Shown: positions 1 to 64,000 of the stretch, one piece after another
Position numbering within the stretch: position 1 is the first letter of the stretch
Layout: every line of letters begins with the position of its first letter
Assembly (NCBI GenBank): GCA_003168265.1
Contig: PMSV01000007.1
Location: 8,429-72,428, forward strand
Direction of reading: 5' to 3'
Length of the DNA: 64,000 nt
Source: Chitinophagaceae bacterium
GTDB lineage: Bacteria > Bacteroidota > Bacteroidia > Chitinophagales > Chitinophagaceae
The notes under the pieces: model-generated
Databases searched by the model: none
The model's input: only the letters and a program-made list of their open reading frames with translations
Told to the model about the DNA's origin: nothing
Position numbers and translations under genes: made by a program

Positions 1-490
1 TCGTAGGAAGGGACTGATCGAAAAAACTACCATCGAACTGATCCGGAAATTTCAGGTTGGAGCTATTGATCCGTTTATTGACATAACCTGCATTGAAGCC
101 GGCGGTAAGCAGGCTGGAATAGCCCAGCATCTGGTGATAAGCAGCAGACCCATATACCTCAGTGGAAGTTAGATTACCGGCACCGGCCTGATCACGCAAA
201 ATGGCGCCGCCTAATCCCAGCCAGCCGTTCTCAATCCGGTTTCGAAAGACCTGTGCATCACCCCAGACGCTCATAGTCTGGTAGGGCTCGGACATTATTG
301 AAGACCATTGGTTTCGATAATTGGCCCCGATTCGATAATCCCCATCGGGGATAAATCCTGTATTGGCTGGATTGGTGATCAGCGGGGCATTGAACCACTG
401 AGAAAAATGCAGATCCTGGGAATGACTTTGCAAACCCGGAAATAGAATGAATAGAACAACTAAAGTCCTCAGATATGTTTTCATAACCAT
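1..490 (-). CDS. PorP/SprF family type IX secretion membrane protein (3' end runs off the window)
   Basis: Not in the ORF track. Manual translation gives MVMKTYLRTLVVLFILFPGLQSHSQDLHFSQWFNAPLITNPANTG...RIGANYRNQW, the typical PorP/SprF N-terminus (QD.HFSQ...P...NPA.TG, YRNQW). Lies directly downstream of a type-B CTD protein. Confidence 0.9.
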   Translation of the reverse strand, partial: MVMKTYLRTLVVLFILFPGLQSHSQDLHFSQWFNAPLITNPANTGFIPDGDYRIGANYRNQWSSIMSEPYQTMSVWGDAQVFRNRIENGWLGLGGAILRDQAGAGNLTSTEVYGSAAYHQMLGYSSLLTAGFNAGYVNKRINSSNLKFPDQFDGSFFDQSLPT

Positions 491-523
491 AACCTCCTTT
501 CTTTCATTATTATGAAAAACATT

Positions 524-3500
524 TTACCTAATTAAGGTGATGTCCCCTTTCTTGAATCCTTTTTTTCCGTCAGAGAAAACCACTTCAACAATATAAGCAT
601 ATACGTCCATCGGTTGCGGCACTCCCTTGAAAGTACCATCCCATCCAATATTTTGATTATTGCTCTCGAATACAAGTTGCCCCCATCGGTTATATATTTT
701 GAAATCCATCTGGCTGATGCCGAAGCCCACGACTTTAACAATACTGTTCTCGCCAAACCTTCCCGGCGTAAAAGCATTGGGGACGTCAAACAAAGGATTA
801 ACAACGGTCTCCACGGACATGCATGCAGTATCGGGACAACCATTCTGGTTGATCGCTACCAGGCAGGCATTGAAAGTGCCGGTAGAATTATACTGGTGAA
901 TGACAGTATCCATGTTAGTGCGCACAGCCGTGTCTCCGTCACCGAATATCCACTTGAAAAGGATTGCCCCGATCGAAGAATTCGAAAATACGTTAGGTGT
1001 ATTGGCTACCGGCGGAACCGGAGTCGTAGTGAAAGAAGCCGTAGGTCTATTGCTCACCGTGATTGTAGTCTGTGTCGAATCAATGATATTGCATGTATTG
1101 GAATCGATCGCAACCAGCTTAACTGTGTATGTACCGACATTGTCATATAAATGTGTCGGACTCACATCTGTCGATGTGGTACCATCTCCAAAACTCCATA
1201 AAAACTGTTCACCTGCCAGTGAAGTATTGTTGAAATAGGCATTGTAAGGAACGCAACCAATAGCAGGCGTCAGGAACTGCGCCTTGACCAAAGGTGAAAC
1301 TGAAAGCAATTGTGTAGCCGAATCAGGATAATTGCAATAATCCGTGTCCTCCAGGGTGAGGCTAACATCATAGGTGCCGGCTGTAGCATAGGAATGACTT
1401 ACATTTTGTGTGCCGGTCGGTAAGGTTGGAGATCCATCCCCGAAATTCCACAGAAATGCGGTATCTGAGAACGGCTTGCCTGCAGCAGGTGTCGATGTAT
1501 TGTCAAAGACATAAGAAAGAGATTCGCAAGGAAGTTGTTTGAGCGCAACAAAACTAAGCAGTGCCCTGTCATTCCTGCCCAGGATATGCATATAGGCCGT
1601 ATCGGCAATATTGCAGGTGGAGGAATCGATAGCGATCAAACGAACAGTATAAAGACCTGTATTGGAATAAGTGTGAAAAACCTGGTAGCTGGTAGTCGTA
1701 GTATCGGGGGTTCCATCCCCAAAACTCCAAACATAGGTTTTTGCATTTTGTATGGTGTCTTCGAAAGTTACCCCTAATGGAACACATCCCATGCTGTCAT
1801 AACGGCCATTGATCAGGGATTTGATATTGGCTGCGACACCGGCAAAATTGAAAGATATCTTTACTACTGCCTCATTACATCCTCCCTGATTCGCGTCTCC
1901 GTTCTTGGTAGCCCAGGCATCCGGAGTTGCAGGCCAGATAATGCCGGGATCGGTATCACAGTTCGCACAAATCGCCTGATAGATCACGCCATTTTGGTCA
2001 TAACGGCTGGTACCTCCGTCCACATGTTCACTTAGAGACTTTCCCGGGATATCCTGCTGTCCGAAAAAAGTTCCATACAACAAGCTTGTTGCATCCCGTT
2101 TGATGACGATAAAATAGAAATCCCTCCCATCGGTATGCGGTTTTACGGCGTCCGGTGTAAAGCTCATACCGGTAGTCCCGGCCAAATTATAAGGATCCGG
2201 GACGATGGGGGCATAAAATGAACCCCAACCTGAAACATAAACATTCTGACAGCGGTCCACCAGGAATGCCACAGGAGAGATATTTGGTTGTTTGGCATTA
2301 ACCGATCCGAAAGTAGTGGAATATATAACTGCCGATAAGTCAGGTTGTAGCTTTTCAACGAATTGTTTGGATCCGGGATTGCTCCAGGCAGCATTCACTA
2401 CCGGCCAGGAACCCGAAGTGGTCCCCATCACATAAGGATAACCAAGTTTATCGAATTTGACTCCGTAGATCGGGTTATTCCCGCTGGTACCTAAATAGGT
2501 TGAATTTATAAGTTTACTGCCATCCGAAGATATGATCGAAACAAAACCATCGATATTTCCCTGAAATCTGCTTTGAACCGAGCCCGCCCCAATTCCCGGA
2601 AAATCCTGACTGAGGGTAGCTCCGCCAATATAAAGATTCCCTGTCAGGGGGTTGACGTCCATGACGAATGCTACATCCTCATCCGAGCCTCCCAAAAAAG
2701 AGGCCCAAAGTAAGCTGGTGCAGGTAGGCGAAATCTTAATCACTGCGGCGTCCTGCCCCCCTCCATGCTGAGTTGCCGGCCCCCCTTTGAAATTCGGCTG
2801 AAACACACCGGTAGTTACCGGAAAATCCGCAGATTGCGTACAAGTAGCAACATAGATATTATTCGCCCCATCTAAAATAACTTCTCCCCTGGACCAGTCT
2901 CCGTAGTTTAGAATAAGGGATTCTGTACCTAATTTTCCGTTCAATCCTCCCGTTTCATCCTGGTCGTCAATATTGACTCCATCATCGGCTGTACCGCCAA
3001 TCTTCAAAGAGCCGATGATCGCCGTACCCCCTGCATTGAATTTGGTTACATAGATATCCCGTCCTCCGCAAGGGCCAACTTTGACAGTCACAGGAAAATC
3101 TATAGAAGAGGTTCTGCCATATACGATCAGGTTGCCCTGATTATCGGCGATCATGCTGTGAGGATAATCGTTACCGCTTCCCCCTAGATAGGTTCCAAAA
3201 ACCCTTCCGCCTCCTCTAGGATCAAGTTTCAAAATGCCAACATCCCAGGGGATTGGTGAAAGGCCTCCTGCAAAATTGACTTGAAACGCGCCTGTTGTTA
3301 CCGGGTAACCATTGTCTAGTACGATTCCTCCCATAAAAGCGCTGCCATCCGGTCCAAAGGTTGCTGTGAATCCCCAGTTATCAGCATGGCTACCTGAAAA
3401 ACTCGCAAAATTCAAAGTTGGATCAATAATAATGGTCGAGTTTGGCGAGCGGTTCCCCAGTTTGAACCGGATAATATGGTCAGAAGCCTTGAAAAAACTG

Positions 3501-4171
3501 CATTCTATATCCTTTCTGCCCTGATCGTTCAATTCATAGGAATGAGGGACCATTTCTTTGACATCTCCGACGGAAGTATGTATGGTCAGTTCATTTTTTT
3601 TTATGCTCAGACTTCCTGCTCCTTCATAATTGAGTAGGATTTGGTCCGGATTCGCGCCCGGATGAATGATCAGGTTATATTTCAGCACCCCATTATCAGT
3701 AAAATAACGCAGGTCGATATTGGGATAAATATTCTTATAGGTAATTCCCTGATAGATCTTGCATTCCGTGGCCCATTTCGATCGGTCATTGCCGATGTAA
3801 TAATTATTGTAAGTCGGGAGAGCCTTATCCGGCAGGATTTCTGCATTTTCGTCCGCATTCAAAAAACTTACCCGATATGCATGGGAGTGAAGAACGAGCG
3901 AAGAAGCCCTGGAAGTTTTTCTTTGCTGGCTAAACCCGCCATGGTGGAATTGCCCGTCCTGGCGCATATCATCCGGATTATGGAGCAAAACCGTGAACCC
4001 ATTTCGATGGAGAAAAAAGGATCCTGTCCCGATATTTGCTTTGAATCGAACCTTCTCATCCCATTGCCCTTTGTTTTCAACGAATTCCAGATTTGAATAT
4101 CCTGTGCTCTGTGAGAAAGTTTTCAATGCGGTCAGAATCAACAGAATGAATATCAGTGATCGCTGTATCAA
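524..4171 (-). CDS. Secreted PKD-domain protein with SBBP-like repeats and gliding-motility (type B T9SS) C-terminal domain
   Basis: Signal peptide; N-terminal FVENKGQW domain; several W.FGDG PKD repeats; C-terminal VPNAFTP...IYNRWGQLVFES...WDG...G.ITLIR motif. TTG start. Confidence 0.9.
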   Translation of the reverse strand: MIQRSLIFILLILTALKTFSQSTGYSNLEFVENKGQWDEKVRFKANIGTGSFFLHRNGFTVLLHNPDDMRQDGQFHHGGFSQQRKTSRASSLVLHSHAYRVSFLNADENAEILPDKALPTYNNYYIGNDRSKWATECKIYQGITYKNIYPNIDLRYFTDNGVLKYNLIIHPGANPDQILLNYEGAGSLSIKKNELTIHTSVGDVKEMVPHSYELNDQGRKDIECSFFKASDHIIRFKLGNRSPNSTIIIDPTLNFASFSGSHADNWGFTATFGPDGSAFMGGIVLDNGYPVTTGAFQVNFAGGLSPIPWDVGILKLDPRGGGRVFGTYLGGSGNDYPHSMIADNQGNLIVYGRTSSIDFPVTVKVGPCGGRDIYVTKFNAGGTAIIGSLKIGGTADDGVNIDDQDETGGLNGKLGTESLILNYGDWSRGEVILDGANNIYVATCTQSADFPVTTGVFQPNFKGGPATQHGGGQDAAVIKISPTCTSLLWASFLGGSDEDVAFVMDVNPLTGNLYIGGATLSQDFPGIGAGSVQSRFQGNIDGFVSIISSDGSKLINSTYLGTSGNNPIYGVKFDKLGYPYVMGTTSGSWPVVNAAWSNPGSKQFVEKLQPDLSAVIYSTTFGSVNAKQPNISPVAFLVDRCQNVYVSGWGSFYAPIVPDPYNLAGTTGMSFTPDAVKPHTDGRDFYFIVIKRDATSLLYGTFFGQQDIPGKSLSEHVDGGTSRYDQNGVIYQAICANCDTDPGIIWPATPDAWATKNGDANQGGCNEAVVKISFNFAGVAANIKSLINGRYDSMGCVPLGVTFEDTIQNAKTYVWSFGDGTPDTTTTSYQVFHTYSNTGLYTVRLIAIDSSTCNIADTAYMHILGRNDRALLSFVALKQLPCESLSYVFDNTSTPAAGKPFSDTAFLWNFGDGSPTLPTGTQNVSHSYATAGTYDVSLTLEDTDYCNYPDSATQLLSVSPLVKAQFLTPAIGCVPYNAYFNNTSLAGEQFLWSFGDGTTSTDVSPTHLYDNVGTYTVKLVAIDSNTCNIIDSTQTTITVSNRPTASFTTTPVPPVANTPNVFSNSSIGAILFKWIFGDGDTAVRTNMDTVIHQYNSTGTFNACLVAINQNGCPDTACMSVETVVNPLFDVPNAFTPGRFGENSIVKVVGFGISQMDFKIYNRWGQLVFESNNQNIGWDGTFKGVPQPMDVYAYIVEVVFSDGKKGFKKGDITLIR

Positions 4172-4237
4172 TATATCTTTTTTACAAATTAATTAATTCC
4201 TGGTTATTGTTCTATTTCGTTATAGTTAAATCGTGTT

Positions 4238-6340
4238 TTATGATATCCGGCTCCAAACCGTTTTGCCCGAAAGTTGATCTAAAAGGCTTTTCAGATTTGA
4301 ATGAGAGGGAGAGTCCAGATCCGGATCTTCCTGAAGCAATTTCCAAGCCATCTGCCCTGACAAATCCAGCAATTGCTTATCCTTAACAATATCGGCAAGC
4401 TTAAAATCCAACAGCCCGCTTTGTCTGGTTCCTGCGATGTCTCCCGGTCCTCTGATCTCCAGATCTTTTTCTGCGATTCTGAACCCATCGTTGGTTTGAC
4501 ACATGATATTTAACCGCTCACGCGCCTCTTTGTTCAATTGTGAACCAGTCAGCAGGATACAATAACTTTTTTCCGTTCCCCTTCCAACCCTTCCGCGCAA
4601 TTGGTGCAACTGAGAAAGACCGAATTTTTCCGCGCTCTCAATGACCATCACGGTTGCATTAGGAATGTTTACTCCAACTTCGATTACCGTCGTAGAAACC
4701 ATGATCTGGGTATCCTGTTTCACAAAACGCTCCATATTCGTCTTTTTCGTTTCGTTTGGCTGCCTTCCATGAACCATGCTAATCCAGAATTTAGGCTCCG
4801 GAAACCAGGCTTTTAGGTTTTCATAGCCCTTCATCAAATTCTCATAATCCAGGGTCTCGGATTCTTCGATGAGTGGGAAAATAATATAAACCTGCCGACC
4901 TTTTTCAATTTCGGAGCGAAGAAATCCCATGACCTGCGCCCTCTTATTTTCATAACGATGGACTGTGATGATGGGTTGCCTGCCAGGGGGGAGCTCATCC
5001 ATGATGCTGGTATCAAGATCACCATATGCGGTCATAGCCAGCGTTCTGGGTATCGGAGTAGCAGTCATTACCAATACATGAGGAGGGATCTTTGATTTAC
5101 CCCACAATTTTGCACGTTGTGCCACTCCAAAGCGGTGCTGTTCATCGATCACAGCCAATCCCAGGTTCCTGAATTGTACGGAATCCTCGATCAGGGAATG
5201 GGTGCCGATCAGAATATCCAAATTACCTTCTGCCGCTCTCTCTTCTATTGAACGCTTCAATTTGGCTTTCGTGGAACCTGTTAGGATATCCATCCTGACC
5301 GGCATTTCTTTCAAAAGCTGGTTGATTGCTTCGAAATGTTGACGTGCGAGGATCTCCGTAGGGGCCATCAGGCAGGCCTGAAAACCATTATCAACTGCCA
5401 GCAGCATCGATAGAAGCGCCACAATTGTCTTGCCACTGCCTACATCACCTTGTAGAAGACGGTTCATTTGACTGCCACTGCCCATATCTTTTCTTAGCTC
5501 CTTTAGAACCCGTTTTTGAGCGCCTGTCAATTCGAAAGGAAGATGACTGGAATAAAACAGGTTAAATAATTCACCTACACGACCAAATACCACTCCCGTA
5601 GAAGACCTGTGTCTCCTGGACTTGATTAAACCCATACGGATTTGAGCAATAAACAGCTCATCAAACTTCAGTCTTTCCAAGGCGTGGCTGTATTCTATCA
5701 AAGAGGCCGGGAAATGAATTGATTTGAATGCCTGAAAACGGTTCATTAGTTTTTGTTCATTGATCAGGTAGGGAGGTAATATCTCCGCTATGTCTTTTTC
5801 GCTCAGCATGTTCAGAAGGGAAAGGCTCAATTTGCCCAACTGTCTGCCTCCCATTCCTTTTAAACTCAATTTTTCAGTGCTTGGATAGACCGGTTCCAAA
5901 AAACTCCGTCTCTGGGTCGAATCATCCACGATGGCTTCGATTTCGGGGTGAGTGATCTGCGGCTTTCCCTGGTAAAATCCTATTCGTCCGAAGACAAAAT
6001 AAGTCTTTCCTGGCTGAAGCATTTTTGAGACCCAATTTAACCCCTGAAACCAAATCAATTCCAGCGTCCCGGTTGAATCCTGAATTGTAGCTGCAAGCCT
6101 TTTAGCATTTTTCTCACCGAGGTTGTGCATGGAGATAATCCTTCCGATAATCTGTATATACTCGGTTTGCGGATTTATATCCCGAATTAGGCTTACCTCT
6201 GTCCTGTCAATATGGCGATAGGGGTAATGCTCAAGCAGCCCCCGAAAGGTAAATATTCCCAATTCCTTTTTCAATAATTCCGCTCTTTGAGGCCCGACTC
6301 CCTTGAGGTATAAAATGGGGCTGCTCAGTAGGTCTGCCAC
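4238..6340 (-). CDS. recG: ATP-dependent DNA helicase RecG
   Basis: LKGVGP N-terminus, QGDVGSGKT Walker A, DEQH box, QLRGRVGRG and DLEIRGPG motifs. Confidence 0.97.
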   Translation of the reverse strand: MADLLSSPILYLKGVGPQRAELLKKELGIFTFRGLLEHYPYRHIDRTEVSLIRDINPQTEYIQIIGRIISMHNLGEKNAKRLAATIQDSTGTLELIWFQGLNWVSKMLQPGKTYFVFGRIGFYQGKPQITHPEIEAIVDDSTQRRSFLEPVYPSTEKLSLKGMGGRQLGKLSLSLLNMLSEKDIAEILPPYLINEQKLMNRFQAFKSIHFPASLIEYSHALERLKFDELFIAQIRMGLIKSRRHRSSTGVVFGRVGELFNLFYSSHLPFELTGAQKRVLKELRKDMGSGSQMNRLLQGDVGSGKTIVALLSMLLAVDNGFQACLMAPTEILARQHFEAINQLLKEMPVRMDILTGSTKAKLKRSIEERAAEGNLDILIGTHSLIEDSVQFRNLGLAVIDEQHRFGVAQRAKLWGKSKIPPHVLVMTATPIPRTLAMTAYGDLDTSIMDELPPGRQPIITVHRYENKRAQVMGFLRSEIEKGRQVYIIFPLIEESETLDYENLMKGYENLKAWFPEPKFWISMVHGRQPNETKKTNMERFVKQDTQIMVSTTVIEVGVNIPNATVMVIESAEKFGLSQLHQLRGRVGRGTEKSYCILLTGSQLNKEARERLNIMCQTNDGFRIAEKDLEIRGPGDIAGTRQSGLLDFKLADIVKDKQLLDLSGQMAWKLLQEDPDLDSPSHSNLKSLLDQLSGKTVWSRIS

Positions 6341-6552
6341 GATGTTGTTCTGCTTGTTTGGGTAAAATTATGGAAATCCTTGTGTAAAGGTCAGAGGCTT
6401 CTTTGCCCGGGCATTCGGATAGTGCTGCTGGTTCTGGTAAGTTTCTCCAATTCATTTGAACAGCCAAATATTTGACTTAAATTAGTCCGCAGATACCGGC
6501 AGATCTTTCCTTATTTTAAGCAAAAAACGCAGGACTATGCTAAACCTATTCC

Positions 6553-7131
6553 ATGAGCTATTTTGAAAAGAGAACCTTCCTATCCGATCTTGCGGACAGG
6601 ACCGAACTCATCAATGCCGCAACCGGCAAATTCCTGCAGTTACCGGAAACAGCTCTACGACATAAGCCCTCTGATTCCGGATGGAATATTTCAGAAATTT
6701 ATCATCACCTCAACCTCGTGAATGGTCCATGTATTTCAGAAATTTTGAAAAAAATCACCACTCCCCAAGAAAAGGAAAGCGATATCCTTAATACAAGCTG
6801 GGTAGCAGATTGGATCTATGAAAAAGTCAAGCCAAAGGAAAATGGCGAATTATTCCGGATGGAAACCCTAAAATGCCTGCGGCTTTTTCCTGAAGACGGC
6901 CATCCCCAAAAACCGATCAAAGATTTCTTAGAACTCCAGGATACCCTGCACGATATACTGAATCATTCTTCCGCCCGTGACCTGCAGAAACTCAAAATCC
7001 CCTTTTTCTTCGTGAAGACCTTCCATTTCAGATTATGCGATACCTTAAGGCTTCTTGTGGCTCACAACGAACGGCATATGATGCAGGCGAGAAAAGTATA
7101 TTCGGAAATTCCCGCATTTCAGAATGGGTAG
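6553..7131 (+). CDS. DinB family protein
   Basis: W.I.EI.HHL and C-terminal AHNERH histidine motifs. Its end overlaps the dnaG end convergently by 13 bp. Confidence 0.8.
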   Translation: MSYFEKRTFLSDLADRTELINAATGKFLQLPETALRHKPSDSGWNISEIYHHLNLVNGPCISEILKKITTPQEKESDILNTSWVADWIYEKVKPKENGELFRMETLKCLRLFPEDGHPQKPIKDFLELQDTLHDILNHSSARDLQKLKIPFFFVKTFHFRLCDTLRLLVAHNERHMMQARKVYSEIPAFQNG

Positions 7132-9152
7132 AGTACCGTTCCTTTCTTTTTTGTAAGCTCGATTTGCATTTGCTTCAGGTGCGAATGCACTTCCTGGAAA
7201 TGTTTGATCTCTTCACTACTGGAATTGGGTTTTTTCAGGTCCTCTTCATTCAATAGCATAAGTCTTTTGATCTTTTTCAGTTTCAGGTAAACCAACACGG
7301 CTTCCACATCTTCTTTATATTGTTCAGTGGAGTTTCTTGAATAGATTTCTTCCGCTGAATTATCACTTTGCATCACTTTTTTTCTGAAATTTTCATAATT
7401 AAGCTTCCATATCTCCCTGTTGATGCTATGGGCCCGGTCTTCGTCATACCATCGATGACTGAGCTCATAGGGGTGGTTGGTTGATTCAATCACCAGTTTG
7501 ACTATTTCAGAATCGTCAGAATAAGCGAAATCGGAGATGCCGGGGTAATTCCCGGACATGGATTGAACTCTATAAAGATTGAGGATTTCCGGAACCTTCT
7601 TGTTCTTAAACATTTCCTCATCCATCTCTTCCTCGAAAATATAGTCTGCCACTGTCTTGCCATCGGACCAGTTCATAGGTCCGAAACTAAGCAACACTCT
7701 TACAAGGGCCCGCTCCTGAAGCTGATCCTGAAAAAGTATCTGGAAGGTTTCATCCTCCAGGTTATCCTGCCCCTTTTCTTCGGTTTGTTGCTGAACAATG
7801 GTGGCTATCCTGGACGGTTTCCTGGATTCCTCCTTTGAAATTTTATCTCTGATATGGCGGTTTACGAGGGTATGCAAACCGGCTTCCCCGATACCCAGAA
7901 TTTCTGCGCACCGATGAATATAATCCTGTTGCTTGGTGAAATCCTCCGCCTTGTTCAGTTTGGAAATGGTCTCGGCCAGTTGATTGACGACTGCGGCTTT
8001 GTGTGTGGAGTCTTCCCCGGCTTCCTTTAGTGAAACTTCCAATTGAAATAGAATGAAATCTTTTTTGTTTTCCCGGATAAAATTCCGGAAAGCAAGGGCT
8101 CCTACCTTATTTACATAGCTGTCCGGATCCTCCTTATCTGGTATCAGCACCAGTTTCACATCTAGACCTTCCTCAATTGCCATATCCAGCCCGCGTAAAG
8201 CCGCTTTGACACCTGCTGCATCTCCATCATAAAGAATAATCAGCCTGTTCGTGTATTTTTTTATTAGCCTGAGCTGATCCTGGGTCAGAGACGTTCCGCC
8301 ACTGGCCACCACATTCTCTATGCCTGCCTGATGCAGGGATACGACATCGGTATAACCCTCGACCAGTAAACATTCATCGTTCTGATCGATGGCCTGACGC
8401 GCAAAATAGGTGCCATAGAGAATCTTACTTTTCTGGTAGATCTCGTTTTCCGGGGTATTGATATATTTCGGAGCCCGGTCGTTTTTTTTAATGATGCGGG
8501 CTCCAAAACCGATGATCTTTCCAGTTTGGTTATGTACTGGGAAAATGACCCTGCCACGATAATTGTCAACAAGGGCTTCCTCCCTTTTCAACACAAGGCC
8601 GCTTTTTATAAGGTAATCCGGATTGTACTGGCTGGCAAGGGCAGTTTTTGCAAATGCATCGCGTTGTTCCAGGCAATACCCTAAACCAAATTTTTTTATT
8701 GTTTCTTCCCTGAAACCTCGCTCCTTCAAATATTCCAGGCCTGCCATCTTTCCCTCATCATCAGTAAAAAGCAAATCGCTGAAATAATTTCCCGCGAATT
8801 GATTAATGATATAAAGGCTATCTGAAACCTGCTGTTGTAATCGCTGTTCGGGGCTGGTTTCTGTTTCTTCGATCTCAATATTGTATTTGTTGGCCAGCCA
8901 GCGAAGGGTCTCGACATAGGAATATTTCTCATGCTCCATCAGGAAACTGATCGCATTCCCGCTGCGTCCGCATCCGAAGCACTTGTAAATCTCTTTGACA
9001 GGCGATACGGTGAAAGAAGGAGTCTTTTCGTTATGAAAGGGGCAAAGCCCAAGATAATTGGTTCCTCTTTTTTTAAGTTTAACGAATTCACCCACGATAT
9101 CAACGATATCGATGCGGTTCAGAATTTGTTGTATCGTTTCCCTTGAAATCAA
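7119..9152 (-). CDS. dnaG: DNA primase
   Basis: CPFHNEKTPSF...CFGC zinc finger, KYINTPE, VEGYTDV and YDGDAAG TOPRIM motifs. Confidence 0.97.
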   Translation of the reverse strand: MISRETIQQILNRIDIVDIVGEFVKLKKRGTNYLGLCPFHNEKTPSFTVSPVKEIYKCFGCGRSGNAISFLMEHEKYSYVETLRWLANKYNIEIEETETSPEQRLQQQVSDSLYIINQFAGNYFSDLLFTDDEGKMAGLEYLKERGFREETIKKFGLGYCLEQRDAFAKTALASQYNPDYLIKSGLVLKREEALVDNYRGRVIFPVHNQTGKIIGFGARIIKKNDRAPKYINTPENEIYQKSKILYGTYFARQAIDQNDECLLVEGYTDVVSLHQAGIENVVASGGTSLTQDQLRLIKKYTNRLIILYDGDAAGVKAALRGLDMAIEEGLDVKLVLIPDKEDPDSYVNKVGALAFRNFIRENKKDFILFQLEVSLKEAGEDSTHKAAVVNQLAETISKLNKAEDFTKQQDYIHRCAEILGIGEAGLHTLVNRHIRDKISKEESRKPSRIATIVQQQTEEKGQDNLEDETFQILFQDQLQERALVRVLLSFGPMNWSDGKTVADYIFEEEMDEEMFKNKKVPEILNLYRVQSMSGNYPGISDFAYSDDSEIVKLVIESTNHPYELSHRWYDEDRAHSINREIWKLNYENFRKKVMQSDNSAEEIYSRNSTEQYKEDVEAVLVYLKLKKIKRLMLLNEEDLKKPNSSSEEIKHFQEVHSHLKQMQIELTKKKGTVLYPF

Positions 9153-9430
9153 TTTTGACGGCTGGCAGTTGATATATGCGGCAAAAATAATGCTTTTTAA
9201 TCCGCCCGATCCTTTTTGGGAAATGCAGGGGCGGCTGATGCGTGGGCTTATTTTCGGTTACCCCTTAGAGTAATTTTCTTTTTTACTCTCTTTATAATGC
9301 ATCCTGAAGTTGCTATCTCGTCTGCAGAATGGAAAGAGCTGGACGTTATTCGTAATTCGAGTAGAAAACCAAGTATTTTTACTGAAAATAAAATAATAGT
9401 TTAGACGCTTTATAGTACCAACATTTTTTT

Positions 9431-10105
9431 GTGAAAACCGGATTATACCTTTTAGCAAACGAGCTTATTACGAATATTGCCATTGTTTTCTGCTTTGCTC
9501 CCTTTCTATTGGTGCTGCGAAAGAAACTATTATACCAGAAGACCTACCTCTTGATCGGGATTTATTGGCTGCTTACCGGTCTGCTCAATCAATACCGCTT
9601 TATCAGCCATGCAACTAATAATCATTTGCAGGCTCAATTGATGTTTGTCAGGAACCTGATCGGCATTCATTTCGTATTTGTCATTTTTTTAATTAGTTCC
9701 AAATTCACGAAAAGAAAGGGATTATTTTATTCCATGCTTGGATTTATTCTTTTTGAAGCCCTCATATTGATATGGAATGGTTTTGAAAATGGCCCCAACC
9801 TGTTGATCATTGGGATGGGCTCTTTTCTAATAATCATCCATTGCATTTTCGGGCTAGTGGGTTACCTGAAAGAAATACAACATAGCACCTTTGAAAATAC
9901 CATGGCATTTACATATGCTTCTTTTTTGTTTGCCTATAGCGGATCCACCCTGATCTGCCTGCTTAATTTGTTCAACGTTTCAAATTCGACAGACCCGGAT
10001 GAATTTTTCCTTTATTATGTTGGGATTCTATTGTCCTCCCTGTTATCCTGTTTCGGGTTATGGCAATATGCGGAAATACCCTCGTTTTATAAAAGTAAAA
10101 AATAA
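9431..10105 (+). CDS. Hypothetical polytopic membrane protein (about 7 TM segments)
   Basis: 224-aa ORF with seven hydrophobic stretches. GTG start is uncertain. Confidence 0.7.
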   Translation: MKTGLYLLANELITNIAIVFCFAPFLLVLRKKLLYQKTYLLIGIYWLLTGLLNQYRFISHATNNHLQAQLMFVRNLIGIHFVFVIFLISSKFTKRKGLFYSMLGFILFEALILIWNGFENGPNLLIIGMGSFLIIIHCIFGLVGYLKEIQHSTFENTMAFTYASFLFAYSGSTLICLLNLFNVSNSTDPDEFFLYYVGILLSSLLSCFGLWQYAEIPSFYKSKK

Positions 10106-10177
10106 AGCCTGCTTGGGTGGGGCTATCTTCTTTTTGCATAATTTTCCATTCATTTCTTTACTTAACACACATTTAAT

Positions 10178-10969
10178 ATGATACGGATTGCCTTCTGTCA
10201 TTGGAAAAAATCAGTTTTTGCCTTTTTTAGTATAGGTCTTCTGCCTCTATTCTTGTATGCGCAACAGGGAGATCCCAAAGCAACGGAAGTTTACAGTCCA
10301 GTGCCGCCTGTTGTGACTCCTGGTAAAGTCAACAGTGACCCGCCTTCAGATGCCATCGTATTGTTTGACGGAAAAAACCTGGACCTATGGCGCTCTGTCC
10401 GGGATACTACCCAGCCTGCCAAATGGATAGTGGCGGACGGCATCCTCACTGTAGAGAAGACCGCTGGAAATATTGAAACCAAACAATCCTTTACAGATTA
10501 CCAGCTACATATTGAATACCGGATTCCATCCAATATTACCGGAGAAGGGCAGGCCAGAGGCAATAGTGGTGTATTTTTAGCATCCACAGGTCCAGGCGAC
10601 GCCGGTTATGAATTACAGGTATTGGATAACTTTAATAATTCGACCTATGTCAATGGACAGGCAGGAAGCATTTATAAACAGGGTATTCCACTGGCCAATG
10701 CCTGTCGCAAACCAGGTGAGTGGCAGAGCTATGATGTCATCTGGACAGCCCCCCGTTTCAATGAAGATGGGAGCGTTAAAAGTCCGGCTTATGTAACGGT
10801 ATTTCACAATAGCGTACTTGTACAAAATCATTTTGAATTGAAAGGACAAACCCTTTATATCGGGCAACCCTTTTATAAGAAACACGGAGCCTGTCCGATC
10901 AAATTGCAAGCGCATGGAGATAAAAGCGATCCCCTCAGTTTCCGTAATATCTGGGTGAGAACACTTTAA
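10178..10969 (+). CDS. DUF1080 / 3-keto-disaccharide hydrolase-like secreted protein
   Basis: LFDGKNL..W, GNSGVFL, YELQVLD, GEWQSYD and LQAHG...FRNIWVR motifs; signal peptide. Confidence 0.9.
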   Translation: MIRIAFCHWKKSVFAFFSIGLLPLFLYAQQGDPKATEVYSPVPPVVTPGKVNSDPPSDAIVLFDGKNLDLWRSVRDTTQPAKWIVADGILTVEKTAGNIETKQSFTDYQLHIEYRIPSNITGEGQARGNSGVFLASTGPGDAGYELQVLDNFNNSTYVNGQAGSIYKQGIPLANACRKPGEWQSYDVIWTAPRFNEDGSVKSPAYVTVFHNSVLVQNHFELKGQTLYIGQPFYKKHGACPIKLQAHGDKSDPLSFRNIWVRTL

Positions 10970-11135
10970 ATCAATTAACGCTTCAATTCAGGCAAATACT
11001 CCAATATTTAATACCAATCTAGTTATCAAATAGATGGTTTGGTATTGAAATTGAGAAGAAAGCTGTCATTTTAGCCCTTTTTTCATGCTTTTTATTCCTT
11101 TTTTCGTACTTTTGCAAACTCTTTAAAAAGCGTTC

Positions 11136-11681
11136 ATGGGTAGAAGGGATTTTGAAATACCATTTGTTGGGTTGAAGCCCGGAATCCACGAATTTAGCTA
11201 CCAGGTTACAGACAAGTTCTTTGAGGCCTATCAACAACAGGATTTTCAGCACTGTGAAGCAAAAGTGAAATTGACTTTGGATAAGAAAAACGGTTTTATG
11301 TTGATGCATTTTGAAGTCGGTGGTACACTGAATATCCAATGCGACCGTTGTGGAAATATGCTCCCAATCGAACTTTGGGATGAATTTCGCATCCTGGTAA
11401 AACTCGTGGATGATCCTGAGATCATGAATGAACAGGAAGAAGATCCGGATGTCTATTATTTATCCAAAGGAGAAAGTCACCTTCACCTGTCTGATTGGAT
11501 TTATGAATTCATAAACCTGAGCATACCCAATCAGCGAATGTGCAGAGAGGAGAATATGGGAGGAAGATATTGTAACAAAGAGGTGCTGGCCATGTTGAAA
11601 AAACTGGATTTTAAAACCAATAAGACGCAAAACAATCTCTGGAAAGGATTGGAGAAATTTAAAGACCTGGACAAAAAATAA
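11136..11681 (+). CDS. yceD: YceD/DUF177 family protein
   Basis: CDRC motif; canonical position upstream of rpmF-plsX. Confidence 0.9.
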   Translation: MGRRDFEIPFVGLKPGIHEFSYQVTDKFFEAYQQQDFQHCEAKVKLTLDKKNGFMLMHFEVGGTLNIQCDRCGNMLPIELWDEFRILVKLVDDPEIMNEQEEDPDVYYLSKGESHLHLSDWIYEFINLSIPNQRMCREENMGGRYCNKEVLAMLKKLDFKTNKTQNNLWKGLEKFKDLDKK

Positions 11682-11713
11682 ATTAAAACAAATAAAGACA
11701 AACTTAAAGTAAT

Positions 11714-11905
11714 ATGCCAAACCCGAAACGGCGCCATTCAGCGCAGCGTGGCGCCAAAAGAAGGACGCACTACAAAGCAGAAAAAGTTACACTGAGCAAG
11801 GACAGTTCGACAGGTGAAATTCATGTTCGTCACAGAGCCCATGTCAGCGAAGGAAAACTAGTCTACAAAGGAAAAGTCGTTGCCGAAAAATCTCCCATCA
11901 ACTAA
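11714..11905 (+). CDS. rpmF: 50S ribosomal protein L32
   Basis: MPNPKRRHS...KRRTHYK...HRAH...YKGK; yceD-rpmF-plsX synteny. Confidence 0.96.
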   Translation: MPNPKRRHSAQRGAKRRTHYKAEKVTLSKDSSTGEIHVRHRAHVSEGKLVYKGKVVAEKSPIN

Positions 11906-11970
11906 TTGGGAACGGGCCCGGGGCCTTGCTGATTTTTCCATAAATTACGGTCCCAGATCACTTTATTTAG

Positions 11971-12921
11971 TTGTCGCAGATGAATATAGGCTTAGACATG
12001 ATGGGGGGCGATTTTGCCCCGTTGGAAACCGTAAAAGGCCTGCAATCCTATCTGGCTGAATATTCCTCTCCGGCATTTTTGTTTTTATTAGGGCACGAAA
12101 TCCAGCTAAAAAAGATACTTTCAGAATACCGGATCCCTGCCGATTCCTACCAGATTGTACATGCTCCCGAAGTTATTGGCATGCAGGAACACCCGACAAA
12201 AGCACTTAAGGAAAAACAGCAGTCTTCAATCGCCGTCGGCTTTCATATGCTGGCAACCGGCAAAATAGATGCGCTGATCAGCGCAGGCAATACCGGGGCA
12301 ATGATGGTAGGAGCGCTTTTCAGCATAAAGACACTTGAAGGAGTGCACCGGCCAACTATTGCAACCATCATCCCGAAGGAAAATGGGAAAACAGGAATGC
12401 TGCTCGATGTAGGTCTGAATGCGGATTGCAAGCCGGAAAATCTCAATCAGTTTGCCTTACTAGGGGCGCTCTATGCAAAAAACATCCTGGGAATCGAATC
12501 ACCCCGGGTTGGTCTCATAAATATTGGCGAAGAGGAAGGAAAAGGAAATGTGTTGGCGCAGGCAGCCTACCCTCTTTTGAAGGAAAACAAGCAAATCCAA
12601 TTTATTGGAAATGTGGAAGGAAGGGACTTGTTATTGGATAAGGCCGATGTCATGGTATGTGAAGGCTTTACCGGAAATATCATCCTGAAATTGGCGGAGT
12701 CCATTTACGAAGTCACCCGGCATAAAAACATCAATAACGAATTCTTTGAACGCTTCAATTTTGAAAACTATGGAGGCACGCCGGTCCTTGGGGTTGCCAA
12801 GCCTGTCATTATTGGGCATGGAATCTCACAGGCTAAAGCCTTCAAGAACATGATCATCGTGGCTCAAAAGATCATCGAAACCGATCTGCTCACTAAAATG
12901 AAAACGGCATTTGAATCCTAA
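11971..12921 (+). CDS. plsX: Phosphate acyltransferase PlsX
   Basis: DMMGGDFAP, SAGNTGA, DVGLNAD, NIGEEEGKG and GFTGN motifs. Confidence 0.96.
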   Translation: MSQMNIGLDMMGGDFAPLETVKGLQSYLAEYSSPAFLFLLGHEIQLKKILSEYRIPADSYQIVHAPEVIGMQEHPTKALKEKQQSSIAVGFHMLATGKIDALISAGNTGAMMVGALFSIKTLEGVHRPTIATIIPKENGKTGMLLDVGLNADCKPENLNQFALLGALYAKNILGIESPRVGLINIGEEEGKGNVLAQAAYPLLKENKQIQFIGNVEGRDLLLDKADVMVCEGFTGNIILKLAESIYEVTRHKNINNEFFERFNFENYGGTPVLGVAKPVIIGHGISQAKAFKNMIIVAQKIIETDLLTKMKTAFES

Positions 12922-12985
12922 CCTACCCTGCAAATAGAACTGTTCTCGGGAACCGATCCACAACTACCTCAATCTTAAACAAAAT

Positions 12986-13330
12986 GCTACCAGCTCGTAA
13001 GCCGGATTCTGTTTCTAAACCATCATTTATCTGGTCCGGTCATTACTGACGGGATCTGGCTGCCTACCCGCCAACTCAAGCGGGCCGCTTTCAAACGTTG
13101 GCTTATTTGGCATTACAGCATGCAAGGTTTACCCGCAAAACCTGTTACCAGGAATTGCCGTGAGCTCTTACCTCACGTTTTCACCCTCATTCCTTCCGAA
13201 GAAAGAACAGTTATTTTCTGTGGCACTATCTGTTGATGTGAACATCACCCGGCGCTTAACCGGTGCATTGCCCTGTGCTGTCCGGACTTTCCTTTCCTGC
13301 TAAAACAGGAACGATGGTTCGGCTGGTAGC
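12986..13330 (-). ncRNA. rnpB: RNase P RNA (bacterial type A)
   Basis: Minus strand has GAAAGGAAAGTCCGGACAGCACAGGG and the 3' ACAGAATCCGGCTTAC; terminal GCTACCAGC/GCTGGTAGC arms form P1. Confidence 0.96.
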
Positions 13331-13334
13331 GATG

Positions 13335-13342
13335 CAAATATA
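13335..13342 (-). promoter_or_regulatory. Bacteroidota sigma-70 -7 element (TATATTTG) of rnpB
   Basis: TAnnTTTG consensus 4 nt upstream of the first P1 nucleotide. Confidence 0.8.
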
Positions 13343-13392
13343 AAACTTAAATAGTGATCAGGCATCCTACCCGGGATGAAGGCAGCGAAACT

Positions 13393-14406
13393 TCAGTATT
13401 TCAGATAAACCTCCGTCGCTCCATAGCCATAGGATGGATTGTATTGATTCACAAAGCTTCTCACCTCCTTTTTCAGACGAAGCGCTTCGTGAATTTCGTC
13501 CCTTAGCTTACCTGACCCGACTCCATGAATGAACACTATTTGCGGAAGATGATGCAAAAGAGCAAGTTCATAGAATTTTTCAAATTCCTTCAATTGAAGC
13601 ATGAGCATCTCAAAAGCGCTTAATTTTTCCCAATCACTTGTGATCTTCTCAATGTGCAGGTCCACCACGGAACGGGCAGGCGGCAAATTTTGCCTGCTTC
13701 TTGAGGCATCATAAATCCTGAAATTAGGTGACAATTTAGCCTGAATATCCGGCTTGACCTCTTCTACCCGGTCCGGGTAAACATCCATTAGCTTATATGA
13801 AAAATTCGCTTCTCCTTTCTTTCTAACCTCTTCTGTCTTTGAAAAGACCTGCTTGGCCTTCAACTTCAGTTTTGTTTCAAAAAAATCGGCCTTGCGTTTA
13901 TCTGGCTTTATCAATGCAAATTCAAAACTGAATACCGGGCTATCATTCAGTTTCTCAAAAGGAATATCATGAAGGTAAAAATCCTTAAAAGAAAAGACTT
14001 CGTTTTGGATTCCGAATTCCTCCCCGGTCAGAAAATCCACTCTGTAGTCGAAGTTCAATCCACTTTCCAGGCGATTGACCAGGTGAATTTTCAATGTTTC
14101 GACGAATTCATCTCCAAATTCGTCCTGTGACCAAACTGGCAAAAAAGACAACCAAACACCGTCAGAAACCTGGGAAACAGCCTGCTTTTTCTCACTCCTT
14201 ATATCCTCCACATAGACTTTCTGCTTTTGAGGGACTTTTTTTTCTGTGAACCGTTTGAAATAGGGGAAATCCAACTGATCGATATATGCCGGAAAACTTA
14301 CCCCACGGATTTCCACCATCACCATCTTGGAATTGATGATATCGACAATTTCACCTTCTTCATTGGAATGCAGAACCAGAACTGTATCCCCAATCTGAAA
14401 TTTCAT
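13393..14406 (-). CDS. Smr/MutS2-domain protein (DUF2027-type N-terminus)
   Basis: C-terminal VDLHIE...FIHGVGSGKLR...YGYGATEV Smr motif. Confidence 0.9.
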   Translation of the reverse strand: MKFQIGDTVLVLHSNEEGEIVDIINSKMVMVEIRGVSFPAYIDQLDFPYFKRFTEKKVPQKQKVYVEDIRSEKKQAVSQVSDGVWLSFLPVWSQDEFGDEFVETLKIHLVNRLESGLNFDYRVDFLTGEEFGIQNEVFSFKDFYLHDIPFEKLNDSPVFSFEFALIKPDKRKADFFETKLKLKAKQVFSKTEEVRKKGEANFSYKLMDVYPDRVEEVKPDIQAKLSPNFRIYDASRSRQNLPPARSVVDLHIEKITSDWEKLSAFEMLMLQLKEFEKFYELALLHHLPQIVFIHGVGSGKLRDEIHEALRLKKEVRSFVNQYNPSYGYGATEVYLKY

Positions 14407-14445
14407 TTTACAAAATTACTATTCGTCTGATCAGGATGCAAAAGG

Positions 14446-14472
14446 AAAAGGGCTCATGAGGAGCCCTTTTTT
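14446..14472. terminator. Intrinsic terminator hairpin
   Basis: AAAAGGGCTC-atgag-GAGCCCTTTT with A and T runs on either side, downstream of the C1 peptidase gene. Confidence 0.8.
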
Positions 14473-14492
14473 TATTATCATCATTGATTGAA

Positions 14493-16163
14493 TCAATCAT
14501 TTATTTGCGGACTTTTTGCCTTGTGGGCCGAACGTAGCCTCAACTCCGCAGCCTTCCGCTGTATCTCACCGCTCAGATACTTGGCTTTCACAAAGCCAAG
14601 GATTTCCTGAGAAGTGTAGGCGTTCCGGTTATTCGGGCCTACACCTGAATTATATTTGGAATGTCTGAGATTTTGAGTATTTGCTTCCAGGGTATTTTTG
14701 TTCGCGTCATGAATGCCGCCTGAATTTGGGTTATAATTGGTGATTACACCACTGGAGAAGCTGGCCGGCAACTGACCCGTCGTATAAAAGATATTGTTCT
14801 GCATATTGACATCTCCAAGTACATTTTGCGGGTCTGCGACAAACACCAGGTAATAGTAACCATTCAGATTAGTTGGCACAAGGTAGTTACGGTAAATTTC
14901 AGGAGTTCCAAAAGCATCTTCCGCCATATCTGTTCCCGAAGGAATGTCAACATTGATGGCGCAGGCATCATTGCCCTGACAAACATAACCCCCGGCGGTA
15001 ACACTGTCCGTGACCTCATCATGGAAGATAATACCATAATCATTTGCATTGAATGCATTGTAATACAGGTAATAATAGCTCCAGTTGCTTGATGGGTTAA
15101 CATCCGATTGGCCAATATTATAGATATCAAGTAAAATTTTCCTGGCAGTCGGGTCATTGGTCGGATTATCAGTCGGATCGTTGATGGTAGAATAATCTGA
15201 AAAAACCCAGGCCGCAATATCCGTTGTAGCCGTCGTTGTGGTTGGGATTGTATCAGTAGTAGTGGTGCCATTGGATGCCATATAATACACATTGCCACCA
15301 GATAAATAGGTATTGACCAGCTCATTGTAGTCGATCCAGTAGAAACCGGTCTCCCCCCAGCTAGTGCCCCAGGAATTCACCACATGAAAAGCTCCGCTTG
15401 CCCCCATATTGTCATCATAACCGACAATGCATTGGGCATGAAGGCCTACAGGGCTCGGGAATGTTGCTGTAGTGAGCACACCACCGGTGTAATTTTCAAA
15501 TTCATTGCTAACCTGGATGGCCATAACAATAGGCGTATTATTTGCCAATTGCTGTTTGATAGCCTGTACGGTCGCAGACACGGTTCGGTAGAAAGCGATC
15601 TCATGGTTCGCTGCTTCGGTATTCCAGGAGGCCTGTAATTGGCTCTGAGAACAATTGGTAATATTTGGATCCCAGGGAACCGTAGCCTCTGTGGCTATAC
15701 CATTGGATACCAAAATATCCATGGCACTAGTGATCTGAGTACCGCTTTGACAATCTGCGCCTTTTTCATTATCAGGGATTTCCAGAAATAAATCCTTGGC
15801 GCTCAACTCATAGGATGTATTATTGACCTGCCCGCTATTGTAAGCGTTGGCAACCGCTTCGGAGATTGTTTTGGCATAATAGCCTGTCGACCAACCTACA
15901 CAGGTTTCGGTTTGTCCCTGATCCCCAACCGGCGGACAATATGGAGTAAGGTCCACTTTGGAAGGCAAATTCGTGGAACCCACAAGCGCGGCAGTATTGA
16001 TAGCCTGCGGAACAGTGGAAGGATTGTCTAATCCCGTCAAACCAGTTCCATGCGTCGTGGTAGTGGTGCTATTATTTTTGGGAGATGATTTTTTACAGGA
16101 TGGGATCAGAAAGAACAAGGTTGCTGCAAGAATGAATAACCTGCAATTGGATGACTTTTTCAT
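14493..16163 (-). CDS. Papain-like (C1 family) cysteine peptidase lipoprotein with CARDB-like C-terminal domain
   Basis: Lipobox LIPSC (Cys23); catalytic GDQGQTETCVGW, GLHAQCIVGYDD and VNSWGTSWGETG; GYYYLVFVADPQN...NN resembles CARDB. Confidence 0.85.
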   Translation of the reverse strand: MKKSSNCRLFILAATLFFLIPSCKKSSPKNNSTTTTTHGTGLTGLDNPSTVPQAINTAALVGSTNLPSKVDLTPYCPPVGDQGQTETCVGWSTGYYAKTISEAVANAYNSGQVNNTSYELSAKDLFLEIPDNEKGADCQSGTQITSAMDILVSNGIATEATVPWDPNITNCSQSQLQASWNTEAANHEIAFYRTVSATVQAIKQQLANNTPIVMAIQVSNEFENYTGGVLTTATFPSPVGLHAQCIVGYDDNMGASGAFHVVNSWGTSWGETGFYWIDYNELVNTYLSGGNVYYMASNGTTTTDTIPTTTTATTDIAAWVFSDYSTINDPTDNPTNDPTARKILLDIYNIGQSDVNPSSNWSYYYLYYNAFNANDYGIIFHDEVTDSVTAGGYVCQGNDACAINVDIPSGTDMAEDAFGTPEIYRNYLVPTNLNGYYYLVFVADPQNVLGDVNMQNNIFYTTGQLPASFSSGVITNYNPNSGGIHDANKNTLEANTQNLRHSKYNSGVGPNNRNAYTSQEILGFVKAKYLSGEIQRKAAELRLRSAHKAKSPQIND

Positions 16164-16459
16164 GACTCTTTTATTTAGTAGTGTACGTTAATCTTCTTAA
16201 GGAAAAGCCGGGAATTTCTGTTTAAACCGCCCTAAAAGTAAAATCATTCCAAAGGGTCCGAAATAATCAATATGTAGTATTTATCGAAAAGTAATAATTG
16301 ATAGAAAAATAATTTGCAGAATTGATCATTTGTCGATCTTTCAAAAAGAAAGACGAATGTAAGCATTAAAAGATGGATTGCACAATAGTCCTGGTTTAAA
16401 GCTTGGAAATGGCTGATATATCCTATAGCTAAATAGGTCGGGGCAGCTTAAGAAAGCTA

Positions 16460-17470
16460 TTAAGCGATGGCACGGTTTTCCCTGGCAACACGAAGATTGC
16501 CGTTGATGCGAATTTTTTTGCCCGTCAGGACTTCATTCATGAAAAAGAAATAGGTCTTTTTGGAAATAAACTGCCTGATTTTCCTTTTGGCTATGACACG
16601 GCTGCGATGTTTGGATTTGATCAGAGATATCGCTTTAAAAGGTACAGGTAAAGAGAGTATATAATCTCCGCCTGCGATTCGTATGGATTCGAAAGTTCTC
16701 CAGAATTCATCATAATTTTTTTGGAAACCATTTTCACCGATGGTGGCATTTCCAACCCGGTTACAGAGACTGACCCCAACCAAGGTTCGGATTCCCAGGG
16801 AAATGGCCATGCCTTCCAGAGCAGAAATCAGCAGCACCGGGAGGGCATTATCACTATAGGCCTTCGAAGCATCTGAAATCTTATCCAGGCTTTCGCGGAC
16901 ACCCTGTATTCTCGTGACATAGATGACCTGGTCATCAACAATGCCAAAAAAGACCCCGTTGCAAAAGGTAAATGAAATTGTATAAAGCGGAGATTCATTG
17001 ACATGGAAAATCAAAGAAAGACACCCTTCTTCTTCGAAAGGATAGGCATCAGCTAATTTGATCTCATATCTATCGGAACCTCTTGTTTCAGACCAGATAA
17101 CAAGACCATTTCTGAATATCTGTCTCAAAATATGATAAGGGAAATTCTTCTTGAAAAATTCATAGTGATTGATAAGAATTTTCTGTCTCTTTTCTGTATC
17201 AAGCGAAGTCGAAAGATATTTATAGAGATAGAGATAATAGGTCCTTCTTGCGATAAACCCGAGATCGCCAAAAGACTTCAGAATCTTATTCAATCGGTGA
17301 TGGCCCGGTACATATAAGATTATTCTCAAAGCCCTTAATACGTAGGAGAAAAGCAGGCTTAGTGATTTCTCACGCCGTCTGTTAATGACAAACCGGACAT
17401 GTTGTATCAAAGAGTACAAAGAGTACAAAGCAAAGCGTTTTACAAGAATTAGGAAATTGGACTTCAACAT
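16460..17470 (-). CDS. VirK/YbjX (DUF535) family protein
   Basis: YLSTSL...R..ILINHY, EEEGCLSL, YTISFTF, RIQG and YDEFW motifs match DUF535. Confidence 0.8.
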   Translation of the reverse strand: MLKSNFLILVKRFALYSLYSLIQHVRFVINRRREKSLSLLFSYVLRALRIILYVPGHHRLNKILKSFGDLGFIARRTYYLYLYKYLSTSLDTEKRQKILINHYEFFKKNFPYHILRQIFRNGLVIWSETRGSDRYEIKLADAYPFEEEGCLSLIFHVNESPLYTISFTFCNGVFFGIVDDQVIYVTRIQGVRESLDKISDASKAYSDNALPVLLISALEGMAISLGIRTLVGVSLCNRVGNATIGENGFQKNYDEFWRTFESIRIAGGDYILSLPVPFKAISLIKSKHRSRVIAKRKIRQFISKKTYFFFMNEVLTGKKIRINGNLRVARENRAIA

Positions 17471-17551
17471 TTTAAACGGAGCTTTTGAAATATTATTATT
17501 TCAATTGTCAAGATTGTTCAAGCTTAAGAAAAAACTATATTTGCAACCCAT

Positions 17552-17622
17552 TGCCCGATAGTATAACGGTAGTACGTCAGATTCTGGATCTGAATGTCTT
17601 GGTTCGAGCCCAGGTCGGGTAA
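17552..17622 (+). tRNA. tRNA-Gln(CTG)
   Basis: Acceptor TGCCCGA/TCGGGTA, anticodon stem TCAGA/TCTGA with loop TTCTGGA, T-loop GGTTCGAGCC. Upstream TATATTTG promoter at 17536-17543. Confidence 0.96.
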
Positions 17623-17635
17623 CAGTCATATTTAT

Positions 17636-17671
17636 AATGCGTTATAATTCAAACTATTATAACGCATTTTT
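17636..17671 (+). terminator. Terminator after tRNA-Gln
   Basis: 13-bp perfect inverted repeat AATGCGTTATAAT/ATTATAACGCATT followed by a T run. Confidence 0.75.
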
Positions 17672-17924
17672 ATTTTTCAAAGAAATAATTAACCTTAAAA
17701 TATGCCTAACTTTGCCGTTTCGAAGGGAATCATCTCATGTCAAGTCTTCGTCCTGTGAACATTTATGAATCTTCTGCGACCTGTGAGCCTTCCTGTTTAA
17801 TACGGGATTCTCTCTCTTTAAAGTTTTTTCTTCCGGTATTTAAAAAGCGCAATATTTGCAGCCTGAAAAAAATGGCCCGGCCATATTCAAACTATTTAAA
17901 CTTAACACAAATCGGCTCGCCTTT

Positions 17925-19904
17925 ATGTCCTCCTCACATCTAAAGAAGATATCTGCTGCAGGATTAATCATAACTCTCGGCATCATCTATGGCGACATCG
18001 GAACATCTCCACTCTACACTTTTCAAACAATCCTTCATGAAGGAGGAAAAATCAGCGAGGAACTGGTATTCGGGGCTATATCCTGCATATTCTGGACCTT
18101 GACCTTGCAAACAACTTTTAAATACGTATTCATTACCCTTCAGGCAGACAATAAAGGTGAAGGAGGAGTATTCTCCCTTTATGCACTGGTCAGGCGATAT
18201 GGAAAGAAACTGGTATATCCGGCGATCATTGGTGCAGGCACATTACTCGCTGATGGGATAATCACCCCTCCTATTTCTGTCACTTCAGCTATAGAAGGAT
18301 TGAACCAGGTGAAGGGACTCGGTGATGTGATTGTTCCGGGGAATAACCTGGTGGTGGAAATCGTGATGGTTATCCTGCTGCTTCTTTTTGTTTTCCAGCG
18401 ATTCGGTACCAAGATCGTTGGAGGATCATTCGGCCCCATAATGTTGGTCTGGTTTTCCATGCTCGGTATTTTAGGAGTCAATCAGATTGTCCATTATCCG
18501 CATATTCTCAAAGCCCTGAGTCCTCATTACGGGATCAGGTTGCTTACACTTCATCCCAAAGGATTCTGGCTGCTCGGCGCCGTATTCCTTTGTACAACGG
18601 GGGCAGAAGCTCTCTATTCAGACCTGGGACATTGCGGCAAGAGAAATATCCAGATAAGCTGGCTTTTTGTAAAGTCCACCTTGCTCCTGAATTATCTTGG
18701 ACAGGGCGCCTGGGTCCTTCTCCAACATACTGATGGCATCGGTACCGCGAATCCTTTTTTCGCCATCGTCCCCCATTGGTTTCTCATACCTAGTGTATTC
18801 ATTGCCACAGCGGCTTCCATTATAGCCAGCCAGGCCCTGATCAGCGGATCCTTCACCTTAATCAACGAAGCCATCAGTCTGAATTTCTGGCCAAAAGTCA
18901 CAGTCAAATTCCCCACAGATGTGAGAGGGCAGATATATATTCCAAGCATCAACTGGGTGCTTTGTCTTGGCTGTTTTCTAGTCGTACTTTATTTCAGGAC
19001 CTCTGAAGCCATGACGGCTGCATATGGCTTTTCAATCACGATCGCAATGCTCATGACTACCATACTCATGTATTATTTCCTGCGTTATGTTAAGCACCTG
19101 CCTGTTGCTTTAGTAGTGACCATACTCGTCGTATTCCTGACCGTTGAATCCTCTTTCTTTGTTGCCAATGCGGTCAAGATCGTAAAGAGACTTTTCTTCC
19201 TTGTTTTTGAATTCGGGCTCATTTTCACTATGTATATCTGGTACAATGCACGTAAGATCAATAACCGTTTCTTAAGCTTTATCAATCTCATCGAATATAT
19301 CCCTTTACTGGAAAGCCTTAGTGTTGATAACAGGGTACCCAAATTTTCCTCTCATCTCATTTACCTGACAAAGGCCAACCGGCCTACCCATATAGAACAG
19401 AAAATAATTTATTCCATCTTCAGTCATAATCCCAAGCGGGCCGATGTGTACTGGTTTGTTCATATTGAGCGAACAGATGAACCTTATACACTGGAATATG
19501 GGGTAGAGGAATTGAAAAATGACAAGGTCATCAGAGTCGAATTCCGGCTTGGCTTCCGTGTCCAACCTAGGATCGGCATGCTATTCCGAAAAGTTGTTGA
19601 AGAAATGGTATCCAACAAAGAACTTGATATCGCATCCCGTTATCCATCACTTAAAAAACACAATATCGCTGACGATTTCCGTTTTATAATACTGGAAAAA
19701 TTCCTTTCCTATGACAATGAATTCTCAGTTCGTGATGGCTTTATTTTGAACAGCTATTTTGGCATCAAGCGCCTGGCCTTAAGTGATGACAAAGCGTTCG
19801 GATTGGACTCCAGCGAAACCGTCATCGAAAAACTGCCCCTGGTCGTAGTACCTGCTTCGCAAATCGGCCTTCACCGCGCCTATTACCGGCTTCACGAAAG
19901 CTAA
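17925..19904 (+). CDS. kup: KUP/HAK/KT family potassium transporter
   Basis: LGIIYGDIGTSPLY, ADNKGEGG, TGAEALYSDLGH and GQIYIP motifs. ATG at 17925 preferred over the upstream TTG at 17856. Confidence 0.95.
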   Translation: MSSSHLKKISAAGLIITLGIIYGDIGTSPLYTFQTILHEGGKISEELVFGAISCIFWTLTLQTTFKYVFITLQADNKGEGGVFSLYALVRRYGKKLVYPAIIGAGTLLADGIITPPISVTSAIEGLNQVKGLGDVIVPGNNLVVEIVMVILLLLFVFQRFGTKIVGGSFGPIMLVWFSMLGILGVNQIVHYPHILKALSPHYGIRLLTLHPKGFWLLGAVFLCTTGAEALYSDLGHCGKRNIQISWLFVKSTLLLNYLGQGAWVLLQHTDGIGTANPFFAIVPHWFLIPSVFIATAASIIASQALISGSFTLINEAISLNFWPKVTVKFPTDVRGQIYIPSINWVLCLGCFLVVLYFRTSEAMTAAYGFSITIAMLMTTILMYYFLRYVKHLPVALVVTILVVFLTVESSFFVANAVKIVKRLFFLVFEFGLIFTMYIWYNARKINNRFLSFINLIEYIPLLESLSVDNRVPKFSSHLIYLTKANRPTHIEQKIIYSIFSHNPKRADVYWFVHIERTDEPYTLEYGVEELKNDKVIRVEFRLGFRVQPRIGMLFRKVVEEMVSNKELDIASRYPSLKKHNIADDFRFIILEKFLSYDNEFSVRDGFILNSYFGIKRLALSDDKAFGLDSSETVIEKLPLVVVPASQIGLHRAYYRLHES

Positions 19905-19925
19905 ACACATGAACTGATTATAAAT

Positions 19926-19955
19926 AGGAAAAGGCAGACGAACCCTGCCTTTCCT
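19926..19955. terminator. Hairpin between convergent genes
   Basis: AGGAAAAGGCAG...CTGCCTTTCCT imperfect inverted repeat. Confidence 0.6.
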
Positions 19956-19972
19956 GATTAACGTTTAAGCGG

Positions 19973-20413
19973 CTATTGTTTAACCTTTTTTGAATCGACT
20001 TCCCAGTTACCGCCATCAACCGATTCCAGTTTCAGAATATGCTCTGCATTTTCCAGGATGATATGATAAGTAGTCAGGCCATTCATACTGACTTCAAAGA
20101 GTTCGGTGATCCAGTAACCGGCATAATTGGTTTTCAGGCTCATGTCAAGAGAAAGTGGCAGCTTACAGGAAAGAATATTCCGGGCCAGGGCCATTAATTC
20201 TCCATCCTTCGAATAATAGGCAAAAAGGAATTCGTCATTCAGTTTGAAAGTTACCAATTGGTAATCATGATTTTTTTCCCAGTTGACCTGGGTGGCGCCG
20301 GAGAATTCCTTTTTGAAAGAAGCTGAAGCCTTTCCACTATCCGGGCCTTCAGAAGCAAAACCGGAACTCATGGTGAAAATTAATAAAGCGGTGATTAAAA
20401 TACTCGGTTTCAT
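19973..20413 (-). CDS. Secreted hypothetical protein (PepSY/BLIP-like, DUF2874-like)
   Basis: Signal peptide; F.KEFS.A..V.W...AYY...GEL and LP..L repeat pattern of Bacteroidota periplasmic proteins. Confidence 0.65.
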   Translation of the reverse strand: MKPSILITALLIFTMSSGFASEGPDSGKASASFKKEFSGATQVNWEKNHDYQLVTFKLNDEFLFAYYSKDGELMALARNILSCKLPLSLDMSLKTNYAGYWITELFEVSMNGLTTYHIILENAEHILKLESVDGGNWEVDSKKVKQ

Positions 20414-20632
20414 ATGTTTAATTTTTTAGGTGATTGTTTATCCATCATCAAATTGACATAACAAAGATATGGATTAATACATGTACTATGCAATACAAAG
20501 TACAGTAGAATGCCTAAATCTAATAGGAACGGTCTTAATCAATGATAAAAGTGTGGACCTAAGGAAAAAAAGATTAATTAGTTTTAAATCGCTTATCCTT
20601 AATGCTTGTTATATTGCCTTTAGTTATACCAG

Positions 20633-22063
20633 ATGAGATATATATTCCTTTTAGCGCCATTTCTGGCCGGAACATTTCTGTTTTCTTGTAACCCAGGCCG
20701 AAAGTCAGCTAAGGAGCTTACCAGGCCCGCTATCCCGCCCTCATCCATTAAATTGCCTGACTCCCTACCAACTCTGCCCAACAGTGAGATCAACCTCGTA
20801 TTAAAAATCTATGCTCCGCCGATTCTAAGGATAGCAGATTCCATGGTTCCCAAAGAATTCAATTCGGATAATTGGCCCAATTATTCACAGCCTAGCTGTG
20901 ATTTTCGGTATAAATACCATTTCCTAAGATCTGTTCTGAAAATGTCTTGCACTAATAATCAGATAAACGTCCAGTTTACTGGCAATTACCAGCTTACAGG
21001 GAGCAAATGTCTGTGCACAATGGAAAAGCCAGTATCGCCCTGGATTTCAGGAAGTTGCGGATATGGCAAAGAACCTTTGAGAAAGGTTGGGATCAGTATC
21101 AGTTCTCAGATAATAATACTCCCGAATTTCAAGCTGAAAACGGTGACGCATTTGGACAATATCCAGTCCTACGACAAATGTGTGGTTTCCATGTTCTCCA
21201 GCGATGTTACCAATTTGGTGTCCGACAGCGTGCGTTCCTCAGTCAACGCTTTTTGTACCGCAATGGATGCTGCCATCAATGGAATGGATTATACCAAGAC
21301 CCTGCTCCAATTTTACCAGCAATACAAAACAATGGCAATTAGCAATTACGGCTATGTCTCATTGAACCCTTCCCTGATTCGTCTTGGAAATCTGAATTTC
21401 TCAAAGGATACTTTCTACCTCTCTGCAGGAACTGTTTGTCGGCCGGAATTTTCATCTGATAGCCAAAGGACTATTACAAATCCGGGATTTCCTTACCTGA
21501 ACCTAAGTGAAAGGAACAATGCCTCAATCATCTACCTGAACTTCAGCTATGGATTTGATTTTCTTTCCCGCATGCTCAATGATTCTCTTAAAAACAAGAC
21601 TTTTTATGTAAATGGGAGGACTATCGTGATCAAACAGGCTTCTTTAAAAGGCATTGGTGGTCATAGGGTTGAAATAAAAATTGAATTCGCTGGCAGCAAT
21701 CGGGGAAAGCTCTATTTGCGAGGCTCACCTGTTTATGATTCTGCATCTCAAACACTGACCGTACCGGATTTAGCCTATTCGATTGAAGATGAAGATCTCG
21801 TGTTAAAAATTGCCAAAACAATATCCCGCAACAAAATCAAAAAAGGCCTTTCCGGAAAAACCTACCTTGACATAGGAGCCCTGATAAAAAGCAATATCCC
21901 TGCGTTGAATGCAAGGTTAAACTCCGAACTTTTCAACCACTTTTATTCCTCCGGTAAGATCAATAATATCAAAGTGCTGGGCATACTCGCACAGAATGAC
22001 CAAATCCGAATACAGGTCTATGCCAATGTCAACCTGGCTTTATCAGCCACAGGTATGCCTTAA
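20633..22063 (+). CDS. DUF4403-like lipoprotein
   Basis: Lipobox FLFSC; YL.G.PVYD....L...DL.Y motif. Confidence 0.7.
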   Translation: MRYIFLLAPFLAGTFLFSCNPGRKSAKELTRPAIPPSSIKLPDSLPTLPNSEINLVLKIYAPPILRIADSMVPKEFNSDNWPNYSQPSCDFRYKYHFLRSVLKMSCTNNQINVQFTGNYQLTGSKCLCTMEKPVSPWISGSCGYGKEPLRKVGISISSQIIILPNFKLKTVTHLDNIQSYDKCVVSMFSSDVTNLVSDSVRSSVNAFCTAMDAAINGMDYTKTLLQFYQQYKTMAISNYGYVSLNPSLIRLGNLNFSKDTFYLSAGTVCRPEFSSDSQRTITNPGFPYLNLSERNNASIIYLNFSYGFDFLSRMLNDSLKNKTFYVNGRTIVIKQASLKGIGGHRVEIKIEFAGSNRGKLYLRGSPVYDSASQTLTVPDLAYSIEDEDLVLKIAKTISRNKIKKGLSGKTYLDIGALIKSNIPALNARLNSELFNHFYSSGKINNIKVLGILAQNDQIRIQVYANVNLALSATGMP

Positions 22064-22078
22064 GATCCCAGTCACATA

Positions 22079-22106
22079 GCAACCTTTAACAATTCATTTG
22101 CGTATT
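22079..22106 (+). promoter_or_regulatory. Putative ECF sigma-dependent (autoregulatory) promoter
   Basis: GCAACC-N16-CGTATT about 50 bp upstream of the ECF gene fits the AAC/CGT ECF consensus. Confidence 0.6.
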
Positions 22107-22155
22107 CAAAACACTGACTGGGGTAGTTTGCGCTTCCATACTCGAACCTAACAAC

Positions 22156-22746
22156 TTGATCGCAGGAAATCACGAAATAAGCGCAATTATTGCTGGCTGC
22201 CGTCAGAATGAAAGAAGCAGCCAAAAAGAGTTGTATCAACTGCTTAAGGATTTTGCCATGAAAGTGTGTTACCGCTATCAAAATTTATCAGAAGAAGCGG
22301 AAGAGATCATGAATGAAGGATTTTTAAAACTGTTTAAAAATATAGGACAATTCGACGAAAAAAGGCATGCCAACATCGAAATTGCGCTTAAAGGGTGGTT
22401 TAAGAAAATACTTGTAAATACCTGTATCGACCATTATCGGAAAAATGCATCCAGGGTGAGCAATAAGATTATTACCCAGGAAACGGAAAATATTGCCGGT
22501 CATGGGGAAAACGGATTGGATCTGCTCTCTTACAAGGAAATCATGTCAGCAATCAGAACACTCTCTCCCGCCTATCGGACGGTATTTAACCTGTTCGTCA
22601 TAGAAGGCATGACACATGAAGAGATTGCGGCCCGTTTGGGCATTTCGGTGGGAGCCTCAAAATCTAACCTTTCCAAAGCTAGAGACAATCTTAGAAAACT
22701 CCTTTTAAAAAAAACTGACCAGACCAAATATGTTCAACCTTTCTGA
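22156..22746 (+). CDS. ECF RNA polymerase sigma factor
   Basis: Region 2 (AEEIMNEGFLKLF...W.KKILVNTCIDHYRK) and region 4 (VFNLFVIEGMTHEEIAARLGISVGASKSNLSKAR). Confidence 0.95.
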   Translation: MIAGNHEISAIIAGCRQNERSSQKELYQLLKDFAMKVCYRYQNLSEEAEEIMNEGFLKLFKNIGQFDEKRHANIEIALKGWFKKILVNTCIDHYRKNASRVSNKIITQETENIAGHGENGLDLLSYKEIMSAIRTLSPAYRTVFNLFVIEGMTHEEIAARLGISVGASKSNLSKARDNLRKLLLKKTDQTKYVQPF

Positions 22747-24313
22747 CAAAGAGTTGGATCGCCTAAGCCGGGAAGCCGCTGATAAATTCGAGGTGAAGCC
22801 TTCAGTTTCATCCTGGGAAGCCCTGGAAAAAAAGCTGGACCTGGAATTTGGCAACGCTCCGGCACCAGGTTCAGCCCTTGCCCCTTCCCGAGGCTTGTTC
22901 TATCCGCTTGCATATTCCACCGCTCTGGTCCTGTTGATCGGCGGCGCGTATTTTTTTCTTAGATCAGGCAAATTAAATCACTCGGAAATCGGAAAAAATT
23001 TTACACTTTCTTCTCAAAATAAAGACAACTCAAGCCCTGCTCAGATAAAAACCTCACAATCTGCCAATCAAACGGGAGTTGTAAGTATTGAACCTGGAAA
23101 GTCCGTTCACTCTGACGGTCAAGAAATCTCAAGCCCCCCACAAACAAAGGCTTCTAAACTGCCCTCAATAAATAAGATCCGATCTTTTTCTGAGAATAGG
23201 TTGAATCAGAACCTGACCGAAAACGAAACAAGGAATTCCGGCTCCGGTCTATCGAAGGAAAATGTGCCGAAAGGATCAGCAAACCGTTTAAGGAATTCAT
23301 CTTTCAAAACAAGGCTCCCAGGCAATTCAGTAACGGGAGGTTCAGAAAATGCAGGAAGCATGTCCTCTGCTAGCCTGAACCATAGCAGAAGAAACCTGTC
23401 AAATCCAAATAAGCCTGGAGCCGGCGAGAACCCGGACAACCTCCAACACGGCATTGCAAAGGGGAATCAAAGCATGGATAATAAAGGCGACTATCCATAT
23501 GACCCTGCACCAATAAGAAGAGAGAATTTGTTCATCCATGCCGGGCCGGCAGGTTTAAGCCCGGTCATCCATTTAAATCCTATCCGTGTCAGCGACTCTT
23601 TATTGCTTGCAGAAGCAATGAAACAGCATGTGAAACCTTCCTCTCCGCATCAATCCCTTGTTTTCTCGCGTCCTCTTGAAATAGGCATTACCGTTGCCCC
23701 GGAAATTTCCAAGGCCAAAATAAATTATATTGGGACACCTCTGGGAGTCAATTTCGGCATGACGCTGGATTATCATGTACTGGGAGGGTTTTCCCTGAAT
23801 TCAGGGCTGACTTATGCAAAAAAATTCTATCAGGCCGCCGGAAAAGATTTTCACCCCAATGATCAAATCTATGTTCCGCAAAATACGACGATCGGATCAG
23901 TAAAAGGTTCATTGAAAATGATTGATCTGCCTTTAAACATAAGATATGATTTCAGGTCTGATGAAAAGACCTTTTTATTTATCAGCGCTGGCTTATCTTC
24001 CTACCTGATCCAGAGACAGGAATACAATTATGTTTGTATCAATAACCCTTCCAACACAGGAAACCCTCCCCCTAACATACCTTACTATAACCATGAAAAC
24101 GATGATGTAAATAAATCCGAGATCAATTGGTTTTCTGTGCTGAACCTCTCGGCTGGTTTTGAAACCAGCTTGAGTAATAGCCTTTCCTTTCAGATGAATC
24201 CTTATTTCAAGATTCCACTCCGGGGAGTCGGCGCCGGTGATGTATCTTTAAGCAGTTATGGTATTGCCATAGCGCTAAAATATTCCCCGGTCTTGAAAAA
24301 ATCGAGGCGTTGA
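22730..24313 (+). CDS. Putative anti-sigma factor with TM helix, long linker and C-terminal outer-membrane beta-barrel (PorT-like)
   Basis: Overlaps the sigma gene; helical N-terminus (W..LEKKL); one TM segment; Ser/Asn-rich linker; barrel motifs SGLTYAKKFY, IDLPLNIRYDF and NPYFKIPL. Confidence 0.75.
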   Translation: MFNLSDKELDRLSREAADKFEVKPSVSSWEALEKKLDLEFGNAPAPGSALAPSRGLFYPLAYSTALVLLIGGAYFFLRSGKLNHSEIGKNFTLSSQNKDNSSPAQIKTSQSANQTGVVSIEPGKSVHSDGQEISSPPQTKASKLPSINKIRSFSENRLNQNLTENETRNSGSGLSKENVPKGSANRLRNSSFKTRLPGNSVTGGSENAGSMSSASLNHSRRNLSNPNKPGAGENPDNLQHGIAKGNQSMDNKGDYPYDPAPIRRENLFIHAGPAGLSPVIHLNPIRVSDSLLLAEAMKQHVKPSSPHQSLVFSRPLEIGITVAPEISKAKINYIGTPLGVNFGMTLDYHVLGGFSLNSGLTYAKKFYQAAGKDFHPNDQIYVPQNTTIGSVKGSLKMIDLPLNIRYDFRSDEKTFLFISAGLSSYLIQRQEYNYVCINNPSNTGNPPPNIPYYNHENDDVNKSEINWFSVLNLSAGFETSLSNSLSFQMNPYFKIPLRGVGAGDVSLSSYGIAIALKYSPVLKKSRR

Positions 24314-24323
24314 TTGCATGAAT

Positions 24324-24722
24324 TCATTTGCTAAGTTCAAACCAGACCTGCCTGGGATCATTCCAATCCCCATTGTAATTAATGGTCAGCTCTTCACCGG
24401 ACTTAATATGACGAACCGAATGTATGGCAATCGTTTGATTTTCGTAGTCCATTTGGTATTCGCAATTCGAAACCGGGGAATGATTGTAAACCGAAATATA
24501 ACCCAGCGCCACACAGCATTTGCCTCCCGTAGCGCCCCATTCAAATATATATTCATGCATCAGGGTTTGGTCCAGCAATACCCGATCATCCTGACTCATA
24601 ACAATGACAGGAGAGACTTCAAGAGTTTCTCCACTGGCAATATCCTCTGAACTGAATACCCCCCTTCCTTTTCCCTGGACATCCGAAATATATAAACTAC
24701 TTAATAGCATGAATAGGGACAA
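24324..24722 (-). CDS. SET-domain protein (putative lysine methyltransferase)
   Basis: KGRGVF, YNHS...NC and GEELTINY SET motifs. True start may be the ATG at 24710. Confidence 0.88.
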   Translation of the reverse strand: MSLFMLLSSLYISDVQGKGRGVFSSEDIASGETLEVSPVIVMSQDDRVLLDQTLMHEYIFEWGATGGKCCVALGYISVYNHSPVSNCEYQMDYENQTIAIHSVRHIKSGEELTINYNGDWNDPRQVWFELSK

Positions 24723-24854
24723 AATAGGAAAATCATTTGATCCGGCCAGAAAACTGCATCCCGTTATAAAAATATTTCGAAATTAGGCCGATTGGTTTAT
24801 TATCAAGTCTTAACTAAAATGAATAGGATGGGGACTATATCCTAAATTTGGCGC

Positions 24855-26264
24855 ATGGAGCTGGAATTTGAAAATCATTTGATGCTCGAACAATTTCTGA
24901 TGATCGTCGAAAGTAATGACATTCCAAGAATCAGGGAATTTCTCGATGACCAGAATATCAGCGATGTGGCCAAACTGATCGACGAATATCCGGAATATGA
25001 ACAGCAGATCATCGATAACCTAACCATAGTGCGGTCCGCCAGCACTTTTAAGATCCTGGACCTCCCTACCCAGAAAAGGGTCATGCGCGACCTTCCTCCT
25101 TCGAAGATCGCCGAACTATTGAATGTATTGCCCCCTGATGACCGAACAGATTTTTTCGAGGGGCTTCCGAGCAGCATCGTTCGCGAGTTGATCAAACTAT
25201 TGACTCCGGAAGAAAGAAAGATCACTCTATCGCTTTTCGGATACCCTGAAAACAGCGTAGGCAGGCTGATGACCCCCGATTACGTTTATGTATTTGAAAA
25301 CAATACCGTAGCCGAAGTCCTGGAGATCATCCGTAAAGTGGGAAAAAACAGCGAGACCATTGATGTTATCTATGTAATAAATGAAAAAGGCGAATTATTG
25401 GACGATATCCGTATCCGTGAATTTATCCTGAACCATCCCTCTAAAAAAGTGAGCGATCTGATGGATGAACGCAGGGTCATTGCCCTGAATGCCTATGACG
25501 ATCAGGAAAAAGCTTATGAAGCCTTCAAGATGAATAACCGGGTGGCCCTTCCTGTGGTCAGCAACAGCAATAAATTACTGGGCATCGTGACAATTGACGA
25601 TGTACTCTGGGTGGCCACTGAAGAATTCAGTGAGGATATCCAAAAGATCGGCGGTACGGAAGCCCTTGAAGAACCTTACCTGACCATTCCCTTTCGCAGG
25701 CTCATTCGTAAAAGGGTCGGCTGGCTGATCATTCTTTTCCTGAGCGAAATGCTTACAGCTACAGCTCTTGCCTATTTTAATGATGAGATCGCAAAGGCAA
25801 CGGTACTCGTATTATTCATGCCCCTGATCGCTTCCAGCGGAGGGAATAGCGGTTCTCAGGCTTCCACTCTGATCATTCAGGCTATGGCAGTCGGGGAAGT
25901 CTCCCTGATGGATTGGTGGAGAGTCATGAGAAGGGAGATCGGTTCGGGATTTGTACTCGGGTCGGTACTCGGGATCATCGGTTTTTTCAGAATCTTCGTC
26001 TGGCATGTTTTAATGGCGCATGGCGTTTTTAAGGACATTTATGGTCCTCACTGGTTTCTTGTAGGCCTGAGTGTGGGAATATCGCTAGTTGGTGTTGTTC
26101 TATGGGGAACCCTGTCGGGTTCTATGTTACCGATCGTATTAAAAAAATTAGGAGCCGATCCGGCAGTTTCCAGCGCGCCTTTCGTTGCAACCCTGGTCGA
26201 TGTGACCGGACTCATCATTTACTTCTCAGTATCCCTGATCGTCATGCAGGGAGTCATGTTGTAA
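24855..26264 (+). CDS. mgtE: Magnesium transporter MgtE
   Basis: MgtE_N domain, CBS pair (GRLMTPDY), GGNSGSQ and DPAVSSAPFVATLVDVTG motifs. Confidence 0.96.
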   Translation: MELEFENHLMLEQFLMIVESNDIPRIREFLDDQNISDVAKLIDEYPEYEQQIIDNLTIVRSASTFKILDLPTQKRVMRDLPPSKIAELLNVLPPDDRTDFFEGLPSSIVRELIKLLTPEERKITLSLFGYPENSVGRLMTPDYVYVFENNTVAEVLEIIRKVGKNSETIDVIYVINEKGELLDDIRIREFILNHPSKKVSDLMDERRVIALNAYDDQEKAYEAFKMNNRVALPVVSNSNKLLGIVTIDDVLWVATEEFSEDIQKIGGTEALEEPYLTIPFRRLIRKRVGWLIILFLSEMLTATALAYFNDEIAKATVLVLFMPLIASSGGNSGSQASTLIIQAMAVGEVSLMDWWRVMRREIGSGFVLGSVLGIIGFFRIFVWHVLMAHGVFKDIYGPHWFLVGLSVGISLVGVVLWGTLSGSMLPIVLKKLGADPAVSSAPFVATLVDVTGLIIYFSVSLIVMQGVML

Positions 26265-26279
26265 TATTTCTGCCGCAAA

Positions 26280-26483
26280 TTACCTTGATACCGAAGCCAA
26301 TGCAGGCTTCTGTACGCTGCTTTTTTCAGCAGCCGGGGTTTTTGAACTGCCTGATGAGCCATTGACAATGTAGAAAACAGCAGAACAAATAAAAATGGAA
26401 AAAAATAAGGCAACCATATACATTCCAATGCAGAAAAGAAAAGATTGCCAGCCACCAATTGTTGAAAATGTTTTGGCTTTCAT
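26280..26483 (-). CDS. Small single-pass membrane protein, unknown function
   Basis: MKAKTFSTIGGWQSFLFCIGMYMVALFFSIFICSAVFYIV plus polar tail; fills the mgtE-radC gap. Confidence 0.6.
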   Translation of the reverse strand: MKAKTFSTIGGWQSFLFCIGMYMVALFFSIFICSAVFYIVNGSSGSSKTPAAEKSSVQKPALASVSR

Positions 26484-26593
26484 GGGGTTTAGATTTCTAA
26501 AGGTTACGGATTCAAGATGCTCTTCACTTTTCATTAACGAAAAAAAAAATGAAGTAGTATCTTTTGCGCTCCTTCTAAACTAAATCAATATTA

Positions 26594-27292
26594 ATGATGA
26601 TGCAAGAGAACAAATACTCGATCAAAAACTGGCCAAAAGATGATAGGCCCAGGGAAAAATTACTAAGTAAAAGCCCGGCAATGCTGAGTGATTCCGAATT
26701 GCTTTCCATTTTGATAGGTCATGGAACCAGGGAAAAAACGGCCGTCGACCTCGCAAAAGAAGTCCTGCAAATAGGGCGCAACAACCTATCCGAAATAGGC
26801 AAATTGGGAATCAGAGACTTAATGAAAATCAAGGGGATCGGGGAAGCCAAGGCCATCACCCTGATGGCGGCAATGGAGCTTGGAAGAAGAAGGCAGGCCG
26901 GTAATTTCCTTGAAAAACCCATGGTCCGCGACAGCAAACAGATCGCCACCTACCTTCAGGGTCTTCTTCGCGACCATAAACAGGAGGTTTTCGCTGTGGT
27001 CTTTCTCAACCGTTCCAATAAGATCAATCATTTTGAGATCATCAGCCAGGGTGGTATAACGGGAACGGTCGCCGACCCTAGGATCATCCTTAGAAAAGCC
27101 CTTGAAGAAAATGCAGTTAGCATCATTCTATGCCATAACCATCCTTCCGGGAACCTGAAGCCCAGCCGGGCGGACGAGGACCTAACCAGTAAGATCAAGG
27201 AAGCCGCCAGCTATTTCGATATCCGGGTGCTGGATCATATCATTGTCAGCGAAGAAGGCTATTATAGTTTTGCAGATGAAGGAATGATCTGA
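26594..27292 (+). CDS. radC: RadC/JAB-domain protein
   Basis: PREKL, GIGEAKA HhH, HNHPSG..PS..D and LDHIIV motifs. Confidence 0.95.
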   Translation: MMMQENKYSIKNWPKDDRPREKLLSKSPAMLSDSELLSILIGHGTREKTAVDLAKEVLQIGRNNLSEIGKLGIRDLMKIKGIGEAKAITLMAAMELGRRRQAGNFLEKPMVRDSKQIATYLQGLLRDHKQEVFAVVFLNRSNKINHFEIISQGGITGTVADPRIILRKALEENAVSIILCHNHPSGNLKPSRADEDLTSKIKEAASYFDIRVLDHIIVSEEGYYSFADEGMI

Positions 27293-27296
27293 ATAA

Positions 27297-27611
27297 CTAG
27301 GCCTTTGCCGTTGGACCACCAAAATTCAGGGGAATCTGGACCTCCTCCAGCTCCTGAATTTTTCCGTTTGCTGCCTCGAATCGGGTGATATTTTCCGATA
27401 GCGCTTTCATAAAACGTTTGGCGTGTTGAGGAGTAAAAATGATCCTTGACTTCACCTTGCTTTTGGGTGTGCCAGGCATAACATTCACAAAGTCGATCAC
27501 GAATTCCGCGTGGCTGTGGGTAATGATCGCCAGATTGGCGTATTCGCCTTCGGCCACCGTTTCCGAAAGCTCGATATTCAGTTGATTGGGTGCTTGTTGT
27601 TGCTCTGCCAT
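27297..27611 (-). CDS. DUF3467 family protein
   Basis: GEYANLAIITHS..EFVIDF...MPG...SRII.TPQHAKR motif. ATG at 27611 sits next to a promoter element. Confidence 0.88.
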   Translation of the reverse strand: MAEQQQAPNQLNIELSETVAEGEYANLAIITHSHAEFVIDFVNVMPGTPKSKVKSRIIFTPQHAKRFMKALSENITRFEAANGKIQELEEVQIPLNFGGPTAKA

Positions 27612-27712
27612 GGGCTCAAATATACGCAACTTGCATCAAAAGTCCTGTTGCAAATGCCCGCTAAAAGAAGTGGCCCTGCATTTTGATTCCCCTTGGACAT
27701 TAACTTTGCGCC

Positions 27713-28588
27713 ATGCAAATTTTAGACGGCCAAATGGCTTCCCAGGCTATCAGGGATGCACTCAAAATGGAAGTAGCACAGCTTATCGCAGAAGGAAAGA
27801 AAATCCCCCACCTTGCCGCAGTGCTCGTTGGCAATCATGGAGCCAGCGAAACCTATGTGGGGGCAAAAGTGAAAGCCTGTGCTGAAATCGGCTACCGCTC
27901 CACTCTTATCAGATTTGAAGAAGACATCAGTGAGAATAAATTGCTGAATGAAATAGAAAATCTCAACAATGATCCAGGTGTCGACGGCATACTCGTCCAA
28001 TTGCCCCTTCCTAAACAGGTCTCTGATGAAAAAGTGATCAATGCCATCCAGGTATCCAAAGATGTGGATGGATTCCATCCCATTAGCATTGGCCGCATGG
28101 TGCAGGGTCAGCCCTCATTTATTCCCGCAACCCCGCATGGCATCATGCTTTTACTGGAACATTATAAAATAGATACCAGGGGCATGCATGCTGTAGTGAT
28201 CGGGAGAAGCAATATTGTGGGACGGCCCATTAGCATCTTGCTCAGCAGCAACAGCCAGCCGGGTAATTGCACCGTAACAATTTGTCATTCTCATACCCAT
28301 AATCTGAAAGAAATATGCCTTCAGGCAGACCTCATAGTAGCGGCCCTGGGCAAACCCGAATTTCTTCGGGCAGATATGGTAAAAGAAGGAGTCATTATCA
28401 TCGATGTAGGGATAACCAGGGTGCCCGACCCTTCCAAAAAAAGTGGCTTTGCCATTAAAGGCGATGTGAAATTCGACGAAGTGAGTCCTAAATGCAGCTA
28501 TATCACCCCTGTTCCGCGCGGCGTAGGTCCCATGACCATTGCAGCGCTTATGAAAAACACACTGAAGGCCTGCCAGGAAAATAATTGA
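27713..28588 (+). CDS. folD: Bifunctional methylenetetrahydrofolate dehydrogenase/cyclohydrolase
   Basis: [26 protein letters not shown] and ITPVP.GVGPMT motifs. Confidence 0.97.
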
Positions 28589-28607
28589 TTCTGGTAAATC
28601 CTCAACC

Positions 28608-30512
28608 TTATTTTCCCACTATTCTCAACTCCGTCCTGCGATTTTTAGCACGACTGGCTTCAGTCCCATTATCTGATACCGGCCTGGTGTCCCCGAATCC
28701 CTTAAATGTCAAACGCTGAGGGTTGATGCCATTAGAAACCAGCCATCCAACTACAGCTCTGGCCCGGCTTTCTGAGAGTTTCTGATTATCAGCAGTCTTA
28801 CCCATATTGTCTGTATGTCCGCTGATTTCGATCCTTACAACAGGATTTTCTTTTAAAAGTGAAACCACCTCATTGAGTTCCACATAGGACTCTGCACGGA
28901 TATCCGATTTATTGATATCGAAGAAAATATTCTTCAATATTATTCGCGCATCGGCTTCGATAGGCTGTAGGGGAATATCTATCAGGTAGGTTGAATCCGG
29001 CAGTTTTTCTTTGAATGGAAAATTTTCTGAATAGAACAGATAGCCCCTTCGGTTAACTTTGAAGGCATAATTTTTACCTAGCGGCAAGGTAATAAAATAA
29101 TTCCCCAGTTCATCCGTCTGCACCTGACTGATCACAAGCCTGGTCGAAAGATTCGTCAGGGATAGAGAGGAAGGCAGTCCCTTTCCGGTCTTGAGGTCAT
29201 ATACCCTTCCCCTGATCCATAAAGTCCGCGAGGGCCTGAGGTCCTCCCTTAAACTAAACTGATAGAGATCAAGTCCTCCCCGGCTATCTGACCGGTCGCT
29301 TGCATAATAAGCGGTTTTTCCATCGGCGGTCACGACGATGCTTCCCTCGTTGTCAATTGTATTGACAGGATATCCCAGATTCACCGGCCTGGTCCAGTTC
29401 CCTGCAGAATCTTTTCTTGAAACAAAAAGATCATCGCCGCCATAGCCTGGATGGCCATTGGAAGTGAAATAAAGGCTCTCGTTATCAGCATGAATAAAGG
29501 GGGCACTCTCATCACCAACTGTATTGATCAGAGGCCCCAGGTTCTCCGGTTCACCCCACTGGCCATTCCTCTGAAGATGACTCACATAAATATCCTTTCC
29601 ACCATAACCCCCGGGCCGGTTACTGGTAAAATACAGGTCTTTTTTATCCGGCGACAGAGAGGGAGCGGATTCCCAGAATTCAGTATTCACGCGGTTTCCC
29701 AGATTCACCGGCGAACTCCACCCCTCTTTTTCCAGGAAGGAAATATAAATATCACAACTCCCATAACCCTCGGGGAAATTGCAACCTGTAAAGACCAGCC
29801 ATTGTCCGTCCTGTGAAATATTCTGTGCCCCCTCGTTCATATTGGTATTTATATTTCCTTCCAGGCTGCGGGCCTTGCTCCAATGACCATCCACCTTATT
29901 CGACTCAAAAAAATCTTCATTGTTGTCATTGACCCGTCGCGTAAATATCAGCTTATCCCCTTCGATGGCAAGAGAAGGATAATATTCCGACTCAGCCGAG
30001 TTCACACTGTCACCCAGATTCTCCGGTAAAAATTCATAATTCCGGGGATGGCCCTTTTCATAATCCAATGCAAACTCATAACAGCTCTTGCGATAATTGC
30101 CGGCTTTTTGAGCTCCCTCCTTTAAATTGGGAATGGTCAGAAATAGGTTCACTGCATCTAAAGCTTCATTGAAATGACCCAGCCCTGCAAGATCGATCGA
30201 ATAAGGAAGGCAGAATTCCATAAAATAAGCGCTGTCTATCTTTCTTGCTTTTTCATAGTTCTCAACGGCGGCCGGATATTGCTTCAGTTCACCATAAATA
30301 CCAGCCATGGAAAGCCATGCATCCGCAAATCCGGGTTGTTGCCTGATCGCCTCCTGCAGCAATGCAATTGCCTCCTTATATTGACTGGCATGTGCCGCCT
30401 CCAATGCACTTGAATAGATTTTAGCTGCTTTAGGAGATACATTTTCCGGATTGTATTGAGCTTCTGAGTGAAGAAAAGGGATGAACAACAGGATATAGAA
30501 CAGCCATTTCAT
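28608..30512 (-). CDS. TPR-PD40-OmpA family protein (PorE-like)
   Basis: N-terminal TPR repeats, PD40 repeats (PSLSPD...LYFTSNRPGG.GG.D) and OmpA domain (ISGHTD...LSESRA..V...NRRTE). Confidence 0.88.
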   Translation of the reverse strand: MKWLFYILLFIPFLHSEAQYNPENVSPKAAKIYSSALEAAHASQYKEAIALLQEAIRQQPGFADAWLSMAGIYGELKQYPAAVENYEKARKIDSAYFMEFCLPYSIDLAGLGHFNEALDAVNLFLTIPNLKEGAQKAGNYRKSCYEFALDYEKGHPRNYEFLPENLGDSVNSAESEYYPSLAIEGDKLIFTRRVNDNNEDFFESNKVDGHWSKARSLEGNINTNMNEGAQNISQDGQWLVFTGCNFPEGYGSCDIYISFLEKEGWSSPVNLGNRVNTEFWESAPSLSPDKKDLYFTSNRPGGYGGKDIYVSHLQRNGQWGEPENLGPLINTVGDESAPFIHADNESLYFTSNGHPGYGGDDLFVSRKDSAGNWTRPVNLGYPVNTIDNEGSIVVTADGKTAYYASDRSDSRGGLDLYQFSLREDLRPSRTLWIRGRVYDLKTGKGLPSSLSLTNLSTRLVISQVQTDELGNYFITLPLGKNYAFKVNRRGYLFYSENFPFKEKLPDSTYLIDIPLQPIEADARIILKNIFFDINKSDIRAESYVELNEVVSLLKENPVVRIEISGHTDNMGKTADNQKLSESRARAVVGWLVSNGINPQRLTFKGFGDTRPVSDNGTEASRAKNRRTELRIVGK

Positions 30513-30595
30513 AAATGGAAATTACAAACGATTCCGGAAAGCTCATAGTGCCAGGCCCGATTTAAGAGGAATTTACAAGGAGTCCGACCGCCCAC

Positions 30596-31288
30596 TTAAG
30601 GCACATGAATGTATTTGTGGAGCTGTAATGAAAACCTCCACTTTGGATTCGCCTTAATATAGTCGATGATCAGAGGAGTCATTTGTGCCGATTTGCTCCA
30701 TTCAGGTTGAAGAAACAATTTGCAAGGAGCTGAAACATGAGCAGCATTTTCTTCGGCCCAGGCAAAATCAGTTTTATTATAAACGACCACTTTTAGTTCA
30801 TTCGCCGCTTCAAAAATTTCCTGCAAGGGCTTTTTGAATTTTTTTGGAGAAAAACAAACCCAATCCCATTGTCCGCTCAAAGGATGGGTCCCGGAAGTCT
30901 CGATATGAGTTCTAAATCCTGCAGATTTCAAAGACATGGTGAGTTCGCCGCAATGATGCATTAGCGGTTCTCCACCGGTAACTACTGCGATTTGCTCCCT
31001 TAATTCCCTCCCTTCACTTTTCGGATCACCCATGCCGCCAATCTTCCCCTCCCGCCCAGATTCCCGGATAGCCTGTTTCAAAATCTCTGAAACCGTGAGT
31101 ACAGGATGATGGTCCCCATCCCAACTTTCCTTTACATCGCACCATGTACAGCCTACATCGCAGCCCCCAAGTCTGATAAAAAAAGCTGCCCTTCCGCTGT
31201 GATACCCTTCTCCCTGCAGGGTAAAAAAACTTTCCACAACGGGGAGGCCCGCTTTGTTTTGACCAGTGATCATTTCCATAGACCGCAA
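30596..31288 (-). CDS. queE: 7-carboxy-7-deazaguanine synthase (radical SAM)
   Basis: F.TLQGEG, CDVGCTWCD cluster motif, VTGGEP, IETSG and SLQLHK motifs. Confidence 0.93.
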   Translation of the reverse strand: MRSMEMITGQNKAGLPVVESFFTLQGEGYHSGRAAFFIRLGGCDVGCTWCDVKESWDGDHHPVLTVSEILKQAIRESGREGKIGGMGDPKSEGRELREQIAVVTGGEPLMHHCGELTMSLKSAGFRTHIETSGTHPLSGQWDWVCFSPKKFKKPLQEIFEAANELKVVVYNKTDFAWAEENAAHVSAPCKLFLQPEWSKSAQMTPLIIDYIKANPKWRFSLQLHKYIHVP

Positions 31289-31416
31289 ATTTCCTTATTT
31301 TTTGGCTAACCAGGACAGGTGAATTAATTTGGTAAACCCGGTGAGCAAGATTACGGGAGCCTTTCCCTCTGTCTTCATTTTGGGAATCCGTATTTTTATC
31401 TCTGAATCAATTTACT

Positions 31417-32142
31417 ATGACCATGAAGGCCATGATATTTGCAGCCGGGCTCGGAACCCGGTTTAAACCCTGGACAGATCAGCACCCCAAGGCCCTTGTT
31501 CCTATCAATGGAAAACCCCTTCTCCAAAGAAATGTGGAATACCTTAAACGTTATGGGATCACCCAACTTATCGTCAATGTTCACCATTTTGCCGGTCAGG
31601 TATTGGAAGCCATAGAAGAAAACAAAGGATGGGGCAGTCAGATCATGATCAGTGATGAAACTACCGGACTCCTGGAAACCGGGGGAGCCCTTGTTAAAGC
31701 CTCCTGGTACCTGGACAGTAATCCTTTTGCGGTGATCAATGCCGATATATTAACCGACCTCTCCCTGGACCTGATGATCCGACAGCACCTTCAACTCAAA
31801 CCCCTGGCCACCCTAGCCGTCACTTCACGCCCAAGTTCCAGGTGCTTTCTATTCAATGAACAAAATCAGCTCTGCGGTTGGAAAAATAAATCGAAGGGGG
31901 AAGAAAGGATCAGCCGCAAGGATCAGGAAACACTAGTAGAAAAGTCGTTCAGCGGAGTGCACCTCATAGATCCGAGGATCTTTGACCTCATCCTGCAAAG
32001 AGGAAAATTCTCTATTGTCGAAACCTATCTGGAACTTTCTGCTGCGGAACCCATACATTCTTTCGATCACAGCGGCTCTTTATTTATAGATGTGGGTAAA
32101 CCAGAAGCCATTGCCGAAGCAGAAGGATTATTCAAATATTAA
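31417..32142 (+). CDS. Sugar-phosphate nucleotidyltransferase (MurU-like)
   Basis: AMIFAAGLGTRFKP.T...PKAL, LLETGG and DVGKPE motifs. Confidence 0.88.
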   Translation: MTMKAMIFAAGLGTRFKPWTDQHPKALVPINGKPLLQRNVEYLKRYGITQLIVNVHHFAGQVLEAIEENKGWGSQIMISDETTGLLETGGALVKASWYLDSNPFAVINADILTDLSLDLMIRQHLQLKPLATLAVTSRPSSRCFLFNEQNQLCGWKNKSKGEERISRKDQETLVEKSFSGVHLIDPRIFDLILQRGKFSIVETYLELSAAEPIHSFDHSGSLFIDVGKPEAIAEAEGLFKY

Positions 32143-32165
32143 TTTTCCCCGACCGGTCCATTGAA

Positions 32166-34640
32166 ATGAAATTCCACGGAATTTTGCAGATTATGATCAG
32201 GCCGATAATAAAAGTGATTCCTTTCCTCCTGCTATTTTATGAAACTATCCTCAATGCGCAAAAGCTTCCTGGTCCTGAACCCAAAACCGAGCGCGTATTA
32301 CTTCCCAATGGATGGTCACTCAGTCCGATAGGCAAACAATTGCTCCTGGGTGACCTTCCACTCAATATAGCGGTCAGCAATTCTAAAAAACTCCTGGCCA
32401 TCACCAACAATGGAGAAAGTACACAGTCCCTGCAGCTTTTTGATCCCGGGAAAGAACACAGGCTGGATAGCGTCGATATCCCCAAATCCTGGCTGGGCCT
32501 GAAGTTCAGCGCCGACGAAAAATTCCTGTATGCTTCCGGCGGCAATGACAACAGGATCCTGGTATATGCCATAGTCGTAGGCAAATTGATTCTCCGGGAT
32601 AGCATTCTGCTGGGAGAAAAATGGCCTGTAAAAATATCTCCTGCAGGCATTGAGCTCGATGATCGGAGGCAAATCCTTTATGTGGTTACAAAAGAAAATA
32701 ATTCCCTCTATCTGGTCGATCTCAAAACAAAAAAGATCATCGGCCAATACCCGTTGCCGGCTGAAGCCTATACCTGTCTGCTTTCCCGCAATGGTGAAGA
32801 GCTCTATATCTCCGGTTGGGGCTGCTCCCAATTGCTGATATTCAATACGGAAAAGAAGACTTTTTCAGAGCCTGTTACCGTTGGCAGTAATCCCAATGAC
32901 ATGGTCCTGACCCGCAATGGTCGCCGTATCTATATTGCGAATTCAAATGACAACTCTGTCTCTGTTATCGATCTGCAAAAAAGAAAATCAATAGAAACGC
33001 TGAATGCAGCTTTATATCCCAATGCACCGGCCGGCTCGACTACTAATGGCGTGGCCCTAAGCGAAAATGAAAGAAATCTCTATGTGGCTAATGCGGACAA
33101 CAATTGTCTCGCCGTTTTCGATGTTAGTCAACCAGGCAACAGTCATTCCAGGGGGTTCATCCCGGTAGGCTGGTATCCGACCGCTGTAAAATGTATTAAT
33201 GGAAGGGTCTTCGTAGCAAATGGCAAGGGACTCAGCTCCCTTCCCAATCCTCAGGGTCCCAGCCCCTATCGGCCCCGGCAACAAGTCAATTACCGCAAGG
33301 GAGATAAAAGAAAACCAGCCAAGGTTCAATATATCGGCGGGCTATTTCGTGGAACCTTAAGCATTTTCCCGGAACCAAATGACCAGGACCTGGCTCGCTT
33401 TTCCAGGATGGTCTATGAGAACTGTCCCTACACAAAGGAAAAGGAACAAAAATCCGATGGTCAGCCGGGAAACCCCATACCCATGCAAGTGGGCGCTCCA
33501 TCACCCATTCAATACGTGTTCTATATCGTCAAAGAAAACAGAACCTATGACCAGGTACTTGGAGATATTCCCGAAGGCAATGGTGATACCAGCCTCGTAT
33601 TATTTGGAGAACATGTTACACCCAACCTTCATGCCCTTGCCACGGAATTTGTACTGCTGGATAATTTCTATTGCGATGCGGAAGTCAGCGCAGATGGACA
33701 TAATTGGAGTTTAGGAGCCTATGCGGACGATTACCTGGAAAAAACATGGCCTACCAGTTATGGAGGCCGGGGCGGCTCCTATGACGGAGAGGGCAATAGG
33801 TCAATCGCCAACAATAAAAATGGATTTATCTGGGACTATTGCAGCCGGGCAGGTGTCAGTTACAGATCCTATGGTGAATTCGCAGACGATTACAAACCCA
33901 ATATACCGGTTCTTAAAAACCACATCTGTCCCTATTATACTGGCTTTGATCTCAGAGTCCCTGATACAACGCGATATCAGCAATGGAAAAGAGATTTCGA
34001 TTCCCTGATCAAAGCCAATGCCTTACCGCGATTCAACACCGTCCGTTTCGGCAATGACCATACCGAAGGGCTTCGCAAAGGAAGTCCTACGCCCTTTGCA
34101 CATGTGGCGGACAATGATCTTGCCGTAGGGAAATTTGTCGAATGGCTGAGCCATAGCCCGATCTGGGAAAAAAGTGTTGTCTTTATCATCGAAGACGATG
34201 CCCAAAATGGTCCCGATCACGTAGATGCACACCGTACGACCGCCTATGTTGCCGGAGGCTATGTAAAGCGGCATTTTATAGATCACACCCTCTATTCCAC
34301 CACCTCCATGGAACGCACAATGGAGCTGATATTGGGTCTGCCGCCAATGAGCCAGTACGATGCCGCCGCCACTCCAATGTGGAATTGTTTTGGAGAAAAT
34401 CCGGATCCAGCTCCTTTCAGGTCAAGCCCTTCAAACATTGACCTGTTGGAAAAAAACACAGCATGGAACGAATGGGTCAAAAAATCCGATCATCTTGATT
34501 TCACCCGGGAAGACAGGGTACCGGAAGCGCTATTCAATGAAATTTTATGGAAAGGGGTCCGTGGACCCGGGTCCGAAGTCCCGGCTCCACGGAGAGCAGC
34601 CTTCGTAAGATCTAATCCCCAGAAACAGGACCTGGATTAA
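32166..34640 (+). CDS. YncE-like beta-propeller fused to alkaline-phosphatase-superfamily domain
   Basis: YVTN-type repeats (VGSNP...IYIANSNDNSVSVID); C-terminal KENRTYDQVLGD and EDDAQNGPDHVDAHR motifs. Confidence 0.85.
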   Translation: MKFHGILQIMIRPIIKVIPFLLLFYETILNAQKLPGPEPKTERVLLPNGWSLSPIGKQLLLGDLPLNIAVSNSKKLLAITNNGESTQSLQLFDPGKEHRLDSVDIPKSWLGLKFSADEKFLYASGGNDNRILVYAIVVGKLILRDSILLGEKWPVKISPAGIELDDRRQILYVVTKENNSLYLVDLKTKKIIGQYPLPAEAYTCLLSRNGEELYISGWGCSQLLIFNTEKKTFSEPVTVGSNPNDMVLTRNGRRIYIANSNDNSVSVIDLQKRKSIETLNAALYPNAPAGSTTNGVALSENERNLYVANADNNCLAVFDVSQPGNSHSRGFIPVGWYPTAVKCINGRVFVANGKGLSSLPNPQGPSPYRPRQQVNYRKGDKRKPAKVQYIGGLFRGTLSIFPEPNDQDLARFSRMVYENCPYTKEKEQKSDGQPGNPIPMQVGAPSPIQYVFYIVKENRTYDQVLGDIPEGNGDTSLVLFGEHVTPNLHALATEFVLLDNFYCDAEVSADGHNWSLGAYADDYLEKTWPTSYGGRGGSYDGEGNRSIANNKNGFIWDYCSRAGVSYRSYGEFADDYKPNIPVLKNHICPYYTGFDLRVPDTTRYQQWKRDFDSLIKANALPRFNTVRFGNDHTEGLRKGSPTPFAHVADNDLAVGKFVEWLSHSPIWEKSVVFIIEDDAQNGPDHVDAHRTTAYVAGGYVKRHFIDHTLYSTTSMERTMELILGLPPMSQYDAAATPMWNCFGENPDPAPFRSSPSNIDLLEKNTAWNEWVKKSDHLDFTREDRVPEALFNEILWKGVRGPGSEVPAPRRAAFVRSNPQKQDLD

Positions 34641-34678
34641 GACGACTGACTCGGTAAAAGGAATTCAATAGAATAGTA

Positions 34679-34704
34679 AAACCCCGGCTTTCGCCGGGGC
34701 TTCT
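34679..34704. terminator. Bidirectional terminator
   Basis: CCCCGGC-tttc-GCCGGGG between convergent genes. Confidence 0.8.
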
Positions 34705-34730
34705 TCGATTTTCAGGAATCAGATCAACTT

Positions 34731-35063
34731 CTACCTTCTCCATCCTCTGCCTTCATGACCCCTGAAATTTTCCCTCCTATAACCATAGGACCTGACTGGA
34801 AATTTATTGTATCCATAACCATATCCATATCCATATGCTGGGCCAGTTACCACTACACCGGGGGCATAGCCCCCATAATATGCCTGTGGATAGGTTTGCT
34901 GATAAACTATCGGAGGAGCAGGAGCATAAATCCTCACATGAGGGATAGGAGGTAAAGGCAAGCGAATATCGCCACGAAAACGCACCTGAGAATAAGCAGA
35001 ACTTGCAAAGAGTGTTCCAACTGCAAACAGTAATAAGGGTAATAGACGTTTCATAAATTTCAA
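34731..35063 (-). CDS. Small secreted Pro/Tyr/Gly-rich protein
   Basis: Signal peptide ending AYS-Q, then a Pro-rich segment, GYGYGYGY and an Arg-rich tail. Confidence 0.7.
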   Translation of the reverse strand: MKFMKRLLPLLLFAVGTLFASSAYSQVRFRGDIRLPLPPIPHVRIYAPAPPIVYQQTYPQAYYGGYAPGVVVTGPAYGYGYGYGYNKFPVRSYGYRRENFRGHEGRGWRR

Positions 35064-35400
35064 TTTTAAGTGATTTAATCTCAGAGCTTTTTATCATCGC
35101 TCTTTGTATATTAGAACCCTTAGGGTTTAAATAATTTAATCCGTCATAGCCAAGTTTTTGTTAATAGAAAGCGGCTCTGAATATTAAAAACCAGGGGGGA
35201 ATCGATTAGAAAGTGAAGTGAAGTGATATAAAAAAACAAGGGGCCAGGATAAAAATCCAGCCCCGTTTTTAAAATCCAATATCCTATGAAAAACCGATGT
35301 AAAAATAATGAAACAATTCTATTTACCAACACTTCGTCATTTATATTTTGAACTTTCTTTAATGCGCGGGGAATCAGCGTTTTTTGCATGGAATTGGCTA

Positions 35401-35430
35401 GAAAAGAAAAAGGCGCCGGATTCGGCGCCT
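35401..35430 (-). terminator. Terminator of the gld operon
   Basis: AGGCGCCG-gatt-CGGCGCCT followed on the minus strand by TTTTCTTTT. Confidence 0.8.
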
Positions 35431-35453
35431 GATAAAAAATCTTTCGTTTTTTA

Positions 35454-36485
35454 TTAATAGGACCAAAGGTCCTGTTCGTAGTTGAATATCTTTTCTTTCA
35501 CCTTATCACCTTCCAACAATTCCAGGATGGGGTCCTTGATATATTCCATGATCTGTTTATCTCCAGGATTATCAATTGTGGATTTAATGACGCGGCTCGA
35601 AAACATCCGGCTTTCAAACAATTCTTCCCAGCTCATGCGTGCACCATAATTCTTTCCGTTATAAGCTTCGTATTTAGCCAGCATGGGACGAAGATCCGGA
35701 TAATATACCCAGAAAATGGGAGTGACGGCACGGAAAGATCCATCTGAATTTGTGATCGTTTTCAGTGGAGCGATCCCGAGAATCCTGGAATAAAGACGGG
35801 AAGTTTGTTTGTCAAATACCCATTCTTCCTTGATCCAGTAACGTTCTACGGACTCCTGATCAAATTCCTGAACGATCGTTGTATCTTTCATGATGCCCTT
35901 GGAACCATCGGGGTCCTTATTAAAATCTGGAATTTGTCTGGTTACAGGCTTACCGACTATGGATTCTGCGATCTGCCTAAAAGTCATCGGGGTAGTAAAT
36001 CGGTCATCCATATTGGCATCAAAAGCAGTGATTTCCCCGCTTTTGATCGCGTTCAGCAATATACTGATGAACCGCTGGTTGCCATTGTCCTCAGTCGCCG
36101 CATATGCAAAAGGAAGGTTCATTTTTTCATGTACGTTTATTTCTCTCCAAACACGTTGACGGTAAACAGCATCATCTTCCCGAATATGCTCGTAAGCCAG
36201 CGGGGTGCGGTCTTTGATCAGAAGACGTTCAACTGCTGCATCGTTTCGCAATGACTTGCGGGGAGTATCCAGCTTGATATCCGCCTCCACAACAGTAGCC
36301 GGTTTGGCCGTGGTGTCTTTAGGGGTCACAGCCTGGGTATTTGCACTGCTTTTGGCCGTAGTGGTCTTTTTTGTTGTCCTTTTCTTCTTCGTACGCTGAG
36401 GAGTAGTCGTCTGCGCATCCACGTTACCGAAGACCAGCCCCGCCACTACTGCCAACAGGCCCAATTTTACGATACAGTTTTTCAT
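35454..36485 (-). CDS. gldN: Gliding motility/T9SS protein GldN
   Basis: REDDAVY..RVWREI, KEEWVFDKQTS..Y.RILGIAP and FWVYYP motifs; operon position. Confidence 0.93.
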   Translation of the reverse strand: MKNCIVKLGLLAVVAGLVFGNVDAQTTTPQRTKKKRTTKKTTTAKSSANTQAVTPKDTTAKPATVVEADIKLDTPRKSLRNDAAVERLLIKDRTPLAYEHIREDDAVYRQRVWREINVHEKMNLPFAYAATEDNGNQRFISILLNAIKSGEITAFDANMDDRFTTPMTFRQIAESIVGKPVTRQIPDFNKDPDGSKGIMKDTTIVQEFDQESVERYWIKEEWVFDKQTSRLYSRILGIAPLKTITNSDGSFRAVTPIFWVYYPDLRPMLAKYEAYNGKNYGARMSWEELFESRMFSSRVIKSTIDNPGDKQIMEYIKDPILELLEGDKVKEKIFNYEQDLWSY

Positions 36486-36507
36486 TAGAGAAAAATTTAA
36501 AATATTA

Positions 36508-38040
36508 TTATTTCAGGCTAAAATAAGTAGAGGGGATCTGCCTATGTCTTCCATCAGGTCCAACCACATTGATCTCATCAAAATATACCTGTGTACCGGG
36601 AGTAGCCTTATTGATGAGGTCGGCAGCCTGACCCGTCCACCTGTTTCCTTCATTCGTTGCTTGTTTGTATTGTCCTCCATAAGCTCCTCCAATTACGCCC
36701 ACTTTATAACTTAAAACTTTAAAAGGCGCTTCAAATTCGCAATTGACCAGTTTGGCGATCAGGCCACTCATGACCTTGAAATCGGCAGAGGGCATGGAAC
36801 CACTTTGTTTGAGACCGATAAATGCAGCCGGATCGGGCAAATATTTTACCCGGAATTTCTTACCCGTCGTCTTGCCATCAATGGTAACATTGATGGTTTG
36901 TTCTCCTGGCGTCTTCGGATAGGCTTCAAAAGAAGATCCGGAAACACGTTTGATTATGCCGCCGTCAGATAAGGTGGCATTGATTTTTTCACTTCCTGAA
37001 CCACCGGATATCGTAATGGGGTTCGGTTGTTCGCCCATAATATAAAGCACATTCATCTTATCTGCAGAAACAGCTACACCCGAAGGAGTACCCACCGTAT
37101 AACTGAAGGTTTCAGTTTTGGTTTGATCCTTTCCATCCTGATCCTTATAGGTCACATTGATGGAAACCCTTTGCTGACCGCTGCCCCCGGCAGTCAGGTC
37201 AAATTGTGCTTTTCCTTCTTCGTCAACTTCCTTTGACTGTCCGTTGAAACTGATCTTCGGATGTGCCTGGGAACTGAATGCTCCTACGCCGGCATAGATG
37301 GACAATTTATCACCGGGCATAACGTAGGAAGCGGTACCACCGAAAATGACCCCTGTTTTATCATAGCGGATTTTCACAGCACCGATCTGGTCCGCGCAAT
37401 AAGTGAGTACGTCGTTTTCAGTATTTTTTACATCATTCTGGAATTTACCCAGGATGGTCAAAGCTGCGATAGCCGGGGTCATATGGAAATAGGCATCGGT
37501 CCAGCTCAGTTTTTCCGAGTTGCCTTCTTCTGATTTGGGTTTATCGATATTCATGGGGAGCTTAGCGGCAAATTCCCTGGAAATGGAAGTGTCCGCGCCT
37601 AGAATTGCTTTTCTATAAGCTTCTAATTTCTGATGCAGTTCTTCCCCTTTTCCCATATTGCCCATAAGCCGGATAGCTGCATCCAGATCGTCAATTTTAT
37701 AGGAACCATTTTCAGGATTGAAATGGGCCTGGTGGATCAACTGGGTTTTCAGGTCTTCAATATAATCATAGGTTTCCTTTGAAAGATTGGTCACATTGTC
37801 GGCAATCGGTTTCCATAGTTCCGCTTTCAGTTTGGTACCAGGATCGGCCAACTTGGCATTTATATCTGCCACGATTCCGACGTTCTCCGTTTCCAGTGTT
37901 TCGTTGGATTTTTTTATGCTGCTGTTTACAACTTTAAAGGCGTTCAAAATCTCGGCAGATACATTCAGGGCCAACATTGCGGTCAGCACCAAATACATCA
38001 TGTTTATCATCTTTTGCCGAGGCTCTTTTGGTAAAGACAT
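36508..38040 (-). CDS. gldM: Gliding motility/T9SS motor protein GldM
   Basis: PRQKMINMMYLVLTAMLALNVSAEIL N-terminus; ADKMNVLY motif. Confidence 0.96.
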   Translation of the reverse strand: MSLPKEPRQKMINMMYLVLTAMLALNVSAEILNAFKVVNSSIKKSNETLETENVGIVADINAKLADPGTKLKAELWKPIADNVTNLSKETYDYIEDLKTQLIHQAHFNPENGSYKIDDLDAAIRLMGNMGKGEELHQKLEAYRKAILGADTSISREFAAKLPMNIDKPKSEEGNSEKLSWTDAYFHMTPAIAALTILGKFQNDVKNTENDVLTYCADQIGAVKIRYDKTGVIFGGTASYVMPGDKLSIYAGVGAFSSQAHPKISFNGQSKEVDEEGKAQFDLTAGGSGQQRVSINVTYKDQDGKDQTKTETFSYTVGTPSGVAVSADKMNVLYIMGEQPNPITISGGSGSEKINATLSDGGIIKRVSGSSFEAYPKTPGEQTINVTIDGKTTGKKFRVKYLPDPAAFIGLKQSGSMPSADFKVMSGLIAKLVNCEFEAPFKVLSYKVGVIGGAYGGQYKQATNEGNRWTGQAADLINKATPGTQVYFDEINVVGPDGRHRQIPSTYFSLK

Positions 38041-38093
38041 GGATCAGTAATTTATGGTATTAATAATGGGTCATCATAGTTGCAACGGCCGGG

Positions 38094-38855
38094 TTATCTG
38101 CCTTGCATTGCGCTTAGCATATTTCCATATACCTGGTTCAGGTTACCCAGGTTCTTGGCCAACTGAGCGATTTGTTCCTTTGTTTTCTGAGCGTCGGCTA
38201 CACTTCCCTGCATGGTTTCAGAAGCCTGTACCAGGTTGCCATAGAAGGCGTTCATAGCTTTCAGGTGGTTATTCGTATCCTGAAGTTCCAATTCATAGAT
38301 AGCATTCAGAGAACCCAGATTCTTGGTCAGGGTCTGAACCTGCGTATGGAATTGTTTGGTGCTGTCCGCAGCGCTATTAAAATGGCCGATCGTAGCTGTA
38401 GCACTCTGATAAGCATTCTTCATGTTATCAAGGGCGGTTACGGCTTCTTTGGTCTTACTTGTATATTCAGAAGTGGCGGCAACTGCGCCGGATACATCGC
38501 TGATCTTATCTACGGTCGTACCGAATTTCTTAAAACCTTCGCTAAGACGGCCCAGATTGGCGGGAGTGATCTCGGCCTCCTGAAGCATCTTGTCGAATTT
38601 GTCCAGGGCAGGATTACCGGAAGTGCCTGCTAATTTGGGTAGAGCTTCGGCTATGGCATGCATTTCGGAACCCGGAGGGGGGAGGAATGCATAAACCATG
38701 AAGATCAGTGCTTCTGTGAGCAGACCGGCGGTCAGAAAGAAATCCGCCCATTTCTGGTGTGTAATCTTTTGCCAGGCACCAAAAATTACTACTGCCGCAC
38801 CAACGCAAACGATCACATTAACAAGTCTTTCGGTAGATTTAGAAACTCCAGCCAT
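38094..38855 (-). CDS. gldL: Gliding motility/T9SS motor protein GldL
   Basis: GAAVVIFGAW.KI.H...GLLTEA TM motif; C-terminal LNQVYGNMLSAM. Confidence 0.96.
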   Translation of the reverse strand: MAGVSKSTERLVNVIVCVGAAVVIFGAWQKITHQKWADFFLTAGLLTEALIFMVYAFLPPPGSEMHAIAEALPKLAGTSGNPALDKFDKMLQEAEITPANLGRLSEGFKKFGTTVDKISDVSGAVAATSEYTSKTKEAVTALDNMKNAYQSATATIGHFNSAADSTKQFHTQVQTLTKNLGSLNAIYELELQDTNNHLKAMNAFYGNLVQASETMQGSVADAQKTKEQIAQLAKNLGNLNQVYGNMLSAMQGR

Positions 38856-39007
38856 AATTTTAAGTTTTTTTTGTTTTTAATAGGTTTTCAGGGGGGTGAT
38901 CGGGGAAATAAAAAAGTTCGTCTTCGATTTTATTTGAAACGGTAAATCAAAAACGAACTTTCTGTAAAAAAATTTTATAGGCAATGAATTATTGGTTTAA
39001 TAGATCG

Positions 39008-40291
39008 TTAGTGCCGGCCCAGATTCGGTGAAAGATCCACAACACAGCGGAATCCGATATAGGACTTGGCCGTATCCTGGTATTCATAAGTGCGGGTACT
39101 GGTCTGGAGGAAATAGCCTACATCCTTCCAGCTACCGCCCCGAACCACCTTTCTCTTCATACGGGGAGGATCGGTTTTCTGGGCATTGTAACGAACATCC
39201 GGGTTCATGTCATGCATGAAATTATAAGCTCCTTCATAAAATACCGAAGAAGTCCATTCTGCCACATTTCCTGCCATGCAGTAAAGGCCGAAATCATTAG
39301 GCCAGTAAGCATCTGCACGGGCAGTGTAAAAAGCTCCGTCTTCAGGGTAATTTCCGCGACCAGGTTTGAAATTGGCAAGCAAACATCCTTTTTTGTTTCT
39401 CAGGTAATAATTGCCCCAGGGGAACATGGATTGTGAACGTCCGCCCCTTGCAGCATATTCCCATTCTGCTTCTGTCGGGAGACGGAAATTGGATTCCGTG
39501 GCTTTATGTTGCCTGTCAAGGGCCGCATTAAGGTATTGGGTCCGCCAGTCACAAAATGCCGTAGCCTGGTTCCAGTTAACACCCACCACCGGGTAGTTTC
39601 CAAAAGCGGGATGAGAGAAATAACGTTGAGTCATCGGTTCATTATAGGAATAGCTGAAATCACGGATCCAGACAAGCGTGTCGGGATAGGCCGGTACATC
39701 ATTCCTCACGATGAAGGCGGAACGGGGTTTGCCTTCATTGGATTTCTTAGCAGCTTCCTTCAGGTCGAAATTCTCAGAATGATAAATTATTTTACTGGGA
39801 TCAATTTCTTTTTTACCAAAAACCCTGTTTTCGGGGGTAAGTATCAACTGATCGATTTTTTCGACCGTTGTTTTATCGCCCCATTTGATCGTGGTTGCTT
39901 TTTTCCAGTCGATCTGGAATTTGCCGTCCACATCCTTACCGTATTGGAGCATGGTAGCTGCGATGGAATCTCTAACCCAGTACACAAACTGTCGGTATTC
40001 ATTGTTAGTGATTTCAGTTGCGTCCATCCAGAAACCGCTAATTGAAACTTCTCTGTTGCGTGCAGTAAACGCGTAGTTTACATCCTCATCGCTCGGGCCC
40101 ATGTGGAACATGCCTGGTGGAATATAGACCATGCCGGGCGGCTTGGTCATATTGTATTTACTTGAAGGAGCTACACCGTGAAGCTGTCCGTCATCGAAGC
40201 TTTTTGAGGATTTGCTCCCTTTGCCACATCCGGCAACCACAAACGTCAGGAGCGCAATGGCTGAGAGGAGGGTCAGGTTTTTCATTTTCAT
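39008..40291 (-). CDS. gldK: Gliding motility/T9SS lipoprotein GldK
   Basis: Lipobox VVAGC; FGE-sulfatase domain (RLPTEAEWEYAARGG, FGLYCMAGNVAEW, GFRCV); operon position. Confidence 0.95.
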   Translation of the reverse strand: MKMKNLTLLSAIALLTFVVAGCGKGSKSSKSFDDGQLHGVAPSSKYNMTKPPGMVYIPPGMFHMGPSDEDVNYAFTARNREVSISGFWMDATEITNNEYRQFVYWVRDSIAATMLQYGKDVDGKFQIDWKKATTIKWGDKTTVEKIDQLILTPENRVFGKKEIDPSKIIYHSENFDLKEAAKKSNEGKPRSAFIVRNDVPAYPDTLVWIRDFSYSYNEPMTQRYFSHPAFGNYPVVGVNWNQATAFCDWRTQYLNAALDRQHKATESNFRLPTEAEWEYAARGGRSQSMFPWGNYYLRNKKGCLLANFKPGRGNYPEDGAFYTARADAYWPNDFGLYCMAGNVAEWTSSVFYEGAYNFMHDMNPDVRYNAQKTDPPRMKRKVVRGGSWKDVGYFLQTSTRTYEYQDTAKSYIGFRCVVDLSPNLGRH

Positions 40292-40464
40292 ATTATTAAA
40301 GGGTATTCGGCAAAAAAAGGTTTTTCGCAACATCGAAATACAATTTTAAAATTATTTTTTTAAAAGTCAAAGCTTTCCTACCAGTAAATCTGAAAACGAA
40401 CGCTATTGGCATATTATTGCTTATCTGAATATTATTCTATTAAAACTCATACAGCAATAAAATC

Positions 40465-42516
40465 TTAGCCAAATTCCGTTAATCTTGAACGTAATTCTCC
40501 TAGTTCCGACATGGGTTTCTGACAGGTATAATTCTTACAAAGGTAGATCTGGGGTCTTTCATGTATAGGTTTACCGACGGTAAGAGGAAGATGATTCATT
40601 TCCCTGGTTACGGATTGAAAAATACGATAGGGTATAAAGATATGTAAAAATTCCGCTCTCAACTCATCAATTTCTCTTCCAGTCATCAAAATTTCCGGCA
40701 CACCTTCTGTCAGGGCCTGGATACCAATTACCCATACGCCAAACGACAAAGGATACTGGCTTATTATGCGACCCATCGATAAAAAAATGTTAATTGCCGA
40801 TTCTCTCCAATTGGGAATATTGAAAATCAATGAAAGATAAATTAAGTTCAGGAACATTTGGGAATTGCCTGAAGCTGTAGCGCCATCGAATACTTCTATT
40901 TTCCTCATAATCAGATCCTGCTGGGATTTCGCAGTATAGAAAAAATACCCTGTTTCCTCATCCATATAATCTTCAAAGACCTTTTCACAAAGTTCCCTGG
41001 CAATAAATAGATACTGCTCATCTCCGGTGATCTCCTGTAACTGAATCAATGCCTGGATCATGCAAGCGTAATCATCCAGAAAGGCCACCTGATTTTTATT
41101 GGGGGAAACAGGCCCGTGATACAACTGGTTACCTTTTTTAAAATATTTTAATAAGAACTCCATATTCCGTACCGCCAGTTCCCGGTATTCAGGTTTTCCA
41201 AGTGCTGCATAGGCCTTGCTCAAAGCAATATTCATCAAAGCATTCCAGTTCAGTATTAATTTATTGTCCAGGTCCGGGTGCGGCCTCCGGCCTCGGATCT
41301 CCAGCAATTTCTTTTGTGACTCCATGACCATGCTTTCAAACGAAATTTCATCCAAACTCCGTTCTTTGGCGAATTCTGAAATTGAATTCCTGCGATGGAG
41401 AATATTCTTTCCCTCCCAATTTCCCTGATCACTGACTCCATAAAAACTGCAGAACAATGCAGCATCTGGCCCAAGTGCCTCATCAAGTTCCTTCCTGGTC
41501 CAAACATAGAATTTCCCCTCCTCCCCTTCGCTGTCCGCATCCAGTGAACTATAAAATCCCCCTTCGGCAGATGATAATTCATTCTGTATAAATCGGATTG
41601 TTTCTTTGATTACCGATTGGTAGGTCTTTTTGCCAGTCAACTGAAAAGCCTCACTGTAAACACTGATCAACAGCGCATTATCATAAAGCATTTTTTCAAA
41701 GTGGGGCAAAAACCATCGCTCATCCGTTGAATAACGTGAAAATCCTCCGGCCAAATGATCATAAATTCCTCCTTCAGCCATCCTGTCCAGGCTAAGACAG
41801 GCCTGCTTTAATGCGGTTTCGTCCCTCCTGAAGTGATAATGCCTGAGCAGGAATTGAATAATAAAAGGCTGGGGAAATTTCGGGGCGTTACCAAATCCTC
41901 CCCATTCCGTATCTGCTGAAACCATGATTTTATGGAATATATCATCAAGAGTCGGTTTTTGAAAAAAAGCCTTTTCATTCTCACCTGCGTAGCCGTTTCC
42001 AAAGACTCCTGTCTTACGCATATGTGAAACAAGGTTTTCTGCCTGATTCTCCGTTACGTCCCTGTTTTTCGTAAAATTTTCATGAATAGACTCAAGAACC
42101 TGCTTCCAGGAAGGGCGGTTATGATAGGGACCGGGTGGAAAATATGTTCCTCCGAAAAAAGGCTTTGCTTCAGGAGTCAGAAAAACATTGAGAGGCCATC
42201 CACCGCTGCCAGTCATGGCCTGAACTGCATCCATGTAAATATGATCCAGATCCGGCCTTTCTTCCCTGTCCACTTTGATATTAATAAAATATTCATTCAT
42301 CAGGGAGGCTGTCTGCTCATCTTCAAAGCTTTCCCGCTCCATTACATGACACCAATGGCAGGCTGCATAACCGATACTTAAGAGAATAGGCTTGTTCTGT
42401 TTTTTTGCATTTTCAAGCGCTTCTTCTCCCCAGGGATACCAGTCAACAGGATTATTGGAATGCTGAAGCAGGTAGGGGCTGATCTCATGGGACAACCTGT
42501 TTGGGGATTTACTCAT
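40465..42516 (-). CDS. YyaL/SSP411 family thioredoxin-domain protein
   Basis: [29 protein letters not shown] and [10 protein letters not shown] motifs. ATG at 42516 preferred. Confidence 0.93.
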
Positions 42517-42638
42517 GGAATTCTCAACAAGATGAAGCTGATTCAGTTCAAAAATGGGGGAAATTTCAAGAGAAAAAATACACAAATAAAACCGGGGCTA
42601 ACTGGTTTTTTGAATTCGGAACGAATCCATTATTTCGA

Positions 42639-43445
42639 TTACTTCTTCTTAATCGCTTCCGCCAGGTATTTCTCCAATGCGGAAACCATGGAGGGCGCCT
42701 GCGGCAGCGGAGCCTTTATTTCCAGGCTCAGGCCAGCTTCCTCTACGGCCCTGGAAGTATTGTTCCCGAATGCTCCGATCTTGGTGCCGTTTTGCTTGTA
42801 TTTGGGAAAATTATCGAACAGGCTTCTCACTCCGCTCGGTGTGAAAAAACAGATGATATCATATTCGCTCTTGACCATTACCTCCTTGATATCATTACTG
42901 ATTGTCCGGTACATGAAGGGAGTAACGAATTCGCAATTATTGTTTTTCAGCCAGTTTACGATTTCATTGTCCTGCTGATTTTCCGAACAGGGATAAAGAA
43001 ACTTCTCGTTTTCCTTGTGTTTGTTAATGACATCAAGCATGCTCTTATTCGTGCCATCAGCGCCGTAAAAGACCTTTCTTTTCCTGTAGAGGATGAATTT
43101 TTGCAGATAGAGGGCAACAGACTCGGTAATGCAGAAATATTTCGTGTCCTGGGAAACACTCACTTTTAATTCTTCGCAAATCCTGAAAAAATGATCGATC
43201 GCATGCCTGCTTGTAAAAATCACAGCAGTGTAATGCGCAATATCGATTTTCTGTTTCCTGAAGTCTTTGGCTGAAATCGCTTCCAGGCGGATAAAGGGAT
43301 GAAAGGATAGCCTCACCTGATATTTTTTTTCTAGTTCAAAATAAGGAGACTTATCGCTTTCCGGCCTTGGTTGAGTAATTAAGATATTTTTTGCGGTATT
43401 GGCCACGTAAGCCGCAACAGCATTTTTTTCTCCGTTTTTAACCAT
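42639..43445 (-). CDS. hemD: Uroporphyrinogen-III synthase (HemD-like)
   Basis: ILITQPRP...SPY, FTSRHAIDHFFR and FFTPSGVRSL motifs of the Bacteroidota HemD family. Confidence 0.88.
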   Translation of the reverse strand: MVKNGEKNAVAAYVANTAKNILITQPRPESDKSPYFELEKKYQVRLSFHPFIRLEAISAKDFRKQKIDIAHYTAVIFTSRHAIDHFFRICEELKVSVSQDTKYFCITESVALYLQKFILYRKRKVFYGADGTNKSMLDVINKHKENEKFLYPCSENQQDNEIVNWLKNNNCEFVTPFMYRTISNDIKEVMVKSEYDIICFFTPSGVRSLFDNFPKYKQNGTKIGAFGNNTSRAVEEAGLSLEIKAPLPQAPSMVSALEKYLAEAIKKK

Positions 43446-43472
43446 ATTAGCTACAGCAATGGTTTTGCAAAA

Positions 43473-44582
43473 TTAATAAGCTTTCTCTAAAAATGCCAAT
43501 ACCACTTTGTAAATGAGAAGCAAGGGCGTTAATTCGAAGGCGCAAAGGTAGATAAAATAATGAACAACGGTCAACTTTATTTCAGCCCTTATGGTTCCGA
43601 AGCAGGCGATAAAACGGTACAAAAGAAGAACCACCAGCATTCCCTGAGACAATGTAATGGCTACTTCCACTGCGACAGGCGAAGAAAAGGTGAGAATGGG
43701 TAAAAGAAAAACTAAGCCAATTCCGAGGATCTTATTCGTAAGAAATACAACAAATATGTAGTTGTCCGCCGCCTTTTCGAGATTAAATACCCATCCGCAG
43801 ATTTTAAAAATCAGGAATTTGGACAAATAAATGACAAGTAAAGCCAGGGTACAATAAAACAGCAGTAGCCAGAAACCCGTATTTGGAGCGAAATGATAGT
43901 AACGGAACAGCATACAGGCATAAAGGCCACCGGAAAGGATAAATAACCAATTCAGGAGCAGGGACGGAAGCGGGCTTTGCAAAGCCTGTTCCCTGATCTG
44001 TTGTTGGCGCATGCTCGCCCGGAAAAACAAAGCCAGCAAATTGTTCAGGTATTTGGAAAAGAACAAACGAATGGCCCCGAAATAAAATAGGAGGCCCATA
44101 ATCAGGTAAAAGAGTCCATCTCTGCTATCAGATCTGTGCAGCTCCATTTCAAAAGACTGCCATTTCCCGTAAAACCGGAATCCTGGATCTGAAGCAAGCA
44201 TCTTTCGCATTCGGGTCCTCCCGGAAGGCAAATTCTCACTATTAAGTAACTGCTGTAGCATATTATCGGACAGTTTCGCCCTTGCATTCTCATTGCTATC
44301 CGTCTTCAATAATCCTGTATTATTAGACCCGGAGACTGTATCCCTGTTCAAAGAATCTCTCTTTAGGGTCATCCTCCGGGAAAGGCTATCCCTTTTTTTA
44401 AATGGGCTATCTTTTCTGATAAATGGCCTCTTCAACGGCCTGAATAAGTCTGAATCCGGCTTCACCGCTAACACTTTTATGGGCTGCCCGATACGGACAG
44501 TATCCGAATCCGTTCCTGTTTGTGCATTCACGGCAATCACCTTAATAACCAGCAAAAAAAACAGGGGAAAAAATTTCGTCAC
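43473..44582 (-). CDS. DUF4271 family membrane protein
   Basis: Multi-TM C-terminus ending YFIYLCAFELTP; position upstream of hemD. Confidence 0.85.
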   Translation of the reverse strand: MTKFFPLFFLLVIKVIAVNAQTGTDSDTVRIGQPIKVLAVKPDSDLFRPLKRPFIRKDSPFKKRDSLSRRMTLKRDSLNRDTVSGSNNTGLLKTDSNENARAKLSDNMLQQLLNSENLPSGRTRMRKMLASDPGFRFYGKWQSFEMELHRSDSRDGLFYLIMGLLFYFGAIRLFFSKYLNNLLALFFRASMRQQQIREQALQSPLPSLLLNWLFILSGGLYACMLFRYYHFAPNTGFWLLLFYCTLALLVIYLSKFLIFKICGWVFNLEKAADNYIFVVFLTNKILGIGLVFLLPILTFSSPVAVEVAITLSQGMLVVLLLYRFIACFGTIRAEIKLTVVHYFIYLCAFELTPLLLIYKVVLAFLEKAY

Positions 44583-44665
44583 GCGTTGAAATGTTGGATT
44601 TGCAAAAGTATCACAGGGAAATCATTGTGTAAAATCAGATTGTCTCTGATCCACCCGGGTAGAGG

Positions 44666-46462
44666 TCAAAAAAAGTTGACATATCCCAGGTGAATCTTTG
44701 CTTCCTTGAAGCTAAAAGCATTGTCATCCTGCCTGCCCAGGGCATAGGATATATTGAAAATTCCTGCCTTGGTTTCAAAAGCCATGCCAAGGCCAATTCC
44801 CATATATGTGCTGTTTGACGTAAAATCCGGCACATTGTTTTTCGCCCAACCATAATCCAGAAATGTAAAAAGAAAAGAATTCATGCCGATCAGGTAACGA
44901 TATTCCAGGGTTCCCACTGCATATTGTGTCGCATAGATGCTTTGTTCATCAAAACCTCTTAGAAGACGGTAACCGCCTATCAGGAACAATTCGTTGAGAA
45001 AATTATTGGGGCTTTGGTAGAGTCCCCCATTGAAGCCCAGTTTTAGGGTCGTGGTGCGTCCCAACTGAAAATAATGGGCTCCCGATAAATTAAGCCGGAC
45101 TTCATATGAATTCAATTTGATCGAGTCGTATAAAGTGGTAAAATTGAAACTTGAATCATTCGGATCGATCAATTGATTGATCACATTGTTTTGTTTTATT
45201 GTCTTGGTCCCAATCGTACCTGTGAAGGAAAACTCATTTCCTCTCCGGGGATTGAATTTGTAATTGGTGTTATTGAATTGATAGGTCAGTCCGATGGCGA
45301 TAGAACTATAATCAATAACAGGAGGCAATTCATGTGTCGAAATGATTTGTGTGGTATCCAGGGTCAGCAAATTGGAACTGGCTAATTTCAAAAACACCGT
45401 GGTTGTCTGGAAGATAGAATTGGAATAGGTCGCGCCTATCATAAAATTGATATTGATATAGGTCGAATCCTGTTTTAATAAATTGAAATCGGTGGTTAGC
45501 CCGAAAGGCGAATTAAACAAATAAGGTTGCTGAAAATTAATATCCAGTTTAGGAGTGCCCGGCTGGATCTGCTGCCAGTCCAAACCGATGCTTTCTCCAT
45601 TTCCAAATGGGTTCTTCAGGTTGATGGTCGCTTGTCCGGTAACCAGCAATTTGGATGAAGTGTTAGTCCCATTCGTAGTGGTCGAAGGCAAAAAACCGAT
45701 CAGGGCATCGATCTGATTGCTTTTGCGTTGTTTTAAATAGAGGTCCAATACAGAACCCGTACCCAGTAAGGTCAATTTCCAGGGATTTTCTTCCTTCAGA
45801 AAACTAATCTCCTGAATTTGCTTATCGATTGCCTCAAGTTTGTCTTTCTTGTAAATACTGCCTTCCGGAAGATTCAGGTAATGCTGCATGAATTGGGGGC
45901 TTATTTTAGCGCTCCCGAAAACACGGATACTATCTATATGATATAGGGGGCCTTTGTCAACCTTAAGGGCGCCGCTCAACTCCCCTTCCCGGATTAAAAT
46001 GCTATCTATAAAAATTTTTGCAAAAGGATAGCCATTATTCTCCATATAGCCTAGAAGTCTTGTTTGCCAGCTTTGTAATTGCTGGTAATTCAGCGTTTTC
46101 CCCTCATAGTTCCGGGAATTCCAGCCTGAAGCCTCCAGCCAGGGCCGGTCATCCTTCTTGGTCCTGATATGCGCCCATTTGAAAACATCACCTGTATACA
46201 AATGGATCTCTGCCTTTGACGAATCGCTCCGGACACTATCCATTGAGGCGGTGATATAACCCTTAGCCTTTAGCAGGACAGGGATCCCTGCAATATAATC
46301 CAAACAGGCATTGCGATCCTTAAAAACTGTTTGCCAGGAAAAGGTCTTATTTAAAAAAGACGTATCCTTATCAACAGGTATGATCTTAAGTGAATATTGG
46401 GCGGTCGTCTGCTTAAAAGCGAGCGTCAGTAGAAACAAACTATATAACCTTAATTTTGTCAT
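44666..46462 (-). CDS. Omp85/BamA-TamA family outer-membrane protein
   Basis: POTRA-like N-terminus (YMENNGYPFA), LRGFDE motif, C-terminal aromatic residue. Confidence 0.85.
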   Translation of the reverse strand: MTKLRLYSLFLLTLAFKQTTAQYSLKIIPVDKDTSFLNKTFSWQTVFKDRNACLDYIAGIPVLLKAKGYITASMDSVRSDSSKAEIHLYTGDVFKWAHIRTKKDDRPWLEASGWNSRNYEGKTLNYQQLQSWQTRLLGYMENNGYPFAKIFIDSILIREGELSGALKVDKGPLYHIDSIRVFGSAKISPQFMQHYLNLPEGSIYKKDKLEAIDKQIQEISFLKEENPWKLTLLGTGSVLDLYLKQRKSNQIDALIGFLPSTTTNGTNTSSKLLVTGQATINLKNPFGNGESIGLDWQQIQPGTPKLDINFQQPYLFNSPFGLTTDFNLLKQDSTYININFMIGATYSNSIFQTTTVFLKLASSNLLTLDTTQIISTHELPPVIDYSSIAIGLTYQFNNTNYKFNPRRGNEFSFTGTIGTKTIKQNNVINQLIDPNDSSFNFTTLYDSIKLNSYEVRLNLSGAHYFQLGRTTTLKLGFNGGLYQSPNNFLNELFLIGGYRLLRGFDEQSIYATQYAVGTLEYRYLIGMNSFLFTFLDYGWAKNNVPDFTSNSTYMGIGLGMAFETKAGIFNISYALGRQDDNAFSFKEAKIHLGYVNFF

Positions 46463-46527
46463 CTCAAAGCAGAAAGCGAGAGTAACCTGGATCCATCCGG
46501 TTGCCGCTTAAATTTTAAATTGAATGA

Positions 46528-47673
46528 ATGAAAATGGCGGGAATTTATATACATATCCCTTTTTGCAAACAGGCCTGCCATTATTGCAATTTTCATTTTT
46601 CCACATCCATGCGGTATAAAAACGATTTAATATCCGCTTTATTGAAAGAACTTGAACTTCGTAGGAATTATCTGGAACCTTTGCCGGTTAATTCAGTTTA
46701 TTTTGGCGGAGGGACTCCTTCATTATTGGAAATCAATGACTTAACCAGAATTTTAAATCGAATTCATTCTCTTTTCCACCTCCTTCCGGATACAGAGATC
46801 ACACTTGAAGCCAACCCGGATGATCTAAATGGACAGAAATTAAGGGATTTGAAATCCTCTGGCATCAACCGCCTCAGTATTGGAGTTCAAAGTTTTCGTG
46901 ACGAGGACCTGACGAGGATGCACAGGGTCCACCGTGCGGATCAGGCGCTCGATTCCATAAAAAATGCCAGGATTCAAGGCTTTGAAAACATCAGCACCGA
47001 TCTTATCTATGGGATTCCCGGAATGGATTTGGCAGACTGGACCTCAAATATGAAAATAGCCATTGACCTGGACATCCCTCATCTTTCCTGCTATGCGCTA
47101 ACAGTAGAACCAAATACCCTTCTCCATAAAAGAATCAGGGAAAAAAAAGAGCCCGATATCGAACCTTCAGACCAGGCTGACCAATTCCTGCATATGGTGG
47201 ATTTCCTGGTGGCATCAGGCTATCAGCACTATGAAATATCTAATTTTTCAAAACCCGGAAAACGAAGCCTTCATAATTCTTCATATTGGCAGGGGCAACC
47301 CTATCTGGGACTCGGACCATCAGCGCATTCCTATAATGGGAAACAAAGGTCCTGGAATATTGCCAGCAATTCCCTTTATATCGACTCCATTCAATCCGGT
47401 GAGCTGCCCCGGGAAACTGAACAAATCGATCAATTGAAAAAACTTAATGAAACAATCATGCTTTCCTTACGCACACAGGAAGGAGTTGATCTGGAACTTC
47501 TGGAAACCAATTTCGGTTCAAAAACAAGGACCAGGCTGCTGGAAAAATCCAGAGTATGGTTCCAAAATGCCAGGCTTCAGCATTCAGAAGAAAAATTATT
47601 TCTTACAAAGGAAGGAAAATTATTGGCCGATGGAATAACGGCAGATCTGTTTTTTGAAGAAGATGAAAGTTAA
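46528..47673 (+). CDS. hemW: Radical SAM heme chaperone HemW
   Basis: IYIHIPFCKQACHYCNF, YFGGGTPS, NRLSIGVQSF and YEISNF motifs. Confidence 0.95.
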   Translation: MKMAGIYIHIPFCKQACHYCNFHFSTSMRYKNDLISALLKELELRRNYLEPLPVNSVYFGGGTPSLLEINDLTRILNRIHSLFHLLPDTEITLEANPDDLNGQKLRDLKSSGINRLSIGVQSFRDEDLTRMHRVHRADQALDSIKNARIQGFENISTDLIYGIPGMDLADWTSNMKIAIDLDIPHLSCYALTVEPNTLLHKRIREKKEPDIEPSDQADQFLHMVDFLVASGYQHYEISNFSKPGKRSLHNSSYWQGQPYLGLGPSAHSYNGKQRSWNIASNSLYIDSIQSGELPRETEQIDQLKKLNETIMLSLRTQEGVDLELLETNFGSKTRTRLLEKSRVWFQNARLQHSEEKLFLTKEGKLLADGITADLFFEEDES

Positions 47674-47825
47674 GAATTCTTATGCAAGTTGTCCTGCTTA
47701 TTGCTTCTCCCGTTTATGGCAATTATTCTGTTTCGGGCGTAACGGTAAACCTCCCGGATCGATATGCATCCTACCATCATCAGGATAGCCGTAAAACCAA
47801 AACCATTGTACGAAAGAGGCATCAT
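47670..47825 (-). CDS. Candidate 51-aa membrane microprotein
   Basis: Below the ORF-track cutoff: MMPLSYNGFGFTAILMMVGCISIREVYRYARNRIIAINGRSNKQDNLHKNS. Starts 20 bp after the gpsA stop; its stop interlocks with the hemW stop (TTAA). Confidence 0.5.
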   Translation of the reverse strand: MMPLSYNGFGFTAILMMVGCISIREVYRYARNRIIAINGRSNKQDNLHKNS

Positions 47826-47845
47826 AACCGGAGATTTTATACCTC

Positions 47846-48919
47846 TTAGACCAACAATTGTTCAATTTGTTTGAAACCGGGCCGCACTTTAACATTTTCC
47901 CAAAGTATCCGGTAAATCGCTTCCACAATCGGAATCTCTGCTCCAAATTGCTTGTTCAGCAGAAAAATGCATTTGCTGGCATTATATCCCTCAGCAACCA
48001 TGCTGAGTTCCAGGGTTGCCGTCTTGACAGAATATCCCTTCCCGATCATGTTCCCAAAAGTCCTGTTACGGCTATGCAGAGAATAGCAGGTCACCAGCAA
48101 ATCACCCAGATATACAGAGGCTGCATAATTTAGGCTCCTGAACAGGCTCCCTTCCTGATCATGCCGGTGAATACCCGCTCCATCGGGGTTCACGCCGGCC
48201 TTTCTTAAAAAGCCCGCCATTTCATCGGCACAATTTGCTATATAAACGCTCAGGAAATTGTCCCCATATTCTAATCCATGGGCCATACCCGCTCCCAATG
48301 CATAAATATTCTTCATGATAGCAGCAAACTGGACCCCATAAATATCCCCATTGACCACAGTTGAAATATAAGGAGTCGAAAAATAGGAAGCGATTTGCTG
48401 GACATGTTTATCGTCTTGCCCGGAAAATGTCAGATACGATAGTTTTTCGGCTGCCACTTCCTCCGCGTGGCAGGGACCCATTACCGTAAAATACCTATCG
48501 AGACCCAGTCCAAAATACTTTTTGAGATAATCATTCAGGAGCATATTGTCCTCGGGAAGCAGCCCCTTGACCGCAGAGATCACCTTCTTACCAGAAAAAA
48601 TATCCTCTGGGAGTTTAGAGAAATTCTCAATGATATAGGCCGAAGGAACAGCGACTACCAGGCAATCCGAATTTGAAATCACCTCATGCAGGTTGCTAGA
48701 AAGCGTCAATAAATGCCCGTCGAAATAGACCGAAGAAATATAATTGGGATTATGGTGTCTGGTCTTCAAATGTGTAATAGTGGCTTCATCACGGACCCAC
48801 CAATTAATAGGAGCTTGATTATCTGTCAAAATTTTTGCCAGCGCAGTTCCCCAACTGCCGCTTCCGATTACGCCGAATTGCAAGGCTTGATTCATGTGAA
48901 AGCCACTATGGATAGACAA
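47846..48919 (-). CDS. gpsA: NAD(P)H-dependent glycerol-3-phosphate dehydrogenase
   Basis: GSGSWGTALA, KNIYALGAG, GDLLVTCYS.HSRNR and VAEGY motifs. Confidence 0.95.
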   Translation of the reverse strand: MSIHSGFHMNQALQFGVIGSGSWGTALAKILTDNQAPINWWVRDEATITHLKTRHHNPNYISSVYFDGHLLTLSSNLHEVISNSDCLVVAVPSAYIIENFSKLPEDIFSGKKVISAVKGLLPEDNMLLNDYLKKYFGLGLDRYFTVMGPCHAEEVAAEKLSYLTFSGQDDKHVQQIASYFSTPYISTVVNGDIYGVQFAAIMKNIYALGAGMAHGLEYGDNFLSVYIANCADEMAGFLRKAGVNPDGAGIHRHDQEGSLFRSLNYAASVYLGDLLVTCYSLHSRNRTFGNMIGKGYSVKTATLELSMVAEGYNASKCIFLLNKQFGAEIPIVEAIYRILWENVKVRPGFKQIEQLLV

Positions 48920-48989
48920 TGGAAGGGCAAAAGTACGCCTCCTTTAGCAATAAGGAGAAATACGGAGAGGACATTGACTTGAAATGAGC

Positions 48990-50414
48990 TTATTTCTTTG
49001 TTTCAAATAATTTGTCTTTTGGCACAACATTGACTTTAGTTCCATCGCTCAGGATCTTACTCACTACATTATAGGGTCCTGTAATCACCTGATCCCCTTC
49101 TTTCACGCCACTAAGGGTTTCAATATAATTGATATCCTGTATTCCGGTTTTCACTTTAAACTTCTTCACCTTACCATCAGACTGCAGAAGGTAGACCACT
49201 TCTTCCAGGTCATCGGAGCTGGATTTGGCTGCAGTGCTGTTATCCGGGTTATCGTAATTATTATTATTATTATTATTATTATTATTGTCCCCGCCAGTGT
49301 TGTCTGTGCCGCTGCTATTGTTATTTTTCCCCACGTTCCCGGTTTTTTTATCGCGTGTCGTCACCGAATTGATCGGAACCGCAAGGACATTTTGATGGGT
49401 GCTGGTTTGAATATCCGCACTGGCGCTCATTCCCGGCCGGAAAGGGAAATTCTTCGGACGCCTGCTGTCATAGAGATCTTTGTAGGAATCGGGAGTCAGG
49501 CGGATATGCACTTTGTAATTAGTGACATCATTTGTTGAAACCGTGCTTGTAGAGGTGGAACTGGATGCCACACTGCTTGCAATCTGTGTCACGACCCCGA
49601 TAAATTTCCTGTTATTATATGCGTCCACTTCAATACTTGCAGTATCGCCCAGATGAACTTTTGGGATATCATTTTCGCCCACATCCACGATAGCCTCGAT
49701 CCGGCTCATATCAGCTACCCGCATCATCTCGGTACCCGCCATCATGGAATTACCCACCACGCGTTCCCCTTTTTTAATACTCAGGGAAGAAATCACCCCG
49801 CTCATTGGAGCGGCAACAGTCGTGCGGCTCAGATTCTTGGCCGCAATCGAGAGATTGGCTCTGGCACTAACGGCGCCAGCCTGGTTCCCAACGATACTTT
49901 GTATTGCAGCATTGTAATTAGCCTGTGCAGATAGATAGGTGCCTTCAGCCTGGTCAAATTCCGATTGGGAAATCACTTTATCCGTAAGCAATTGTTTCTC
50001 ACGGTCATAATTCTTTTTCGCCTGATCCATAGTCGCTTTTAGGCCTGGCAATTGGGCCTGGCTATTCGAAGTCACAGCCTCCTGCTGATTCAGTTGAGCT
50101 GCGGCCTGCTCCCTCTGGGTCGTATAAATGTCCGCATAGATCTTAGCCAGTTCCTGTCCCTTTTTTACGCTGTCTCCTTCCTGAACCGTCAATTCCACGA
50201 CCTCACCTGAAATATCCGGACTGATCTTCACTTCCACTTCCGGATAAATTTTTCCGCTGGCGGTAACAATTTCGGTAATCGTTTTCTTAACCACTTTCTC
50301 GGCCGAGACTTTAATGCCTTGGTCCTTTCCGAAAACACCGGCCTTGCTAAGAACAATGAGAATAAGGATCAACGCCACCAGACTAATAATGATCCAGAGA
50401 AGTTTTTTGCTCAT
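48990..50414 (-). CDS. Efflux periplasmic adaptor subunit (HlyD/MacA-like)
   Basis: N-terminal TM, ASGKIYP..EVKISPDISGEV lipoyl-like half, helical hairpin, RPGMSASA motif. Confidence 0.92.
   Translation of the reverse strand: MSKKLLWIIISLVALILILIVLSKAGVFGKDQGIKVSAEKVVKKTITEIVTASGKIYPEVEVKISPDISGEVVELTVQEGDSVKKGQELAKIYADIYTTQREQAAAQLNQQEAVTSNSQAQLPGLKATMDQAKKNYDREKQLLTDKVISQSEFDQAEGTYLSAQANYNAAIQSIVGNQAGAVSARANLSIAAKNLSRTTVAAPMSGVISSLSIKKGERVVGNSMMAGTEMMRVADMSRIEAIVDVGENDIPKVHLGDTASIEVDAYNNRKFIGVVTQIASSVASSSTSTSTVSTNDVTNYKVHIRLTPDSYKDLYDSRRPKNFPFRPGMSASADIQTSTHQNVLAVPINSVTTRDKKTGNVGKNNNSSGTDNTGGDNNNNNNNNNNYDNPDNSTAAKSSSDDLEEVVYLLQSDGKVKKFKVKTGIQDINYIETLSGVKEGDQVITGPYNVVSKILSDGTKVNVVPKDKLFETKK
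49257..49286. repeat. Perfect (ATT)10 trinucleotide microsatellite encoding poly-Asn
   Basis: Ten tandem ATT units, read as AAT (Asn) in the adaptor gene. Confidence 0.95.
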
Positions 50415-50434
50415 CTTGTAGAGGTTATAGTAAG

Positions 50435-51850
50435 TTATAATTTGATGCCCATTCCCTTATAAAACTCCAGCACTTTCATCTTAAAAACATAATCGAACTG
50501 GGAGGAAATCAAGTCGACCTTTGCTTTGAAAAAATTATTCTGATTGGTCAACAGGTCGATCGTATTGAGCATCCCGATATTGTATCTTTTCTGTGCAAAA
50601 TCAAAACTGCGGGTCGCCGCTTCTAATGCCTTCCTGCTCGCTTCCATCTTTTGAAGGGCTGCTACGGCCAGTTCATAAGCCTGGTAAATATTCTGCTTCA
50701 GTGTCAGGTTATCCTGCTGCTGCTGAAGCTGATAATTTTTATAATTCCATTTTGATCTTTCATAAGCGTATTTCAAGGTCCCGCCGTTCAGAATGGGAAC
50801 ATTAACACCCAGGCTAATACCTTGCCGGAAATTCTGATCCAGTTGGGAAAAATAAGGCGTATGGGTATACAGATAGTTCGGATAAGGTGCTACTACCTTC
50901 TGGTTCGTTCCCGCCACCAATCCGACCGTATCGAATAATATGCCGTTACTGGAAGTAGTATAAGTCTGATTGGTATAGGTAGTGTAGAATTGTCCTCCCA
51001 GGCTAAAGGTCGGATACATTGATGCTTTACTGGCGTCAATGTATTTGGAAGCCGCCTGCAACTGCAATGCATCTGCCTTTTGCAGAGGCTGGTTCTTCAA
51101 TGCCAGGGCATAAACAAAAGAAGGCTCTAGTTCAGCAATTGGCTCAACCGGGATACGCTCGACGTTGGGTGTATCAATGATGAAAGGCACCGCAGCATCC
51201 AGGCTCATATAGGCTTTGAGCGTCAGAATATTCTGGTTTACGCCGGAGATTGCTGTTATGTAAGTGGAGCTGTCCGTGGCCAATTGGGATTCTATTTCCG
51301 CCGCATTCAATTCAGGAAGGGCGCCTGCATTGACCTGTTTCCGGGTGATATCAAGCTGTGATTTCGAGAGCTGCACTTGCAATCTTGCCGCATCCGCAGT
51401 CTGTATGGCAAGCAAAGCCTGTAAATAGGCATTTGCTACATTCAGGGAAACATCATTTCGTATTTTGTCTGTGGTTGCATTTTGAGCCAGGTAGGCAAAC
51501 CTGCTCCCTTCTATATTCTTTTTTACACTATTGAAATTGAAAAAATTCCAGTTCGCCTGAAGAAAATACTGGTTTGACCAAAGATTTGCGGTAATCAGGG
51601 CAAATGTTGCCGGGTCCTGGGCTTCCCCTGCACTAAAACCCAAATTCGCTCCGAAACCGACAGTTGGCAATTGTGAAAACAGGTATTGTTTCATCGTAAT
51701 TTCAGCCAACCTCGCCTGTACATCCTGTTGTTTGACGGATATATTATTTGAGACCGCATAATCGACACAGCGTCTCAAGTCCCATTTTCCCTGCGCATGG
51801 CAAAGGATTAGGTTAAGCAGGGCCAGTGTCAGTAGAATTAATTTTTTCAT
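50435..51850 (-). CDS. TolC family outer-membrane efflux protein
   Basis: W.LRRCVDYAVSNN start, two OEP repeats, RYNIGMLNTIDLL motif. ATG at 51850 preferred. Confidence 0.92.
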   Translation of the reverse strand: MKKLILLTLALLNLILCHAQGKWDLRRCVDYAVSNNISVKQQDVQARLAEITMKQYLFSQLPTVGFGANLGFSAGEAQDPATFALITANLWSNQYFLQANWNFFNFNSVKKNIEGSRFAYLAQNATTDKIRNDVSLNVANAYLQALLAIQTADAARLQVQLSKSQLDITRKQVNAGALPELNAAEIESQLATDSSTYITAISGVNQNILTLKAYMSLDAAVPFIIDTPNVERIPVEPIAELEPSFVYALALKNQPLQKADALQLQAASKYIDASKASMYPTFSLGGQFYTTYTNQTYTTSSNGILFDTVGLVAGTNQKVVAPYPNYLYTHTPYFSQLDQNFRQGISLGVNVPILNGGTLKYAYERSKWNYKNYQLQQQQDNLTLKQNIYQAYELAVAALQKMEASRKALEAATRSFDFAQKRYNIGMLNTIDLLTNQNNFFKAKVDLISSQFDYVFKMKVLEFYKGMGIKL

Positions 51851-52061
51851 AGCTGGGGCAAATTTAATATAGTTGTCCAAGCGTCGGCCGGTTTTTTGAT
51901 AAGTGGTCGTCCACTAAAATAAGGAATCGACCTGCATTCCCTTCATAAAAATGGTTAAAATTGCCTTGGTAAGCCCCTTTCTGTAAGAGCGGGATAGGCC
52001 AGAGAGTTAATTCCTTAGATCAATTCAATCAAATGGTAGTTTTTTAACCATCCATGCCAGA

Positions 52062-53399
52062 TCAGACTTTCTCCCTCTTTTTCATAAAGCGCTTAGCCAA
52101 AAAATAAATCAGCAGAAAGCTCAGAAAAACAATGGTCCCGATCAAAGCATATTTTGGAAAGGAAATACCGATAGTGACCCAGACAAATACATAGGTTATC
52201 ACAAAAATTAATGGAATCCATGGATAATATTTCATGGTATAAATGCCCGTATTATCCAGGTGCTTCGTCCTTTTCCGGAATATAAAAATGGTCGCTGCAG
52301 AAGTGGCCATTCCAATCGAATCCAGAAAAATCGAAAAACTAAGGATCTTTTCAAAAGTATCGGCAAAAAACAGCACCACGACACAGATCGCTGCAAAAAC
52401 AGTCAGGCTCACTGTCAAAACATCCCTTTTTTGATCTTTTTTCTTAAAAGAGACGGGCAGCATTCCGTCTTCGCTCATAGCAAACATGACACGAGGATTA
52501 CTCAGCAGCATCACATTTACATAGGCCAGCACGGCAACGAATAATAACACCGATGCGATGTTCTTCCCCGTAATTCCGAACATCTTCTCCGCCACGATAG
52601 AAGCGATGCCTTTGGCCCCTTTCAGGTCCTGAAAGCCAATAAGAAGGTAATAGGAAAGGCTTACGGACAGATAGAGCAGGATGATCACCATAATTCCCCA
52701 AAAAACTCCCCTCGGAATATTCTTTCTTGGATTCTCGATCTCTTCTCCGAAATTGATCGTTTGCTGATAACCCCCATAAGTAAAGGAAGCAGCTTTCATT
52801 GCAATTCCGAAAGAAAGCAGCAATTGTATATTTGCCGAACTACCCCGGAAAAAGAAATGATTGCCCGGATGATACAAATGCGGCATAAAGATGGCGGCGA
52901 CGATCATCGCAATCATCCCCAGCTTGATCAACATCAGAAAATTCAAGACCCTTGTACTTATCCGAAGGCCCAGCATATTGATCCCATAAAAGCCCACAAT
53001 AGCTCCTATCGAAAGCATGGATTTAACGAGGGAGGAAGGCTCAGACTTAAAAATTACCTGTGAAATATATTCGCTTCCGATCAGGGCCACTCCGGCGAGG
53101 GCGGAAGCATTGGAGATCAGTATTACGCAATTGATCGCAAATGCGATCGAAGGATGATAGGCATAAGAAAATATTCTGTAAAATCCACCGGTAACTGGGT
53201 AGCGGCTGCCGATCTCGGCGAAGGTCAGACCACCGCAAAAAGCAATGATGCCCCCTGCAATCCATGCCCCGAAATAGACCGCTGGGGAAACAGCGGCCGA
53301 AGCCGCATCTGCGGGGGTCCGGAAAATACCGAGTCCTATCACCAGCCCGATCACGATCATCGTCAGGTCGAAAAGATTCAGTTTTGGTCCTTTAGTCAA
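52062..53399 (-). CDS. APC family amino-acid permease
   Basis: IG.GIF.TP, FAEIGSRYPVTGG.Y, YGG and EEIENP.KNIPR motifs; about 12 TM segments. Confidence 0.92.
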   Translation of the reverse strand: MTKGPKLNLFDLTMIVIGLVIGLGIFRTPADAASAAVSPAVYFGAWIAGGIIAFCGGLTFAEIGSRYPVTGGFYRIFSYAYHPSIAFAINCVILISNASALAGVALIGSEYISQVIFKSEPSSLVKSMLSIGAIVGFYGINMLGLRISTRVLNFLMLIKLGMIAMIVAAIFMPHLYHPGNHFFFRGSSANIQLLLSFGIAMKAASFTYGGYQQTINFGEEIENPRKNIPRGVFWGIMVIILLYLSVSLSYYLLIGFQDLKGAKGIASIVAEKMFGITGKNIASVLLFVAVLAYVNVMLLSNPRVMFAMSEDGMLPVSFKKKDQKRDVLTVSLTVFAAICVVVLFFADTFEKILSFSIFLDSIGMATSAATIFIFRKRTKHLDNTGIYTMKYYPWIPLIFVITYVFVWVTIGISFPKYALIGTIVFLSFLLIYFLAKRFMKKREKV

Positions 53400-53470
53400 G
53401 CAGCTTTCTCTTGTTTAGGAATAAAGGATTCAAGATAAGGAAATAATCTATAGTACCTTTATTATCCAAA

Positions 53471-55570
53471 GTGAAACCTACGCAACGCATGAAGCAGCAC
53501 TTTTTGGTCCTATTATTAAGTATTGGATCCCTTAGGCTATTTTCCCAGGCGCCTCCTGCCGCAGACTCTTCCGATTCCAAAACCTTGAAAGAAATCGTGA
53601 TCAAAGCTTATGAACAAAACAGGACCCTTTCTGAGGTAGCCGCACCCGTTGTAATTACGGGCCCATCCCAACTCAACCGCTTCAGCAATATGAGCATCCT
53701 GCCTGCCCTTAATATCAATCCGGGTGTCAGCATGGAAGAACGATCCCCGGGAAGTTACCGGCTCAATATCCGAGGCAGCTCACTCAGGTCACCCTTCGGC
53801 GTCCGTGATGTAAAAATCTATCTGGATGATATTCCGCTTACTGATCCCAGTGGTAATACTTATCTGAATCAAATCAGTTTCTATAATGTCCAATCAGCAG
53901 AAATCATCAAGGGACCAGCGGGAAGCCTATATGGGGCCAGCCTTGGGGGAGCCATGCTGATCCATACCCAACCCAGGCAATTTGACCAGGGCATAGACCT
54001 CGATTATTCATTGGGCAGTTACGTGACTAACAACCTTCACGCTGACATTCGCTTCGGATCAGATGACAGGCAGAATGATTTGGGGTTTACCCATCAATCC
54101 AGCAATGGGTATCGTCAACAAACCCAAATGCATCGCGACATCGGAACCTGGGCCACCACCCTCAAGTCTTCGGACAAACAGGAACTAAAAGCCTATTTTT
54201 CCTATGGAAGTCTCTATTACCAAACCCCTGGCGGTCTCACTAAGGCCCAATACGATTCCAATGCTACTCAAGCCAGGCCAGGGTCGATAGCTGCTCAGGC
54301 TGCCATCTTCCAGAAAAATTTTCTAATTGGTTTTACCAATATCTATCATATAACAGATAAATGGCAAAATTCCACCACGGTATACGGAACCTATACTGAC
54401 TTCATCAATCCGGGTCTAAGGGTCTATGAATATAGGAAGGAGCCGCATTTCGGAGGACGCTCGGAATTCCAGTATAAGGACCAATTCGGTGAACTCCAAT
54501 TTCAATTCAATGCAGGAGTCGAATACCAGAAAGGTTTTTTCAATACCAGGGACTATGGAAACAAGCAGGGAGTGGCTGACTCCCTCGAAACCGACAACAA
54601 TATCAACCTCTGGCAATACATGATCTTTTCCCAGGTCGATCTCAGGTATAAGGGCTGGGTACTGACCCTGGGCGGAAGCCTCAATAAATCCTCAGTTGAG
54701 TTCATCAACCTCTACACCCTGCCAGCTTCTCCTTCCACGATACAAACCCGGACCTTCGAAAACAAGCTTCCTCCCCATATTGGTCTTTTAAGAAAACTCA
54801 CTGAAACACTATCCGCCTATATCAATATCGCTCGCGGTTTCTCCACGCCGACCACCGCCGAAATGTTAAGTTCCGATGGAATGTTCGGCACCAATCTCCA
54901 GCCCGAAGATGGCATGGACTATGAATTAGGTTTCAGAGGCTCCCTGCTGCATGACAGGTTATATTTCGACTTCAGTGGCTTTCTTTCCCACCTGCACAAT
55001 ACCATCGTGCAACGCATTGACACAAACGGAGTCTACTATTACGTCAATGCAGGATCCACAAAACAAAACGGGATTGAAGTCTATATCTCCTACCAGCTAG
55101 TCGAACAGTCCATCGGACCCATCAATAGCGCCAAGCTCTTTTTGAGTTATGCCTATCATGATTTTCATTATAGCAGTTTCGAACAGCTTAATGCCGATTA
55201 TTCCGGAAACAAAATGCCGGGAGTAGCCCCTCATACGGTCGTCGCTGGGCTTGACCTTTATTTTCTTCAGAATTTTTATTTCAACGCAACTTACAATTAT
55301 AGCGCTTCCATCGATCTTAATGATGCCAATACAGTTATCGCCTCCCCATTTCAATTATTCGGAGCCCGTATAGGATACAGGAAACCCCTCTCTAAAAAAT
55401 TTCGAATGGAATTTTTTGCCGGTGCCGACAATCTCTTCAATGTCAAATACAGCCTTGGAAATGATTTCAATGCCGCAGCCGGCCGATATTATAATGCGGC
55501 CCCCGGAAGGAATTTATATGCGGGGATTATTCTTAAAGACCTGTTCATAAAATCAACGCCTCATTCTTAA
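53471..55570 (+). CDS. TonB-dependent receptor, substrate unknown
   Basis: Plug domain (NIRGS...DDIPLT...IKGPAGSLYG) and C-terminal barrel (YYNAAPGRNLYAG). Start may be the ATG at 53489. Confidence 0.92.
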   Translation: MKPTQRMKQHFLVLLLSIGSLRLFSQAPPAADSSDSKTLKEIVIKAYEQNRTLSEVAAPVVITGPSQLNRFSNMSILPALNINPGVSMEERSPGSYRLNIRGSSLRSPFGVRDVKIYLDDIPLTDPSGNTYLNQISFYNVQSAEIIKGPAGSLYGASLGGAMLIHTQPRQFDQGIDLDYSLGSYVTNNLHADIRFGSDDRQNDLGFTHQSSNGYRQQTQMHRDIGTWATTLKSSDKQELKAYFSYGSLYYQTPGGLTKAQYDSNATQARPGSIAAQAAIFQKNFLIGFTNIYHITDKWQNSTTVYGTYTDFINPGLRVYEYRKEPHFGGRSEFQYKDQFGELQFQFNAGVEYQKGFFNTRDYGNKQGVADSLETDNNINLWQYMIFSQVDLRYKGWVLTLGGSLNKSSVEFINLYTLPASPSTIQTRTFENKLPPHIGLLRKLTETLSAYINIARGFSTPTTAEMLSSDGMFGTNLQPEDGMDYELGFRGSLLHDRLYFDFSGFLSHLHNTIVQRIDTNGVYYYVNAGSTKQNGIEVYISYQLVEQSIGPINSAKLFLSYAYHDFHYSSFEQLNADYSGNKMPGVAPHTVVAGLDLYFLQNFYFNATYNYSASIDLNDANTVIASPFQLFGARIGYRKPLSKKFRMEFFAGADNLFNVKYSLGNDFNAAAGRYYNAAPGRNLYAGIILKDLFIKSTPHS

Positions 55571-55620
55571 GGAACTGTGTAAAACTTCTTTTGGAGAAAA
55601 ATAATTCTCTGCTATTTTTG

Positions 55621-55818
55621 TTATGGTTTTGGTTCACCGGCCTCAGGCCGGTGATTAAAAGGGAAGTCCGGTGAAATTCCGGCGCTATCCCCGTAGCTGT
55701 GAGCTCTTTAGTGGTTGGAGAAAAATTCAACCATACTGTCCGGTCTCTACACCACTGTCCCCAAGAAGGGATGGGAAGGTACCGGCCAGCGAGCAAGCCA
55801 GAAGACCTGCCAGATCCT
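55621..55818 (+). promoter_or_regulatory. Cobalamin (B12) riboswitch
   Basis: AAAAGGGAAGTCCGGTGAAATTCCGGCGCTATCCCCGTAGCTGTG...CCACTG...GGGAAGG...GCCAGAAGACCTGCC. TATTTTTG promoter at 55613-55620; lies upstream of btuB. Confidence 0.95.
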
Positions 55819-55954
55819 TTCTCAACATTCATCAGCTTTCGGGTGAAAAGCATGGAATGTAAAATGCCAAAGGCAATTTATATTTCACCAGTTTTGTTTT
55901 TCCGAAGGTTCATTCATTAACCGCTTTCAAAAAGAAAGCATCAAAAAATTAAGA

Positions 55955-57877
55955 ATGAGCAAGTTTTTTTTTCTGGCTGCAGTCCTAATCCTTTCGGCCT
56001 CCCTTTCAAAAGCCCAAACCGACACAGTTAAAGAAACTAAAAAACTAGATGAAGTCGTCATCACGGCTTCAAAAGTGAATCTCAAGCAATCCCAGACCGG
56101 TAAAGTAATCATTGTCATCTCCAAAGAAGAAATCGAAAAAAGCGAGGCCAAAAGCCTGGGACAATTACTTAATGAACAAGCGGGAGTCATCATCGGCGGA
56201 GCCCTCAACGATGCAGGCACCAATCAGAGTATTTATATACGCGGAGCTACATCCGGTCGCGTCCTCGTATTGATTGATGGCATACCGGTTTACGATCCTT
56301 CCATCACGGACAATTCATTTGATCTCAATCTCATGCCGATCGACGGGATCGAACGCATCGAGATATGTAAAGGCGCCCAATCCACTCTCTATGGTTCAGA
56401 TGCCATCGCAGGCGTGATCAATATTATCACGACCAGGACCGATCCCCAAAAACCACTCAATCTCAAAGCAAACCTTGCGGGAGGAAGTTATGGAACGATC
56501 CGTGGCGGAGCTCAATTGTATGGAAAAATTGCCGACGACCTCGTCTACAATGTCCGCTATAACAAATATAAGACGGACGGCTTTCCAATGGCCTATGACA
56601 GTACGGGAAAGGGGCATTTCAGCAATGACGGCTACAATGGTGATGCACTTGCTGCCAGCCTGACCTGGAAGGCGCTAAGCCATCTGCAGATCAAAGGATT
56701 TGCAGAGTATAACAGATACATCACCAATCTTCCCGCAGGCGCCTTTACAGATGCCCAGGATTATACCAATACAAGCAAGAACATCCTGCTCGGAGGCAGC
56801 GCCACCTATCAACTTCGGGGGACCAGTCTCCATGCCAATTACCAATATGCCACTTATGATCGTCAACTGCTTGAAGACAGCGTCGATGGACAATCCTATT
56901 ATACCGACCATTATTTTGGAAAGACCCAGTTCCTTGAATTGTTTGCAAGCAGCAAGCTGGGAAATGGATTCACCTGGCTCAATGGAGCCGATTACCGCTT
57001 CGCATCCATGAATGAACAAAGCAATTATGGAAATTTCAATGACACTTCCCTCAAACAGGGATCAGTCTATAGTTCCGTATTCTATTCGCAAAAATCGGGC
57101 TTCAATGCCGAACTGGGAGGGAGATTCAATGCTAACTCCCGCTACGGGACCAACTTCACCTATACATTCAATCCCTCCTTTGTCTTCAATAATACCTGGA
57201 AATTCTATGCAAGCATATCATCCGGATTCAAAGCTCCGACCCTCTATGAACTCTATTCTTCCTATGGAGACAAAAACCTCCAGCCTGAAACTGCCTTGAA
57301 CTATGAAGCAGGTCTTCAGTATTCTGATAAAAGTTTCAGCACCAGGGCCACTTTCTTCTACAGGAAAATCCATGATGGCCTTGACTTCAATTACGTTACC
57401 TATCTCTATTACAATTACACAGAACAAAATGCCGATGGCATTGAATGGGAAAACAAATGGCAAATCACCAAAACCTTCAGCATCACTGCCAACTATACCT
57501 TTACGCATATCAATGAGCAAACCCAGAGTCATATCACCTATGACGATACGACCTATGCTTATGCGCTGCGGATACCCACACATGCCATCAATGCAAGCCT
57601 CGGTTGGAAACCGGTCAAAAACCTCTTCATCAGCATCAGCGCCCATTATGAAAGCAAACGTTACGACCTGGGAGGATACGATGCCAGTTTCAATCCCTTG
57701 CCAGATGTGACATTAAAAAGCTTTGTCATCTTCAATGCCTATGGCGAATACTATTTGAAATCCTGGTTGAAATTGTTCGCCGATGCAAAGAACCTGTTCA
57801 ATACCCAGTTCTTCACGATCTATGGCTATAATTCCATTCCCTTCATGGTCAATGCAGGCGCTTCCATCAGCCTTTAA
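55955..57877 (+). CDS. btuB: TonB-dependent cobalamin receptor (BtuB-like)
   Basis: TonB box LDEVVITA, plug (IRGA...VLVLIDG, IERIEI.KG.QSTLYGSDA), barrel; downstream of a B12 riboswitch. Confidence 0.88.
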   Translation: MSKFFFLAAVLILSASLSKAQTDTVKETKKLDEVVITASKVNLKQSQTGKVIIVISKEEIEKSEAKSLGQLLNEQAGVIIGGALNDAGTNQSIYIRGATSGRVLVLIDGIPVYDPSITDNSFDLNLMPIDGIERIEICKGAQSTLYGSDAIAGVINIITTRTDPQKPLNLKANLAGGSYGTIRGGAQLYGKIADDLVYNVRYNKYKTDGFPMAYDSTGKGHFSNDGYNGDALAASLTWKALSHLQIKGFAEYNRYITNLPAGAFTDAQDYTNTSKNILLGGSATYQLRGTSLHANYQYATYDRQLLEDSVDGQSYYTDHYFGKTQFLELFASSKLGNGFTWLNGADYRFASMNEQSNYGNFNDTSLKQGSVYSSVFYSQKSGFNAELGGRFNANSRYGTNFTYTFNPSFVFNNTWKFYASISSGFKAPTLYELYSSYGDKNLQPETALNYEAGLQYSDKSFSTRATFFYRKIHDGLDFNYVTYLYYNYTEQNADGIEWENKWQITKTFSITANYTFTHINEQTQSHITYDDTTYAYALRIPTHAINASLGWKPVKNLFISISAHYESKRYDLGGYDASFNPLPDVTLKSFVIFNAYGEYYLKSWLKLFADAKNLFNTQFFTIYGYNSIPFMVNAGASISL

Positions 57878-57887
57878 AATCAAACAA

Positions 57888-58469
57888 ATGATTATACATC
57901 CATCTCATCCTAGAACCGGAGTCCTGATCGGGATCAGTCTTCTAGTTGCCGCTTTCAGGATCATTTGCAATTTCAGTCCTTCACTCAACGACCTGGCAAA
58001 CTTTTCACCGCTGGCCGCCATCCCTCTTTTTGCGGCGGCCTATTTCAAGGGCTTCTGGAAACCCTTCGCATTCACGATGGCTGTGATGTTTATCAGTGAT
58101 CAGGTCCTATTCACTACCGTCTATAAAAATTATGGCAATGGTTTTCTCTATCATGGTTGGTTTTGGGTCTATGGGTCCTTCGGACTTATCTGCATACTGG
58201 GAAAATTGATTATCCGGGAAGACAAATGGGGGGGCATATTAATCACCATGGTTCTTTCAGTACTGATCCACTGGATCGTATCGGATATTGGAGTCTGGAA
58301 TCATAGTCCTATCTATTCCCAGCACATGGCCGGCTATCTCAGTTGTCTTGCGGCCGCCATACCATTCGAAATACGCTTGCTATTAGCCACCCTGATCTAT
58401 GGCGGCCTATTATTCGGATCATTCCAATGGCTGAAAATGAAATTTCCAATACTTCAATCAAAATCATGA
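57888..58469 (+). CDS. DUF6580-like membrane protein, putative transporter
   Basis: About 5-6 TM segments; NFSPLAAIPLFAAAYF, SD.G.W and Y.AAIPF motifs. ATG at 57888. Confidence 0.7.
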   Translation: MIIHPSHPRTGVLIGISLLVAAFRIICNFSPSLNDLANFSPLAAIPLFAAAYFKGFWKPFAFTMAVMFISDQVLFTTVYKNYGNGFLYHGWFWVYGSFGLICILGKLIIREDKWGGILITMVLSVLIHWIVSDIGVWNHSPIYSQHMAGYLSCLAAAIPFEIRLLLATLIYGGLLFGSFQWLKMKFPILQSKS

Positions 58470-59401
58470 AAGCCTGTTCCTTTCTCCCTGCGGCCACGAG
58501 GATGATCTACGATATGGGTCTCCAGGACCTGCTCCATGGAGTAACATTTGAATGCCCGGCACCCGAGGAGAAGGCCAGGGTCGTTCGCTGCCTTCTGGAA
58601 GGAAAATCCTATTCCAGTCAGGAAATAGATAAGATCTTCTCCCATTCCAAGGCAAGCGGCAAGAGCCTTTACTATGTCGATGATGAACTCTTACAAAGGA
58701 TCGCTCCCGATATCGTTTTTACCCAGGATATCTGTGAGGTCTGCCAGATAGATACAGAGGCGACCGCAAAGGCCGTCTATAAACTGAAAAATCCTCCCCT
58801 CCTCATCTCCCTGAATCCCCAAAACCTTGACGATGTTTACCAATCAGCCCTGACCATTGCCCGGGTCCTTAACCATGAAGATGCAGCCTATGGCTATCTT
58901 TCCGGCTTGCAAAAGCGGACTCAACGAATCCTGGACAGACTTCGGGAAAACCACATGCCCTTGAAAAGGGCATCCCTTTTCGAATGGATCGACCCCATTT
59001 ACAATTGCGGGCATTGGATCCCCTTCCAGATCGGTCAGGCGGGAGCCGTAGATCTGCTCGGCAATCCTGGTGGTGACTCCATCGTCATCGATTTTGAAAA
59101 GGTTAGCAAATACAATCCCCAGATCCTTATCATAGCGCCCTGCGGATTTGAGACCCGGCGAACCCTCGAAGAGATGGAAATCCTTAGGCAAAAGGCGGGC
59201 TGGGAGGAACTCCAGGCCGTTCAGGACAAAAAAGTCTATATAATGGATTATGAACTGTTTACCCAACCCAGCCCTTCCACTCTGGTAGATGGCATTGAAC
59301 TGCTCTCGGCCCTCATTCATCCCCAGATCTTTGAAATTCCCATGCACCTGAAACACAAATTCCAGGACTTTTTCAAAATCAAGGCCCATGTGCAAACATG
59401 A
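58466..59401 (+). CDS. BtuF-like cobalamin-binding fold protein without signal peptide
   Basis: SFLPAATRMIY.MG...GVTFEC, PD.V.TQD.C.VC, EWIDP...GHWIP and PQILIIAPCGF motifs. ATGA overlap with the previous gene. Confidence 0.8.
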   Translation: MKACSFLPAATRMIYDMGLQDLLHGVTFECPAPEEKARVVRCLLEGKSYSSQEIDKIFSHSKASGKSLYYVDDELLQRIAPDIVFTQDICEVCQIDTEATAKAVYKLKNPPLLISLNPQNLDDVYQSALTIARVLNHEDAAYGYLSGLQKRTQRILDRLRENHMPLKRASLFEWIDPIYNCGHWIPFQIGQAGAVDLLGNPGGDSIVIDFEKVSKYNPQILIIAPCGFETRRTLEEMEILRQKAGWEELQAVQDKKVYIMDYELFTQPSPSTLVDGIELLSALIHPQIFEIPMHLKHKFQDFFKIKAHVQT

Positions 59402-59606
59402 TGAAATGGCTTGCCCCCGATGCGAAATACCCTTTGAATGCCGGATTGGCGATATTTCCAATTGTCAATGCACGGGCATTGCCTTTAGTATAGAAGAAAA
59501 AGCATTTATCGAAGACCGTTACCAGGGATGTCTATGCCGTGAATGTCTTCTGGAACTCAAGCAGCGCCACATTCTTTTCATCGAAAAATACTTTTACCAT
59601 GGATGA
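59388..59606 (+). CDS. Cysteine-rich CWC family protein
   Basis: CPRC..PFEC.....C.C......CLC..CL pattern; overlaps both neighbours. Confidence 0.85.
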   Translation: MCKHDEMACPRCEIPFECRIGDISNCQCTGIAFSIEEKAFIEDRYQGCLCRECLLELKQRHILFIEKYFYHG

Positions 59607-60336
59607 ACAACACAGGCCTCGGGCTTACATGAATTGGAGTGGAGGAAAAGATTCAGCGCTCTGCCTATTCAAGGCGATCCAAAATGAACAGTTTGAAATC
59701 ACCCATCTTCTCACCTCGATCAACTCTGTTCACAATCGTATCTCCATGCATGGTGTGCGCCGGGAATTGCTCTACCAACAAGTGCATGAAATTGGTCTTC
59801 CTCTACTCACTATCGAAGTCCCTGAGCAGCCCAATATGCAGGAATATGAACAGGCAATGTTTCAAAAAGTCGAAGCACTCAAAGATATCGGCTGCACCCA
59901 CGCCATCTTCGGTGATATTTTCCTCGAAGACCTCAGGCAATACCGGGAAAATAAATTAAAGGAGGCCGGCATTGTATGCAATTTTCCACTTTGGAAACAA
60001 TCTACACGTGAACTTGTTTATGAGTTTCTGCGCCTCGGTTTTAAGACCATAATCGTCTGCGTCAATGAACAATTCCTTGGCTCATCCTTTTGCGGCCGGA
60101 TCATCGATGAAAATTTCCTTAGTGACCTGCCGGATAATGTTGATCCTTGCGGAGAAAACGGGGAATTCCACAGCTTTGTCTATCAAGCTCCCCTATTCAA
60201 AAACCCCATCTCAATCAATAAAGGCGAAATCGTTTACAGAAAATATGCCGCTCCTAAAAACGCCGACGACGACCAGCATTCCTGTGCGGGAACAGCAGAC
60301 TACGGGTTTTATTTCTGTGATATCCTGCCAGTGTGA
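59599..60336 (+). CDS. Dph6/DUF71-like PP-loop ATP pyrophosphatase (diphthine-ammonia-ligase-like)
   Basis: WSGGKDS PP-loop, GDIFLEDLR.YRE and DPCGENGEFHSFV motifs. ATG at 59599. Confidence 0.88.
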   Translation: MDEQHRPRAYMNWSGGKDSALCLFKAIQNEQFEITHLLTSINSVHNRISMHGVRRELLYQQVHEIGLPLLTIEVPEQPNMQEYEQAMFQKVEALKDIGCTHAIFGDIFLEDLRQYRENKLKEAGIVCNFPLWKQSTRELVYEFLRLGFKTIIVCVNEQFLGSSFCGRIIDENFLSDLPDNVDPCGENGEFHSFVYQAPLFKNPISINKGEIVYRKYAAPKNADDDQHSCAGTADYGFYFCDILPV

Positions 60337-60384
60337 AAGGTAGTCCTCCCGACCCTGCTTCTTATATTTGCATAAACCAACGGT

Positions 60385-60963
60385 ATGCATATATCCCTGA
60401 ATGAGCTACTCACCGTCACCTTCACGCTATTTGCGGTGATAGATATCATCGGATCTGTCCCCCTGCTCGTATCCCTCAAAACCAGTTTAGGCAGTATTAA
60501 TGCCCGGAAAGCCACGTTAATATCCGGTGGCCTTATGATCGTTTTCCTATTCTTCGGCCAGCCATTTCTCAACATACTCGGTGTAGACGTACATTCCTTT
60601 GCAGTCGGCGGTTCCATCCTTATTTTTATCCTTGGCCTCGAAATGGTGCTCGGCATGGAGTTCTTCAAAAGTGATAAAAACGCCCGCGCCAGCACAGCCG
60701 TTCCCATCGCTTTTCCGCTGATAGCCGGCTCCGGAACACTCACAACGATAATGTCCTTAAAGGCTAATTATGAAGAACTTACCGTCCTCATCGCCATCCT
60801 GATCAACTTAGTGATAATTTACATAGTTTTGCGCTCCCTGAACCTGATCGAGACCCTCATCGGTCCGGCCGGAATGATCGCCGTCAGAAAGTTTTTCGGT
60901 GTGATTTTACTCGCCATCGCGGTTAAAATCTTCAGCGCAAATGTCGGCGGCCTGATCAAGTAG
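60385..60963 (+). CDS. MarC family membrane protein
   Basis: LFAVIDIIGSVP, PIAFPLIAGSGT and KFFGVILLAIAV motifs. Confidence 0.92.
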   Translation: MHISLNELLTVTFTLFAVIDIIGSVPLLVSLKTSLGSINARKATLISGGLMIVFLFFGQPFLNILGVDVHSFAVGGSILIFILGLEMVLGMEFFKSDKNARASTAVPIAFPLIAGSGTLTTIMSLKANYEELTVLIAILINLVIIYIVLRSLNLIETLIGPAGMIAVRKFFGVILLAIAVKIFSANVGGLIK

Positions 60964-60981
60964 CGAGAAAGGCATTTTATT

Positions 60982-61056
60982 GGTCCCGTAGTTCAATGGA
61001 TAGAATAGAAGTTTCCTAAACTTTTGATACAGGTTCGATTCCTGTCGGGACTACCA
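60982..61056 (+). tRNA. tRNA-Arg(CCT)
   Basis: Acceptor GGTCCCG/CGGGACT, anticodon stem GAAGT/ACTTT with loop TTCCTAA, T-loop GGTTCGATTCC, encoded CCA. Confidence 0.96.
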
Positions 61057-62620
61057 AACCGGAATTAGAGTCTAAAAAAAGGGGAGATGAAAATTCTTCT
61101 TGCTGGTAAAGCCTTGATTGTTCTGAGATTGACGAAAAAACTGAGTTCATTTTACAGGTTCGATATGTGTTATTTTGAAAATCATAAGACACACCTTCAG
61201 GAAAAATTAAGTTTTGAAGGCCCTGCTTGATCTCAAAACTGCCAGAAGTCCACATCACATTGAGTTTAGAGCTTAATTTCACAGAGTAATGGACAAAATT
61301 ATCAAGGTTCGATAATTTTAATTCGGTCTTTTTTAGTTCGTTATTAATATGACTTATTTCCTCATTAAACTTTGCTGTGATACGCTTATAAACTTCATCA
61401 TCCTCAATTTTGCCTAATGCATACCTCTCCTGAACTTTAAAAAGGTTATCCTGGGCTTCATGTAGTTTAGTCCTAAGCAATATTTTCGTAACCTCACTAT
61501 CCTTATTCAATGCCTTAAAAGTCAACGAAAGTTGCAACTTTAATGGTTCAATATATTTTTCAGGTATAGTATAGTTAGACAGATATTCATTGAAAGAGGA
61601 GTGCATTATATCAGCGTTTCTATTATGTCTACACCCTCTTTTATTGCACTTGTAGTAGATGGCCTTTTTGTTTACAACAGAATAACCAACGCAAGTAGTT
61701 CCGCAATAGTCACATTTCACGAACCTTTTTAAAGGGAATATGTCATCATTATTCTTTTTCACAAACGTTTTTGCCTGGTCAAAACCAATATTATTTGCTT
61801 TTAGAAATACTTCTTCACTAATAAGCGGTTCATGCCTTCCTTTCACAATCTCATTCCCAAGTAACCTATTTTTAATATACCCGCAATAAAAAGGATTCCG
61901 GAATATATCGAATAACCTTTTCTCATTTATAAAATGACCGAACGATTTACACCGCATCGAGATTTCATAATTTGTCAATCCCTGCTCAACTTTTAATAAA
62001 AAGGCTTTGCGGATAATTTCACCTACATTATTAATAACTAATTTTTGCTCACCCAATTCTTTAGCGTGGACATATCCGATTGGAGCCTTACCCATCCAAT
62101 ACCCATTTAGCAATTTCTCCTTCGACCCAGCCACACATTTTTCTTTACGCAATTCATTATCATACTGTCCGAATAAAAATTGTATGTTTTGCTGAAATGT
62201 TCCGCTGGAAGTTTTTGTATCAGTTGGCTGTGTACATGCAATAATATGCACTCCCATCTTTCTTAATTCATCTGCAACCGAAATAGCAGCCCCTCCCGTT
62301 CGAGAAAATCTATCAATACTATAAACGATAATATAATTGATTTTCTCAGTTGAGCTTCTTACAAATGACAGCATTCTTTGAAACTCTTTCCTGGCATCAC
62401 TTTTAGCGCTTTCATATTTGCGCCCAAACTCCCCTAATACGTTATAGCCATTTTTGTCTGCATATTGTTTGCAATATTTTAATTGTATTTCCAAGCTATC
62501 ATTGTTTTCAGCTTGTTCCTTTGTGGAAACACGCGTATAAATAACAACGTTTTTCTTGTTATTATCATGCGAATCGGCGTTGGCTTTATAAAGGCTTTTT
62601 ATTAATTCGATATTACTCAT
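61016..62620 (-). CDS. Large serine recombinase (resolvase + recombinase + Zn-ribbon + coiled coil)
   Basis: YTRVST catalytic Ser, ESAK, DRFSR, APIGY, CDYC...YYKC...C. ATG at 62620. The 3' end overlaps tRNA-Arg on the opposite strand. Confidence 0.93.
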   Translation of the reverse strand: MSNIELIKSLYKANADSHDNNKKNVVIYTRVSTKEQAENNDSLEIQLKYCKQYADKNGYNVLGEFGRKYESAKSDARKEFQRMLSFVRSSTEKINYIIVYSIDRFSRTGGAAISVADELRKMGVHIIACTQPTDTKTSSGTFQQNIQFLFGQYDNELRKEKCVAGSKEKLLNGYWMGKAPIGYVHAKELGEQKLVINNVGEIIRKAFLLKVEQGLTNYEISMRCKSFGHFINEKRLFDIFRNPFYCGYIKNRLLGNEIVKGRHEPLISEEVFLKANNIGFDQAKTFVKKNNDDIFPLKRFVKCDYCGTTCVGYSVVNKKAIYYKCNKRGCRHNRNADIMHSSFNEYLSNYTIPEKYIEPLKLQLSLTFKALNKDSEVTKILLRTKLHEAQDNLFKVQERYALGKIEDDEVYKRITAKFNEEISHINNELKKTELKLSNLDNFVHYSVKLSSKLNVMWTSGSFEIKQGLQNLIFPEGVSYDFQNNTYRTCKMNSVFSSISEQSRLYQQEEFSSPLFLDSNSGLVVPTGIEPVSKV

Positions 62621-62775
62621 AAATACAAGTTGCTCTGAAATTAAAAAATTGATACGCAAGGATTGAAAATTGATACAGGACATTGATCACCGAAACACCT
62701 TCTTCATCGGAGATATTTTGAAAACCTTCAAATTGCTTTAATTGTGATAAGGTTATTATTGACATAATTGTAGGA

Positions 62776-63498
62776 TTAAAGGCGAACACTTATTGTTTTA
62801 TAATCAACTGAAAATATTGTTTCGATAAATTTACATATGGCGTCTTCATTTGGCTCAATAATTATAGGTTCATCTTCTGATTCAATGATAATGCTTGTAT
62901 TCCGACTATTTTGTAAAAATTTTAATGCTGTTGTTTCTTTGGGCTTTAGCATTTTCGTATTTATCACATAACTCAAAAATTCTCCATTCGCTAAAAATTC
63001 TTTCATCAGAAGTTGAAGATCAATTGTTACGAATTTTGAATACTTACTTAGTTTCATTTTTCTCTCGAAATCTTCTGGCCTTGCCACACTAAACTGACCG
63101 TCTTTCGTTATTACAAAGAATGAGTGTTTACGATTAAATAACGGATATAGAACAGCTTTTTCAAACTCCAACATTGCATAAAATTTGTCTTTTTTCGAGA
63201 ATAACCTATTAGCTGCGATTTGAATGATGCCATTACTAAAATTCAATTCTTTCAATTCTTTAATCAATAATATCCAAATAAACTCGTAAAAATTAAATTT
63301 ATCCCAACCCGGTCTCTTCTTTTTTTGGCCCGAATCCTCGGATGAAACCAAGCCTTCAGAAATCCAATATCTTAATTGCCTCACAGATTTTTCTTGATCC
63401 TGACTTGTAACCTTCTTTATGTCTTTTATTCCAAAATATTTACTCTTCAATTCCAAATGAACTCTCTCTTCTTCAACTGTCAGCTTTCCTCCTTTCAT
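62776..63498 (-). CDS. MerR-like winged-HTH DNA-binding protein
   Basis: RQLRYWISEGLV...GWDKFNFYEFIWILLIKELKELNFS fits the MerR-type HTH pattern. Confidence 0.7.
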   Translation of the reverse strand: MKGGKLTVEEERVHLELKSKYFGIKDIKKVTSQDQEKSVRQLRYWISEGLVSSEDSGQKKKRPGWDKFNFYEFIWILLIKELKELNFSNGIIQIAANRLFSKKDKFYAMLEFEKAVLYPLFNRKHSFFVITKDGQFSVARPEDFERKMKLSKYSKFVTIDLQLLMKEFLANGEFLSYVINTKMLKPKETTALKFLQNSRNTSIIIESEDEPIIIEPNEDAICKFIETIFSVDYKTISVRL

Positions 63499-63508
63499 AA
63501 ATATTTTG

Positions 63509-63559
63509 TTATTTGTAAATTTACAAATAAAAATTTAAAATGACAACATTTGTCATTTT
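63509..63559. promoter_or_regulatory. Two adjacent palindromes (putative operators) between divergent element genes
   Basis: Perfect 22-bp TTATTTGTAAATTTACAAATAA at 63509-63530; AAAATGACAA-cat-TTGTCATTTT at 63537-63559. Confidence 0.65.
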
Positions 63560-63639
63560 TAGGTCAAAAAAATACAAATAATTAATAAAATGAGCTTAAA
63601 ATATTGCAAACTATATCAGCAGTTTCTATTTTGTAAAAT

Positions 63640-64000
63640 ATGAAAAAAATGATTTTTTACGTCCCAATCAATCTCGATCTTAAACAATTAATTTTCAAGC
63701 ATTTAATATTGAGTAAAGAGTTGAAGGTAACTGAAGGAAAGATAGCCTTCATATGCCATTCGCTATTCAGTTCTATAATCATGCACAGAAGTGAGATCGA
63801 GGATAGTGATAATCCTTATGTCCCTTTATGTTCTAAAATTCTTGATTTAGCCGTTCATGACTATTCAAAGTCGCTTCAGTTTCTTCTGGAAACTGGTATT
63901 ATTGAATCAGATAACTCTTATCTCGCGGGAGATAAATGCAAGGGATATTGTTTTAAAAACCCATACCGTGATAGAGAATTTAAAAAAGTCTATATAGAAG
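63640..64000 (+). CDS. Element-encoded hypothetical protein, 5' part only (possibly replication-related)
   Basis: Open to the window edge: MKKMIFYVPINLDLKQ...YVPLCSKIL...LLETGIIESDNSYLAGDKCKGY. Absent from the ORF track because it has no stop in the window. Confidence 0.7.
   Translation, partial: MKKMIFYVPINLDLKQLIFKHLILSKELKVTEGKIAFICHSLFSSIIMHRSEIEDSDNPYVPLCSKILDLAVHDYSKSLQFLLETGIIESDNSYLAGDKCKGYCFKNPYRDREFKKVYIE

Follow-up and report, generated by a model that had tools for sequence, protein, structure and literature searches.

A riboswitch-controlled operon of soil Bacteroidota that probably takes up and salvages corrinoids without a BtuFCD importer

How might a bacterium bring corrinoids across its inner membrane when its B12 operon encodes no ABC importer? 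The question is raised by a locus from a peat Chitinophagaceae-like bacterium, lying within the 64,000-nucleotide stretch of DNA analysed here (the window). On the + strand, a cobalamin riboswitch is followed in order by genes for a BtuB-like receptor, a DUF6580 membrane protein, a binding-protein homologue that we call BtuFc, a Cys_rich_CWC protein and a DUF71 ATP pyrophosphatase. Housekeeping genes (Gld motility, HemN/HemD, DnaG, RecG and others) make up the remainder of the window, in which no btuC/btuD, btuG/btuH or cob genes were found. A sequence-only reading had taken the five genes for a module that imports a corrinoid through BtuB and a single-component carrier, holds it on a cytoplasmic binding protein and modifies it using ATP. 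We consider it reasonably probable that the locus is a riboswitch-controlled corrinoid uptake and salvage operon, widespread in soil Bacteroidota, that works without the BtuFCD ABC importer and whose functions we infer below.

A transcribed cobalamin riboswitch operon

The riboswitch aptamer (RF00174; 55613..55828, + strand) matched the full-length model with a score of 104.9 bits (E = 3e-25; gathering score 31.5), and the B12 riboswitch that had been read ahead of the operon is therefore real. The leader between the aptamer and btuB (55829..55954, + strand) is, from RNA folding, the presumed expression platform; folding of 55800-55960 gave a stable hairpin at ~55835-55909 and a second stem up to the start codon, and the leader fold had z = -3.4 versus shuffles. 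A search of the leader turned up no canonical U-tract terminator, so that the regulatory mode of the riboswitch is one that we only infer. The operon is transcribed in situ, as seen in short, sparse metatranscriptome contigs, possibly with some DNA among them: these cover 55637-55833 in three peat metatranscriptomes (depth about 9-11) and span the btuB/DUF6580 and CWC/DUF71 junctions. Leader RNA was commoner than RNA of the coding part in three samples, judged by metatranscriptome depth.

First behind the riboswitch is a BtuB-like TonB-dependent outer-membrane receptor (TBDR; 55955..57877, + strand, 640 aa) with Plug and TonB_dep_Rec_b-barrel domains, whose top NCBIfam match is TIGR01779 TonB-B12 at 255.8 bits, under the equivalog cut-off of 599.7. 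DUF6580 starts 10 nt past the btuB stop, the BtuFc start and DUF6580 stop overlap as ATGA, the CWC gene overlaps the BtuFc gene by 14 nt, and the DUF71 gene overlaps the CWC gene by 8 nt (ATGGATGA); from the mapped ORF coordinates, therefore, the overlapping start and stop codons described for the last four genes are correct. A MarC/NAAT-family membrane protein gene (60385..60963, + strand; PF01914, E = 6e-29) begins 48 nt downstream of DUF71 on the same strand. MarC follows the last B12 gene (DUF71 or CobC) in 14/24 Chitinophagales loci and is missing in other orders; it is a possible, weakly supported operon member.

The operon is conserved but not fixed

We compared 83 DUF6580-anchored loci, namely the window, two found by lookup and 80 retained out of the 558 stretches that a scan had confirmed; riboswitches and TBDRs were counted in the 71 loci with enough upstream DNA, and downstream genes in 70 loci. 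A cobalamin riboswitch lies upstream in 65/71 loci and a TBDR upstream of DUF6580 in 63/71, and in 6 loci the riboswitch comes immediately before DUF6580. Downstream, 46 of the 70 loci have BtuFc and 47 have DUF71: the two occur together in 39, BtuFc without DUF71 in 7 and DUF71 without BtuFc in 8. CWC domains occur in 22/70 loci and are mostly confined to Chitinophagales; six are CWC-DUF5522 fusions directly after DUF6580, and in L038, L062 and L074 a CWC-DUF5522 protein follows DUF6580 with neither BtuFc nor DUF71. In Pedobacter, a SIR2 gene occupies the CWC slot. DUF6580 can thus do without any one of BtuFc, CWC and DUF71, each of which some loci lack, and the proposed five-gene module holds good as a conserved unit with a riboswitch upstream but not as a fixed set.

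CobU, CobT, CobS and CobC, present in 14-17 of the 70 loci, lie within the same operon in Lacibacter, Niastella, Balneolaceae and a Flavobacteriia MAG, joined once by a BluB-like gene, and are interleaved there with DUF6580, BtuFc, CWC and DUF71. The unit is therefore not a sealed five-gene module but an operon of corrinoid salvage and nucleotide-loop genes, truncated at this locus; the earlier remark that it contains no cobalamin synthesis gene is true of this locus but not of many relatives. Across the 83 loci no BtuC permease or BtuD ATPase was found, and the sole ABC-ATPase-like ORF is not BtuD-like.

The order TBDR, DUF6580, BtuFc, (CWC) and, further on, DUF71 recurs in Chitinophagales, Pedobacter, Balneolaceae and Flavobacteriia. 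Dozens of genomes share it, spread over Balneolaceae and several orders of Bacteroidota, and the arrangement is therefore far from chance. This bears on the view that the functional B12 unit is the riboswitch and btuB only, perhaps with DUF6580, the downstream genes being lineage-specific synteny with no corrinoid role. The ties of BtuFc and CWC to B12 come from gene context, and the MarC neighbour shows that pure synteny occurs at the locus; yet the order is held across orders and into Balneolaceae with codons overlapping, and the Cob and BluB-like genes of relatives lie between, not beside, the downstream genes. Moreover, DUF71-B12 proteins are independently associated with B12 genes in Archaea and other Bacteria (PMC3541065), and the Sulfurospirillum cbi cluster includes a CWC gene that is co-induced with the cluster (PMC7755780). 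We give mere synteny almost no weight, and treat the downstream genes as part of a corrinoid operon.

DUF6580 is a candidate inner-membrane carrier

DUF6580 (57888..58469, + strand, 193 aa; PF20221, E = 8e-42) is our proposed inner-membrane corrinoid carrier, and some relatives bear the NCBI label 'DUF6580 family putative transport protein'. With six long helices in its AF2 model (pLDDT 84, pTM 0.80), it models as a six-helix S-component fold. The best Foldseek match in the PDB was BtuM 8ovv (prob 0.99, TM 0.53/0.58), followed by the S-components ThiT and 4huq_S; at E 0.28 and TM about 0.55, the likeness to BtuM goes no further than the fold. PDB entry 6FFV we take to be BtuM of Thiobacillus denitrificans. 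Sequence and profile searches with DUF6580 gave no match to any PDB chain or ECF S-component Pfam family, and the cobalt-ligating Cys in loop 3 of BtuM has no counterpart at that position in DUF6580, whose near-invariant Cys153 sits in a different loop. The single-component inner-membrane carrier that had been postulated agrees with this predicted fold. Of four distant DUF6580 members that we looked at, three are solitary, with neither B12 neighbours nor a riboswitch, and the B12 link is therefore shown for this subfamily only. Pedobacter has a second locus type, in which DUF6580 comes after BtuB-BtuG-BtuH-BtuG. BtuFCD occupies the position after BtuB-BtuG-BtuH in Bacteroides loci, and DUF6580 here fills that slot.

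Proteins with an S-component fold act on many different small vitamins and precursors; CblT of Firmicutes, for instance, is an ECF S-component that transports alpha-ribazole. DUF6580 might likewise import a lower-ligand precursor (alpha-ribazole/DMB), with the corrinoid entering through BtuFCD or another system elsewhere. CobU, CobT and CobS directly follow DUF6580 in several loci (e.g. L012), and the absence of BtuCD is established within the window and the 83 loci. However, the window locus has no CobT or CobS to use a lower ligand, the top structural match is a B12 carrier rather than a small-ligand S-component, and a corrinoid-sized binding-protein fold (BtuFc) is translationally coupled to DUF6580. 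In the second Pedobacter locus type, furthermore, no inner-membrane protein other than DUF6580 lies behind riboswitch, BtuB, BtuG and BtuH, and the other members all handle whole corrinoids. We regard import of a lower-ligand precursor as quite improbable and retain DUF6580 as a putative carrier of corrinoids.

BtuFc is a predicted cytoplasmic protein

BtuFc (58466..59401, + strand, 311 aa; PF01497, Peripla_BP_2, E = 1e-13) has a class III substrate-binding-protein fold and is proposed to be a cytoplasmic corrinoid acceptor or chaperone. All 54 orthologues begin at the first beta-strand of the mature domain, with a SFLPAxT-MI motif conserved at residue 1 (54/54; MK-x-x-SFLPAAT-x-MIYDMGL in most), and their N-termini have no signal peptide, hydrophobic segment, lipobox or twin-arginine motif; an earlier in-frame start codon is absent in 42/54. 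Since every orthologue starts directly at the mature domain, BtuFc is predicted to be cytoplasmic, as had been supposed. The name 'BtuF-like' is apt for the fold but not for the sequence: no solved BtuF structure matches BtuFc by sequence, and Foldseek with an AF2 model of moderate quality (pLDDT 73) returned class III binding proteins with the heme binders ShuT and PhuT on top and BtuF of V. cholerae in 16th place. BtuFc is no nearer to BtuF than to heme/siderophore binders.

Class III folds are almost always extracytoplasmic, and the Foldseek neighbours of BtuFc are all periplasmic proteins or lipoproteins, as would suit a periplasmic binding protein exported without a classical signal peptide and feeding DUF6580 or an unlinked BtuCD. 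The N-termini described above argue against export, as do five invariant cysteines (Cys30, the CxxC pair Cys90 and Cys93, Cys181 and Cys226), which better suit a reducing compartment, and we hold it to be very unlikely. Where present, BtuFc always adjoins DUF6580, its start lying within about 4 nt (either way) of the DUF6580 stop in several lineages.

CWC and DUF71 proteins

The Cys_rich_CWC protein (59388..59606, + strand, 72 aa; PF14375, 46.4 bits with the cut-off at 24, E = 5e-12) has eight conserved Cys, in the pattern CPRC...FEC...CxC...CLCxxC, and is a proposed metal-binding accessory protein. Its start at 59388 is supported by the N-terminus MCKH(E/D), kept in 13/14 aligned orthologues (MGKHE in the remaining one).

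The last gene (59599..60336, + strand, 245 aa) encodes a PP-loop ATP pyrophosphatase of the DUF71-B12 subgroup (Diphthami_syn_2/DUF71; PF01902, E = 4.5e-35), with PF0828/3rjz as nearest solved relative (E = 2e-21). It has a SGGKDS PP-loop and an ENGEFH motif, ENGEF/YH being the DUF71-B12 signature published in 2012 (de Crecy-Lagard et al. 2012, PMC3541065). SGGKDS is kept in 55/55 orthologues and ENGE[FY]H in 52/55, in line with the claim that the last enzyme would use ATP, and the kept ATP site suggests ligase chemistry rather than simple hydrolysis. Within the subgroup, 75/102 members adjoin B12 transport genes; the subgroup anti-correlates with bacterial CbiZ, and a CbiZ-like amidohydrolase role has been proposed for it (PMC3541065).

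The anti-correlation would also suit a single cytoplasmic remodelling enzyme of BtuFc, CWC and DUF71 in place of CbiZ. Unwanted cobamides would have their nucleotide loop cleaved or rebuilt by it; BtuFc would hold the substrate and take no part in transport, and the Cys-rich parts would bind metal or Fe-S. Favouring this are the joint occurrence of BtuFc and DUF71 in 39/70 loci, the gene overlaps in the window, the invariant Cys of BtuFc (CxxC pair included) and CWC, and the place of relatives' DUF71 among CobU, CobT, CobS and the BluB-like gene. Yet BtuFc and DUF71 each occur without the other, three loci have CWC-DUF5522 after DUF6580 but neither partner, BtuFc keeps to DUF6580 with its start abutting the DUF6580 stop in several lineages, and the kept PP-loop favours ATP-driven ligation. 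Such an enzyme seems to us unlikely, and we prefer BtuFc as an acceptor coupled to uptake.

Proposed pathway

The operon probably imports and reworks B12-like compounds by means of a small membrane carrier and an internal binding protein, in place of the textbook BtuCD pump. When AdoCbl is scarce, the riboswitch would permit expression; the BtuB-like receptor would bring cobamides or cobinamide into the periplasm, and DUF6580, with its BtuM-like S-component fold, would carry the corrinoid over the inner membrane without an ATPase. On the cytoplasmic side BtuFc may accept the corrinoid from DUF6580, making uptake directional and passing the ligand on, and CWC, as a metal-binding (Zn or Fe-S) accessory, may aid upper-ligand removal or cobalt reduction. 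DUF71-B12 would then spend ATP on adenylating a carboxylate in a corrinoid side chain, which becomes an amide (re-amidation or linker attachment), CbiZ-like cleavage being the published alternative for this step. In relatives, the product would pass to CobU, CobT, CobS and CobC (and once BluB) of the same operon, yielding the preferred cobamide; in this genome, the CobU/CobT/CobS/CobC genes would be elsewhere or lost.

Comparison with known systems

The earlier statement that no characterised pathway has this composition misses the DUF71-B12 subgroup, described in 2012 (PMC3541065), and BtuM of Thiobacillus denitrificans, a solitary S-component-type B12 transporter published in 2018 that sets a precedent for BtuCD-independent, ATPase-free uptake (PMC6072759). 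What appears undescribed is the pairing of DUF6580 with a cytoplasmic BtuFc. Like BtuM, its best solved structural match, DUF6580 is small with six helices, is linked genetically to btuB and stands in the slot expected for BtuCD with no ATPase nearby. Unlike BtuM, it belongs to another Pfam family without detected sequence or profile similarity, comes from Bacteroidota and Balneolaceae rather than Proteobacteria, does not conserve the loop-3 cobalt-ligating Cys and is paired with a cytoplasmic partner of binding-protein fold, where BtuM has none.

With the BtuB-BtuFCD system of E. coli and the BtuB-BtuG-BtuH-BtuFCD loci of gut Bacteroides (PMC6143338), the operon shares a riboswitch, a BtuB-like TonB-dependent first gene and a Peripla_BP_2-fold protein, and Pedobacter relatives share BtuG- and BtuH-like lipoproteins with the latter. 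It differs from BtuFCD systems in having no BtuC/BtuD in 83 loci and a binding-protein homologue without a signal peptide, and the window differs from gut Bacteroides loci in lacking BtuG and BtuH. Unlike CobU-CobT-CobS-CobC/BluB salvage operons, that of the window has none of these genes, just uptake genes and DUF71. Its DUF71 protein shares the domain, PP-loop, ENGEF/YH motif and clustering with B12 transport/salvage genes that mark the DUF71-B12 subgroup (PMC3541065), and is an ordinary member with no family-level difference from the DUF71/COG2102 subgroup. Finally, although BtuFc is unrelated in fold and sequence to the eukaryotic B12 chaperones MMACHC/MMADHC, which use Co-S handover (PMC12501144), the two systems may be alike in concept, with cytoplasmic proteins that receive and process or escort B12, possibly via Cys chemistry.

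Layout and expression of the operon

A cobalamin riboswitch aptamer was found at 55613-55828 on the + strand (RF00174, 104.9 bits against a gathering threshold of 31.5, E 3e-25), with the Rfam covariance model matched over positions 1-189, the full aptamer. The first gene after it encodes a TonB-dependent receptor (TBDR; 55955-57877, +), followed after a 10-nt gap by a DUF6580 membrane protein (57888-58469, +; PF20221, E 8e-42), which shares an ATGA overlap with the gene for a Peripla_BP_2 protein without a signal peptide, hereafter BtuFc (58466-59401, +; PF01497, E 1e-13). A 14-nt overlap leads into the gene for a Cys_rich_CWC protein (CWC; 59388-59606, +; PF14375), and a ATGGATGA overlap joins this to the last gene, a member of the DUF71/Diphthami_syn_2 family (59599-60336, +; PF01902, E 4.5e-35). 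These Rfam, Pfam and NCBIfam matches and the gene junctions bear out in every particular the riboswitch and five-gene composition described in the sequence-only reading. Otherwise the window holds housekeeping genes and no btuCD, btuG/H or cob genes, so the absence of these genes, claimed in that same reading, holds within the 64-kb window and the observation was fully correct. The contig, 480 kb long, originates from peat metagenomes, and the nearest named relatives of the window are Chitinophagaceae (e.g. Lacibacter, Panacibacter and Sediminibacterium).

The receptor has the Plug and 22-strand barrel domains (PF07715, E 1e-26; PF00593, E 4e-29). Its top-scoring NCBIfam family is TonB-B12 (TIGR01779), with a score of 255.8 bits that does not reach the equivalog cut-off (599.7). 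The gene adjoins the riboswitch here and in most of the 65 riboswitch-bearing related loci, which places it in a B12 context. Just upstream of the riboswitch, and outside its control, lies a second TonB-dependent receptor (53471-55570; best NCBIfam match PqqU-like) next to a divergent amino-acid permease (52062-53399); synteny of these two genes with the B12 operon extends to several Chitinophagaceae (L001, L003, L031, L054 and L073 among the related loci).

Exact-match contigs across the locus were present in peat and permafrost metatranscriptomes, and individual RNA contigs crossed the btuB/DUF6580 junction (57854-58054) and the CWC/DUF71 junction (59473-59623). In three samples the leader with the riboswitch was covered from 55637 to about 55830 at a depth of 9-11, versus 2-5 over the coding part. 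This pattern fits an expressed, attenuated operon, although the contigs are short, sparse and could contain DNA. Aptamer-only RNA contigs (55637-55833; runs X24, X25 and X26) were about 3-5x deeper than coding-gene contigs and ended at 55816-55833, short of a predicted leader hairpin; they may represent a stable aptamer fragment or a premature-termination product. Scanning 55400-61200 for sigma-70 promoters and intrinsic terminators, a search that does not cover Bacteroidota promoters, returned counts at the level of shuffled controls.

Downstream of DUF71 is a MarC/NAAT-family membrane gene (60385-60963), which follows the last B12 gene (DUF71 or CobC) in 14 of 24 Chitinophagales loci and is absent from other orders; its position next to the operon is probably synteny only. 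Beyond it lie a tRNA-Arg(CCT) gene (60982-61056, +), a Resolvase-family serine recombinase ORF (61016-62683, -) whose 3' end falls inside the 3' part of the tRNA gene, and genes without a Pfam match (62776-63498). Contigs of this locus from other samples (L084-L086) end at or just before tRNA-Arg, and the arrangement suggests a mobile element that has integrated at tRNA-Arg and whose presence varies within the population. Elsewhere the window carries a bacterial RNase P RNA class A (12982-13330, -; 271.5 bits) and a second tRNA (17552-17622).

Conservation and modularity of the operon

We scanned one genome per species for DUF6580 relatives; of 558 confirmed stretches the 80 best loci were retained, and the ORFs of 83 loci (these 80, two lookup loci and the window) were clustered all against all, with gene calls from a simple longest-ORF heuristic. 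Because the retained loci are the nearest among the 558, all counts are biased towards Bacteroidota. Locus riboswitches were found with an nhmmer profile seeded from Rfam-confirmed riboswitches.

The order TBDR, DUF6580, BtuFc and, further on, DUF71 recurs in Chitinophagales, in Pedobacter and other Sphingobacteriales and in Balneolaceae, and also in a few Flavobacteriia or Cytophagia MAGs. DUF6580 in these loci is linked to btuB and B12 regulation with no nearby ATPase: of the 71 loci that extend 2.6 kb or more upstream, 65 have a cobalamin riboswitch there and 63 a TBDR, six loci have the riboswitch directly before DUF6580 with no btuB between, and none of the 83 loci encodes a BtuD-like ATPase, the sole ORF with ABC-ATPase motifs (556 aa) not being BtuD-like. 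An alternative is that DUF6580 imports a lower-ligand precursor while btuCD encoded elsewhere moves the corrinoid; genes of the CobT type do stand in some of these operons, and we judge this arrangement improbable.

Downstream gene content was counted over the 70 loci that extend 4 kb or more downstream. CWC domains occur in 22/70 loci, CobU in 17/70, CobT and CobS in 16/70 each and CobC in 14/70; BtuFc is encoded in 46/70, DUF71 in 47/70 and the two together in 39/70. That the downstream genes are mere synteny strikes us as hardly credible. Many Chitinophagales operons read BtuB-DUF6580-BtuFc-CWC-CobU-DUF71-CobT-CobS-CobC, and in one Flavobacteriia MAG an extra, BluB-like gene of the nitroreductase family separates DUF71 from CobT. 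Pedobacter also has a second type of locus, with the order riboswitch-BtuB-BtuG-BtuH-BtuG-DUF6580, whose lipoproteins were identified via PDB sequence matches (3dsm/8blw and 7biz). The idea of a sealed five-gene module does not survive these comparisons, in which CWC is frequently missing and Cob genes are interleaved in relatives. Since gene content is modular across loci, the window carries such a corrinoid salvage operon in trimmed form.

Two further features were seen among the relatives. In Pedobacter loci, BtuFc and DUF71 flank a CobB-like gene of the SIR2 family, at the position that CWC occupies in Chitinophagales (e.g. L006:11651-12340); it is present in 29/70 loci, Pedobacter only, and in 29/38 Sphingobacteriales loci. 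Salmonella CobB was originally found substituting for CobT in B12 synthesis, so by analogy the Pedobacter gene may serve the lower-ligand activation step. In a Deminuibacter MAG (L035), further cobalamin riboswitch matches just downstream of the DUF6580 operon (13062-13143 and 16979-17144) precede genes for a class I ribonucleotide reductase (nrdAB-like) and the B12-independent methionine synthase metE, which is the classic B12-repressed isozyme pattern.

DUF6580 is predicted to adopt an S-component fold

An AF2 model of DUF6580 (25 homologues; pLDDT 84, pTM 0.80) has six long helices, and its best Foldseek match in the PDB is the B12 carrier BtuM (8ovv; prob 0.99, TM 0.53/0.58, rmsd 3.7 Å), followed by the S-components ThiT and 4huq_S, with weak Foldseek E-values of 0.28 and above. 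On the strength of this model the protein would have the six-helix S-component fold. Membership of the BtuM family is a matter of sequence homology, the family having originally been defined by jackhmmer. DUF6580 gave 0 matches at E <= 10 against all PDB chains, BtuM entries included (phmmer and a 25-sequence profile), and no ECF or S-component family at E <= 10 in Pfam. We therefore rejected DUF6580 as a BtuM-family member, and the likeness stays at the level of fold only.

Invariant residues of DUF6580 are R24, D71, Y88, Y95, H128, W129 and D133; Cys153 is near-invariant and lies in the 140-157 loop. Helices 57-77 and 91-108 are joined by a loop that lacks a conserved Cys, and the cobalt-ligating loop-3 cysteine of BtuM (Cys80) appears not to be reproduced by the conserved residues.

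The family is large (4,396 clusters at 50% identity, E <= 1e-3, by profile search), and some members are named 'DUF6580 family putative transport protein' by NCBI; a full-text literature search for DUF6580/PF20221 found no paper mentioning it. Three of the four distant members that were looked up stand alone, with no B12 genes and no riboswitch of any Rfam family nearby. The B12 link is therefore claimed only for the subfamily of the window. The wider family may, by analogy with S-components, have other substrates. Distant DUF6580 genes (L090-L094) adjoin unrelated genes (Rce1-like, VitK2_biosynth/MoeA and an aminotransferase).

BtuFc is a binding-protein fold that lacks a signal peptide throughout its family

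The start of BtuFc, MKACSFLPAATRMIYDMGL, is already the first strand of the mature fold. All 54 orthologues carry the residue-1 motif SFLPAxT-MI, in most as MK-x-x-SFLPAAT-x-MIYDMGL, and 42/54 have no earlier start codon in the open frame. No signal peptide was found in any of the 54, so they lack this mark of a periplasmic BtuF. Since all start at the mature fold and most have no earlier start, the missing signal peptide is a conserved family property, and the cytoplasmic binding protein proposed from the sequence gains support across the whole family. The fold is one otherwise seen in binding proteins such as BtuF; export of BtuFc by an unconventional route we consider very unlikely.

Identity across orders is 53-67%, above that of DUF6580, and five cysteines are invariant, including a CxxC pair. 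The AF2 model of BtuFc (pLDDT 73) has a class III (Peripla_BP_2) binding-protein fold, with 158 Foldseek PDB matches at E <= 1e-3, the best 50 of the 158 all being class III SBPs. Among solved folds the heme binders ShuT and PhuT come closest, with V. cholerae BtuF at rank 16. No solved BtuF appeared among the PDB sequence matches at E <= 0.01 (single sequence or profile), and no cognate BtuCD permease or ATPase was found in the window or the 83 loci. The label 'BtuF-like' holds at the level of fold and fails by sequence, and a true BtuF orthologue was rejected on location, partner and sequence, with BtuF only at fold rank 16. From its gene context, we infer that BtuFc binds a corrinoid.

The CWC and DUF71-B12 proteins

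The CWC protein scores 46.4 bits against the PF14375 gathering threshold of 24. Eight Cys are conserved in 14 CWC orthologues in the pattern CPRC...FEC...CxC...CLCxxC, the name-giving CWC motif reading CQC in the window protein. In Saprospirales and Flavobacteriia loci, our own HMM scan found the CWC domain fused to DUF5522 and placed directly after DUF6580. DUF5522 is also Cys-rich and has the motif RG-x-CCG-x-x-C-x-x-CPY. Fusions of this kind directly after DUF6580 were seen at L038:6041-6442, L047:8817-9182, L062:8205-8633, L070:11508-11852, L074:1919-2302 and L001:11119-11535. In L038, L062 and L074 the fusion is present without BtuFc and without DUF71. As these fusions adjoin DUF6580, partly in loci without BtuFc or DUF71, CWC appears more closely linked with the membrane protein than with the enzyme. 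A different reading makes BtuFc, CWC and DUF71 a single remodelling enzyme with no role in transport; BtuFc and DUF71 do co-occur often, CWC keeps the company of DUF6580 where both are missing, and we regard this reading as unlikely.

Two small ORFs, c408 (L059) and c373 (L050), were considered as divergent CWC genes and rejected as spurious for want of the Cys pattern. A homologue search with the 72-aa CWC protein returned only 10 close matches and no informative fusions, and a literature search on PF14375 and DUF5522 gave only one incidental listing of a CWC gene. The corrinoid cluster of Sulfurospirillum has a CWC gene, flanked by cbiA and sirC, that is co-induced with the cluster (PMC7755780).

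The closest solved structure to the DUF71 protein is 3rjz (E 2e-21). The PP-loop SGGKDS is found in the window protein and in 55/55 orthologues, and the window's ENGEFH recurs as ENGE[FY]H in 52/55. The motif ENGEF/YH defines the DUF71-B12 subgroup, in which it replaces the Dph6 motif EGGE/DxE; 75/102 members of this subgroup adjoin B12 transport genes, the subgroup anti-correlates with bacterial CbiZ, and a CbiZ-like hydrolysis was proposed for it in 2012 (de Crecy-Lagard et al. 2012, PMC3541065). DUF71 likewise clusters with B12 genes here, in a riboswitch operon in the window and between CobU and CobT in relatives. By its motifs, the window DUF71 is classed as an ordinary member of the published DUF71-B12 subgroup. 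Universal retention of the ATP site favours ligase-type chemistry (adenylation of a corrinoid carboxylate, then amide formation), which appears more likely than CbiZ-like hydrolysis. The literature on COG2102/PF01902 with cobamides yielded no experimental follow-up of DUF71-B12.

A proposed mechanism and its relation to known systems

We propose that the riboswitch would gate expression of the operon and that a corrinoid would be imported through BtuB, pass the inner membrane by way of DUF6580 acting as a carrier without an ATPase, and be taken up by BtuFc as a cytoplasmic acceptor. CWC would bind metal in an accessory role and DUF71-B12 would use ATP to modify a corrinoid side chain, with CobU, CobT, CobS and CobC acting afterwards where present. 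This overall picture seems to us moderately probable, each individual role less so. More tentatively, DUF6580 and BtuFc could form a new kind of vitamin importer, in which a solitary carrier of S-component fold passes its substrate to an acceptor of binding-protein fold on the trans (cytoplasmic) side, CWC and DUF71-B12 processing the corrinoid held there. If that is so, the binding protein, rather than ATP hydrolysis, would give transport its direction, and the pair would be the inner-membrane route for B12, independent of BtuCD, that has been missing for many soil Bacteroidota.

BtuCDF is absent from roughly half of B12-dependent Gram-negatives, and for most of these the inner-membrane transporter is unknown (PMC6072759). 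In Chitinophagales, Pedobacter, Balneolaceae and others, the B12-linked DUF6580 subfamily is found at the very place where this missing transporter would be expected. These lineages are abundant in soil and peat, habitats whose communities are shaped by the exchange of corrinoids. It is unusual for a binding-protein fold to be conserved with no signal peptide and coupled to a membrane carrier, and this suggests an ATP-free drive for uptake. Biochemical work on the DUF71-B12 enzyme and on the CWC and DUF5522 proteins also gains a defined context from the locus. Cultured hosts exist (Pedobacter, Niastella, Chitinophaga and Lacibacter), and complete genomes that carry the locus include Lacibacter sediminis CP060007.1, Panacibacter spp. 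and Pedobacter sp. R-06 CP183977.1.

The riboswitch, the BtuB-first layout and the association of DUF71-B12 with B12 genes were already known. In the literature we found no description of a DUF6580 carrier paired with a cytoplasmic protein of binding-protein fold, or of a link between CWC/DUF5522 and corrinoid loci. The earlier statement that no characterised pathway has this composition accordingly appears to stand for the DUF6580/BtuFc pairing and the CWC link, and has to be qualified for the DUF71-B12 association (PMC3541065) and for the single-protein B12 carrier, for which BtuM is the precedent. DUF6580 and BtuFc are not members of the BtuM and BtuF families, and may resemble them in their way of working.

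What the first reader, a model, noticed from the sequence alone, without database searches (positions are those of the whole stretch)
59388..60336. Coupled CWC metal-binding protein and Dph6-like amide ligase under B12 control
Established: Dph6 amidates a carboxylate using ATP and ammonia, and bacteria do not make diphthamide, so the substrate differs. Corrinoids carry multiple amide side chains. Seen: intact PP-loop, 8-bp overlap with an 8-Cys protein, and position in a B12 operon. Inference: candidate enzyme that repairs or completes deamidated corrinoids, with CWC as a Zn, Fe-S or Co-binding partner.
Basis: inference. Interest (0 to 1): 0.62.

Follow-up and report, generated by a model that had tools for sequence, protein, structure and literature searches.

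The report
B12-operon PP-loop enzyme with Cys-rich partner
The two overlapping genes are real and sit in the genome's only vitamin-B12-switched operon, but the link between this enzyme family and B12 was published in 2012; its reaction is still untested, and the small cysteine-rich neighbour is a general B12-operon gene, not a dedicated subunit.

Summary
One cobalamin riboswitch, the only one in this 4.3-Mb genome, heads a tightly packed operon:
- BtuB-like receptor
- DUF6580 membrane protein
- leaderless BtuF-like protein
- 72-aa Cys_rich_CWC protein
- Dph6-like PP-loop ATPase
- possibly MarC

The ATPase belongs to the DUF71-B12 subgroup that de Crecy-Lagard et al. (2012) linked to B12 salvage. 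It has an intact SGGKDS loop and the ENGEFH motif in place of Dph6's catalytic Glu. That part is known, although no experimental test turned up.

New here:
- None of 50 DUF71-bearing Bacteroidota genomes encode CbiB, and 38 of 50 also lack CobS, including this one. The published idea of a CbiZ-like step feeding CbiB therefore cannot apply here.
- CWC is linked to DUF71 by tight coupling, conserved adjacency and one complete natural fusion, plus one truncated probable fusion.
- CWC also sits behind B12 riboswitches without DUF71, as BtuB-CWC-MarC, MetE-CWC and DUF6580-CWC. Most CWC genomes lack DUF71.

CWC is therefore a broader B12-regulon metalloprotein candidate, not an obligate DUF71 subunit.

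The parts
55613..55828 (+). Cobalamin riboswitch (RF00174), leader of the operon
   Evidence: cmscan gives 104.9 bits against a gathering score of 31.5, over the full-length model. It is the only RF00174 hit in the 4.3-Mb genome.
55955..57877 (+). BtuB-like TonB-dependent outer-membrane receptor
   Evidence: Plug and TonB_dep_Rec_b-barrel domains. The best NCBIfam hit is TIGR01779 TonB-B12, at 255.8 bits, below the equivalog cut-off of 599.7.
57888..58469 (+). DUF6580 small polytopic membrane protein, a candidate inner-membrane corrinoid carrier. The ORF is open from 57783; the probable start is the ATG at 57888, 10 nt after the btuB stop.
   Evidence: PF20221 at 142.9 bits. The same gene recurs behind riboswitch-BtuB in L005, L009, L064, L095, L096, L098 and L110.
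58466..59401 (+). Leaderless (cytoplasmic) BtuF-like Peripla_BP_2 protein. Its start overlaps the DUF6580 stop (ATGA).
   Evidence: PF01497 at 51.2 bits. The N-terminus MKACSFLPAATRMIYDMGL has no signal peptide. Orthologues at 56-65% identity occupy the same position in L005, L009, L022, L064, L095, L096 and L098.
59388..59606 (+). 72-aa Cys_rich_CWC protein with 8 invariant Cys, a putative Zn or Fe-S protein. It overlaps the upstream gene by 14 nt.
   Evidence: PF14375 at 46.4 bits. Invariant Cys are listed. The AF2 model has mean pLDDT 75.7, with a beta-hairpin plus two helices, and has no PDB fold match.
59599..60336 (+). DUF71-B12 subgroup PP-loop ATP pyrophosphatase (Dph6-like). It overlaps CWC by 8 nt.
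   Evidence: PF01902 at 121 bits. phmmer E = 1.8e-21 to PF0828 (3RJZ), with ENGEFH aligned to EGGEFE. The PP-loop and the G185-E189/H191 motif are invariant in 22 relatives.
60385..60963 (+). MarC/NAAT-family membrane protein, 48 nt downstream. It is a possible last gene of the operon or merely a syntenic neighbour.
   Evidence: PF01914 at 101.4 bits. It follows the B12 genes in L001, L093, L103-L105 and L118, but is inverted in L046.
60982..61056 (+). tRNA-Arg(CCT), marking the end of the unit
   Evidence: ARAGORN and RF00005.

Best explanation
**Shown**
- This is a B12-repressed corrinoid acquisition and processing operon in a B12 auxotroph. The genome has a MetH-like methionine synthase, four further B12-binding-domain genes, and no MetE, CbiB or CobS.
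- The 245-aa enzyme is a member of the DUF71-B12 subgroup of PP-loop ATP pyrophosphatases.

**Inferred**
- After BtuB and a DUF6580-type carrier bring a complete corrinoid into the cell, a leaderless BtuF-like protein holds it in the cytoplasm.
- The DUF71-B12 enzyme then uses ATP to adenylate an oxygen function of the corrinoid. The most likely target is a side-chain carboxylate left by deamidation or incomplete amidation. Ammonia then displaces AMP and restores the amide. This is the chemistry of its relative Dph6.
- The 8-Cys CWC protein is a small cytoplasmic metal-binding helper, carrying Zn or Fe-S. It is made in step with the enzyme and can act next to its N-terminal ATP site, since it is fused there in another genome.
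- CWC's role is wider than this enzyme. It probably handles or reduces corrinoids in B12-starved cells generally.
For: **Identity**
- PF01902 hit, intact SGGKDS loop, and ENGEFH in place of Dph6's EGGE/DxE188. This is exactly the signature the 2012 paper gives for DUF71-B12.

**B12 control**
- This is the only riboswitch in the genome.
- In 16 of 49 DUF71 genomes the gene lies downstream of RF00174. In two of them the riboswitch lies 100-150 nt directly in front of DUF71.
- Other neighbours of DUF71 are BtuB, DUF6580, the BtuF-like protein, DUF5074, methylmalonyl-CoA mutase, and CobU with BluB-CobT.

**Acts on complete corrinoids**
- CbiB is absent from 0 of 50 DUF71 genomes tested, that is, from all 50. 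It is present in 38 of 152 DUF71-less genomes of the same sample.
- CobS is present in only 12 of 50. Both are absent here.
- No MetE or BtuR was found by tblastn, and a MetH-like gene is present.

**CWC as partner**
- The overlap is 8 nt here.
- CWC lies no more than about 50 nt upstream of DUF71 in L002, L007, L009, L046, L064 and L092.
- A natural 294-aa CWC-DUF71 fusion exists, and a second, truncated one (P0172).
- CWC-DUF5522 fusions lie beside DUF71 in L022 and L089.

**Substrate plausibility**
- B12 amide side chains hydrolyse to biologically inactive carboxylic acids (PMC9822362).
Against: - No biochemical or genetic test of any DUF71-B12 protein was found.
- The Glu-to-His change at the catalytic position means the reaction may differ from Dph6-type amidation.
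- 33 of 49 DUF71 genes in the sample are not next to a riboswitch.
- CWC is absent from 43 of 49 DUF71 genomes at the Pfam threshold, so the enzyme does not need it.
- CWC occurs in B12 operons without DUF71, and also next to glycerol kinase or ABC transporter genes with no B12 context.
- The metal content of CWC is unknown, and its model has no structural relative.
Confidence: 0.4

Rival explanations
1. This is the published hypothesis. DUF71-B12 replaces bacterial CbiZ: it cleaves or otherwise processes pseudo-B12 and other cobamides to adenosylcobyric acid, which CbiB and the nucleotide-loop enzymes rebuild into the preferred cobamide.
For: The 2012 study found 75 of 102 family members next to B12 transporters, 18 of 102 next to cbiB, and anti-correlation with bacterial CbiZ. 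In a minority of Bacteroidota, DUF71 sits beside CobS, CobU or CobT (G168, G187 and G123).
Against: This genome has neither CbiB nor CobS. None of 50 DUF71-bearing Bacteroidota genomes (31 genera) have CbiB, although 38 other genomes of the same sample do. Without CbiB, cobyric acid is a dead end. A PP-loop ATP pyrophosphatase is also an unlikely amide hydrolase.
Confidence: 0.04
2. The pair does not touch corrinoids. Like MetE or class I/III ribonucleotide reductases, it is a B12-independent backup function that the riboswitch switches on only when B12 is scarce, acting on some other carboxylate or carbonyl substrate.
For: CWC follows riboswitch-controlled metE in three genomes (L087, L088 and L108). 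In G033 and G185 the riboswitch directly precedes DUF71. 33 of 49 DUF71 genes are not riboswitch-linked.
Against: DUF71 is embedded between transport and binding genes far more often than beside metabolic genes. It also neighbours the B12-dependent mutase and Cbi-salvage genes. In L088 the metE-CWC operon continues into a TonB receptor and the BtuR adenosyltransferase, so even there the context is B12 handling. No B12-dependent enzyme with a matching PP-loop bypass is known.
Confidence: 0.13
3. The enzyme and CWC process the imported cofactor in another ATP-dependent way. Candidates are exchange or removal of the upper ligand (decyanation or dealkylation), cobalt reduction for adenosylation with CWC as a small Fe-S or thiol donor, or sulfur or other nucleophile transfer to an adenylated corrinoid group, as in LarE- or TtuA-type PP-loop enzymes.
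For: CWC has 8 invariant Cys. In Sulfurospirillum, a CWC gene lies between cbiA and sirC in the norcobamide cluster and is co-induced with it. CWC lies in an operon with BtuR in L088. No BtuR-type adenosyltransferase was found in this genome by tblastn. The catalytic Glu is replaced by His.
Against: PP-loop enzymes adenylate O atoms of carboxylates or carbonyls and have no precedent for cobalt-ligand chemistry. No thio-corrinoid is known. Most DUF71 genes have no Cys-rich neighbour. PduO-type adenosyltransferases were not searched for.
Confidence: 0.15
4. CWC is only a bystander. It would be a small zinc-ribbon-like protein that drifts through operons, and its overlap with the DUF71 gene here would have no functional meaning.
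For: Genome co-occurrence of CWC and DUF71 is negative (6 of 49 against 59 of 152). In two gut-type families CWC is not near riboswitches; in one of them (two loci read) it follows a glycerol-kinase-like gene. In the same-genus genome G159 it is fused to DUF5522 beside an ABC transporter.
Against: 15 of 46 CWC genomes tested place it within 5.5 kb downstream of a cobalamin riboswitch, where about 0.1 would be expected. One complete CWC-DUF71 fusion and one truncated probable fusion exist. Spacing to DUF71 is consistently 50 nt or less across several genera.
Confidence: 0.15

Closest known systems
DUF71-B12 subgroup of DUF71/COG2102/PF01902 (de Crecy-Lagard et al. 2012, Biol Direct 7:32, PMC3541065; e.g. 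P. furiosus PF0295)
   Same: PP-loop SGGKDS. ENGEF/YH motif instead of EGGE/DxE188. Physical clustering with B12 transport genes.
   Different: This genome, and all 50 DUF71-bearing Bacteroidota genomes tested, lack CbiB, the enzyme on which the paper's functional proposal (a CbiZ equivalent) depends. The paper does not describe the CWC partner or the BtuB/DUF6580/leaderless-BtuF context.
Dph6 diphthine-ammonia ligase (EC 6.3.1.14; PF0828, PDB 3RJZ/3RK1; yeast YLR143W)
   Same: Same fold family and ATP site (phmmer E = 1.8e-21). The likely chemistry is the same: adenylation of a carboxylate, then attack by ammonia.
   Different: The catalytic Glu188 is His here. The score is far below the TIGR03679 equivalog cut-off (84 against 197). 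The host is a bacterium, which has no diphthamide, and the gene is under B12 riboswitch control.
Corrin amidating enzymes CobB/CbiA and CobQ/CbiP
   Same: They carry out ATP-dependent amidation of corrin side-chain carboxylates, the reaction proposed for this enzyme.
   Different: They are unrelated in fold (CbiA/MinD-type ATPase plus glutaminase domain). They form acyl-phosphate rather than acyl-adenylate intermediates, act in de novo synthesis, and were not looked for directly in this genome.
Cys_rich_CWC (PF14375) and DUF5522 (PF17653) small Cys-rich proteins
   Same: The 72-aa protein is a clear PF14375 member with all 8 Cys. Relatives are often fused to DUF5522, and one (plus a truncated second) is fused to DUF71.
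   Different: Neither family has an assigned function or a solved structure. The window's copy has CQC instead of CWC and no DUF5522 domain.
Bacteroides B12 acquisition loci (riboswitch-btuB with BtuG/BtuH surface binders and BtuFCD)
   Same: A riboswitch-led btuB operon in Bacteroidota. Related loci carry DUF5074 lipoproteins behind btuB.
   Different: There is no BtuCD ABC importer in the operon. Instead it has DUF6580, a signal-less BtuF-like protein, CWC and DUF71-B12.

Membership tests
DUF71-B12 subgroup (COG2102/PF01902) | PF01902 domain above the gathering score | tested here: met
   121.2 bits against 23.2.
DUF71-B12 subgroup (COG2102/PF01902) | Intact PP-loop SGGKD(S/T) | tested here: met
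   NWSGGKDS at residues 12-19. W13, S14, G16, K17 and D18 are invariant in 22 relatives.
DUF71-B12 subgroup (COG2102/PF01902) | ENGEF/YH motif replacing the EGGE/DxE188 of Dph6 | tested here: met
   CGENGEFHSF aligns to AGEGGEFETF of PF0828. G185-E189 and H191 are invariant. The motif definition is given.
DUF71-B12 subgroup (COG2102/PF01902) | Physical clustering with B12 transport or salvage genes | tested here: met
   It lies in the same riboswitch operon as BtuB, DUF6580 and the BtuF-like protein. 16 of 49 sampled genomes have DUF71 downstream of RF00174.
DUF71-B12 subgroup (COG2102/PF01902) | Co-occurrence with CbiB. This is the basis of the published CbiZ-like function, not of family membership. 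| tested here: not met
   No PF03186 hit in the window's own genome or in any of 50 DUF71 genomes. 38 other genomes of the same sample do have it.
DUF71-B12 subgroup (COG2102/PF01902) | Absence of bacterial CbiZ | not tested
PF01955 was not searched.
Dph6 diphthine-ammonia ligase | Score above the TIGR03679 equivalog cut-off | tested here: not met
   84.4 bits against 197.3.
Dph6 diphthine-ammonia ligase | Catalytic Glu188 (PF0828 numbering) | tested here: not met
   It is replaced by His191.
Dph6 diphthine-ammonia ligase | Diphthine on EF-2 as substrate (Dph2/Dph5 pathway present) | not tested
   It is established knowledge that bacteria lack diphthamide. Dph2 and Dph5 were not searched for here.
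Cys_rich_CWC (PF14375) | Domain hit above the gathering score | tested here: met
   46.4 bits against 24.
Cys_rich_CWC (PF14375) | Conserved set of eight cysteines | tested here: met
   C9, C12, C18, C26, C28, C48, C50 and C53 are invariant in 14 sequences.
Cys_rich_CWC (PF14375) | Literal C-W-C tripeptide | tested here: not met
   It reads CQC here and in most of the aligned B12-operon relatives. CWC is seen in L113 and L022-type relatives.
Cys_rich_CWC (PF14375) | Metal binding (Zn or Fe-S) | not testable with these tools
   There is only the Cys pattern and an AF2 model of moderate confidence with no PDB match.
Cobalamin riboswitch (RF00174) | Full-length covariance-model match above the gathering score, upstream and on the same strand | tested here: met
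   104.9 bits over model positions 1-189.

The most novel reading that the evidence does not exclude
DUF71-B12 together with a small Cys-rich module (CWC, often with DUF5522) forms a previously undescribed cytoplasmic corrinoid repair system. B12 auxotrophs would use it to re-amidate or otherwise reactivate damaged B12 scavenged from the environment, spending ATP to do so. CWC would be a general corrinoid-handling metalloprotein of B12-starved cells, serving this enzyme and other B12-regulon functions.
Probability: 0.2. Interest if true: 0.75.

Novelty: new member of a known kind. Interest (0 to 1): 0.42.

Why it matters
DUF71-B12 is a widespread enzyme family, present in about a quarter of sampled Bacteroidota. 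It has been tied to vitamin B12 since 2012 but has never been given a reaction.

Two results here sharpen the question. The family is mutually exclusive with CbiB in this phylum. It also occurs mostly in genomes that cannot rebuild the nucleotide loop. Together these remove the only published functional proposal for these organisms. The remaining options all involve a modification of complete corrinoids, which is directly testable with deamidated B12.

If a B12 repair step exists, it would change how usable B12 pools in soil, water and gut are estimated. It would also give PF14375 and PF17653 their first function.

Tried and rejected
- **Metagenome scan for CWC relatives.** I used whole-genome family searches instead.
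- **Fold search of the CWC model.** Foldseek against PDB gave no hit with E <= 0.001, only insignificant zinc-finger-like matches. No fold assignment was possible.
- **Promoter and terminator scan of the operon.** Counts matched shuffled expectation, and the sigma-70 consensus is not suited to Bacteroidota. This was uninformative.
- **Literature searches for experimental work.** I searched for work on DUF71-B12, Dph6-related proteins, DUF6580, PF14375, and PP-loop with cobamide. Only the 2012 analysis and papers citing it turned up.
- **Diphthamide function.** Rejected because of the bacterial host, the Glu-to-His change and a score below the equivalog cut-off.
- **CbiZ-equivalent function.** Rejected for this organism because it has no CbiB and no CobS.
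- **CWC as an obligate DUF71 subunit.** Rejected because genome co-occurrence is negative and DUF71-free B12 operons carry CWC.
- **MarC as a proven operon member.** Left open. It is syntenic in many Chitinophagaceae but inverted in L046.
Full report
**Anatomy**

A full-length cobalamin riboswitch lies at 55613-55828 on the + strand (RF00174, 104.9 bits). It is the only one in the 4.3-Mb, 100%-complete genome. The genes that follow on the same strand are listed below.

| Coordinates | Gene | Junction with the previous gene |
|---|---|---|
| 55955-57877 | BtuB-like TonB-dependent receptor | 126 nt after the riboswitch |
| 57888-58469 (probable start) | DUF6580 membrane protein | 10 nt after the btuB stop |
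| 58466-59401 | Peripla_BP_2 (BtuF-like) protein with no signal peptide | ATGA overlap |
| 59388-59606 | 72-aa Cys_rich_CWC protein | 14-nt overlap |
| 59599-60336 | PF01902 Dph6-like protein | 8-nt overlap |
| 60385-60963 | MarC/NAAT membrane protein | 48-nt gap |

A tRNA-Arg(CCT) follows at 60982-61056. The 8-nt overlap depends on using the ATG at 59599. Some homologues start at the equivalent of Met11, which would leave a 22-nt gap instead.

**Identity of the enzyme**

The protein carries NWSGGKDS. Its sequence CGENGEFHSF aligns to AGEGGEFETF of P. furiosus PF0828 (PDB 3RJZ, E = 1.8e-21). The Glu188 that Dph6 uses near diphthine is therefore His here. It scores 84 bits on the archaeal Dph6 equivalog model, whose cut-off is 197.

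De Crecy-Lagard et al. 2012 (PMC3541065) defined the DUF71-B12 subgroup by exactly this ENGEF/YH motif. They also found that 75 of 102 members lie next to B12 transporters and 18 of 102 next to cbiB. They proposed that the subgroup substitutes for bacterial CbiZ in pseudo-B12 salvage.

In an alignment of 22 relatives from my loci, these residues are invariant: the PP-loop, H51, Q61, GDI (105-107), E117, P130, W132, D182, G185-E189 and H191. The gene is thus a typical member of a published but biochemically untested family. I found no later experimental work.

**Strength of the B12 link in this phylum**

PF01902 occurs in 50 of 201 sampled Bacteroidota genomes. In 16 of 49 of these, the gene lies within 7 kb downstream of an RF00174 riboswitch on the same strand. 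With one to two riboswitches per genome of about 4 Mb, about 0.1 such cases would be expected by chance. In G033 and G185 the riboswitch sits 100-150 nt directly in front of the DUF71 gene.

The architectures vary (RS = riboswitch):
- RS-BtuB-DUF71
- RS-DUF71-BtuB-DUF6580
- RS-BtuB-DUF6580-BtuF-like-DUF71
- RS-BtuB-CWC-DUF71

Outside riboswitch operons, DUF71 neighbours include:
- a B12-dependent methylmalonyl-CoA mutase in Chryseobacterium (L020)
- a BtuB-like receptor with a DUF5074 lipoprotein (L029)
- a Sir2-family gene (L095)
- CobU with BluB-CobT (L089)

**Test of the published functional idea**

A CbiZ-like step only makes sense if CbiB can take the cobyric acid product. The evidence against this is:
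- The window's genome has no CbiB and no CobS.
- It does have a MetH-like 901-aa gene and four more B12-binding-domain genes.
- It has no MetE or BtuR detectable by tblastn.
- None of 50 DUF71-bearing genomes from 31 genera have CbiB.
- In the same 201-genome sample, 38 of 152 DUF71-less genomes do have CbiB. Fisher p = 1e-5, not corrected for phylogeny.
- CobS is present in only 12 of 50 genomes, from 4 genera.

In this organism, and in most of the phylum, the enzyme therefore cannot be part of nucleotide-loop remodelling. It must act on complete corrinoids or on something else.

It does remove its main published rival. Re-amidation remains the simplest reading of a Dph6-type ATP pyrophosphatase placed between a corrinoid-binding protein and the end of an uptake operon. 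B12 side-chain amides are known to hydrolyse to inactive mono- to heptacarboxylic acids (PMC9822362), so a substrate plausibly exists.

**The CWC protein**

Eight Cys are invariant in 14 relatives (C9, C12, C18, C26, C28, C48, C50, C53). Here the name-giving tripeptide reads CQC. An AF2 model (mean pLDDT 75.7) shows a CxxC beta-hairpin and two helices. It has no significant PDB match. The profile finds 1,754 representative proteins, nearly all stand-alone and 65-100 aa long.

Evidence that CWC works with DUF71:
- It lies no more than about 50 nt upstream of DUF71 in L002, L007, L009, L046, L064 and L092, and about 0.1-0.6 kb upstream in L004 and L005.
- A natural 294-aa fusion has PF14375 at residues 5-51 and PF01902 at 62-257 (L114).
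- A second, truncated fusion exists (P0172).
- CWC-DUF5522 fusions lie beside DUF71 in L022 and L089.

Evidence that CWC is not specific to DUF71:
- Only 6 of 49 DUF71 genomes have CWC, while 129 of 401 Bacteroidota genomes do. Co-occurrence is negative (6 of 49 against 59 of 152).
- CWC lies within 5.5 kb downstream of a cobalamin riboswitch in 11 of 40 further CWC genomes and in 4 of the 6 above.
- Five Chitinophagaceae have RS-BtuB-CWC-MarC. Three of them were verified to lack DUF71 anywhere in the genome (L103-L106 and L118).
- Three genomes have RS-MetE-CWC (L087, L088 and L108). In L088 the operon continues into a TonB receptor and BtuR.
- One genome has RS-DUF6580-CWC (L110).
- Two genomes have RS-BtuB-DUF5074-CWC-...-DUF6580 (L107 and L112).
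- In Sulfurospirillum, a CWC gene lies between cbiA and sirC in the norcobamide cluster and is co-induced with it (PMC7755780).
- In two gut-type families CWC is not riboswitch-linked, and in the two loci of one of them that I read it follows a glycerol-kinase-like gene.
- In a genome of the same genus as the window, CWC is fused to DUF5522 beside an ABC transporter, and that genome has no DUF71.

CWC is therefore best seen as a small metal-binding accessory of B12 regulons that sometimes teams up with DUF71.

**Mechanism and odds**

Shown: family membership, riboswitch context, absence of loop-assembly genes, and the gene-order and fusion links.

Inferred: the cytoplasmic location of the BtuF-like protein and CWC (neither has a signal peptide), the corrinoid as substrate, and adenylation followed by amidation.

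| Reading | Odds |
|---|---|
| Corrinoid side-chain amidation or repair | about 0.35-0.4 |
| Other ATP-dependent cofactor processing, with CWC as redox or thiol helper | about 0.15 |
| A non-corrinoid function needed when B12 is scarce | about 0.13 |
| The CbiZ-like role | about 0.04 |
| Something not yet imagined | the remainder |

**Novelty**

The core of the finding, a Dph6-like enzyme in a B12 operon whose substrate is not diphthine, has been in print since 2012. The new points are modest but useful:
- the exclusion of CbiB-dependent models in Bacteroidota
- the CWC-DUF71 fusion
- the independent B12-regulon association of PF14375

Earlier notes of this scan had reached similar views on DUF71-B12 and on CWC/DUF5522. 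Those notes are unreviewed, and I re-derived the points I cite.

**Limits**
- CbiZ, CobQ and PduO-type adenosyltransferases were not searched for.
- Statistics across genomes are not phylogeny-corrected.
- Neither multimer modelling nor docking was available.

Noticed in passing
window 60385-60963: A MarC/NAAT-family membrane protein follows the B12 genes. It does the same in at least six other Chitinophagaceae loci (RS-BtuB-CWC-MarC and RS-BtuB-DUF71-MarC) but is inverted in L046. It could be an operon member with a transport role or merely a conserved neighbour.
   Followed up: partly
window 57888-59401: DUF6580 and a signal-less BtuF-like protein sit where BtuCD/BtuF would be expected, and there is no ABC permease or ATPase in the operon. 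This suggests an ABC-independent inner-membrane route for B12 with a cytoplasmic acceptor protein.
   Followed up: partly
window 61016-62683 (-) and 60982-61056 (+): A 555-aa recombinase-like ORF on the minus strand ends inside or abuts the tRNA-Arg(CCT) gene. It is followed by AT-rich genes of unknown function up to the window end. This looks like an integrated mobile element at the tRNA.
   Followed up: no
window 53471-55570: A second TonB-dependent receptor lies directly upstream of the riboswitch. Its best NCBIfam hit is PqqU, at 186 bits, far below the cut-off of 1200.
   Followed up: no
L087 1929-4666; L088 6376-8986 (-); L108 5147-7650 (-): In three Bacteroidota genomes from different families, a cobalamin riboswitch controls metE followed immediately by a CWC gene. 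In L088 the operon goes on to a baeRF-family protein, a TonB receptor and BtuR.
   Followed up: partly
L114 2586-3470 (-): The natural CWC-DUF71 fusion (294 aa) is not near a riboswitch. It lies beside a 663-aa Cys/His-rich ORF and a 143-aa ORF, both unscanned; from their first residues I guessed a metal-transporting ATPase and a Fur-family regulator, which would hint at a metal-homeostasis context.
   Followed up: no
L022 5995-7370; L089 4274-4918: There is a second, shorter DUF71 clade (about 215 aa, SWSGGKDSC..., also with ENGE(F/Y)H). It sits in tandem with the P0001-type copy (L022), or with CobU and BluB-CobT and near CobS (L089; CobS).
   Followed up: partly
L095 4606-5301: A Sir2-family (CobB-type sirtuin) gene is inserted between the leaderless BtuF-like gene and DUF71 in one riboswitch operon.
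   Followed up: no
one search hit table: Homologues carry a precomputed Pfam family PF28410 covering the C-terminal ~190 residues. This family is not in the Pfam copy available to hmmscan here, so its name and definition could not be checked.
   Followed up: no

What the first reader, a model, noticed from the sequence alone, without database searches (positions are those of the whole stretch)
60982..61100. Large serine recombinase whose last 13 codons and stop are the antisense strand of its target tRNA
Seen: the ORF runs through the 3' half of tRNA-Arg(CCT). Positions 61057 to 61016 read TTG GTA GTC CCG ACA GGA ATC GAA CCT GTA TCA AAA GTT TAG (LVVPTGIEPVSKV*), and the TAG lies antisense to the anticodon loop, centred in a perfect AAGTTT-cct-AAACTT repeat. 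Established: tRNA sites are typically tyrosine-integrase targets, and in mycobacteriophage BPs an attP inside the repressor gene changes its C-terminus on integration. Inference: attP lies inside the recombinase gene, so integrated and excised forms encode different C-termini. This could be a built-in switch for stability or directionality. Convergent tRNA transcription, with no terminator visible, could also silence the gene when integrated.
Basis: partly seen in the sequence, partly recalled or inferred. Interest (0 to 1): 0.82.

Follow-up and report, generated by a model that had tools for sequence, protein, structure and literature searches.

The report
Serine integrase ending inside its tRNA
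A mobile element's large serine integrase gene runs into the tRNA-Arg gene it is inserted at because its attachment site lies inside the gene, so the enzyme's last amino acids are swapped whenever the element enters or leaves the chromosome; hundreds of Bacteroidota integrases, apparently undescribed, share this layout.

Summary
A 534-aa large serine recombinase (LSR) gene (61016-62620, minus strand) ends 41 nt inside tRNA-Arg(CCT) (60982-61056), at the edge of a low-GC island. A metagenome contig (L200) is 100% identical to window 63289-61047 over 2243 nt and then diverges exactly after GTAGTCCC (61054-61047). It continues into an attP-type arm instead of the tRNA. The unintegrated gene therefore ends ...LVVP-LEQFSNHFMDDLRRLAAMIA* (545 aa), and the integrated one ends ...LVVP-TGIEPVSKV*.

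This holds across the family. About 1450 Bacteroidota homologues were found. Of 80 genomic loci, 65 read antisense into a tRNA or tmRNA gene. In a relative that targets tRNA-Pro, attP, attL and attR were all recovered and share a 16-bp core inside the ORF. In P' arms the T-loop motif TCGAAC sits 5 bp further out than in the tRNA, the known attP/attB signature of LSRs.

The native tail shows purifying selection. Whether the swap acts as a regulatory switch is untested. In 61 of 62 loci a tRNA terminator is embedded antisense in the ORF; this window's copy has lost it. This is a new variant of the phage Mx8 IntP/IntX principle, in a recombinase class not known to target tRNAs.

The parts
60982..61056 (+). 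tRNA-Arg(CCT) gene, intact, with CCA encoded. It is the integration target and holds the attB B' half-site plus the core.
   Evidence: ARAGORN; Rfam RF00005 at 67.1 bits.
61016..62620 (-). Large serine recombinase gene, integrated (attL) form, 534 aa. An upstream in-frame ATG at 62683 would give 555 aa.
   Evidence: ORF list; Pfam Resolvase and Recombinase; 1453 homologues, annotated start at M22; model of a relative matches SPbeta-type, Bxb1, PhiC31 and LI integrases.
61016..61046 (-). Host-derived end of the integrated ORF: the last base of the Pro codon, the codons for TGIEPVSKV, and TAG. It is replaced by LEQFSNHFMDDLRRLAAMIA* in the attP form.
   Evidence: Identity between the window and L200 stops at 61047.
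61047..61054 (-). Predicted common core GTAGTCCC, the antisense of tRNA nt 67-74, which contains the crossover. The right boundary is observed. The left boundary is inferred from relative L167 (core GTAGTCCT).
   Evidence: The ZD-motif spacing places the central dinucleotide at about 61048-61051 (inference).
61033..61038 (+). T-loop GTTCGA (TCGAAC on the coding strand), 16 nt from the Val-codon G. This is the proposed zinc-ribbon-domain motif of the B' half-site. In the element's P' arm the same hexamer sits at +21.
   Evidence: Rutherford et al. 2013 (PMC3783163) for the 5-bp rule.
61055..61110 (-). Element-borne P arm inside the ORF (codons ...EEFSSPLFLDSNSGL). Relatives carry an antisense intrinsic terminator for the tRNA here; in this element it has decayed.
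   Evidence: No terminator found and fold z = -0.1 to -1.1, against a median of -21 kcal/mol and z = -6.9 in 61 other loci.
62613..62789 (-). Small ORF (about 50 aa conserved) overlapping the LSR start. It belongs to a conserved three-gene module and is a candidate accessory or directionality factor (speculative).
   Evidence: 74% identity to the equivalent ORF in L003.
62776..63498 (-). 240-aa protein with a weak MerR-type HTH, conserved upstream partner of the LSR.
   Evidence: Pfam MerR_1 E = 4.5e-4, below the curated cut-off; 48% identity to the L003 neighbour.
61057..64000 (.). Left part of the integrated low-GC element. It runs off the window, so attR is not present.
   Evidence: GC profile; no P'-type junction in the window or in the 4.9 kb of element held in L001.

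Best explanation
The window holds the attL end of a small integrative element inserted into tRNA-Arg(CCT) by its own large serine recombinase (LSR).

Shown:
- The element's attP lies inside the 3' end of the LSR gene.
- The LSR frame runs through the P arm and through a short core identical to the antisense of the tRNA's 3' acceptor strand and discriminator (GTAGTCCC, tRNA nt 67-74). It then enters the P' arm, where 20 more codons (LEQFSNHFMDDLRRLAAMIA), a stop and a hairpin with a T-run complete the gene.
- Integration recombines within the core. The tRNA is rebuilt, with its last few nucleotides and CCA supplied by the element.
- The native tail and its terminator move to attR at the far end of the element. 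The LSR gene instead reads into the antisense tRNA until the first stop, which lies opposite the anticodon (TGIEPVSKV*).

Inferred, site recognition: it follows the standard LSR rule. The recombinase domain reads the acceptor-stem sequence on both B' and P'. The zinc-ribbon domain reads the universal T-loop hexamer TCGAAC, placed 5 bp further from the crossover in P' (+21) than in the tRNA (+16). This would explain how the family has spread over at least 15 tRNA species and tmRNA.

Inferred, function: the native tail is a selected part of the protein. The prophage therefore makes a tail-swapped isoform whose activity, stability or directionality probably differs, as in phage Mx8 IntP/IntX. In this element the tRNA terminator that relatives embed in the ORF has decayed. 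tRNA read-through could therefore also run antisense into the integrated gene.
For: For this element: L200 equals window 63289..61047 at 100% over 2243 nt and then diverges exactly at the end of GTAGTCCC. Its continuation has TCGAAC at +21, a tail homologous to those in L216 and P0121, and a hairpin with T-run after the stop (-23.4 kcal/mol, z = -3.8).

Full att set in a relative with 37% identity (tRNA-Pro). attL is in L010 and L013, attP in at least 5 contigs, and attR in at least 18 contigs with at least 4 different host flanks. All share the 16-bp core TGTCGGAATGAGGCGA inside the ORF. The tails are AIDTFCFH* (attP) and LERPTPTSRT* (attL).

Closest relative P0002 (68% identity, same tRNA). 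A P'-type junction at L167:4952 has core GTAGTCCT. The reconstructed tail is homologous to the tail of the attP-form protein P0005, with 6 synonymous against 3 non-synonymous differences in 13 codons.

Family scale. There are 1453 homologues. 111 of the 120 best have T-loop-antisense tails, and 65 of 80 loci overlap a tRNA or tmRNA. TCGAAC sits at +21 in 8 of the 10 distinct kinds of P' arm (9 read from DNA; P0121 assumed from its S-N dipeptide), against +16 in all tRNA arms. The 5-bp rule is from PMC3783163. None of 55 distinct sequences has a stop in the LSR frame across the 78 nt before the core, against 42 and 52 of 55 in the other two frames. The only recombinase within the proposed 6.6-kb element of L167 (4952-11575) is the LSR.
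Against: Neither attR nor an empty attB was recovered for this element. L200 is a short linear contig, so a circle is not proven. The junction could be an inter-element junction in a tandem array, as seen in L167.

The left boundary of the core and the exact crossover are inferred by analogy.

The tail is predicted disordered in the relative P0005 (pLDDT about 30, residues 515-551). Tails fall into at least three sequence types and range from 3 to about 26 residues after the S-N dipeptide. A conserved function is therefore not assured.

The tRNA-Pro and tRNA-Ser subfamilies (L011, L008) do not show the shifted TCGAAC.

No experiment bears on the activity of either isoform.
Confidence: 0.85

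Rival explanations
1. Neutral by-product. attP happens to overlap the 3' end of the gene, and the last 20-40 residues are a dispensable, disordered extension. Swapping them for tRNA-antisense residues has no effect on the enzyme.
For: The AlphaFold model ends its folded part at helix 493-510, and residues 515-551 have pLDDT 29-35. Integrated tails are dictated purely by tRNA sequence and run from 5 to 65 residues after the Gly of G-x-E-P. Native tails differ between subclades, and one (L084) has only 3 residues after S-N.
Against: The ORF stays open through the terminator and core in 55 of 55 distinct sequences, while the other two frames are closed in 42 and 52 of them. Synonymous changes outnumber non-synonymous ones in the DIL..EAFI.RYK block, 6 to 3. 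Between L200 and L216 there are 5 synonymous differences at conserved residues. Mx8 is a precedent in which such a swap does change integrase behaviour (PMC6070905).
Confidence: 0.35
2. The main regulatory consequence of integration is transcriptional. Convergent read-through from the strong tRNA promoter runs antisense into the LSR gene and silences it in the prophage. The peptide swap is secondary.
For: This element has no terminator between the tRNA and the LSR. 61 of 62 loci carry a canonical terminator exactly there (12-17 bp stem and T-run, median -21 kcal/mol), which implies that read-through matters enough to be selected against.
Against: No transcript data are available. The family norm is to block read-through, not to use it. 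Loss of the terminator here may simply be decay. This rival is compatible with the best explanation.
Confidence: 0.2
3. L200 is not attP. It is the same element at a secondary chromosomal site, a junction between two tandem elements, or an assembly chimera.
For: L200 is only 2854 nt and linear. Its P'-side ORF has no homologue among the loci held, and a scan of viral contigs found no second copy. Tandem P'-type junctions do exist in L167.
Against: The break falls exactly at the core boundary. The continuation has the family-specific P' architecture: TCGAAC at +21 and an in-frame tail homologous to those in L216 and P0121. A chimera or a random site would not have this. A tandem junction would still carry a genuine P' arm and give the same conclusion about the ORF.
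Confidence: 0.08
4. The LSR did not mediate the tRNA insertion. Another recombinase further inside the element did, and the ORF/tRNA overlap is coincidental.
For: Reviews treat tRNA targets as the domain of tyrosine integrases (PMC4383910; PMC5704250). Most of this element lies outside the window.
Against: The same geometry and frame occur in 65 of 80 loci across many tRNA species. Cores are short, 8-16 bp. The P' and B' arms show the LSR-specific 5-bp motif shift. Within the proposed 6.6-kb element of L167 (4952-11575) the LSR is the only recombinase.
Confidence: 0.03

Closest known systems
Myxococcus phage Mx8 IntP/IntX (Tojo et al. 1996; Magrini et al. 1999; summarised in PMC6070905)
   Same: attP lies inside the integrase coding sequence. 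Integration creates a recombinant gene with a new 3' end. From my own recollection, the target is a tRNA gene locus.
   Different: The Mx8 integrase is a tyrosine recombinase. Here the enzyme is a large serine recombinase with a short core and LSR-type half-sites. The arrangement is shared by a large family and is combined with an antisense tRNA terminator inside the ORF.
Integration-dependent immunity of mycobacteriophages BPs/Brujita (Broussard et al. 2013; cited from memory)
   Same: attP lies inside a phage gene, so integration at a tRNA changes the protein's C-terminus and with it its stability.
   Different: There the split gene is the repressor and the integrase is a tyrosine recombinase. 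Here the recombinase's own gene is altered, and no degradation tag has been identified.
SSV-type archaeal integrases (PMC7253208; cited in PMC4383910)
   Same: The recombination site lies within the integrase ORF, and the target is a tRNA gene.
   Different: SSV integration splits the gene into two inactive parts. Here only the last 20 codons are exchanged, and all catalytic and DNA-binding domains stay intact.
Canonical large serine integrases (Listeria A118/LI, Bxb1, PhiC31, SPbeta)
   Same: Same domain order: catalytic, recombinase, and zinc ribbon with coiled coil. Short att sites. The ZD motif sits 5 bp further out in attP than in attB (PMC3783163).
   Different: Sequence identity is at most about 27%. 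Those enzymes target protein-coding or intergenic sites, their attP lies outside the int ORF, and none is known to use the tRNA T-loop as a recognition motif.
Tyrosine-integrase tRNA/tmRNA islands (Islander signature, PMC4383910)
   Same: Insertion is at the 3' part of a tRNA or tmRNA gene, and the element restores the gene.
   Different: A different recombinase superfamily. The displaced fragment is only 8-16 bp, so Islander-type searches for a tDNA fragment would miss it. [quoted passage not shown]
Ralstonia phage phiRSM small serine recombinase at tRNA-Ser (Askora et al. 2011; from memory, not checked here)
   Same: A serine-family recombinase that uses the 3' end of a tRNA gene as attB.
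   Different: It is a small resolvase/invertase-type enzyme, not an LSR. To my knowledge it has no ORF/att overlap and no C-terminal exchange.

Membership tests
Large serine recombinase (serine integrase) | N-terminal resolvase-type catalytic domain with the nucleophilic Ser in a Y-x-R-V-S-T motif | tested here: met
   Pfam PF00239, E = 9.9e-26, residues 46-194. YTRVS is invariant in alignment A1.
Large serine recombinase (serine integrase) | C-terminal recombinase domain followed by a Cys4 zinc ribbon with an inserted coiled coil | tested here: met
   PF07508, and PF13408 in some homologues. The AF2 model of relative P0005 has a beta-ribbon at 301-335 and long helices at 354-432. Foldseek top hits are full-length integrases 9dxd, 9iu2, 9rah and 4kis.
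Large serine recombinase (serine integrase) | attP and attB half-sites share an inner motif, and the outer (ZD) motif is displaced 5 bp outward in attP | tested here: met
   TCGAAC is at +16 in the tRNA arm and +21 in the P' arm of this element. The same holds in 8 of the 10 distinct kinds of P' arm. The rule is from PMC3783163. It is not seen in the tRNA-Pro and tRNA-Ser subfamilies.
Large serine recombinase (serine integrase) | Strand exchange at a 2-bp central dinucleotide, with directionality set by an RDF | not testable with these tools
   Only the 8-bp window that contains the crossover can be defined (61047-61054). The conserved 240-aa and roughly 50-aa neighbours are untested candidates.
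Integrases whose ORF spans attP (Mx8 IntP/IntX type) | attP core lies inside the integrase coding sequence | tested here: met
   The core GTAGTCCC forms the codons V-V-P(1,2) of the ORF, and the attP form continues in frame for 20 codons. In the tRNA-Pro relative the 16-bp core encodes (S)VGMRR.
Integrases whose ORF spans attP (Mx8 IntP/IntX type) | Integration produces a gene with a different 3' end | tested here: met
   534-aa ...TGIEPVSKV* in the window against 545-aa ...LEQFSNHFMDDLRRLAAMIA* in L200.
Integrases whose ORF spans attP (Mx8 IntP/IntX type) | The two isoforms differ in recombination activity or specificity | not testable with these tools
   Only indirect evidence is available: purifying selection on the native tail and an ORF that stays open up to the core.
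tRNA-targeting genomic island (Islander definition) | Intact tDNA at one end and a displaced tDNA fragment at the other | tested here: inconclusive
   An intact tRNA lies at attL. attR is outside the window and outside L001. In relatives the repeated fragment is only 8-16 bp.
tRNA-targeting genomic island (Islander definition) | Tyrosine-family integrase | tested here: not met
   The adjacent recombinase belongs to the serine family. There is no tyrosine recombinase within the proposed 6.6-kb element of L167 (4952-11575).

The most novel reading that the evidence does not exclude
The C-terminal exchange is a hard-wired directionality or activity switch for a serine integrase. The full-length, attP-encoded enzyme carries a conserved amphipathic tail that tunes coiled-coil or RDF interactions, or protein stability. 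Integration removes this tail, so the prophage can only make a variant biased towards quiescence or towards excision. In parallel, the family reads the universal tRNA T-loop with its zinc-ribbon domain and the acceptor stem with its recombinase domain. That would make it a naturally modular LSR scaffold that can be retargeted from one tRNA to another.
Probability: 0.3. Interest if true: 0.85.

Novelty: new variant of a known kind. Interest (0 to 1): 0.68.

Why it matters
Serine integrases are the main tools for inserting large DNA segments, and their directionality is thought to rest entirely on coiled-coil geometry plus a separate directionality factor. A large natural family in which the enzyme's own C-terminus is rewritten by the reaction it catalyses would add a new level of control. 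So far this is known only for the tyrosine integrase of phage Mx8.

The finding also overturns the working rule that tRNA and tmRNA targets belong to tyrosine integrases (PMC4383910, PMC5704250). Island finders that look for long tDNA fragments or for tyrosine integrases will systematically miss these elements in Bacteroidota.

The apparent division of labour is of practical interest. The T-loop would be read as a universal outer motif and the acceptor stem as the specificity determinant. This suggests how target choice evolves, and how it might be re-engineered.

The antisense terminator packed into the coding sequence is a neat case of one DNA stretch serving three roles: protein, att arm and terminator.

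Tried and rejected
- attR in the window: I looked for attR or any tRNA 3' duplicate in the window and in the longer contig L001. None is there, and L001 ends 4.9 kb into the element.
- Long repeats: I searched 59 genomic loci for repeats of at least 12 nt of the tRNA 3' end within 10 kb. There were none. This first suggested large elements, but the real reason is that cores are only 8-10 bp; a motif-based search then found the junctions in L167.
- Circularity: I tested L003, L004, L005 and L009 for terminal overlaps. There were none, so these attP-type contigs cannot be called circles.
- T-arm mimic: I considered that the hairpin upstream of the core mimics the T-arm or is an inverted half-site. 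I rejected this because the stems are unrelated to T-stems in most loci and are followed by T-runs on the tRNA strand, which marks them as terminators.
- Mirror motif: I looked for a mirror-image GTTCGA on the P arm and did not find one. Only the left flank of the L167:4952 junction, which may itself be a P-arm relic rather than a host B arm, has a GGTTGAA-like motif.
- Element genes: Pfam and PHROGs gave nothing for the element's other genes.
- Known phages: the cultured-phage database holds no relative above about 27% identity.
- Second copy of P': a scan of viral contigs for this element's P' arm found nothing. The ORF on the P' side has no homologue among the loci held.
- Tail structure: the AF2 model of the relative P0005 gave no confident structure for its tail.
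- Literature: ten full-text searches found no description of tRNA-targeting LSRs. The nearest hint is serine recombinases in a few Elizabethkingia type II ICEs, elements that sit next to tRNA genes, mostly tRNA-Leu-CAA (bioRxiv 402107).
Full report
**1. What is in the window**

ARAGORN calls tRNA-Arg(CCT) at 60982-61056 on the plus strand, with CCA encoded. Rfam's tRNA model scores 67 bits.

On the minus strand an ORF runs from 62683 to a TAG at 61018-61016 and ends ...DSNSGLVVPTGIEPVSKV*. The start supported by homologues is 62620, which gives 534 aa. The 'AAGTTT-cct-AAACTT' repeat is just the anticodon stem-loop.

The protein has the Resolvase and Recombinase Pfam domains. GC content drops from about 0.48 to about 0.33 exactly at the tRNA 3' end. 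The tRNA therefore marks the left edge of an integrated element that runs off the window.

**2. The overlap is a family property**

A protein search returned 1453 homologues at E <= 1e-10. Nearly all that carry a source name come from Bacteroidota. Of the best 120, 111 have the antisense T-loop peptide (G-I/L/F/V-E-P and variants) in their tails.

I examined 80 genomic loci:
- 59 LSR ORFs end inside a tRNA on the opposite strand.
- 4 more read right through a tRNA-Leu.
- 2 end in a tmRNA gene.

The targets include Met, five Leu isoacceptors, three Arg isoacceptors, Glu, Phe, Ala, Val, Thr, Pro, and a Ser-like acceptor.

The frame relative to the tRNA is always the same. The nearly invariant Val codon is the complement of A73-C74. 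A target with G73 gives Ala instead.

No characterised phage carries a relative above about 27% identity. More distant LSRs (24-26% identity) also read into tRNA-Ala.

**3. A complete att set in a relative**

IMG/VR contigs carry one LSR (37% identity to the window's) in two states.
- In L010 and L013 the ORF reads into tRNA-Pro(CGG) and ends ...GMRR-LERPTPTSRT*.
- In L011, L012, L014 and L015 there is no tRNA and it ends ...GMRR-AIDTFCFH*.

I then searched for the sequence to the right of the breakpoint and found 25 loci. In five it follows the LSR 3' end, which is attP. In eighteen it follows host DNA with at least four different flanks, each with a terminator hairpin; these are attR.

All three kinds of junction share the 16-bp core TGTCGGAATGAGGCGA. 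This is the antisense of tRNA-Pro nt 60-75, and it lies inside the ORF.

This proves the principle. attP is inside the gene, the element carries the tRNA's 3' end, and the codons after the core differ between the free and integrated forms.

**4. The closest relative**

P0002 is 68% identical to the window's LSR and has the same tRNA-Arg(CCT) target. It sits in a 701-kb contig (L167).

Upstream of its LSR there are three junctions of the form core + 12-13 nt + TCGAAC, at positions 963, 2193 and 4952. The nearest one shares only GTAGTCCT with attL, which is tRNA nt 67-74.

Joining the P arm to this P' arm gives the tail ...LVVLNPQLSNQLSKDILLAEAFINRYKTEIDRLCA*. This is clearly homologous to the tail of P0005 (...LSNLKHADILAIEAFISRYKEIF*). 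P0005 is a 67%-identical LSR found in attP configuration with no tRNA nearby.

In the 13-codon block DIL..EAFI.RYK, six differences are synonymous and three are not.

One caveat applies. The L167 island is composite: it has low GC up to the locus end, an IS110 element, and three P'-type junctions. The flank to the left of 4952 looks like a P-arm relic rather than host DNA.

**5. The window's own attP junction**

A pattern built from the P arm and core was scanned against metagenome contigs. Most of the 49 hits are chance matches.

L200 (Ga0302326_10255012, 2854 nt) is not. It is 100.000% identical to window 63289..61047 over 2243 nt. It then diverges exactly after GTAGTCCC (61054-61047).
- The window continues GACAGGAATCGAACC..., which is the tRNA.
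- L200 continues TCTCGAACAGTTTTCGAACCATTTTATGGATGATTTAAGGCGACTGGCTGCTATGATAGCCTGA.

The unintegrated gene therefore encodes ...LVVP-LEQFSNHFMDDLRRLAAMIA* (545 aa). Its stop is followed at once by a hairpin and T-run (-23.4 kcal/mol, z = -3.8).

L216 carries a tail of the same type (...TEHISNSFVEDLKSLAALAA*). Compared with L200 it has five synonymous differences at conserved residues and mostly conservative replacements. P0121 shares the D-L-R-x-L-A motif.

In the integrated ORF, everything from 61046 down to the stop is therefore host DNA. L-V-V and the first two bases of the Pro codon belong to the element.

**6. How the site is probably read (inference)**

Rutherford et al. showed that the zinc-ribbon-domain (ZD) motif occupies half-site positions 16-24 in attP and 11-19 in attB, a 5-bp shift (PMC3783163).

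Here TCGAAC, the T-loop, starts 16 nt from the Val-codon G in every tRNA arm. It starts 21 nt from it in the P' arms of L200, L216, L003, L005, L084, L127 and the three L167 junctions. The peptide sequence of P0121 suggests the same spacing. The chance of one such placement is about 2e-4.

If TCGAACC is placed within positions 11-19 of B', the central dinucleotide falls at tRNA nt 68-71 (window about 61048-61051). That is inside the observed 8-bp core.

In the tRNA-Pro attP, an inverted repeat TCGCCT-N12-AGGCGA has its axis between nt 72 and 71, which fits this placement.

The tRNA-Pro and tRNA-Ser subfamilies (L011, L008) have longer cores that reach the T-loop, and they do not show the shifted hexamer.

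**7. A terminator hidden in the ORF**

Counting the 59 genomic loci plus L006, L010 and the window, 61 of 62 loci share a feature. The 46 nt immediately 3' of the tRNA, on the tRNA strand, fold into a 12-17 bp GC-rich hairpin followed by TTTTTATTTT (median -21 kcal/mol, median z = -6.9). This is a canonical intrinsic terminator.

It lies antisense inside the LSR ORF and accounts for the family's consensus 'K-x-G ... S-x-L-V'. It sits on the P arm and travels with the element. It replaces the host terminator, which is left behind at attR.

The single exception is this window (z between -0.1 and -1.1). One arm (CCGGAATT) survives and the other has decayed.

The family norm suggests that tRNA read-through into the integrase gene is normally selected against.

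**8. Is the tail functional?**

Arguments for:
- The ORF is never closed across the 78 nt before the core: 0 of 55 distinct sequences, against 42 and 52 of 55 in the other two frames. No locus has a stop before the tRNA.
- Synonymous differences are in excess in the tails.
- Phage Mx8 is a precedent (PMC6070905).

Arguments against:
- AlphaFold places the last folded helix of P0005 at residues 493-510 and gives pLDDT about 30 for residues 515-551.
- Tails fall into several sequence types and vary in length.

I regard the structural claim as established. The regulatory claim is plausible but open.

**9. Comparison with what is known**

[quoted passage not shown] It lists Mx8 and SSV as integrases whose ORF extends across attP (PMC4383910). 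The 2017 review of integrative mobilizable elements (IMEs) describes serine-recombinase elements as inserting within genes, and tyrosine-recombinase elements as using tRNA 3' ends (PMC5704250). Ten full-text searches found no description of this family. The only hint is serine recombinases in some Elizabethkingia ICEs that sit next to tRNA genes, mostly tRNA-Leu-CAA.

The enzyme passes the membership tests for an LSR. It also passes the two sequence-level tests for an 'attP-in-ORF' integrase. It fails the tyrosine-integrase criterion of classical tRNA islands.

I class it as a new variant of a known kind.

Noticed in passing
61057-61110 in the window; 61 other loci (for example L087, L079, L075): A canonical intrinsic terminator for the tRNA lies antisense inside the LSR coding sequence in 61 of 62 loci (12-17 bp stem and T-run). 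It explains the family's C-terminal 'K-x-G...S-x-L-V' consensus. The window's copy is the only decayed one.
   Followed up: yes
L167:963, 2193 and 4952: Three P'-type junctions (core + 12-13 nt + TCGAAC) lie in a row upstream of one LSR, with an IS110 transposase between them. This looks like a tandem array of elements or relics at one tRNA-Arg. Such an array is unexpected if attL is not a substrate for a second LSR integration.
   Followed up: partly
L116:6615-6988 and L129:2584-2979: Family members also end inside tmRNA (ssrA) genes, with tails such as ...EPEGFEPSSKQQTIELSTCLF. The acceptor-like core GGTGGAGCT in the attP form of P0005 may likewise be tmRNA-type or tRNA-Ala-type.
   Followed up: partly
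L105:~11560-11610; L114:~11550-11600 (intact tRNA-Val at 17814-17891); L218: Some LSR ORFs read into a tRNA 3' fragment that has no 5' half. In L114 the intact tRNA-Val lies 6.2 kb further on. A second element may have inserted later and displaced the fragment.
   Followed up: no
window 62613-62789 and 62776-63498; L003:8210-9120: A conserved three-gene module: a roughly 240-aa protein with a weak MerR-like HTH (48% identity), a roughly 50-aa ORF overlapping the LSR start (74% identity), and the LSR. The two small partners are candidates for a directionality factor or regulator.
   Followed up: partly
L200 (reverse complement) 2244-2330: The P' arm of the window's element holds two TCGAAC hexamers, at +10 and +21 from the Val-codon G. 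A strong hairpin with T-run follows directly after the free-form stop. Other attP forms lack such a terminator.
   Followed up: partly
L003:1105-5090 and 11269-15185: In the attP-configured relative, the LSR module lies between hsdM/hsdS on one side and hsdR plus a YgjP-like gene on the other. This suggests that a type I restriction-modification system is the element's cargo and is contiguous only across the attP junction.
   Followed up: no
L010/L012:8971-9591; L010:11738-13521: In the gut-type tRNA-Pro element a 206-aa invertase-like small serine recombinase sits just upstream of the LSR. On the host side, tRNA-Phe is followed by a Bacteroides-type tyrosine integrase, so two different elements flank a tRNA pair.
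   Followed up: no
L042:9062-9137 and L047:11497-11572: LSRs only 24-26% identical to the window's also read antisense into tRNA-Ala (tail ...GGAYETRTRDPNTASVVRYQLR*). The arrangement therefore extends beyond this family.
   Followed up: no
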